The notes below the pieces were generated by a model. That model made no database searches. It was not told the DNA's origin and saw nothing but the letters and a program-made list of their open reading frames with translations. A DNA stretch of 48,151 nucleotides from a virus (lineage: Duplodnaviria; Heunggongvirae; Uroviricota; Caudoviricetes): IMG/VR virus record IMGVR_UViG_2617270976_000012, positions 1 through 48,151 of that record; one strand, 5' to 3'. Positions 1 to 48,151 of the stretch are shown here, one piece after another (positions within the stretch are counted from its first letter, which is position 1; each line of letters opens with the position of its first letter). The position numbers were made by a program, and so were the translations under genes.

Positions 1-8296: not shown

Positions 8297-9067
8297 ATGG
8301 AAACCGTATCTGACGCACTGAAAGCACTGAAAAAAGCCTCTTCACATGTGGTGGCAGCTCGCCTTGGAATCAGTCGTGAAGAGGCTGTCAACGAGCTGTG
8401 GGAACTCAAAAGAAATGGCGTCGTTGATAAAACTGGTCACACCTGGTTTCTGGCTGGCGAAGGTGAATCCCGGGTAACCGAAGAGCGGCCAGTAAAATCT
8501 GAAGCACAGGATATGCTGACCGGGGAGGTCGAACAAAAAGTTACCGCAGACATGATGATTGAGTTTATCGGTCAGGATGGGGCTAAAACGTGTGAGGAAG
8601 TGGCGGATAAGTTCGGTGTTAGCATTCGCAAGGTTGCTTCCACGTTGGCGGTCGTAACAGCAACGGGGCGCCTGGCACGCGTAAATCAGAACGGTAAATT
8701 TCGTTACTGCATACCGGGCGCTGATTTACCGGCAGAGCCGGAAGCTGCATCGGTAACGGAAACCGATGGTAAAGCCTTTCCTCAGCCAGCAGGTGTTGCG
8801 TTACCAGTCCGGGAAGCGGAAACACAGGAAGAAATTAAAACTGAAAGTGTGGCGGTCACAGTGCAGTCACAGCCGTCGTTCACCAGAAAGCATCCGGATA
8901 GTCTGATTTTACCATCGCTGCATGTGGCTAACCGCGAACTGCGCCGGGCAAAAGGTCAGGTTCAAAAGTGGGAGCGAGTCTGTGCTGCGCTGCGTGAGCT
9001 GAACAAGCACCAGGATATTGTTCGACAGATTGTCGATTCCTCCAGTCGTATTGTGTCGGAAAAGTGA
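8297..9067 (+). CDS. Prophage protein with predicted winged-helix repeats (DUF1627-like)
   Basis: 256-aa ORF, family recognised by recall only. Confidence 0.45.
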   Translation: METVSDALKALKKASSHVVAARLGISREEAVNELWELKRNGVVDKTGHTWFLAGEGESRVTEERPVKSEAQDMLTGEVEQKVTADMMIEFIGQDGAKTCEEVADKFGVSIRKVASTLAVVTATGRLARVNQNGKFRYCIPGADLPAEPEAASVTETDGKAFPQPAGVALPVREAETQEEIKTESVAVTVQSQPSFTRKHPDSLILPSLHVANRELRRAKGQVQKWERVCAALRELNKHQDIVRQIVDSSSRIVSEK

Positions 9068-9082
9068 TTGCCGGAGGTACTT

Positions 9083-9475
9083 ATGGCAAGAGTATTTACA
9101 CAGGAAGAGCGGGAAGAAGTGAAGGCGCGCATTGTGGAATTCGTGCGCCTGAGCGGACGAGAAACTTTTCGACAACTGGCAGATAAAACGGGTGTCAGTA
9201 AGACCGCTATTCGTCGTTTATCTGGTGCGCTTGCGGCCAGTGGTGATGTCTGGCTCTCTGATTGCGGGGTATTTCCATCAGAGCAGGCGTATCGCGTATG
9301 GCGTAAGACACCGGAGAAGGCTGCTGACCCGACACTGATTCGAAAGTTACCTGACGGAGAAATACGTCGTTACAACAGATGGCAGAACATAATTTGTCGT
9401 GAGTGCCGCCAGAGCGAGGTTATGCAGCGTGTGCTGGCGTTCTATCGGGGAAACTTTCAGGAGGTGATGGAGTGA
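9083..9475 (+). CDS. Hypothetical nin-region protein
   Basis: ATG 9083 with GGAGG RBS 5 nt upstream; stop overlaps the next gene start (GTGA). Confidence 0.5.
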   Translation: MARVFTQEEREEVKARIVEFVRLSGRETFRQLADKTGVSKTAIRRLSGALAASGDVWLSDCGVFPSEQAYRVWRKTPEKAADPTLIRKLPDGEIRRYNRWQNIICRECRQSEVMQRVLAFYRGNFQEVME

Positions 9476-9768
9476 GGGTGAGAGTTTATATTGCCGGTCC
9501 AATGACGGGATATGAAAATTTCAACCGTGAGGCGTTTCACAAGGCGGAAGAGGAACTGAAACGGGAAGGGCATACCGTCTTAAACCCGGCAGTACTTCCG
9601 GACGGGCTGACACAGCCGCACTACATGGATATTTGCATGGCAATGATTCGTTGTGTGGATGCGATTTACATGCTGAATGGCTGGCAGCGGTCAGCGGGCG
9701 CTAAGGCAGAGCTGGCACTGGCGGAGAAACTGGGGCATGCGGTGATTTATCAGGAGGTGGCTCAATGA
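9472..9768 (+). CDS. DUF4406 / nucleoside 2-deoxyribosyltransferase-like fold protein
   Basis: GTG start 9472 after GGAGG; N-terminal VYIAGPMTG motif. Confidence 0.5.
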   Translation: MRVRVYIAGPMTGYENFNREAFHKAEEELKREGHTVLNPAVLPDGLTQPHYMDICMAMIRCVDAIYMLNGWQRSAGAKAELALAEKLGHAVIYQEVAQ

Positions 9769-10226
9769 GAGAGGTTAACTATGAGGCGCTTCGTGAGGCA
9801 GCACAAAACTATCAGTCGACGCTGGCGTGGTATCAGGCTATCCCGGACAGCCCAAATGCTGAACGGGATTGTGATGCGGCTCTTGCTGCGTTTAAGCGTC
9901 ACATCCGTCATCGGGAAGCGGATATTATCGCTGATTTGCTGGATGGACTGGAAGAAGCAAAATCACAACTCAACGAGCAGCGTGAGTATTACGAAGGCGT
10001 TATCTCTGATGGGAGCAAGCGTATTGCTGCACTGGAAGCGCGGGAAGTTCAATTACCGACTCGCTACGACCTTCGATATGGACACCCGATAAATGCAGAT
10101 GAGCGACATGTCATGATACCTAAAGAAAATGGCAGTTGGCTTTACCTGATTGACCTAGAACACGCATTACGCGTCGCTGGCATTCGCATCAAAGGAGAGG
10201 AGCATGGAAATAAAACCAGAGGATGA
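9765..10226 (+). CDS. Hypothetical nin-region protein
   Basis: 153 aa; 3' end carries the CATTCGCATCAAAGGAGA junction module (C-terminus IRIKGE). Confidence 0.5.
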   Translation: MREVNYEALREAAQNYQSTLAWYQAIPDSPNAERDCDAALAAFKRHIRHREADIIADLLDGLEEAKSQLNEQREYYEGVISDGSKRIAALEAREVQLPTRYDLRYGHPINADERHVMIPKENGSWLYLIDLEHALRVAGIRIKGEEHGNKTRG

Positions 10227-10560
10227 GTTAAGCAATATCGTTTTATTTCCTGTAAAAGAGGATGACCCGCGTAATCAGGTTAATTTTCTTTATGAGCCAT
10301 CGGAAAGACCATACTGCCATCACGCCTCTGTCCGGGTTGATGAAAAAGAGCGTCAGGTCCGCTGTAAAATCTGCGGCGCAGTTGTGGAGCCATTTGACTG
10401 GATGCTCTCTGTGGCGAAAAGAGAAACCAGACTGGCAGATGATGTAAGGCTATTGCGTCAGGAGGAACGGGAAAGACGGAAAAATATAGAAAAGCTAATT
10501 CAGATTGAGCGTAACGCGAAAGCGCGGATACGCAGGGCGACAAAATCCAGAACTGAATAG
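10204..10560 (+). CDS. Hypothetical protein with putative zinc ribbon
   Basis: 118 aa; C-x-H...C-x2-C cluster (CHHASVRVDEKERQVRCKICG); basic C-terminus. Confidence 0.5.
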   Translation: MEIKPEDELSNIVLFPVKEDDPRNQVNFLYEPSERPYCHHASVRVDEKERQVRCKICGAVVEPFDWMLSVAKRETRLADDVRLLRQEERERRKNIEKLIQIERNAKARIRRATKSRTE

Positions 10561-10655
10561 TTAAATTTAGAACTGTTAAAAATTTAATCCTTAGCCGGAG
10601 GGATTTCTGCACCCTCAGAACATCAGGAGGCCGCCAGAAAGAGCGGTAATGAAAA

Positions 10656-11081
10656 ATGACTGAATTAACAAAAGAGCAATTAATCGAAGAAGCCAAATTA
10701 AAAATAGCGATTGCGAAATGCCATCCCAATTCAGGCGTGGCACGAGTAGAGGGTGAGTTATTCAAAATTGCACTGACATCGCTGGAAGCAGAACCGGTGG
10801 CATGGACTGACGACGAGGAACTGCGAGATATTGAAAAATATGGGTTCGGTGAGATATTTCAGCGTCCGTCAGATAAATATGAGGCTTCGCGTTGTGTTAC
10901 TCCATTGTATCGCATGCCGCCAGTGCCTGTAGTACCTGAAGGACTGGTTAAAGCTGTGCACTTCTATGAACAAGTAAAACGTGAGAATCCGCCAGTTGAG
11001 ACTGGAGCGTGGAAAGACGCTGTTGACTGGGTACTCAAAGAGGTTTGTCAGGTTGTAAACATTCGCATCAAAGGAGAATGA
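10656..11081 (+). CDS. Hypothetical nin-region protein (paralog of the gene at 11595-11939)
   Basis: N-terminus MTELTKEQLIEEAK...ALTSLEAEP parallels [14 protein letters not shown]...ALASLAAEP of the downstream gene; C-terminus IRIKGE. Confidence 0.5.
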   Translation: MTELTKEQLIEEAKLKIAIAKCHPNSGVARVEGELFKIALTSLEAEPVAWTDDEELRDIEKYGFGEIFQRPSDKYEASRCVTPLYRMPPVPVVPEGLVKAVHFYEQVKRENPPVETGAWKDAVDWVLKEVCQVVNIRIKGE

Positions 11082-11082
11082 G

Positions 11083-11598
11083 ATGGCGTTAACACACCGC
11101 GAACTCTGTCAGATTGCGTACAGGTTCCTTAAGCGCAACGGGTTCAAGGTTTGCTTTCATGACCGCTTTGTTGCTGTAACCAGTACTGGAGAACAACCAG
11201 ATGCTATGGGATTCAGAAATTCAGCATCATGCCTGATAGAGGCGAAGTGTTCTCGTGCTGACTTGTTGGCAGATAGAAAAAAGCGTTTCCGTAAAAATCC
11301 CTCTCTTGGCATGGGCGACTGGAGATTCTTTATTAGTGAGCCGGGAATTATTTCAATTGAGGATTTACCACCTGGCTGGGGATTACTTCACGTTGTTAAC
11401 GGAAGAGTACGGAAAGTACATGGGTGGCCCAAGGGTAATTGCTGTTGGGGTGATCCTGACGATAAGCCATTTACTGGAAATAAGCAGGTTGAATGCGATT
11501 ACATGTTGTCTGCATTAAGGCGCATGGAGTTGAGGGGACACCTTAATGAAATATATGACGGTGTAATCGTTAATAAGCAAGAAGGAAGCGCGGCATGA
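11083..11598 (+). CDS. Putative PD-(D/E)XK-type nuclease
   Basis: 171 aa with D...E-x-K-like arrangement (PDAMGF...CLIEAKCS); coupled to neighbours. Confidence 0.4.
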
Positions 11599-11939
11599 CC
11601 ACTTTTACCAGAGAGCAGTTAATAGCTCACGCAGAGGAGACTATTGAAGCACAGAGACTGTGCATACCGGGCACAATCGACCATGACATCATCCGCACAT
11701 ATAAGATGGATATTGCTGTTCTGGAAATCGCACTGGCATCGCTGGCAGCAGAGCCAGCCGGTAAATTGCATGAATACAAACCAGTGGGACATCAGCGTCT
11801 GGTCGACGAGTTAACCATGCTGGTAAAGCAGTTAACCTGGCAACTGAGGAAAACGAAGCCGGACTGTAAATTGCCGGGTAAGGCGATGGACTACCTGAAG
11901 CGAAACGGACTGATAAGCGCAGAGGATGTTTTACGATGA
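11595..11939 (+). CDS. Hypothetical nin-region protein (paralog of the gene at 10656-11081)
   Basis: 114 aa; N-terminal similarity to the upstream paralog. Confidence 0.5.
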
Positions 11940-12230
11940 CCTGGCCTGAGGCATTCACAACGGTAGGGATCGCAATGGCGGTGGCGCTGGTGGTGTATTC
12001 GATTTGTCGCTGGGGATAAAAACGATTTGCGGGGAAAGGATAGTTAAGTAGAATTGCTGCGGGTGCTTGAGGCTATCTGTCTCAGGCATGAATACCAAAA
12101 GGCAGATAGAGAAAAGCCCCAGTTAACATTACGCGTCCTGCAAGACGCTTAACATTAATCTGAGGCTCAATCTATGAACGGCAAATCTAGGTTAGCCTCT
12201 TACGTGCCGAAAGGCAAGGAGAAGCAGGCT

Positions 12231-12386
12231 ATGAAGCAGCAAAAGGCGATGTTAATCGCCCTGATCGTCATCTGTTTAACCGTCATAGTGACGGCACTGG
12301 TAACGAGGAAAGACCTCTGCGAGGTACGAATCCGAACCGGCCAGACGGAGGTCGCTGTCTTCACAGTTTACGAACCTGAGGAGTAA
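12231..12386 (+). CDS. hokD: Hok/Gef-family type I toxin (HokD/RelF-like)
   Basis: MKQQKAMLIALIVICLTVIVTALVTRKDLCEVRIRTGQTEVAVFTVYEPEE matches Hok/RelF as recalled; in-frame upstream extension resembles a mok-type leader; GC hairpin at 12393-12415. Confidence 0.75.
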   Translation: MKQQKAMLIALIVICLTVIVTALVTRKDLCEVRIRTGQTEVAVFTVYEPEE

Positions 12387-12553
12387 GAGACCCGGCGAGG
12401 GAGAAATCCCTCGCCACCTCTGATGTGTCAGGCATCCTCAACGCACCCGCACGTAACCCGCTTCGGCGGGTTTTGTTTTTTCCTGGCATTCTGGTTTACA
12501 ATTCGCACGCCAGCCTGAACAACTGGCACCTGCTGCGCCAGCAGAGACAACCG

Positions 12554-12832
12554 ATGGCGCACGATACCAAATTACACAATTCTGATGATTCTGCCGTCTT
12601 TGCCAGCAGGCACGGGCGGCGTTCCCGCACTTTCAAATCTGACTGGTTCCAGCATCCCCCATGCACTGAAGAACAGGCCGAGTGGCTAATTCAGTGCTAC
12701 CGCAGACACGGATACGAGATTAAGAAAGCCCTCAGCCTCGATTATCGTCACTGGATAATCTCCGTCAGGCTTCCTTACTCCGAACGCTCACCGCGTCCGT
12801 CCCGCACATTCCAGCAACGCATCTGGAGGTAA
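12554..12832 (+). CDS. Hypothetical protein (position equivalent to rem of Qin)
   Basis: ORF between hok and the DUF968 gene; start uncertain (ATG 12554 chosen; track ORF begins 12425). Confidence 0.3.
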   Translation: MAHDTKLHNSDDSAVFASRHGRRSRTFKSDWFQHPPCTEEQAEWLIQCYRRHGYEIKKALSLDYRHWIISVRLPYSERSPRPSRTFQQRIWR

Positions 12833-12833
12833 C

Positions 12834-13883
12834 GTGCGAGTATTACTTCGACCTGTTCTGGTACCGGAACTCGGGCTGGTGATCGTTAAGCCGGGCCGTG
12901 AATCCATGCCGGTATTCCACAATACCCGGGTACTGGTGGAGCCGGAACCGAAAAGCATGCGTAATCTGCCGTCCGGGGTCGTTCCTGCCGTTCGCCAGCC
13001 GCTGGTGGAAGACAAAACATTGCTGCCGTTTTTCAGTAACGCACGGGTGATTCGTGCTGCTGGTGGTGCTGGTGCATTGTCTGACTGGCTGTTGCGCCAT
13101 ATTAAATCCTGCCAGTGGCCACACGGCGATTATCATCACAGCGAAACCGTCATTCACCGTTATGGTACCGGCGCAATGGTGTTGTGCTGGCACTGCGACA
13201 ACCAGTTGCGTGACCAGACCTCCGAATCACTTGAGCAACTTGCTCACCAAAACTTGTCAGCATGGATGATTGACGTCATTCGTCACGCAATGAATGGCAC
13301 ACAGGAGCGGGAATTATCGCTGGCTGAATTATCCTGGTGGGCGGTCCGCAATCAGGTGGCGGACGCGCTACCGGAAGCGGTATTACGTCGTTCGCTGGGG
13401 TTGCGTGCGGAAAAAATCCGCTCAATGTACCGTGAAAGCGACATCGTACCGGGAGAGCAGACCGCCACCAGCATACTGAAACAGCGCACAAAAAATCTTG
13501 CGCCGCTGCCTCACGCCCACCAGCAACAGAACCCACCACAGGAAAAGACGGTGGTCAGCATTGCCGTTGATCCTGAGTCTCCGGAATCTTTCATGAAACG
13601 ACCTAAACGTCGCCGCTGGGTTAACGAGAAATACACACGCTGGGTGAAGACACAGCCGTGTGCGTGTTGTGGTAAGCCAGCCGACGATCCCCATCACCTG
13701 ATTGGTCATGGTCAGGGCGGAATGGGGACAAAATCTCACGATATTTTCACGCTACCGCTGTGTCGGGAGCATCACAACGAGCTTCATGCGGATCCTCTGG
13801 CGTTCGAAGAAAAGCATGGTTCTCAGGTTGATTTAATTTTTCGTTTTCTTGATCACGCCTTTGCAACTGGCGTGCTTGGGTAA
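12834..13883 (+). CDS. DUF968-family prophage protein (YdfU-like) with C-terminal HNH-like motif
   Basis: 349 aa; C-terminal CCGKPADDPHHL...CREHHNELH; GTG start with GGAGG RBS. Confidence 0.65.
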   Translation: MRVLLRPVLVPELGLVIVKPGRESMPVFHNTRVLVEPEPKSMRNLPSGVVPAVRQPLVEDKTLLPFFSNARVIRAAGGAGALSDWLLRHIKSCQWPHGDYHHSETVIHRYGTGAMVLCWHCDNQLRDQTSESLEQLAHQNLSAWMIDVIRHAMNGTQERELSLAELSWWAVRNQVADALPEAVLRRSLGLRAEKIRSMYRESDIVPGEQTATSILKQRTKNLAPLPHAHQQQNPPQEKTVVSIAVDPESPESFMKRPKRRRWVNEKYTRWVKTQPCACCGKPADDPHHLIGHGQGGMGTKSHDIFTLPLCREHHNELHADPLAFEEKHGSQVDLIFRFLDHAFATGVLG

Positions 13884-13892
13884 AAGAGGTGA

Positions 13893-14270
13893 GTGATGCT
13901 CATAGATTTGGTTTTACCTTACCCGCCGACGGTGAACACTTACTGGCGACGCCGTGGCAGCACATATTTTATCTCGGAGGAGGGAAAGCGTTATCGCCGG
14001 GCTGTGGCGCTTATTGTTCGCCAGCAGCGGCTGAAATTAAGCCTGTCCGGAAGGCTGGCGATAAAGGTGATTGCAGAGCTTCCGGATAAGCGTCGTCGCG
14101 ACCTGGACAATATCCTGAAAGCACCGCTGGATGCGCTGACGCATGCGGGAGTGTTAATGGACGATGAGCAGTTTGATGAAATCAATATCGTTCGTGGTCA
14201 GCCAGTATCTGGTGGACGTCTGGGGGTGAAGATTTACCCCATAATGCTTGAAGGGCAGGTCAAAAAATGA
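13893..14270 (+). CDS. rusA: RusA Holliday junction resolvase
   Basis: 125 aa, LPYPPTVNTYWRRRG...DLDNILKAPLDAL typical of RusA; start may be ATG 13896. Confidence 0.85.
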   Translation: MMLIDLVLPYPPTVNTYWRRRGSTYFISEEGKRYRRAVALIVRQQRLKLSLSGRLAIKVIAELPDKRRRDLDNILKAPLDALTHAGVLMDDEQFDEINIVRGQPVSGGRLGVKIYPIMLEGQVKK

Positions 14271-15088
14271 AACTGGAAGATTTACCGAAATACTACTCCC
14301 CAAAATCCCCCGGCCTGACTGATGCATCGGCCTCAACGTCGAAAGATGCGCTGAGTATCACTGATGTGATGGCCGCGCAGGGCATGACACAGAATCGGGC
14401 TGAGATGGGGTTTTCTGCGTTCCTTGGTAAAATGGGCATTAGTATGAATGACAGAGAGCGGGCAACAGAATTGCTGACAGAATATGCACTCAGTCGGTGT
14501 GATCGCGTGGCGGCGTTAAGAAAACTCCCGGCAGAAATAAAACCGGTAGTGATGCGCATTATGGCTTCGTACGCTTTTGAGGATTATGCCCGCAGCGCAG
14601 CGAGTAAAAAGCAGTGCCCTTGTTGCTATGGGGAAAAATTTATTGAAAGCGTAGTTTTTACAAACAAGGTCCAGTATCCGGATGGTAAGCCGCCGGTATG
14701 GGCAAAGTGTACGAAAGGTGTGTATCCGTCTTACTGGGAAGAATGGAAAAAAGTCAGGGAGGTGGTAAAAGTTGCCTGTCCGGAGTGTGGCGGAAAGGGT
14801 GAGGTTTCCACCGCCTGTAAGGATTGCCGTGGGCGTGGTGTCGCCATTCATCGTGAAGAGTCGGTAAAACGTGGTATGCCTGTTATCAGAGACTGCCAGC
14901 GTTGTGGTGGTCGTGGCTGTGAAAGACTACCATCAACGGAGGCATTTAATGCCATATGCAAAGTGACGAGTGCTATCACGCTTGATACGTGGAAAAAATC
15001 AGTGAAACGCTTTTACGATACGTTGGTGGTTCGGTTTGACATTGAAGAGGCATGGGCGGAGCGGCAGTTAAAGAGGGTAACGCGATAG
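14267..15088 (+). CDS. Q-like late-gene antiterminator (QuuQ-type)
   Basis: 273 aa, multiple CxxC zinc-finger pairs; ATGA overlap with rusA; followed by terminator hairpin. Confidence 0.65.
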   Translation: MKLEDLPKYYSPKSPGLTDASASTSKDALSITDVMAAQGMTQNRAEMGFSAFLGKMGISMNDRERATELLTEYALSRCDRVAALRKLPAEIKPVVMRIMASYAFEDYARSAASKKQCPCCYGEKFIESVVFTNKVQYPDGKPPVWAKCTKGVYPSYWEEWKKVREVVKVACPECGGKGEVSTACKDCRGRGVAIHREESVKRGMPVIRDCQRCGGRGCERLPSTEAFNAICKVTSAITLDTWKKSVKRFYDTLVVRFDIEEAWAERQLKRVTR

Positions 15089-15168
15089 TGTTGTTGATTT
15101 TTCCCGAATCTGTGGTAAATTTGCTCTAACGATGGGCGTTTTATGCCTGACGTTAGAAGATTTTTTAC

Positions 15169-15194
15169 ACCCCGCCGCCTGGCGGGTTTTTTAT
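15169..15194 (+). terminator. Rho-independent terminator downstream of Q (tR'-like)
   Basis: CCCGCC-GCCT-GGCGGG hairpin followed by TTTTTTAT. Confidence 0.5.
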
Positions 15195-15314
15195 GACTGA
15201 AATCGCGTCAGTACAGTAAACGCGCTGGTGGCGGTGAATACCTGTCTTTCAGCTTGCTGGCTTTTTCGACAAGAGTTATTGGTGTGTCACGTTAACCGGA
15301 AAAGGGAAAAAGAC

Positions 15315-15512
15315 ATGCTAAAACAGCAGGATATGACAGAAACCGCCAGAGTGGTGTTTAATGAATTAAGCGTCACCGAACCGGCGACCGTCGGGGAGAT
15401 TGCGCAGAATACTTACCTTTCACGCGAACGCTGCCAGTTAATACTGACCCAGCTTGTTATGGTGGGTCTGGCAGACTATCAGTGCGGTTGTTACAGACGC
15501 CTTCAGTCCTGA
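15315..15512 (+). CDS. Small hypothetical protein
   Basis: 65 aa from MLKQQDMTETARVVFNEL...; AAAGGGA RBS; no family recognised. Confidence 0.35.
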   Translation: MLKQQDMTETARVVFNELSVTEPATVGEIAQNTYLSRERCQLILTQLVMVGLADYQCGCYRRLQS

Positions 15513-15645
15513 AGGCTTTTTATTTGTGGTGAATGGGCGGCTGGTGGGGGGCGACACCTGTCAGTCCTTTGCTTATGTGTTGATGATAATTTACCTTTTG
15601 GGGCTATAATTGAGCTAACCAATTGCTAATGAAAGTAAAATTATA

Positions 15646-16359
15646 ATGGCTGTTGTCTGTTCAGTTATCATGGTTTGCTCCCCAATTAATATTTTTCTTG
15701 AAAAGGATACGTTGTCACTTAAGCCAGGCTCAGTTGTTCTGGCCACCAAATGCATCAGGGAGCTTTTCCTTATGCATTATGGCAAAGTTAAAATTGTCGA
15801 TATAAGCGAATCCGTCGTAAGTCAATATCTGGAAAGTCAGCATAAGCTGACGAGGACTCGTCTGACTGACATTCCGCTTTACCTGTTGCTGGAACCCAAC
15901 AATCCTGCGTTGGCTGCGGCTTTAATTACCAGCCAGGGATTTTCCGGAGAGGCCACGGATATGTTTCTTATGATGGCCTGCCTGTCTCTGTTTGAAACAG
16001 ATGAACGGATGTCATTGTTTTTAAGTGGATGTTTATCCAGCATAAGTGCCAAAGTCAGGGCGATAATTCAGACAGATATATCAGCAAGCTGGACGCTTTG
16101 TGCGATTGCTCTACAGTTGCATATGAGTGAGAGTTTGTTAAAGACAAAACTGAAAAATGAAGGGGGCATGTTCAGTCGCTTGTTGCTGGAAGAGCGGATG
16201 CGTGTTGCTGTAAATATGTTATGTTCCCGGCATGGATATGGACAGGCTATAGCAGAAAAATGCGGTTATTCAAGCAGGTCCTACTTTATTTCTGTATTTC
16301 ACCGCTATTATGGCTTCCCGCCAGACAGATATGTATCCAGGCAAGGGCTTGATTATTGA
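15646..16359 (+). CDS. AraC-family transcriptional regulator (moron)
   Basis: 237 aa; C-terminal AraC-type HTH (...SRSYFISVFHRYYGFPPDRY); AT-rich relative to flanking phage genes; own upstream AT-rich region. Confidence 0.7.
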   Translation: MAVVCSVIMVCSPINIFLEKDTLSLKPGSVVLATKCIRELFLMHYGKVKIVDISESVVSQYLESQHKLTRTRLTDIPLYLLLEPNNPALAAALITSQGFSGEATDMFLMMACLSLFETDERMSLFLSGCLSSISAKVRAIIQTDISASWTLCAIALQLHMSESLLKTKLKNEGGMFSRLLLEERMRVAVNMLCSRHGYGQAIAEKCGYSSRSYFISVFHRYYGFPPDRYVSRQGLDY

Positions 16360-16387
16360 TTTTCATCTGATTATTATTTTTTGGCTC

Positions 16388-16463
16388 GGCCCTTTAGCTC
16401 AGTGGTGAGAGCGAGCGACTCATAATCGCCAGGTCGCTGGTTCAAATCCAGCAAGGGCCACCA
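16388..16463 (+). tRNA. ileZ: tRNA-Ile2 (anticodon CAU, ileX/ileZ-like)
   Basis: 76-nt cloverleaf folded by hand: acceptor GGCCCTT/AAGGGCC, anticodon loop CTCATAA, TTCAAAT T-loop, 3' CCA; close to E. coli ileX as recalled. Confidence 0.8.
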
Positions 16464-16470
16464 TCACATA

Positions 16471-16547
16471 CCGCCATTAGCTCATCAGGAAAGAGCGCCA
16501 GCCTTCGAAGCTGGTTGCGCGGAGTTCGGATCCCCGAAGGCGGTTCA
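16471..16547 (+). tRNA. argN: tRNA-Arg-like (anticodon UCG), imperfect stems, possibly degenerate
   Basis: Perfect anticodon arm CCAGC-CTTCGAA-GCTGG; D-arm TAGCTCATCAGG...GAGC; one mismatch each in T-stem and acceptor stem; 3' end TCA not CCA. Confidence 0.45.
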
Positions 16548-16560
16548 TTATCTGTATCCT

Positions 16561-16637
16561 GCGTTGTTAGCTCAGCCGGACAGAGCAATTGCCTTCTAAG
16601 CAATCGGTCACTGGTTCGAATCCAGTACAACGCGCCA
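16561..16637 (+). tRNA. argO: tRNA-Arg (anticodon UCU, argU/argO-like)
   Basis: Acceptor GCGTTGT/ACAACGC, anticodon loop CTTCTAA, T-loop TTCGAAT, 3' GCCA. Confidence 0.8.
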
Positions 16638-16807
16638 GACTTATTTTTCCCGGCTCGCTTTTGCGGGCCTTTTTTGTATCCGCGCCACGCCCGGCGCATA
16701 TCAACCACAGAGCCTTTCGGGGGTGAGCTTACGGAGTGGTCAGTGTGACTTTCTCTGTGGGCAGATCGCTCCCGGGCGTTGGCTCACCCACCCAAAGGAA
16801 CGTCACG

Positions 16808-17239
16808 ATGTTTGGTATTTTTGGTAAAAAAGCCCGCCGAGCGGCAGTGGAAATTAAAAAGTTTGAGAAACGTGATCTGGCACAGGCGGTTATTAATGCT
16901 GCCTATCTGGTGGCCTATGCAGATGGTGAATGTGAGGCTTCAGAGAAAGCGAAGATCGAGCAGGTCTTGCGTAACCAGCCTGCGTTGTCCGCGTTTACGT
17001 CAGAAATTAATGCGATTAGCGCAACCATTATCGGTCAGCTGGATACGAACTTTAAAATTGGTCGTCGAGCGGCGTTACGTGAGATCGAGGATGTGAAACA
17101 CGATACGCGTGAAGCGGAAGACGTGCTGGATGTGGCGGTGGCCATTGCCGAAGCAGACGGCGAAATAGAGCCGGAAGAGCGCAAGGTGCTGGAAGAGATT
17201 GCCGGTGTTCTGGGCCTTCGTCTGGAGAATCATCTGTGA
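16808..17239 (+). CDS. TerB-like (tellurite-resistance TerB fold) protein
   Basis: 143 aa from MFGIFGKKARRAAVEIKK...; acidic helical protein with TerB-like pattern; family call by recall only. Confidence 0.45.
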   Translation: MFGIFGKKARRAAVEIKKFEKRDLAQAVINAAYLVAYADGECEASEKAKIEQVLRNQPALSAFTSEINAISATIIGQLDTNFKIGRRAALREIEDVKHDTREAEDVLDVAVAIAEADGEIEPEERKVLEEIAGVLGLRLENHL

Positions 17240-17247
17240 CGGTAAAA

Positions 17248-46454: not shown

Positions 46455-47534
46455 GTGAATATGGCAGTAAAGATTTCAGGTGTGCTGAAGGATGGTACAG
46501 GAAAACCGGTACCGGACTGCACCATAGAGCTGAAAGCCACGCGAACGAGTGAGACGGTGATAGTCACCACGGTGGCGCAGGGGCAGCCGGGGGAAACCGG
46601 CAGTTACAGTTTTGATGTGGAGCCGGGGTGGTACCGGGTGACGCTGAACACGGAAGGGTACGCCCCGTCGTATGTGGGTGACATTCTGGTGAAGGCGGAT
46701 TCTGAGCCGGGAACGCTGAATAAATTTCTGATGGAACAGGATGAGGTGCAGTATTACCCGAAAGCGCTTGCAGAGCTGGAAGCGGTGGCAGCGGAAATCC
46801 TGAAGCGTGCTGAAGCGTCGGCGGCGAGTGCAGAGGAAGCGAAGGAACGGGCAGAGAATGCCCGGGGACCGGCGGGCGAGAAGGGGGACACAGGTCCACA
46901 GGGTGCCACAGGGGCACAGGGACCAGCCGGGGCAACGGGGGCGGTCGGACCAAAAGGTGAGCCGGGGCCAAAGGGAGAACGGGGAGAAACAGGTCCACAG
47001 GGACCGAAGGGCGATAAAGGTGACCCGGGCGGACCGCCGGGGCCGAAAGGGGATACGGGAGACACAGGCCCGGCAGGACCACAGGGGCCGAAGGGAGATA
47101 CGGGAGACACAGGCCCGGCAGGCCCAGGGGCCAAAAGGGGATACGGGAGCCAGGCGGCAGGGCCTCAGGGGCCGAAGGGAGATACGGGAGACACAGGCCC
47201 GGCAGGTCCGCAGGGACCGAAGGGAGATACGGGAGACACAGGTCCGGCAGGACCTCAGGGACCGTCAGGAAGTCCTGACAGCGGACTGTTTGGTGTCGGT
47301 TCTTTTGTCCTTGCGGCATATTATGCGACGAGTTATTCGGGGGATATGGCACCGGGCTCAGCCATTGCCGGCTCATCACTGTCTGCATGTTGCCTTTCGA
47401 ATGGTACTCCCCTGGTTGCTTCCGGTAATGTGGGGGAGACCCGTTTACCGGGCACGTGGCGTGCATGTGGTCCGATGCTATGGACATCATCTCCGGGTAT
47501 CAGACAGGCAGGATTATTTCAGCGCATATCATAG
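46455..47534 (+). CDS. Side tail fibre protein (Stf-like N-terminus, collagen-like Gly-X-Y repeats)
   Basis: N-terminus [17 protein letters not shown] matches lambda Stf as recalled; about 45 Gly-X-Y triplets with the [17 protein letters not shown] unit repeated; C-terminal region not recognised. Confidence 0.7.
46880..47270 (+). repeat. Collagen-like coding repeat (GC-rich, periodicity about 51 bp)
   Basis: GGCCCGGCAGGACCACAGGGGCCGAAGGGAGATACGGGAGACACA units repeated; produces long spurious antisense ORFs. Confidence 0.8.
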
Positions 47535-47542
47535 AGGAGGTC

Positions 47543-48151
47543 ATGGTGGATAAGGGAAAAGAGATTCTTGCAGTACGAAATGCAGCCAGCAACGAATATG
47601 GCGGGATAAACTGTGAGGTGCAGTTTGAAGACGCGGTGAATGAAAAAGGGGAACAGGTATGGCTGCCGTATACTGCAACGGAAACGGATAATACAGAACA
47701 CGGAAAAGCATTGTGGTCTGGGCTGACAGCAGGAACGTACGGAAGCGTGAGTGCCTTTGTTGCCACGGAAGCAGTACTGGAAGCGGCAAAGGCGGCGAAA
47801 CGGGAAGAGATTAATATCTGGCGTGATGTGCAGGAGAATATGGAATACGTGATGGAATTCAACGGAAGGAACTGGGATTACGGCAAGAAGACGTTGTCCA
47901 GGATAAGCACGACACGCCTGATGGCAGAGAATAACCGTCTTCCGGAAGGTTTTGCCTGGACCGACGGGGATAATAATGTGGTGCCGGTGACGGCGGCGGA
48001 GATAATTGCGCTGGCAGATGCGACAGAGCAGGCGATGTTTGCGAAGGGAGTGGAGATTAATACACGGCAGTTGCAGATGAAAGCCGAGGTTGAGGCGCTG
48101 ACAGACCTGAAGGCGATCCGCAGTTATGCTGTCGGATGGCCTGCTGGCTGA
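47543..48151 (+). CDS. Tail fibre-associated protein (possible fibre assembly/accessory protein)
   Basis: GGAGG RBS then ATG 47543; 202 aa; position after the fibre gene; stop at window end; family not confidently recognised. Confidence 0.4.
   Translation: MVDKGKEILAVRNAASNEYGGINCEVQFEDAVNEKGEQVWLPYTATETDNTEHGKALWSGLTAGTYGSVSAFVATEAVLEAAKAAKREEINIWRDVQENMEYVMEFNGRNWDYGKKTLSRISTTRLMAENNRLPEGFAWTDGDNNVVPVTAAEIIALADATEQAMFAKGVEINTRQLQMKAEVEALTDLKAIRSYAVGWPAG

Follow-up and report, generated by a model that had tools for sequence, protein, structure and literature searches.

A nin-like chain of small accessory genes, including DUF4406 and PD-(D/E)XK nuclease genes, in an E. coli lambdoid prophage

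In phage lambda, the ren-nin region separates the replication genes from the gene for the Q antiterminator, all on the same strand. The lambda nin genes are dispensable and have been described as a "chain of interlinked genes" (PMC10695390, citing Kroger and Hobom 1982), with overlaps of 4, 11, 23 and 34 nt. The window analyzed here, a 48,151-nt stretch of DNA from a virus of the Caudoviricetes, has a chain of seven small genes (ORF1 to ORF7) in the same place, in the same orientation and with the same chain pattern. Unlike lambda, the window has a DnaC-type loader gene and a DUF1627 gene ahead of its Ren-like gene, and hokD/sok, DUF968 and RusA stand where NinG-NinI would. An earlier note on this DNA had called the position nin-like, and the region is indeed the accessory slot that corresponds to nin/ren in a lambdoid prophage. 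Whether its genes are nin proteins with established roles has a divided answer: ORF1 is, by its sequence, a homologue of lambda Ren, but ORF2-ORF7 have no match to lambda NinB-NinI below E 0.3, and none of the six has an experimentally known function. The region is nin-like in working and is not a set of nin orthologues. The type of region, a mosaic accessory gene chain, is already known.

Parts of the chain have counterparts in two other described settings. In the exo-xis/ea region of the Stx phage ArgO145 and many Stx2a phages, homologues of ORF4-ORF7 are found in the early-left region, whereas in the window these modules are in the rightward operon. The overlap between the Ea22 gene and the ORF4 homologue in ArgO145 is 23 nt, as it is here. 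The role of Ea22 is prolysogenic (PMC7093339, PMC10834534), and lambda and Stx phages have different versions of its C-terminal domain (PMC10834534). The characterized C-terminal domain of lambda Ea22 was not matched in the window proteins. The second setting is the hea operon of phage P7 (upf88.3-upf89.0-upf89.5). Upf89.0 is 95.9% identical to ORF6, and its gene follows an Ead-like gene and is coupled to it as ORF6 is. The P7 operon differs from the window in that it is part of a P1-type phage-plasmid, is under C1-operator control and lacks DUF4406, Ren-like and zinc-ribbon genes.

The ORF map and the families of the flanking genes confirm that seven + strand ORFs run from the replication genes to hok, rusA and Q. 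Upstream, on the same strand as the chain, are genes for an O-like initiator (phrog_391) and a DnaC-like loader (phrog_50). The downstream boundary is formed by the sok antisense-RNA region and the hokD toxin gene (12061-12386, + strand; Rfam RF01794 sok, 112 bits), followed by DUF968, RusA and a Q-like antiterminator gene (phrog_127). The seven genes are real, but the extent first given to the chain was too short. A DUF1627 gene (8297-9067, + strand; 256 aa; PF07789, E 7.8e-86; phrog_630) is an upstream member, and a 27-aa hydrophobic peptide, ORF8 (11936-12019, + strand), which was read straight from the sequence and lies outside the original finding, is coupled to ORF7 by an ATGA overlap. 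Homologues of ORF8 were found by tblastn in 30/80 and 31/80 related loci; it matched no PHROG family. RefSeq annotation of 100%-identical DNA has six of the seven ORFs at matching coordinates, names hokD, and gives ORF6 as a truncated "frameshifted" pseudogene.

Most of the junctions are overlapping stop and start codons, as had been reported. In order, ORF1 to ORF7 are joined by a GTGA overlap, an ATGA overlap, a 23-nt overlap, a 95-nt gap, a 1-nt spacer and an ATGA overlap. A ribosome-binding site of the GGAGG/AAGGAG type precedes the start of every ORF except ORF5, for which the site is weak. The AT-rich 95-nt spacer between ORF4 and ORF5 (10561-10655, assigned to no strand) is the one place where the chain has a real gap, and it is probably a mosaic joint. 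One blastn piece stops within it, at query position 1522 (window 10604), and others start at window 9951 in ORF3 and at window 10919 in ORF5. Inside the cassette, including the spacer, no promoter-like or terminator-like site exceeded chance, and the first terminator-like hairpin (12455-12472) comes after sok/hokD. A search of Rfam for RNA families that split the chain gave sok, downstream of it, as the sole match. A minus-strand ORF of 161 aa (10280-10765) was considered as a gene and rejected; it has no Pfam match, and the GC skew favors the + strand.

PADLOC models gave no significant match for any of the seven proteins (best E 0.014-0.037, to helix-turn-helix or methyltransferase fragments). 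NCBIfam gave sub-threshold helix-turn-helix regulator matches for ORF1 and nothing for ORF2-ORF7, and searches of the PDB with single protein sequences gave nothing useful.

ORF1 (9083-9475, + strand; 130 aa) can be named Ren-like, which is a gain in annotation. This predicted winged-helix protein scores 141.6 bits (E 2.1e-41) on PF06163 (DUF977), for which the cut-off is 22.1, and matches phrog_142, "Ren-like exclusion protein", at E 7.5e-42. It is 28% identical to lambda Ren over 90 residues (E 5e-8 to 1e-6, depending on the search), and the two proteins have the C-terminal motif ECRQSxxMxRVLAxY in common. The DUF1627 protein is 37% identical to ORF1 over 49 residues, with a winged-helix segment in common. 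A literature search for DUF977 found no functional study.

ORF2 (9472-9768, + strand; 98 aa; GTG start) is a DUF4406 protein, as the earlier note had it (PF14359, 128.9 bits against a cut-off of 22, E 1e-37). Its fold is a minimal version of the nucleoside-deoxyribosyltransferase/MilB/DNPH1-like fold. It differs from members of the nucleoside 2-deoxyribosyltransferase/MilB/DNPH1 (Rcl) superfamily in being only 98 residues long, and its score on PF05014 (nucleoside 2-deoxyribosyltransferase) is 13.5 bits, under the cut-off of 28.8. S74, G76 and E80 in the motif S74-x-G76-x-x-x-E80 are invariant in 27 sequences. The position of this motif may correspond to that of the catalytic Glu nucleophile motif ([DS]xGxxxE) of deoxyribosyltransferase/DNPH1-type N-glycosidases. 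DUF4406 proteins appear to retain a candidate catalytic Glu, and their genes hold a fixed place behind replication genes: the upstream neighbor is DnaB, lambda P, a DnaC-like loader or DUF977. A PDB profile search with the DUF4406 family found nothing, and a literature search found no functional study, substrate or activity. A link to the deoxyribosyltransferase of diaminopurine phages was set aside for ORF2, because that link concerns PF05014 and not DUF4406.

The chain has three Ead/Ea22-type ORFs. ORF3 (9765-10226, + strand; 153 aa; phrog_250) scores 44.2 bits on PF13935 (Ead/Ea22; cut-off 27). ORF5 (10656-11081, + strand; 141 aa) and ORF7 (11595-11939, + strand; 114 aa) have no Pfam match and reach only phrog_660 (E 2.2e-50 and 4.9e-42), ORF7 matching profile positions 146-193 plus the N-terminus. 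These proteins bear on the two paralog pairs that had been reported in the chain. The local similarity is there, but full paralogy is not, and what the proteins have in common is short end-modules. ORF5 and ORF7 are 34% identical over 56 N-terminal residues, and a 31-nt repeat with 87% identity links 10765-10795 in ORF5 to 11725-11755 in ORF7. ORF3 and ORF5 are 45% identical over 29 C-terminal residues, and both end in an IRIKGE tail. ORF7 consists of an ORF5-type N-terminal module and a different C-terminal module.

The IRIKGE tail is part of an 18-nt linker at gene junctions. The linker, CATTCGCATCAAAGGAGA, encodes the C-terminal IRIKGE plus the Shine-Dalgarno sequence of the next gene. A repeat search found two 100% identical copies in the window, where 0.01 would be expected by chance. 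Copy 1 (10181-10198, + strand) joins the ORF3 end to the Shine-Dalgarno of ORF4, and copy 2 (11060-11077, + strand) joins the ORF5 end to that of ORF6. Among 95 distinct contexts of the linker, the gene that follows is ORF6-like in 34, ORF4-like in 33 and of another kind in 22. The linker could be a specific joint at which recombination exchanges cassettes.

ORF4 (10204-10560, + strand; 118 aa; phrog_1621, E 1.8e-56) had been called a zinc-ribbon protein, and it can now be named a C-H-C-C zinc-ribbon protein, again a gain in annotation. C38, H40, C54 and C57 are invariant across 17 homologues, as is a basic C-terminal helix (LRxEExxRRxNIEKLIQIERNAKARIR); Pfam gives a weak Zn_Ribbon_TF match. 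Distant ORF4 homologues come after RusA, NinG, NinH or a dATP/dGTP pyrophosphohydrolase and before the antiterminator, and no adjoining Ea22-like gene was found. The 23-nt overlap also present in ArgO145, and the existence of annotated fusions, led us to ask whether ORF3 and ORF4 are the one genuine pair in the chain. We rejected the pair because of the genes that precede the distant ORF4 homologues.

ORF6 (11083-11598, + strand; 171 aa) is the PD-(D/E)XK-like nuclease proposed previously, with an alpha-beta-beta-beta-alpha-beta core whose strand 2 carries D and whose strand 3 carries (D/E)xK. It belongs to a large family (at least 3223 clusters at 50% identity) that has no Pfam model. Among known proteins, those that ORF6 resembles most are the MmcB-like repair nucleases (PF06319; Caulobacter MmcB), which have the closest fold and the ExK-SRxD motif in common with it. 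The MmcB-like structure 3dnx (SPO1766) aligns with the ORF6 motif D...ExK-SRxDxxAD at 22% sequence identity, and a PDB profile search with the ORF6 family gave a weak match to 3dnx over the motif (E 0.34). The best viral structural matches include phage proteins named MmcB-like. ORF6 itself has no match to PF06319 at E <= 0.1, and distant relatives score 16.3 and 18.4 bits, under the cut-off of 22. MmcB, a PD-(D/E)XK endonuclease, gives protection from mitomycin C and acts in crosslink repair (PMC9578287). The mmcB gene is chromosomal and SOS-regulated, whereas ORF6 is a phage early-operon gene. The annotation of ORF6 as "hypothetical" or as a "frameshifted pseudogene" can be replaced by MmcB-related PD-(D/E)XK nuclease.

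The surroundings of the ORF6 family vary from host to host. In 32 species its neighbors are heterogeneous: Ead_Ea22 (7), DNA methylases (6), DUF551 (4), then NinG, DUF968 and Lar, with no deoxyribosyltransferase-like gene among them. A nuclease-methyltransferase pair was rejected, since methylases are only 6/109 neighbor proteins, which is too infrequent. In Salmonella there are fusions of an Ead/Ea22 N-terminus to the nuclease domain, which hint that some chain neighbors may cooperate.

The earlier note had pointed to the pairing of the DUF4406 protein with the nuclease as a likely seat of an undescribed functional system. The two would then work as a two-component system in which, for example, the DUF4406 protein makes or destroys a nucleotide signal or modified base that licenses the nuclease. 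The results argue strongly against this reading, and we consider it highly improbable. The two genes stand 1.3 kb and three genes apart, and conserved co-occurrence was not found. Loci were sampled by anchoring on DUF4406 and on ORF6. The ORF6 family was found by HMM near 10/223 DUF4406 anchors (7/80, 3/80 and 0/63 in three viral sets) and DUF4406 near 8/113 ORF6 anchors (8/80 in one set), where sets of 80 are the best 80 matches and are dominated by close relatives, and the distant sets hold duplicates of the same contigs. In the fifth set, the species-representative genomes among these 113 loci, DUF4406 lies within 10 kb of the nuclease in 0/33. Neither gene's neighbors in other taxa include the partner family, PADLOC gave no match for such a system, and ORF6 moves as a discrete mosaic module (11060-11616) that is present in P7 and in Stx phages without DUF4406. 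The start of this module, at 11060 (query position 1978), coincides with linker copy 2. Conserved co-occurrence is likewise absent for the chain as a multi-gene system, and its other pairs are unlinked outside close relatives.

The tight coupling of the genes is not evidence of partnership, because DUF4406 keeps its 4-nt overlap before 47 unrelated downstream clusters (13 of them Ead_Ea22); the overlap at this junction is kept in 85 of about 116 scored junctions in 129 distinct contexts. More generally, stop/start coupling and adjacency in lambdoid early operons do not indicate a functional system, because coupling stays while neighbors swap freely. Based on these results, it is likely that this part of an E. 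coli lambdoid prophage is its delayed-early mosaic accessory region, the equivalent of ren/nin, and not a dedicated system. Transcription of the rightward replication operon would read on into the chain, then into hokD/sok and then Q. The eight or nine small genes would assort independently, and the 4-nt overlaps would be the generic layout of a compact, translationally coupled operon. The partial "paralogy" would reflect conserved gene-end modules, including the 18-nt linker, and we postulate that these modules serve as homologous recombination joints at which cassettes are swapped among the nin region, the early-left ea/exo-xis region and P1/P7-type phage-plasmids. As judged from folds and motifs, ORF2 would be a minimal N-glycosidase/deoxyribosyltransferase-fold protein habitually encoded right after replication helicase or loader genes, ORF3, ORF5 and ORF7 would be Ead/Ea22-type proteins with variable cores, ORF6 would be an MmcB-like nuclease working by itself, and ORF8 would be a membrane peptide.

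Part of the chain could be held together by function even if the whole is not. The left half (DUF1627, DUF977, DUF4406, Ea22-like, zinc ribbon) might be a replication-linked module that tunes nucleotide supply or replication initiation during induction, with the right half a shuffled add-on. In the best 80 loci with a near-identical DUF4406, linkage is 56-64/80 (DUF977 64, DUF1627 60, ORF3 62 and ORF4 56), and the block in its order DUF1627-DUF977-DUF4406-Ea22-ZnR is fairly stable in the E. coli lineage (54-64/80 in the best 80). This stability could reflect function and not shared ancestry only. In diverse prophages, DUF4406 comes directly after DnaB, lambda P, a DnaC-type gene or a small winged-helix gene, and an Ea22-like gene follows it in 13/47 downstream clusters. 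We nonetheless think such a module quite unlikely. The linkage is limited to close relatives, and in the best 80 loci of a clade with 58%-identical DUF4406 it falls to 2/80 for DUF977, 7/80 for ORF4 and 1/80 for ORF3. The Edwardsiella DUF4406 gene is in an early-left operon beside a 3'-5' exonuclease gene, a Vibrio phage has its DUF4406 gene among wholly different neighbors, and distant ORF4 homologues are elsewhere in the nin region. It is also unlikely, as we see it, that the chain is a collection of single-gene counter-defense or exclusion factors, gathered only because the slot tolerates insertions. The Ren-like protein would then act against Rex-type exclusion, the DUF4406 protein would hydrolyze a nucleotide or immune signal, and the nuclease would either attack the DNA of competitors or repair defense-inflicted damage. 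The homology of ORF1 to Ren is consistent with this, as are the hokD/sok genes at the chain end, the relationship of the DUF4406 fold to MilB, DNPH1 and TIR domains, and the presence of Lar, orphan methylases, Abi_alpha, NinB, NinG and RusA in the equivalent slot elsewhere. Against it are the lack of a significant PADLOC match, the lack of a described function for DUF4406 or DUF977 in the literature searched, and the fact that characterized relatives point elsewhere, Ea22 to a prolysogenic role and MmcB to crosslink repair.

If the region is a mosaic accessory chain, as we favor, there is a small chance that the ORF6 family and DUF4406 each hide new biology of their own, and the linker too, as a recombination joint. 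The ORF6 family, which is widely distributed in the early operons of prophages and on P1-type plasmids, could repair crosslinks or defense damage or attack competitors. DUF4406 proteins might hydrolyze a nucleotide or an immune signaling molecule. Should either act in phage-host conflict, a sizeable fraction of E. coli strains would be concerned: among 5426 complete E. coli genomes, DUF4406 is in 1210 (22%) and the ORF6 nuclease in 931 (17%), with 250 ORF6 places on plasmids. Pieces of the cassette are present in 3124/5426 genomes and the whole cassette in 14/5426. In these 14 chromosomes it is in prophage DNA that is 99.6-100% identical to this region, flanked upstream by DicB, YdaT, O-like and DnaC-like genes and downstream by hokD, DUF968 and RusA. 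In one E. coli genome, the cassette is interrupted by IS elements.

The seven genes at 9083-11939 of the window, and the longer chain to which they belong, are probably a mosaic of independent accessory genes and not a cooperative system. The window contains a lambdoid prophage of E. coli, and chromosomal prophages in 14 complete E. coli genomes match this interval at 99.6-100% identity. There it has on one side genes for DicB, a RelE/ParE toxin, repressor and Cro-like proteins, YdaT, an O-like initiator, a DnaC-like ATPase and DUF1627, and on the opposite side hokD, DUF968 and RusA. The flanks in the window itself contain an O-like initiator (phrog_391), a DnaC-like loader (phrog_50) and a Q-like antiterminator (phrog_127); DUF1627 and DUF968 are also detected there, and a sok RNA lies at 12061-12236.

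All seven genes are present where the earlier note placed them, and six match the RefSeq calls on identical DNA, ORF6 being the exception. ORF1 (9083-9475) overlaps ORF2 (9472-9768) by GTGA, and ORF2 overlaps ORF3 (9765-10226) by ATGA. ORF3 and ORF4 (10204-10560) overlap by 23 nt, a 95-nt gap precedes ORF5 (10656-11081), a 1-nt spacer separates ORF5 from ORF6 (11083-11598), and ORF6 overlaps ORF7 (11595-11939) by ATGA. The limits of the chain lie further out than had been proposed, since DUF1627 before it and a 27-aa ORF after it belong to it too. DUF1627 (8297-9067) ends 15 nt before ORF1, and the two have a winged-helix segment in common (37% over 49 residues); they may represent an old tandem duplication. 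PHROG 142, a family found for ORF1, also matches DUF1627 weakly. At the other end, ORF8 (11936-12019, + strand) encodes 27 hydrophobic amino acids, overlaps the ORF7 stop by ATGA and is retained at roughly 30 of the 80 related loci; it matched no PHROG family. With no promoter-like or terminator-like site inside the chain above the shuffled expectation, and the first terminator-like hairpin located after hok (12455-12472), the simplest inference is that the chain would be read as a single read-through transcript.

We assign all gene functions from homology, fold and motifs. ORF1 belongs to DUF977 and to PHROG 142 ("Ren-like exclusion protein"); it is 28% identical to lambda Ren over 90 residues (E 5e-8) and has the C-terminal motif ECRQSxxMxRVLAxY in common with it. 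None of ORF2-ORF7 resembles any of lambda NinB-NinI. ORF2 is a DUF4406 protein (E 1e-37) with a confident structure model (pLDDT 91.3). Its residues S74, G76 and E80 are invariant across 27 homologues and would correspond to the [DS]xGxxxE motif that bears the catalytic glutamate in nucleoside deoxyribosyltransferase/DNPH1-type enzymes. A literature search on DUF4406 found no study assigning it a function. ORF3 scores above the Pfam threshold for Ead/Ea22. ORF4 is phrog_1621, with invariant C38, H40, C54 and C57 and a fully conserved C-terminal basic helix, and ORF5 and ORF7 both match phrog_660, each in a different part of the profile.

ORF6 fits the PD-(D/E)XK-like nuclease proposed in the earlier note. 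Residues D27, E37, D40, E53 and K55 are invariant, and in the structure model (pLDDT 83.5) D40 and the ExK lie on consecutive strands, a PD-(D/E)XK-like layout. RefSeq labels ORF6 a "frameshifted" pseudogene of 179 nt on 100%-identical DNA (locus L001, 8001-8179, equivalent to 11083-11261 of the window). ORF6 (171 aa) is intact: beside 30 homologues drawn from many genera it is full length and keeps every invariant residue, and the pseudogene label is thus probably an annotation artefact. The D...ExK-SRxDxxAD motif in the ORF6 family profile aligns to a 35-residue fragment of 3dnx that scores 39.7 bits on PF06319 (MmcB-like), and the best viral structural matches of ORF6 include phage proteins named MmcB-like. 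Because ORF6 and its distant relatives fall under the PF06319 threshold, we treat ORF6 as a sister family of the MmcB-like proteins and not as a member. At least 3223 clusters at 50% identity match this large family (E <= 0.001). In Caulobacter, MmcB is a PD-(D/E)XK endonuclease, induced in the SOS response, that gives protection from mitomycin C and cisplatin (PMC9578287).

The "two paralog pairs" of the earlier note are pairs only at their ends. ORF5 and ORF7 are alike over their first ~56 residues (34% identity) and ORF3 and ORF5 over their last ~29 residues (45%); the similarity does not extend beyond those ends, and direct comparison of ORF3 with ORF7 revealed none. At the DNA level, the likeness of ORF3 and ORF5 comes down to an 18-nt repeat, CATTCGCATCAAAGGAGA, with exact copies at 10181-10198 and 11060-11077. 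The repeat encodes IRIKGE and includes the Shine-Dalgarno of the gene that follows, ORF4 after the first copy and ORF6 after the second. This linker occurs in 95 distinct contexts among the fetched loci. The gene that follows it is ORF6-like in 34, ORF4-like in 33 and another small gene in 22, and the upstream ORFs that end in it are ORF3-like, ORF5-like, ORF1-like or unrelated. The discrete ORF6 module common to P7 and many Stx phages (11060-11616) begins at the linker and stops a little way into the conserved N-terminus of ORF7. In the classical picture of lambdoid mosaicism, cassettes are exchanged at junction sequences, and we infer that the shared gene ends are junctions of this kind.

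Several database proteins join parts of the chain. The Salmonella proteins P0094 and P0105 have an Ead/Ea22 N-terminus joined to a complete ORF6 nuclease domain, and P0021, P0127, P0280 and P0242 are chimeras of adjacent genes (ORF4-ORF6, DUF4406-ORF4, DUF977-ORF4 and Ea22-ORF4). Such proteins could be either real or artefacts of frameshifts or gene calling; they are consistent with frequent recombination within the chain.

It had been suggested that DUF4406 and the nuclease form an undescribed two-gene system. The distribution of the two genes contradicts this, and we consider such a system very improbable. In 33 species-representative genomes with an ORF6 homologue (42-91% identity), neither tblastn nor HMM searches found DUF4406 within 10 kb. 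Viral contigs gave a similar picture, in raw counts from locus sets anchored on two genes, with close relatives over-represented and some contigs duplicated: among the best 80 matches to each anchor, ORF6 accompanied a near-identical DUF4406 in 7, DUF4406 accompanied a near-identical ORF6 in 8, and the ORF6 family accompanied a DUF4406 of a 58%-identical clade in 3. It accompanied DUF4406 in none of 63 further viral contigs. The partnership thus failed each co-occurrence test run. Of 5426 complete E. coli genomes, 1210 have DUF4406, 931 have ORF6 and 14 have the whole cassette, and 250 of 1299 E. coli matches to ORF6 are on plasmids. A left-hand module linked to replication would draw on linkage within a lineage and on the fixed place of DUF4406. 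The DUF1627-DUF977-DUF4406-Ea22-ORF4 block is found in 54-64 of 80 close relatives (best 80 matches), and the gene upstream of DUF4406 is regularly DnaB, lambda P, a DnaC-type loader or a small DUF977/winged-helix gene. However, the linkage is lost in other clades, and we find this reading quite unlikely. Other gene pairs of the chain do no better than DUF4406 and ORF6. Among the best 80 matches from the more distant DUF4406 clade, 2 have DUF977 and 7 have ORF4. Distant ORF4 homologues (Serratia, Yersinia, Salmonella) are preceded by RusA, NinG, NinH or a dATP/dGTP pyrophosphohydrolase and lie directly before the antiterminator.

It is also unlikely that the genes of the chain are counter-defence or exclusion factors, each acting singly. 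This would fit the mosaic picture and the contents of the slot elsewhere (Lar, methylases, Abi_alpha), but no cassette protein had a significant PADLOC match. Within two genes of the ORF6 homologues from 32 species lies a mixed set of families: Ead_Ea22 (7), DNA methylases (6), DUF551 (4) and, more rarely, NinG, DUF968, Lar, RdgC, NinB and RusA; no deoxyribosyltransferase-like family was found at these positions. Among 109 neighbour proteins at the compared loci L002-L033, six match DNA methyltransferases (N6_N4_Mtase 4, C5 DNA_methylase 2) and Lar appears twice. Six in 109 is too rare for a nuclease-methyltransferase partnership, though such genes are typical of anti-restriction content. In two Enterobacter prophages (L197/L198, 7045-7779, - strand), Abi_alpha lies on the opposite strand, inserted two genes past DUF4406 in the corresponding accessory region after the replication genes.

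The tight coupling of the genes does not mark partners. Downstream neighbours of DUF4406 fall into 47 unrelated clusters, 13 Ead/Ea22-like, and a 4-nt overlap is present at 85 of ~116 scored DUF4406 downstream junctions (129 distinct contexts). Because this overlap is kept despite the varied downstream genes, stop/start coupling is a property of operon style.

We postulate that this mosaic would form the distal end of the rightward early operon, transcribed upon induction with coupled translation, and that its products would act singly, each by itself. ORF1, judged by its sequence, would be a Ren-like DNA-binding protein, and DUF4406 a small N-glycosidase or transferase acting on a nucleoside or nucleotide during replication. 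Ead/Ea22-type products may be oligomeric; lambda Ea22 is prolysogenic (PMC7093339, PMC10834534). ORF4 would be a zinc-ribbon protein with a basic helix, ORF6 an MmcB-type, metal-dependent DNA endonuclease that plausibly acts in repair or in processing intermediates of replication and recombination, and ORF8 a membrane peptide. In an E. coli pig isolate (match H30, NZ_CM149872.1 1970927-1976295), IS3-family and ISKpn26 insertions cut the cassette into three pieces, consistent with dispensability in the lysogen.

Each of the seven genes falls in a Pfam or PHROG family, and RefSeq annotates identical DNA; the cassette is thus an already known kind of region. What novelty remains is biochemical, and lies with DUF4406 and with the large MmcB-related family, for which Pfam has no model. 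Overlaps of 4, 11, 23 and 34 nt link the lambda nin genes, a dispensable "chain of interlinked genes" (PMC10695390), much like the coupled junctions of the window. The region would function like lambda ren-nin and has Ren in common with it, but is not an orthologue set of it. Its modules are also found in the ea/exo-xis region of Stx phages and in the P7 hea operon; there ORF6 bears the name Upf89.0 (L344, 2524-3039) and lies behind a C1 operator. In Stx phage ArgO145 (L345, 6046-6752), an HNH endonuclease precedes the ORF7 homologue with a 4-nt overlap, filling the slot held by the PD-(D/E)XK nuclease in the window.

Follow-up and report, generated by a model that had tools for sequence, protein, structure and literature searches.

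A repeated block of about 31 nucleotides at gene boundaries in the accessory-gene arrays of Escherichia coli lambdoid phages

Linkers were reportedly proposed for the lambdoid phages by Susskind and Botstein in 1978, and Clark and colleagues are said to have described, in their 2001 paper on phage HK620 (J Mol Biol 311:657), short conserved boundary sequences of the lambdoid metabolic domain, seven in number, as foci of recombination. In T4-type phages, PeSL cassettes of ~100 nt are intergenic and combine a sigma-70 promoter with a terminator stem-loop (Arbiol et al. 2010, PMC2839356), and PeSL mini-circles have been shown experimentally (PMC2839356). From the side of the proteins, all Ea22 proteins share a “+GE” end (K/R-G-E) even though their C-terminal domains are unrelated, a motif of “significance unknown” (Dydecka et al. 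2020, PMC7093339), and the C-terminal domains of Ea22 are themselves mosaic (PMC10834534). Ea22 has a pro-lysogenic phenotype (PMC7093339). Here we describe a short sequence that recurs at two gene boundaries in a 48,151-nucleotide stretch of Caudoviricetes DNA (IMG/VR record IMGVR_UViG_2617270976_000012, positions 1 to 48,151; hereafter the window) and that bears on each of these observations.

The core of the element is an 18-mer, CATTCGCATCAAAGGAGA, which an earlier note on this DNA had placed at 10181-10198 and 11060-11077. Both copies are exact and on the plus strand, 879 bp apart in direct orientation, and no third copy was found in the window with up to three mismatches allowed. A chance repeat can be ruled out, since 100 shuffles give an expectation of 0.01 copies and hundreds of copies exist outside the window. 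Each copy lies at a gene boundary, and in each case an AAGGAG stands 6 nt ahead of the ATG that follows (10204 and 11083). The 18-mer had been taken to supply the last codons of one gene and the ribosome-binding site of the next, and at copy 2 this description is accurate: the upstream gene (10656-11081, plus strand; 141 aa, upstream class U9) ends in ..NIRIKGE with its TGA at 11079-11081, and the downstream gene (11083-11598, plus strand; 171 aa, downstream class D2) starts 1 nt after that stop. The junction block here (11060-11085, plus strand) consists of the 18-mer, ATGAG and ATG, and the 5 nt to its left are GTAAA as against the consensus GCTGG. At copy 1 the boundary and the AAGGAG are likewise in place, but the upstream gene does not end at IRIKGE. 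The junction block (10176-10206, plus strand) reads GCTGG, the 18-mer, GGAGC and ATG; it encodes ..AGIRIKGE, and the usual GTGA has become GGAG (GGAGA-GGAGC-ATG), so that the stop is lost. Because the usual stop is missing, the upstream ORF (9765-10226) continues for 8 codons past IRIKGE (EHGNKTRG*) and has 23 nt in common with the next gene. The same form, the 18-mer followed by GGAGC, precedes the 118-aa gene downstream of copy 1 in almost all of 80 independently fetched loci.

The genes joined at these two boundaries are of different kinds. Upstream of copy 1 (9765-10226, plus strand; class U2) lies a gene for a 153-aa Ead/Ea22-like protein (Pfam PF13935 Ead_Ea22, E = 3.5e-11), in which IRIKGE is internal, with 8 residues after it, and the C-terminus is not K/R-G-E. 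Downstream of copy 1 (10204-10560, plus strand; class D1) is a gene for a zinc-ribbon-like protein of 118 aa with two Cys-x-x-Cys pairs, a weak match to Pfam Zn_Ribbon_TF below the cut-off, and 453 relatives in viral contigs. Family searches gave no match for the 141-aa protein, Ead_Ea22 included, nor for the 171-aa protein. Longer homology between the two upstream proteins, of 153 and 141 aa, was ruled out: only 29 C-terminal residues are alike in a local alignment, the score of which is owed largely to the common tail.

Comparison beyond the window places the 18-mer at the core of a block of ~31 nt, GCTGG-CATTCGCATCAAAGGAGA-GTGA(T/G)ATG, which encodes the last eight codons AGIRIKGE and a stop and continues, after a 1-nt gap, with the next start codon; the AAGGAG within it is a consensus Shine-Dalgarno sequence 6 nt ahead of that ATG. 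When conservation was scored position by position with one sequence per flank class, the information content was 2 bits over the 18-mer, 1.4-1.7 bits at positions -5 to -1 and +1 to +8, and at background beyond -6 and +9, similarity being gone within ~6-9 nt on each side. The ATG stands at a fixed +5 in 17 of the 19 downstream classes, and 9-15 nt to the left often encode (A/E)-I-R-A-A, with synonymous variation. The block is thus not a free-standing element: it is the 3' end of ea22-type genes, that of phage lambda among them, together with a Shine-Dalgarno sequence, a stop and a start. A structured RNA, a promoter or a terminator at the block was ruled out by Rfam, folding and site scans. 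Rfam covariance models (E <= 1) gave no match at either copy, no promoter-like or terminator-like sites were found at the two copies, and excess RNA structure was absent from both junctions, which are less stable than shuffled sequence (z +1.0 and +1.6), as is expected for an accessible translation start. In this region Rfam matched nothing but sok and a weak isrK, further downstream.

At least 120 viral contigs of IMG/VR contain the exact 18-mer, and the block was found in 106 phage records, for the most part those of Escherichia, Stx and Shigella phages. Among 5426 complete E. coli genomes, the 31-mer was found in at least 1136, with up to five copies in a genome and 1565 places in all, of which 111 are on plasmids, in a count that required at least 28 exact bases and covered the T variant only. 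In phage lambda itself, ea22 ends ..GACGCTGG-CATTCGCATCAAAGGAGA-GTGA (MSDAGIRIKGE*, with AGIRIKGE as residues 175-182), and the block is followed by GTGAGATCGG, which lacks an ATG, and then by ~190 nt of non-coding DNA that looks like the scar of a cassette loss. The block occurs at gene ends and starts in the exo-xis region of lambda and, in the window studied here, after the replication genes. It is part of the arrays of accessory genes in E. coli lambdoid phages and prophages; these arrays are located within the exo-xis region, in the region that follows the replication genes and in P1/P7-type plasmid prophages.

A second version of the tail is found in Salmonella phages, where its site is the ea region of P22: eaD of that phage ends ..CGC GCT GGC ATC AAG GTT AAG GGG GAA TGA (RAGIKVKGE*). 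This Salmonella/Hafnia version, GCYGCT-GGCATCAAGGTTAAGGGGGAGTGA, is present in 94 viral contigs as nearly invariant DNA with many different flanks, and its conservation breaks off precisely at the stop codon. Compared with the E. coli version, 8 of 18 nt are different, amounting to four synonymous and two conservative changes (IRIKGE versus IKVKGE), and intermediates appear to be few: a scan for I-R-V forms found none, and one for I-K-I found three contigs, all of them one-base variants of the Salmonella version. The discrete versions differ in host range, IRIKGE being mainly in phages of Escherichia and Shigella and IKVKGE in those of Salmonella and Hafnia, and the Salmonella version is an independent replicate of the junction pattern. 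Roughly half of the loci sampled have a third tail, LRTKGE, ahead of the 171-aa gene.

The neighbors of the block are diverse. To sort them, the 200 nt to either side were grouped by single-linkage BLAST clustering, and for the 118 occurrences whose full context was available this gave 14 upstream classes and 19 downstream classes that cannot be aligned with one another, found in 47 combinations; in 36 four-gamete configurations, two upstream classes are each paired with both of two downstream classes. The 171-aa gene was found behind at least eight different upstream genes in loci fetched via the downstream protein, and thus independently of the motif, although samples drawn via downstream genes are small and consist mostly of close relatives. 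Alignments to the window likewise break at the blocks: those of phage P7 and many Stx phages begin exactly at 11060, and those of E. coli genomes at 10175 or at 11064/11070. Pieces of the interval 9700-11700 are present in 3071 E. coli genomes, and the whole arrangement in only 16. The block therefore shows the features by which a boundary sequence is recognized, namely unrelated flanks, a position at the edges of early-region units and coinciding mosaic break-points. The earlier note had read the 18-mer as a conserved linker for the modular exchange of genes, which ought to appear at junctions in related genomes with varying flanks and not in this window only with neighbors always inherited together. 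Our search outside the window bears this out, in that the motif is widespread and its flanks are reassorted, and the interpretation as a boundary or linker sequence is supported, with the comparative patterns pointing to recombination at the block.

Considering these patterns together, we think it probable that the block is a gene-boundary sequence, and that crossovers there would reassort single-gene cassettes and spread the IRIKGE tail. The block does double duty, providing the upstream gene with its last codons and stop and the downstream gene with its Shine-Dalgarno sequence AAGGAG, and a start codon 1 nt past the stop would leave the downstream gene set for coupled translation. When phages and prophages meet in one cell, the presence of the same block at many boundaries offers a patch of ~25 nt of uninterrupted identity, and crossovers inside this patch by Red, RecET or RecA could join any upstream gene to any downstream gene. 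The joints would be in frame, with termination and re-initiation signals intact, and the recombinants are therefore likely to be expressible. Single-gene cassettes would be reassorted in this way, and unrelated proteins would acquire the IRIKGE tail because it travels with the recombinant joint. Two direct copies in one genome, as in the window, would in addition allow a cassette to be deleted or duplicated. Between junctions that differ on both sides, uninterrupted identity has a median of 25 nt (range 18-43 nt), with 78% of such pairs sharing at least 23 nt and only 14% at least 30 nt. Recombination by Red and RecA is quoted as needing a minimum of ~30 bp of homology (PMC2327257; PMC3945230). 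The median comes close to this, and identity of such a length plausibly supports homologous recombination, but exchange at the block would be inefficient, since so few junction pairs reach 30 nt.

One extension of this proposal, possible but in our judgment doubtful, is that the block is no passive remnant but a selected plug-and-play adaptor, a standard junction that delimits single-gene cassettes in lambdoid accessory regions, with its versions acting as compatibility codes for exchange. If it were correct, in-frame termination and coupled translation would be guaranteed for any incoming gene, and the IRIKGE, IKVKGE and LRTKGE versions would channel exchange within a phage pool while limiting it between pools.

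Alternatively, selection may act on the protein, with the identity of the DNA being secondary: AGI[RK][IV]KGE could be a functional C-terminal peptide serving in interaction, oligomerization or as a stability tag. Several observations speak for such a role. Despite their divergence in nucleotides, nothing but synonymous or conservative changes separates the E. coli version from the Salmonella one, the rare variant IKIKGE is conservative as well, the extension to the left frequently codes for IRAA, with variation at synonymous sites, and “+GE” ends every Ea22 protein studied (PMC7093339). We nevertheless regard this explanation as unlikely, given how the tail is distributed and encoded. As the earlier note had argued, the peptide is common to proteins that are otherwise unrelated: the tail-bearing upstream proteins include six classes of Ead_Ea22, an XF1762/Mom-like protein (NF045478, E = 5e-61), an HNH endonuclease and some without a family match, and their codons for the tail are always identical. 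In the XF1762 case, homologues in a Pectobacterium phage and in mycobacteriophages stop at ..LWEVRR and the E. coli version carries an extra MSTTGIRIKGE, which makes it 11 residues longer than homologues elsewhere and extends it past the native end of the family. In the common form of the junction before the 118-aa gene, copy 1 included, the tail is not even terminal, being internal with 8 residues after it.

The codons themselves also argue against selection on the peptide. Within each phage pool they are identical across genes that cannot be aligned, and although exact-match scans favor invariant copies by construction, a codon-degenerate scan for GIRIKGE* in 185,579 species genomes found, in phage contexts, no codons but the canonical ones. 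The same scan returned 9 other matches, in unrelated taxa and mostly in archaeal or environmental metagenome-assembled genomes, with ~10 expected by chance. An ancient protein motif drifting synonymously within the E. coli pool is thus ruled out. Of the one-base variants in the samples drawn via downstream genes, most alter the residue or shift the frame (R>G, I>T, R>H, E>G and +1 nt), and only one was synonymous. Moreover, K-G-E corresponds to AAA-GGA-GAx, which is how the Shine-Dalgarno sequence AAGGAG reads in this frame; wherever a Shine-Dalgarno-like sequence falls in frame in the same loci, other genes too have KGE or RGE as their last residues. The in-frame Shine-Dalgarno sequence of the junction block would explain the “+GE” ends of Ea22 proteins, and we suspect that the common peptide is largely a by-product of the DNA block and may have no role of its own. 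Some constraint on the tail at the level of the protein or of the ribosome-binding site is possible, at least in the past, since the likeness of the E. coli and Salmonella peptides and the synonymous variation in IRAA look like the result of such protein-level constraint.

It could also be that the block has no role in recombination: according to the Hendrix model, illegitimate joints would form anywhere and those at gene boundaries would be selected, so that the block is simply an inherited gene end with a good ribosome-binding site. Illegitimate recombination is the general explanation for most mosaic joints (PMC3945230; PMC3029335), and the right half of the block, with its Shine-Dalgarno sequence, stop and start, is obviously selected for function. 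Random joining, however, would not remake one and the same stretch of 24-31 nt across 14 upstream and 19 downstream classes, or repeat the pattern with a different sequence in Salmonella phages, and CATTCGCATC, which makes up the left 10 nt of the 18-mer, is invariant even though ribosome binding does not need it. These points make it quite improbable that the block is a bystander. Least credible of all, to the point of being barely worth entertaining, is that the block is a specific site, whether the target of an integron-like site-specific recombinase or of a homing endonuclease or a structured RNA signal: the arrangement is cassette-like and HNH endonuclease genes sometimes adjoin the block, but it has no inverted-repeat symmetry, stable fold or Rfam match, its conservation ends exactly at stop or start codons, no recombinase is consistently linked to it, and no integrase was linked in any locus examined. 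A homing-endonuclease target was rejected on the case examined, where the HNH ORF itself has an Ea22-type start and bears the tail as its own 3' end instead of flanking it, which fits cassette replacement better than site-specific cleavage.

A gene-boundary sequence of this kind has implications for how phage mosaicism is surveyed and how phage proteins are named. When recent mosaics are inspected in 50-bp windows, approximately 70% of them reveal no trace of homology at their flanks (PMC3945230), and the block, which occurs in lambda and in over a fifth of the complete E. coli genomes, is a concrete and very common case of a linker that is too short for windows of that size. Thanks to this 31-nt site, the linker hypothesis becomes directly testable. 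For annotation, a common C-terminal peptide or an “Ea22-like” name should be read with caution, because either may be a by-product of recombination as opposed to a sign of functional kinship. The block also offers a simple answer to the published puzzle of the K/R-G-E ends of Ea22 proteins.

Among known systems, the closest are the lambdoid boundary or linker sequences, which like the block are short conserved sequences at the edges of exchangeable early (metabolic) units. They differ in scale and position: the unit delimited by the block is a single small accessory gene whereas theirs is a functional module, and the block lies inside coding sequence, where it imposes a C-terminal peptide, and exists in at least two discrete versions according to host. 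Integron cassettes resemble the arrays described here in that single promoterless genes are separated by a recurring site. Integron attC sites are imperfect inverted repeats that are recombined as folded sites by the integrase, whereas the block has neither such symmetry nor a stable structure nor an associated integrase. The PeSL cassettes, too, are repeated between small non-essential genes, hold the start of the downstream gene with its Shine-Dalgarno sequence, and have been proposed to shuffle, insert and delete ORFs by homologous recombination; the block is shorter, at ~31 nt, carries no promoter or stem-loop, and overlaps the end of the upstream ORF. With the “+GE” motif (PMC7093339) our observations share both the gene family and the K/R-G-E end, to which they add an explanation at the nucleotide level, an extension of the motif to AGIRIKGE, carriers outside the Ea22 family and the reassortment of downstream genes. 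The block is best read as a boundary or linker sequence as Botstein and Clark understood the term, a known kind of site at which these phages appear to swap genes, and what appears to be new is the specific junction, its scale and sharp edges, its position within coding sequence, its unrelated carriers, its host-range versions and the explanation it offers for “+GE”.

Pieces of the 2-kb segment at window 9700-11700 are found widely in a set of 5426 complete E. coli genomes: 3071 have them, at up to 11 places per genome, but the whole arrangement is present in only 16. The Ea22-type cassettes of the window lie 3' of the replication genes (a DnaC-like gene at 7529-8275 and those for DUF1627, DUF977 and DUF4406 proteins) and not in an exo-xis region. 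A hok/sok-type toxin-antitoxin locus was also noted at 12061-12386, where a sok RNA match (RF01794, 112 bits; 12061-12236) overlaps a hok-like ORF of 70 aa (12174-12386); a weak isrK-like match, below the gathering score, follows at 12395-12476.

The junction block also has a second version, GC[CT]GCT GGCATCAAGGTTAAGGGGGAGTGA, which encodes AAGIKVKGE followed by a stop and occurs in 94 viral contigs (L335-L428) as well as in Salmonella and Hafnia phages, among them P22, where it is found in eaD (P22 locus L334, 4907-4950, minus strand). Its flanks are of many different kinds, and the stop codon is the exact limit of conservation. A third tail, ..AACCACTTGCGCACTAAAGGAGAGTGATATG, encodes NHLRTKGE and a stop and lies upstream of the 171-aa gene at about 38 of the 80 loci (L123-L202, for example L138); the only sequence it has in common with the main block is AAAGGAGAGTGATATG.

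Other edges may be conserved as well. In E. coli CFSAN061763, an ORF annotated as an HNH endonuclease (L432, 1440-2027) begins with the Ea22-type N-terminus VSNIDKQA.. and ends with ..HGAAGIRIKGE and a stop. The ea22 slot has kept its two ends here around a replaced interior, a hint that the ea22 5' end is a second conserved edge. Within the window, the ORFs at 10656-11081 and 11595-11939 are 34% identical over 56 aa and have in common the N-terminal motif MT.(F/L)T(K/R)EQLI ... IAL(T/A)SL(E/A)AEP (10656-10805 and 11595-11760), and they contain a 31-nt DNA repeat of 87% identity (10765-10795 and 11725-11755). Several classes of downstream gene start with N-termini of the MT.(F/L)T(K/R)EQLI kind, three of them ending in ..DGWISCSERMP.., and this type of N-terminus may represent a further recurrent edge of a module.

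Contigs whose sequence around ea22 is identical to that of phage lambda are present in about 30 species-representative assemblies of unrelated organisms (matches L284-L330), including Streptomyces, Prevotella, Shewanella, Pseudomonas and Bacillus. Three are 48.4-48.5 kb long, two of these at about 1x coverage, and the lambda-identical contigs in these assemblies are almost certainly laboratory contamination. In lambda itself (L283, 660-869, minus strand), the block is followed by GTGAGATCGG, without an ATG; the non-coding DNA between the block and ea8.5 amounts to about 190 nt. Related contigs carry GTGATATGAGCAGGAATACGGG.., a 7-codon ORF, at the position of GTGAGATCGG. The lambda sequence between the block and ea8.5 has the look of a scar left by the loss of a downstream cassette.

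Follow-up and report, generated by a model that had tools for sequence, protein, structure and literature searches.

The DNA analysed here, a stretch of 48,151 nucleotides that we refer to as the window, carries, among the rightward early genes of a lambdoid prophage of Escherichia coli and ahead of DUF968, RusA and Q, a toxin gene of the Hok family together with an overlapping mok reading frame, a predicted antisense Sok RNA gene on the opposite strand and a series of candidate RNA folding elements that extend from a putative hok promoter to an intrinsic terminator (Table 1). To delimit these elements, we extracted the corresponding region from 129 related loci in genomes and viral contigs and used the 81 distinct sequences among them for per-position conservation, which sets the limits of the module at about 12042-12481; on the right-hand side, homology ends in most relatives at 12473-12482. 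A preliminary description of this DNA had assigned a Hok/Sok-type locus to 11936-12420. All the features that it listed lie where it put them, but the span was mis-set: on the left it takes in an unrelated small gene, a 27-codon open reading frame (ORF) considered below, and on the right it misses both the fbi box and the terminator-like site.

Table 1 Features of the hok/mok/sok locus, its upstream neighbour and the other toxic functions of the prophage, with positions as counted in the window.
Feature	Position	Strand	Description
27-codon gene	11936-12019	+	Small hydrophobic protein; GAGG 10 nt upstream
Putative hok promoter −10	12049-12054	+	TAGAAT, read from the sequence
tac box	12061-12072	+	GGGUGCUUGAGG; translational activator at the 5' end of hok mRNA, predicted pairing with fbi
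Leader 5' hairpin	12073-12109	+	CUAUCUGUC ... GGCAGAUAG
ucb-like anti-SD box	12114-12120	+	AAGCCCC; nearly invariant
Predicted Sok RNA gene	12182 to 12112	-	About 71 nt, inferred ends
Nested hairpin	12133-12148	+	GCGUC-CUGCAA-GACGC; 16 nt inserted into the sokT/Sok stem as compared to the Rfam consensus
mok Shine-Dalgarno (SD)	12162-12166	+	GAGGC; GAGG (12162-12165) 8 nt 5' of the ATG at 12174
SD-dcb loop	12167-12194	+	28 nt; mok AUG and first codons, complement of the Sok 5' tail
mok reading frame	12174-12386	+	70 codons, in frame with hok
Putative Sok promoter	12217 to 12189	-	−35 TTGCCT 12217-12212, 17-nt spacer, −10 TAACCT 12194-12189
hok toxin gene	12231-12386	+	51 aa, MKQQKAMLIALIVICLTVIVTALVTRKDLCEVRIRTGQTEVAVFTVYEPEE; SD GGAG at 12218-12221
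3' GC hairpin	12394-12415	+	9-bp stem 12394-12402/12407-12415, GAAA loop
fbi (fold-back inhibitory) box	12436-12448	+	CCUCAACGCACCC, complement of tac; nearly invariant
Intrinsic terminator of hok mRNA	12455-12481	+	7-bp stem, UUCG loop, T-run
DUF1482/YdfD-family ORF	3134-3322	-	Pfam
DicB	3319-3507	-	Pfam
ParE toxin	4838-5125	-	Pfam; with a PaaA2-type antitoxin
YdaT	6111-6536	+	Pfam

The assignment of the toxin gene to the Hok family, already made in the preliminary description, is borne out by profile searches: the ORF matches the Pfam family HOK_GEF (PF01848) with an E value of 6.4e-22 and 77 bits (cut-off 22), and PHROG 251, 'MokW-like host killing', with an E value of 2.8e-32, while its scores against the NCBIfam Hok subfamily models fall below the cut-off (45 bits versus 73). 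The exact protein sequence is annotated as HokD in many genomes and is 40% identical to Hok of plasmid R1. The in-frame upstream extension, which had been likened to a mok leader, is equally real: the mok ATG lies about 57 nt upstream of the hok start, mok overlaps hok, and the shared frame makes the mok product an N-terminally extended Hok. With MokW of the Shiga-toxin phage 933W, in which mokW is an annotated gene, this product shares 89% identity, and public databases list its exact 70-residue sequence under the name 'Hok/Gef family protein'. Nearly all aligned loci retain the mok ATG, one allele carrying a 3-nt indel that keeps the frame, and the mok SD pairs in the consensus structure with a dcb-like GCCUC at 12195-12199 through pairs that are invariant.

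Upstream of hok, the leader matches the Rfam family RF01794 ('sok') with 112.4 bits and an E value of 7e-25, against a gathering score of 59. An Rfam search for Sok or hok leader elements had been proposed as a check, and it does recognize the leader, although not as the name of the family suggests: the full model (positions 1-157) aligns to 12061-12236 on the plus strand, in the sense of hok, and ends at the hok AUG, so that it describes the hok mRNA leader and not Sok, an RNA complementary to a part of this leader. A search of the literature on RF01794 and CssrC returned nothing relevant. The model begins at 12061, which is also about where, 7 nt past the putative −10 hexamer, we infer that hok transcription starts. 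The positions of this hexamer are conserved in at least 80-90% of the 81 distinct relatives; the accompanying −35, TTGCGG (12027-12032), is weak, poor and non-conserved.

The RNA that would run from this start to the terminator is predicted to fold back on itself, with a stability that, like the Rfam score of the leader, far exceeds chance expectation. In the MFE fold of 12061-12481 (421 nt, z = −7.2), its two ends close in a tac/fbi helix of 12 pairs with one bulged C, of which the outer 6 pairs are retained in 51-53 of 53 diverse loci. As the tac/fbi pairs are invariant, covariation is silent about them and speaks neither for nor against the helix; homology to 933W stops just past fbi. Behind tac, the 5' hairpin contains a helix (helix 3) of 9 pairs, two of which have changed on both sides, with AU in 37, GU in 6, UA in 4 and GC in 2 loci at column pair 21/53. 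In the same fold, GCCC at 12115-12118 is joined to the GAGGC region from which the sokT stem-loop rises, and the ucb-like box, an assignment modelled on R1 (PMC9841398), is predicted to mask the mok SD as long as the mRNA is of full length. Loci at a greater distance, namely L015-L022, L044-L048 and L106, do not have the nested hairpin within the sokT/Sok stem.

At the other end of the transcript, the strong GC hairpin that had been noted 3' of hok is present with its 9-bp stem, and two of its pairs show compensatory changes (GC:24, GU:15, AU:13 at one and GC:35, AU:14 at the other). Its role is another matter. We rejected it as a terminator and consider it likely to be the protective terminal stem of a 3'-processed, translatable hok mRNA, because a terminator scan of 11850-12600 found no T-run after it, because it lies upstream of fbi, and because mutations that weaken the corresponding stem of R1 lead to loss of the truncated, translatable hok mRNA, presumably to 3' exonucleases (PMC9841398). 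Its distance from the stop codon is the same as that of the R1 terminal stem. The sole terminator-like site within 11850-12600 is the one that ends the module.

That the leader should also encode an antisense, Sok-like RNA was a further expectation of the preliminary description, and comparison with 933W, where sokW is annotated, points the same way. We mapped the sokW misc_RNA of 933W (L001 1676-1746, offset 10436) onto the window to set the ends of the predicted Sok RNA, which folds at −33.3 kcal/mol (z = −6.1) into a free 5' tail of about 8-14 nt and a long stem-loop, followed by the U-rich tail GGGGCUUUUCU. The stretch 12189-12230, which includes the −35, spacer and −10 of the putative Sok promoter, is identical to that of 933W, and the promoter is conserved across the relatives. 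Promoter prediction, which had likewise been suggested as a check, was of no help here: a sigma-70 consensus scan of 11850-12600 called no site on either strand, missing the hok promoter and leaving the Sok promoter below threshold, the latter because its −10 has 3 of 6 consensus bases. As the scan was blank on both strands, the promoters were placed by homology, and it is through homology rather than consensus that we call the putative Sok promoter. Its TAACCT −10 is the element that Takada et al. (2021) replaced in their 'pro-less' sokW mutant with primers YO-421/422 (PMC8621323); in Sakai prophage 5 (Sp5), this promoter-less mutant unmasked the toxicity of HokW, and sokW supplied in trans gave partial relief (PMC8621323). 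Since 6 of the first 10 bases of the window Sok 5' tail differ from sokW, these results extend to the behaviour of the window Sok by inference and not by direct transfer.

Comparative data support the RNA structure. In an alignment (A2) of 53 loci with 60-97% identity, RNAalifold retains the tac/fbi closing helix, the 5' hairpin, the SD/dcb stem and the 3' hairpin, and 98.2% of the cells in the consensus structure are paired. Changes on both sides were found at 16 pairs, as compared to 6.8 ± 1.7 in shuffled and 2-8 in slid controls, a comparison that is biased in favour of the tested structure with respect to the slid controls, as this structure was derived from the same alignment. The 5' hairpin (AU/GU/UA/GC) and the 3' hairpin show such compensatory changes most clearly. 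When we folded the truncated RNA 12061-12424, the 'metastable' 5' hairpin was recovered with the mok SD still paired, and the tac/ucb stem expected of the truncated RNA was not obtained, so that thermodynamic folding does not recover the activation step.

With these lines of evidence, we conclude that 12042-12481 is very probably an intact hok/mok/sok type I toxin–antitoxin module of the hokW/hokD subgroup. One could suppose instead that it is a decayed and silent relic from which Hok is never made, as for several chromosomal hok loci of E. coli K-12, in which an IS element interrupts the locus or the leader is gone. Some relatives are indeed degraded, such as L005 with its damaged tac box, and four others (L006, L038, L107 and L111) are homologous just from about 12217 on and are without tac, mok and sok; both window promoters are, in addition, weak by consensus. 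We nevertheless regard a relic as very improbable. In the window sequence and its ORFs, no IS element or stop codon disrupts any element of the module, the reading frames are open and every element agrees with the majority consensus drawn from 53-81 distinct relatives; the stretch with the Sok promoter is that of 933W, and the sokW promoter of Sp5, from the same family, is functional; and the compensatory changes that preserve the structure speak for continuing selection on the RNA.

The module is thus a member of a well-characterized family, with identical copies in public genomes and a close relative that has been studied, and its novelty is low: the locus is an ordinary, already known type I cassette, closely related to the experimentally studied hokW-sokW of Shiga-toxin phages. 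The gain is one of annotation, as the RefSeq records of identical prophages mark just the 51-residue 'hokD' ORF; mok, Sok, tac/fbi and the terminator, which are missing from those records, are now placed to base level.

The most variable part of this otherwise conserved module is the loop between the mok SD and the dcb-like element, which has the highest internal entropy, about 0.8 bit compared to 0.1-0.3 elsewhere (81 sequences). We counted 43 distinct loop sequences in 116 loci; the allele of the window, CTCAATCTATGAACGGCAAATCTAGGTTA, is found in 16 of them, and 'TCTACACACG' represents another class of Sok alleles besides those of the window and 933W. Across these alleles, including the one with the 3-nt indel, the mok ATG and its frame are preserved. 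In E. coli, 13,253 related places were found, with a median of 2 and a maximum of 11 per genome, which would give a reason for allele-specific recognition by Sok, and co-resident loci carried different loop alleles in all three genomes checked. The loop may be a hypervariable 'address' cassette in a module that is 95-100% conserved, so that co-resident modules are orthogonal or the Sok of one prophage disarms the Hok of a rival; we hold this to be conceivable but more doubtful than not, and a rough estimate from allele counts makes different alleles at co-resident loci the chance expectation, which gives no evidence for orthogonality. If diversifying selection or recombination does maintain the loops, co-resident hok/sok modules would be mutually orthogonal, and the hypervariable loop could account for the coexistence of many hok/sok copies free of cross-talk; alternatively, the Sok of one prophage could act against the Hok of a competing one.

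The small hydrophobic ORF that the preliminary description had included in the locus is present and does overlap the preceding stop, its ATG sharing ATGA with the TGA of a 114-residue ORF, but it reads as an independent gene that is translationally coupled to the preceding one and lies outside hok/sok. We collected 20 distinct intact alleles, whose variation falls mostly at third codon positions, with a pooled pN/pS of 0.32 in frame versus 1.0 and 1.7 in the other frames; the value of 0.32 comes from non-independent pairwise counts and is indicative. A tblastn search against phages found the 27-residue peptide in 90 phage records. In BP-4795, PhiR12_4 and TH18, its gene follows a DUF551, Ea22 or EaA gene, again with an ATGA overlap, and no hok comes after it. 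Searches against Pfam, PHROGs and NCBIfam gave no family match, and the exact sequence is listed in GenBank as 'bacteriophage protein' (in a few submissions) or 'hypothetical protein'. A cluster that grouped the peptide with 121-residue DUF551 proteins proved to be an artefact of partial entries, as the peptide is absent from the sequences of these proteins.

Could this ORF still belong functionally to the toxin locus, either by encoding a second membrane toxin or by supplying a leader peptide that regulates hok? It immediately precedes the module, its peptide is hydrophobic like type I toxins, and the homology to 933W starts exactly at its ATG, which is why it had looked like a part of the module. 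The distribution of the two argues strongly the other way: most relatives share the module just from about 12014-12053 rightward, with other sequence in place of the ORF, and in BP-4795, PhiR12_4 and TH18 the ORF is found without a hok module. As the ORF also precedes both the hok promoter and the mRNA 5' end, we judge a part in the toxin locus extremely improbable. The ORF is best described as a gene for a single-helix membrane peptide without a family at the end of an ea22/DUF551 array, a gene that is conserved in this position in lambdoid arrays and omitted by RefSeq annotation.

Drawing on hok/sok of plasmid R1 and hokW-sokW of Sp5, the conserved anatomy of the module suggests how it would work. 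A weak constitutive promoter (−10 TAGAAT) would give rise to a hok mRNA of about 420 nt from near 12061, in which tac-fbi pairing and the sequestered mok SD would keep both ribosomes and Sok from binding as long as the RNA is of full length. Slow 3' trimming would take off the terminator and fbi and halt at the GC hairpin, whereupon the leader would refold and expose the mok SD and AUG in the hypervariable loop. In-frame translation of mok would then open the hok start, and the 51-residue Hok would enter the inner membrane and kill or lyse the cell. A stronger antisense promoter would meanwhile supply the unstable Sok, whose 5' tail would form a duplex with the loop, block mok translation and lead to cleavage by RNase III, such that Hok would be produced once the supply of Sok ends.

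For a prophage, the likely pay-off would be quicker lysis and phage release after induction, as in Sp5, and prophage retention would be a second possible one. The flanking genes in the window are all co-directional with hok, so rightward transcription would meet the Sok promoter head-on, and early transcription after induction is a plausible cause of Sok loss. The hokW-sokW of Sp5, which Takada et al. assigned to this same gene pair, provides the experimental counterpart: HokW is toxic and is neutralized by sokW from its own promoter, in a manner partly dependent on RNase III and Hfq; upon treatment with mitomycin C, sokW is depleted and HokW is induced, about 1 h before the endolysin; and when the locus is deleted, growth arrest comes later and phage release falls by half (PMC8621323). 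R1 offers a parallel demonstration of Hok toxicity, neutralization by Sok and an involvement of RNase III (PMC9841398).

The same system could have its main role in host defence by abortive infection, where a lytic phage stops transcription, Sok decays and Hok kills the cell. As general background, prophages commonly carry defence cargo, and hok/sok of R1 reportedly excludes phage T4, as described by Pecota and Wood in 1996, both of which would fit such a role. We still think defence unlikely to be the main role, as the sole direct data for the subgroup favour help for the phage itself, in lysis and in the release of its progeny (PMC8621323); the sequence itself holds nothing that discriminates between the roles.

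The module is accompanied by further toxic functions in the same prophage. The preliminary description had named ParE, DicB and YdfD next to Hok, and Pfam confirms all three, the last as a YdfD-family ORF. The prophage thus appears, from these matches, to stack growth-arresting functions, namely Hok, ParE with PaaA2, DicB, the YdfD-family protein and YdaT. The 27-codon ORF is not a fifth toxic function of the locus.

Copies of the locus are widespread. The 621 bases at 11900-12520 are 100% identical to prophages in several E. coli chromosomes, in which the toxin is annotated as hokD, and the whole window is a mosaic relative of one such E. coli prophage; collinearity of the whole window with NZ_CP042892 was considered and rejected, the two being mosaic. 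The relatives H1 and H34 carry about 660 bp more, for which an IS element inside the locus was considered; for H1 it was dismissed, as the addition there is an extra gene inserted downstream of hok.

Identity to 933W is about 92% over 11936-12450, and the 933W record (Plunkett 1999, AF125520) lists a mokW of 70 residues in frame with hokW, hokW itself and the antisense RNA sokW, so that both the system and its in-frame mok had been recorded before. The window shares with hokW of 933W and Sp5 the order of tac, ucb, mok SD, in-frame 70-codon mok, hok, 3' hairpin and fbi, as well as the lambdoid prophage host and the identical Sok promoter stretch. It differs from them in the first mok codons, matched by the differences in the Sok 5' tail, and from 933W in the C terminus of Hok (FTVYEPEE compared to FVDYESEK), in a canonical terminator that 933W does not have at that place and in its flanking genes, which in the window include DUF968, RusA and Q downstream of the locus.

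As a protein, the toxin hardly differs from that of hokD (relF) in the Qin prophage of K-12, and PGAP calls the identical ORF hokD. Whereas the K-12 hokD is said, following Pedersen and Gerdes (1999), to lie behind relBE without a tac/mok/sok leader, the leader in the window is complete. Separately, we observe that the four relatives with homology from about 12217 on look like the truncated form of K-12 hokD. On the E. coli chromosome, hokC (gef)/mokC/sokC also has an in-frame mok, with a MokC of 69 residues that ends in HokC. The loci L015-L022, about 74% identical to the window, are probably of this hokC type; they have all boxes in common with the window and differ from it in that they are without the nested hairpin, have another terminator and are chromosomal, not prophage-borne.

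With hok/sok (parB) of R1, the window shares the tac/fbi fold-back, the 3' terminal stem and, by prediction, the antisense promoter within the leader, in a layout with closely similar distances: counted from the 5' end, the mok AUG lies at +114 compared to +116 in R1, the hok AUG at +171 compared to +174 and the terminal stem at about +334-355 compared to about +345-358 (PMC9841398). The window sokT/Sok stem has, relative to R1, the additional 16-nt nested hairpin. Whereas in R1 the mok frame differs from that of hok, with 58 nt between the starts, the 57 nt in the window keep the two in frame, so that translation of mok yields an extended Hok. Finally, the carrier is a prophage and not a plasmid, which makes lysis and phage release, rather than plasmid post-segregational killing, the likely pay-off of the module.

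The 27-aa hydrophobic open reading frame (ORF) upstream of hok is a conserved gene in its own right. Its intact alleles (n = 20) give a pN/pS of 0.32, and it is joined by an ATGA overlap to the preceding ea22/DUF551-type gene. It is contained in 90 phage records, some of which have no hok; RefSeq copies leave it without annotation, and we found no protein family for it. Separately, one related locus (L103) is a decayed relative, with a stop at codon 3 of this small ORF.

Within the hok leader, the loop that complements the Sok 5' tail is hypervariable although the modules are otherwise near-identical, with 43 variants across 116 loci, throughout which the mok ATG and frame are kept. This loop may set the specificity of Sok. 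The leader also carries a nested hairpin that is inserted with respect to the Rfam consensus for sok (RF01794); hok loci that are more distantly related (L015-L022, L044-L048 and L106) do not have it. Further decayed relatives are L005, which has a damaged tac box, the 5' box of the hok mRNA, and four loci (L006, L038, L107 and L111) that are homologous only from around window position 12217 onward and are therefore leaderless, in which they resemble K-12 hokD.

Features located in the window
Feature	Position	Strand	Remark
ParE toxin ORF and PaaA2-type antitoxin ORF	4838-5316	-	two ORFs overlapping by 1 base
ORF upstream of the ParE/PaaA2 pair	5344-5745	-	helix-turn-helix-like sequence
27-aa hydrophobic ORF	11936-12019	+	independent, conserved small gene
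16-nt nested hairpin, GCGUC-CUGCAA-GACGC	12133-12148	+	within the sokT/Sok stem
Loop between mok SD and dcb box	12167-12194	+	complement of Sok 5' tail
Three consecutive tRNA genes	16388-16634	+	corresponding position in a related prophage annotated Ile, Arg, Arg
sRNA STnc100	17475-17684	+	strong Rfam match, 145.6 bits (gathering score 47)

Elsewhere in the window, the STnc100 match lies downstream of the tRNA trio, whose counterparts in the related prophage sit with the Q/methyltransferase region on one side and lysis genes on the other. In the related prophage (L134 8632-9765), a gene annotated as 'porin OmpC' lies inside the tail gene cluster, in a 99%-identical stretch; its putative position in the window, approximately 38550-39680 (+), is placed by mapping from that prophage. 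The layout of the ParE/PaaA2 pair and its upstream ORF resembles the paaR2-paaA2-parE2 modules, each of three genes, that O157 prophages carry.

At the 3' end of the hok mRNA, a sub-threshold Rfam match to isrK, an Hfq-binding sRNA of Salmonella carried by prophages, covers 12395-12476 (+); its 27.8 bits (E = 6e-4) fall short of the gathering score, which is 50. The match spans the hok 3' hairpin, the fbi box and the terminator, and probably reflects just two hairpins and a U-run. Compared with the window, homology in phage 933W (L001) ends directly after the fbi box, and 933W (L001 2014-2049) lacks the canonical hok mRNA terminator hairpin that is present here at 12455-12481.

Follow-up and report, generated by a model that had tools for sequence, protein, structure and literature searches.

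The window analysed here, the whole stretch of 48,151 nucleotides, carries a 237-aa AraC-type gene in the late region of a defective lambdoid prophage. This gene was already known, in that it is almost identical to its ortholog PsrB (Z2104) of EDL933, a regulator characterised by experiment, and sits in a common cassette. We hold it to be, very probably, a PsrB-type activator of the AraC/XylS family that is borne by the prophage as lysogenic-conversion cargo. Its most likely function would be activation of gadE and hdeAB, and hence acid resistance. The features on which we draw are collected in Table 1.

Table 1. Features of the Q-to-tRNA region, in window coordinates
Feature	Position	Strand	Basis
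Q, late-gene antiterminator, 273 aa	14267..15088	+	Pfam Antiterm PF03589, E=5e-51; PHROG 127
Putative lambda-like late promoter pR'	15094..15133	+	Alignment with lambda pR'
pR' -35 element, TTGATT	15094-15099	+	
pR' -10 element, TAAATT	15116-15121	+	
pR' inferred start	~15128	+	
pR' sigma70 pause element, AACGAT	15128-15133	+	
Intrinsic terminator tR'	15171..15192	+	Terminator scan
ORF65, small HTH protein, 65 aa (phiP27 L23; Z2103 by position in EDL933)	15315..15512	+	PHROG 331, E=7e-37
Terminator-like hairpin and T-run, overlapping the ORF65 stop codon	15499..15524	+	Terminator scan; -11.1 kcal/mol, z = -2.25
psr cargo cassette, ~800 bp (promoter-like element and gene)	~15549..16383	+	Homology breakpoints
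Sigma70 promoter-like element, ATGATA-16 nt-TATAAT, 36 nt 5' of the ATG	15583..15610	+	10/12 consensus matches
psrB ortholog, AraC/XylS regulator, 237 aa	15646..16359	+	Pfam; identity to Z2104
psrB product, N-terminal domain, residues 1-~130			
psrB product, double-HTH DNA-binding domain, residues ~134-233	16045-16344		
Promoter-like element, TTGATT-17 nt-TATTAT, overlapping the psr 3' end just 5' of the tRNAs	16349..16377	+	Consensus match only (promoter scan)
tRNA cluster ileZ (CAT, annotated tRNA-Ile), argN (TCG), argO (TCT)	16388..16637	+	ARAGORN, Rfam, RefSeq
Intrinsic terminator after the tRNA cluster	16652..16679	+	Terminator scan; -14 kcal/mol

Identity of the AraC-type gene

A sequence-only reading of this region had proposed a 237-aa AraC-type regulator, and the product passes both relevant Pfam cut-offs (HTH_AraC PF00165, E=7.8e-12; HTH_18 PF12833, E=5.8e-10), its double HTH being intact. 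It was also expected to resemble the prophage regulators that rewire host acid resistance and virulence, and this was borne out: over all 237 residues, which are collinear, the window protein is 98.3% identical to PsrB (Z2104, EDL933 OI-57). The four differences from Z2104 (A103V, C152G, H196Y and I202V) lie outside the predicted recognition helices (residues 162-171 and 211-222), which are the same in both proteins. Identity to PsrA (Sakai ECs1087, read from its conserved upstream ATG) is 90.3%, and clustering at 90% places the window protein, Z2104 and ECs1087 in one cluster. Z2104 itself was identified in the closed EDL933 genome by means of a published Z2104 primer pair (PMC4763077), which yields the published 158-bp amplicon from the EDL933 OI-57 gene and from the window, and no product from Sp4; in that closed genome the 98.3%-identical 237-aa gene is carried by the OI-57 prophage at ydfJ.

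A phylogeny against GadX, GadW, AppY and PatE had been suggested as a check on the regulator. The window protein and PsrB are a pair within a Psr clade of the neighbour-joining tree; the sister clade (36-40% identity) consists of PatE and of AraC-like genes from lambda-like phages, with GadW, YdeO, AppY, EnvY and GadX outside (27-34% identity). The NCBIfam YdeO model spans residues 1-229 and scores 108.6 bits, below its equivalog cut-off of 348, and the GadX model scores 87.4 bits against an equivalog cut-off of 500. On sequence grounds, the window gene is an ortholog of none of GadW, GadX, YdeO and AppY. The DNA-binding domain matches the structure of the corresponding GadX domain (3mkl) with E=6e-19 and 42% identity, the folds superposing with a TM of 0.88. 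In an AF2 model of the window protein this domain has pLDDT 81-95 and the N-terminal domain pLDDT 41-71; the best full-length structural matches found by Foldseek were Rns, CsvR and ToxT (E about 1e-8), the N-terminal domain being a low-confidence model. PADLOC, run on PsrB and ORF65, gave no defence-system match.

The start codon needs comment, because the Sakai annotation gives a 195-aa form that begins at M43. There is no clear Shine-Dalgarno sequence before M1, and the internal M43 has GGGAG 9 nt upstream. Residues 1-42 are, however, conserved in PatE, at down to 37% identity, and include an M-x-x-x-CSVI motif common to GadW, YdeO and AppY; we therefore take the 237-aa form as a better reading than the 195-aa form.

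The gene and its upstream region had been described as AT-rich, and a GC profile agrees, the deviation being moderate. GC is 0.437 for the AraC-type gene (GC3 0.450) and 0.406 for the upstream spacer at 15513-15645, against 0.50-0.55 in the flanks and a window mean of 0.529 (sd 0.052). Of all 714-bp windows, only 4.5% reach the AT-richness of the gene, a difference of about 1.8 sd, real but moderate. Its codons are rich in AUA and AGR, with 46 rare codons per 1000. As a side observation, the adjoining tRNAs have anticodons for AUA and AGA.

The prophage and its host

The window is 100% identical to part of the chromosome of E. coli S1-CAM-01-A (NZ_CP145714.1; human stool, Switzerland), in which the lambdoid prophage is inserted between potB and potC. 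The prophage is degraded: its LexA-type repressor is split, and both cro and the S49 head protease are frameshifted. The late region is organised as is usual in Stx-type phages, without stx, and runs in the order DUF968, RusA, Q, small ORF, AraC-type gene, three tRNAs, TerB, DUF3927, NanS-like esterase and lysis genes. Among the annotated genes of this potB/potC prophage we found no nle, esp or PerC-family (pch) genes. The acid island of the host has the order hdeAB-hdeD-gadE-mdtEF-gadW-gadX-gadA. The control regions within it, one between hdeA and hdeD and the other between hdeD and gadE, are 100% identical in S1-CAM-01-A and K-12; an IS903B interrupts the dctR (yhiF) side of the island.

Probable late promoter and terminator

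Q followed by a terminator had been placed at the start of this region, and both were found there. The Q protein is 30% identical to lambda Q, with an extra zinc-finger insert of ~66 aa, and 94% identical to its counterpart in the potC-adjacent (CP-933N-type) EDL933 prophage. Directly 3' of Q, an alignment with lambda pR' has GGTAAATTTG....AACGATGGG kept, and the match spans the -10 element through the sigma70 pause-inducing element (window, GGTAAATTTGCTCTAACGATGGG; lambda, GGTAAATTTGACTCAACGATGGG), so that this sequence probably acts as a pR' promoter. The terminator hairpin has six G-C pairs (stem CCCGCC/GGCGGG at 15171-15186, loop GCCT) and a T6 run at 15187-15192, and the RNA of 15128-15195 folds at -21.9 kcal/mol (z = -2.9). 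Because it follows a pR'-like promoter and a Q homologous to lambda Q, we take this hairpin to be the equivalent of tR'. Without Q, the RNA from pR' would end there at a length of ~65 nt. All plus-strand genes downstream of tR', the AraC-type gene included, are inside the Q-dependent late transcription unit. The sequence-only reading had gone as far as the terminator and the two ORFs; the terminator's place in a lambda-type pR'/tR' unit, and the three tRNA genes 3' of the psrB stop codon, are additional to it.

The ~65-nt RNA was compared with the 66-nt prophage sRNA HnrS, an identification that we rejected. Neither the window nor any of four related loci has the signature reported for HnrS, full complementarity to the final 15 nt of mazF, and the plus-strand RNA has AGAAG, not its complement. 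An Rfam search of 15100-16380 gave no match.

The psr cassette

In nucleotide sequence, the tR'-to-tRNA module agrees to about 94% with those of Sp4 and OI-57, prophages with different antiterminator modules, and the homology starts at tR'. Within the module, other prophages mark the ends of a smaller unit. Homology to phiP27 (Stx2e) ends at 15582 and homology to Stx2a_1447 at 15548, and both resume at 16384; these phages have tR', ORF65 and the tRNAs in common with the window, and a 1059-nt DNA methyltransferase gene in place of psr. In strain A34 a psr cassette that has diverged (86% nucleotide identity) lies immediately 3' of tR', and there is no small ORF. Prophages of Salmonella and Citrobacter carry, 5' of the holin, the small ORF paired with a DNA methyltransferase, and not psr. 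An Stx2k phage has the whole module, placed 5' of its tRNAs and stx2k. The potC-adjacent EDL933 prophage is without window positions 15310-16857, a deletion that includes the 5' end of TerB, and has no psr gene. From the breakpoints in these prophages we conclude that psr is a discrete cargo cassette of ~800 bp.

The TATAAT of the promoter-like element at 15583-15610 is unchanged in six alleles compared, down to 86% nucleotide identity, and moves with the cassette; a transcript would be expected to start about 7 nt beyond it, near 15617. The tRNA cluster begins 29 nt past the psrB stop codon. The terminator scan found none for psr itself before the tRNAs, the next being at 16652. The gene had been called a moron, and the name fits in part: a deviating composition and presence or absence between related phages speak for it, and the promoter-like element may do so too, but there is no terminator of its own directly after the gene.

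The 65-aa ORF

The small ORF between tR' and the cassette is present as the sequence-only reading had it. A 94-aa version with a GTG start, proposed by the ORF lister, was rejected because the extension is not conserved and has a stop codon in phiP27. ORF65 has 256 detectable homologs in Enterobacteriaceae (Escherichia, Shigella, Salmonella, Klebsiella, Citrobacter, Buttiauxella and others), and its dN/dS of 0.15-0.28 indicates purifying selection. It matches TrmB weakly (E=0.0044, below the Pfam cut-off), and its AF2 model is a three-helix HTH at pLDDT 71. Foldseek searches with this model gave only matches with E of at least 0.2, the best being PefI of the PapI family (TM 0.63, not significant), and a sequence search of the PDB with ORF65 returned nothing meaningful. 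Across Enterobacteriaceae prophages, ORF65 lies immediately 3' of tR', the usual gene after it is an N6/N4 DNA methyltransferase, and psr takes that slot in Psr phages. Beside psr, ORF65 is frameshifted in Sakai Sp4 and K_EC180 and absent in A34. A role for ORF65 as a late-region controller of the slot cargo, similar to a C-protein or to PapI/PefI, which might modulate psrB or the tRNA/toxin region, seems to us unlikely; were it true, the phage would govern how much PsrB a lysogen makes, a form of control that has so far not been described.

Distribution, selection and expression

The cassette was found in 726 of the 5426 complete E. coli genomes (about 13%), at 1325 places, with a median of 2 and a maximum of 4 per genome. 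In all matching records, 80% or more of the cassette query is covered, and in 595 of them the identity is 99% or higher. An intact CDS is annotated in all 40 records sampled across the ranking, and the exact window protein occurs on 252 contigs in the protein collection. Pairwise dN/dS of psr among four alleles is 0.22-0.43, and is below 0.45 even at a dS of about 0.2; locus L004, a low-quality assembly with indels, was left out of this set. The psr gene is under purifying selection.

In EDL933 RNA-seq data from 11 conditions, Z2104 was above background in 12 of 13 columns, at low read counts (1-37). In the same data the downstream genes Z2105 and Z2106 were mostly silent. Expression of Z2104 beside silent Z2105 and Z2106 fits a promoter that is independent of late transcription.

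Proposed function and alternatives

According to the sequence-only reading, host targets could not be read from the DNA. We consider this too cautious: at 98% identity and with identical recognition helices, the targets of PsrB, namely the hdeA and gadE promoters, can be inferred for the window protein. The control DNA at hdeA and gadE is unchanged in this host, and the function of PsrB is published, which makes activation of the acid-resistance island the most likely role. In a lysogen, transcripts from pR' would stop at tR', and PsrB would be made at a low level from its own predicted promoter, around 15583-15610. Its C-terminal HTH pair would then bind AT-rich regions at the hdeA (-132 to -45) and gadE promoters and activate them, so that GadE, the genes of glutamate-dependent acid resistance and the HdeAB chaperones would go up. 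In LEE-positive strains the raised GadE, with YhiF, may turn type III secretion down; the absence of pch and effector genes from this prophage and the IS903B on the yhiF/dctR side of the host acid island make it less certain that this branch applies here. Upon prophage induction, Q-modified polymerase may also read past tR' into ORF65, psrB, the tRNAs and the lysis genes.

The gene could instead be a silent or decaying passenger of a defective prophage, contributing nothing to the host and conserved only through recent acquisition. The degraded state of the prophage, with its split repressor and its frameshifted cro and head protease, would suit such a view, as would the exact loss of 15310-16857 from the EDL933 prophage with the 94%-identical Q, the ORF65 frameshifts of Sakai Sp4 and K_EC180, and the low read counts (1-37) of the EDL933 ortholog. 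We think it unlikely nonetheless, since the ORF is intact, the CDS is likewise intact in 40 of 40 sampled genomes, dN/dS stays below 0.45 as noted above, the EDL933 ortholog is transcribed above background and PsrB has published phenotypes (PMC10877973). Those phenotypes came from lysogens (PMC10877973, PMC8565820), and they also speak against a role mainly in phage late growth. In that case, psr would be expressed by Q antitermination in the lytic cycle and would serve the phage, for instance through a reprogramming of the host as it dies or through control of the tRNA/lysis region, and not the lysogen. Its position is compatible with this, being within the pR' late unit, 3' of tR' and on the strand shared with the lysis genes, with no terminator of its own before the tRNAs. 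But it has a conserved promoter-like element that accompanies the cassette, uninduced EDL933 transcribes the ortholog while the downstream late genes are silent, and the slot tolerates an unrelated gene, the DNA methyltransferase; a mainly lytic function is accordingly very improbable.

A last alternative keeps the fold and changes the regulon: the protein might act chiefly on other AT-rich, H-NS-silenced promoters and not on the GAD island. That its recognition helices are identical to those of PsrB, that the host has the known target DNA in unaltered form, and that GadW, YdeO and GadX, its nearest relatives on the chromosome, each act on the GAD island make this quite improbable in our view, even though AraC regulators of this subgroup are pleiotropic (e.g., AppY; PMC10057817), four residues differ from PsrB, the N-terminal domain is modelled only at low confidence (pLDDT 41-71) and the prophage is without effector/pch context. 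We thus retain activation of gadE and hdeAB by a PsrB ortholog as the preferred reading.

On that reading, the window adds one more case to a known theme, in which the acid-resistance network of E. coli acquires AraC-type regulators from prophages. The presence of psrB in a degraded, effector-free prophage, together with the occurrence of the cassette in ~13% of complete E. coli genomes, suggests an acid-resistance benefit that is independent of effector or pch cargo on the same prophage. For annotation, 'PsrB-like AraC-family regulator' can replace 'helix-turn-helix domain-containing protein', with the 237-aa start preferable to the 195-aa one.

Comparison with known regulators

The prophage AraC regulators described in EHEC include PatE (Z0321), PsrA and PsrB (Z2104) (PMC10877973). 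Reviews describe direct binding of PsrB at the promoters of hdeA (-132 to -45) and gadE, with increased acid survival, and report that both PsrA and PsrB raise GadE and YhiF and so lower type III secretion (PMC10877973, PMC8565820); PatE likewise activates hdeA and gadE (PMC10877973). For Sakai ECs1087, the name psrA comes from the group who described this family (PMC13502914). The psrA locus is given inconsistently in the literature, as Z1789/OI-50 in reviews (PMC10877973, PMC8565820) and as ECs1087/Sp4 elsewhere (PMC13502914). Prophages that carry psr genes have been described as also carrying Pch regulators and loci for T3SS effectors (Tree et al., as cited in reviews), an association and not a molecular property of the protein; unlike that effector-linked context, the window prophage is without pch or nleG cargo.

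The more distant relatives share architecture or fold. Rns, CsvR and ToxT, fatty-acid-responsive virulence regulators, are 16-20% identical to the window protein with a TM of about 0.4. GadW, GadX, YdeO and AppY have the same two-domain architecture and all feed into gadE, at only 27-34% identity. AppY, of the same AraC subgroup, is pleiotropic (PMC10057817). PatE (Z0321/ECs0287, CP-933H/Sp1) and the genes of Lambda_2G7a and ev099 are prophage-borne, full-length homologs at 36-40% identity that share the M-x-x-x-CSVI motif. The Lambda_2G7a gene lies between Q and the holin, as psr lies after Q, whereas PatE and ev099 gp29 are placed at the tail-fibre/attachment end of the prophage; all of these genes belong to the separate clade.

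Nearer to the window, PsrA (ECs1087, Sp4) occupies the same slot, between the antiterminator and ileZ-argN-argO and directly 5' of the tRNAs. It differs from the window protein at 23 residues, two of the changes (T167I and R211W) being within or beside the recognition helices, and in Sakai Sp4 ORF65 is frameshifted and a CAAX-protease gene stands between Q and the module. The PsrB prophage OI-57 has the same neighbours as the window, with ORF65 upstream and tRNA-Ile, tRNA-Arg, TerB, DUF3927 and the esterase downstream, although it has two tRNAs and the window three, its antiterminator is of the DUF1133 type and that of the window a lambda-Q-like Q of 273 aa, and it is integrated at ydfJ and the window prophage at potB/potC. 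Across these differences, the synteny of antiterminator, ORF65, psr, ileZ/arg tRNAs, TerB and esterase is common to the window, OI-57 and Sp4.

The psr gene and its slot

The psrB-like gene (window 15646-16359) contains 11 rare codons (five AUA, one AGA and five AGG), or 46 per 1000. The tRNA genes directly 3' of it have anticodons that match AUA (ileZ) and AGA (argO). In the closed EDL933 assembly (CP008957), the potC-adjacent prophage (locus L005, where 16988-16990 corresponds to window 15310-16857) is without ORF65 (the 65-aa HTH ORF), psr, all three tRNAs and the beginning (5' end) of TerB. Yet reviews place psrA at Z1789, in OI-50/CP-933N, while PMC13502914 gives it as ECs1087 in Sp4; in the original annotation Z1789 is a 'putative envelope protein', and the gene listed after it is Z1793. 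These discrepancies may reflect an inconsistency in assembly or nomenclature.

In prophages of Salmonella and Citrobacter, as in Stx2e and Stx2a phages, the psr slot after the 65-aa HTH ORF is filled by an N6/N4 DNA methyltransferase, which looks like a conserved small-regulator-plus-methylase pair of the late operon.

Features located in the window, the host chromosome and related loci (L001, host-chromosome copy of the window region; L014, host acid fitness island; L016, L017, L022 and L025, loci with a methyltransferase in the psr slot)
Feature	Position	Strand	Match or setting
Damaged prophage genes	window 5055-6028 and 28817-30135 (L001 9966-10939, 33728-35046)		
DNA cytosine methyltransferase + NgoMIV-family type II restriction endonuclease	window 10373-12383 (L001 15284-17294)		nin region
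Predicted pR'-tR' RNA, ~65 nt, two hairpins	window 15128-15192	+	
sRNA STnc100	window 17475-17684	+	Rfam RF02076, 145.6 bits, E=1.9e-33, full length, strong match
Two convergent, overlapping genes	window 22548-24177 (L001 27459-29088)		between lysis and terminase genes
ORF65-type 65-aa HTH ORF, then N6/N4 DNA methyltransferase	L016 2645-4051; L017 2635-4041; L022 4001-5395; L025 4001-5891		
IS903B-disrupted part of acid fitness island	L014 3786-5877		host chromosome

Host background and prophage state

In the host acid island yhiD is truncated by IS903B, and the slp-dctR(yhiF) side no longer adjoins the island, its place being taken by dppBCDF. This host may therefore lack one of the two regulators reported to be induced by Psr, or carry it elsewhere. 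The prophage itself looks defective: its LexA-type repressor is in two pieces, and cro and the S49 head-maturation protease are frameshifted. The convergent genes, annotated as 'sce7726 family' and 'beta family protein', matched cll (E=4e-31) and PD-Lambda-2_C/beta (E=4e-32) in PADLOC, and may be anti-phage defence cargo. The prophage also carries a restriction-modification pair, formed by the cytosine methyltransferase and the NgoMIV-family endonuclease of its nin region.

Small RNAs of the late region

The STnc100 match is flanked by a DUF3927 gene and a NanS-like esterase gene. From the pR'-tR' unit, lysogens would be predicted to make a short RNA folding into two hairpins. An identity with HnrS was rejected on the mazF-complement signature; the pR'-tR' RNA would be analogous to lambda 6S RNA or to StxS, an sRNA of Stx phages.
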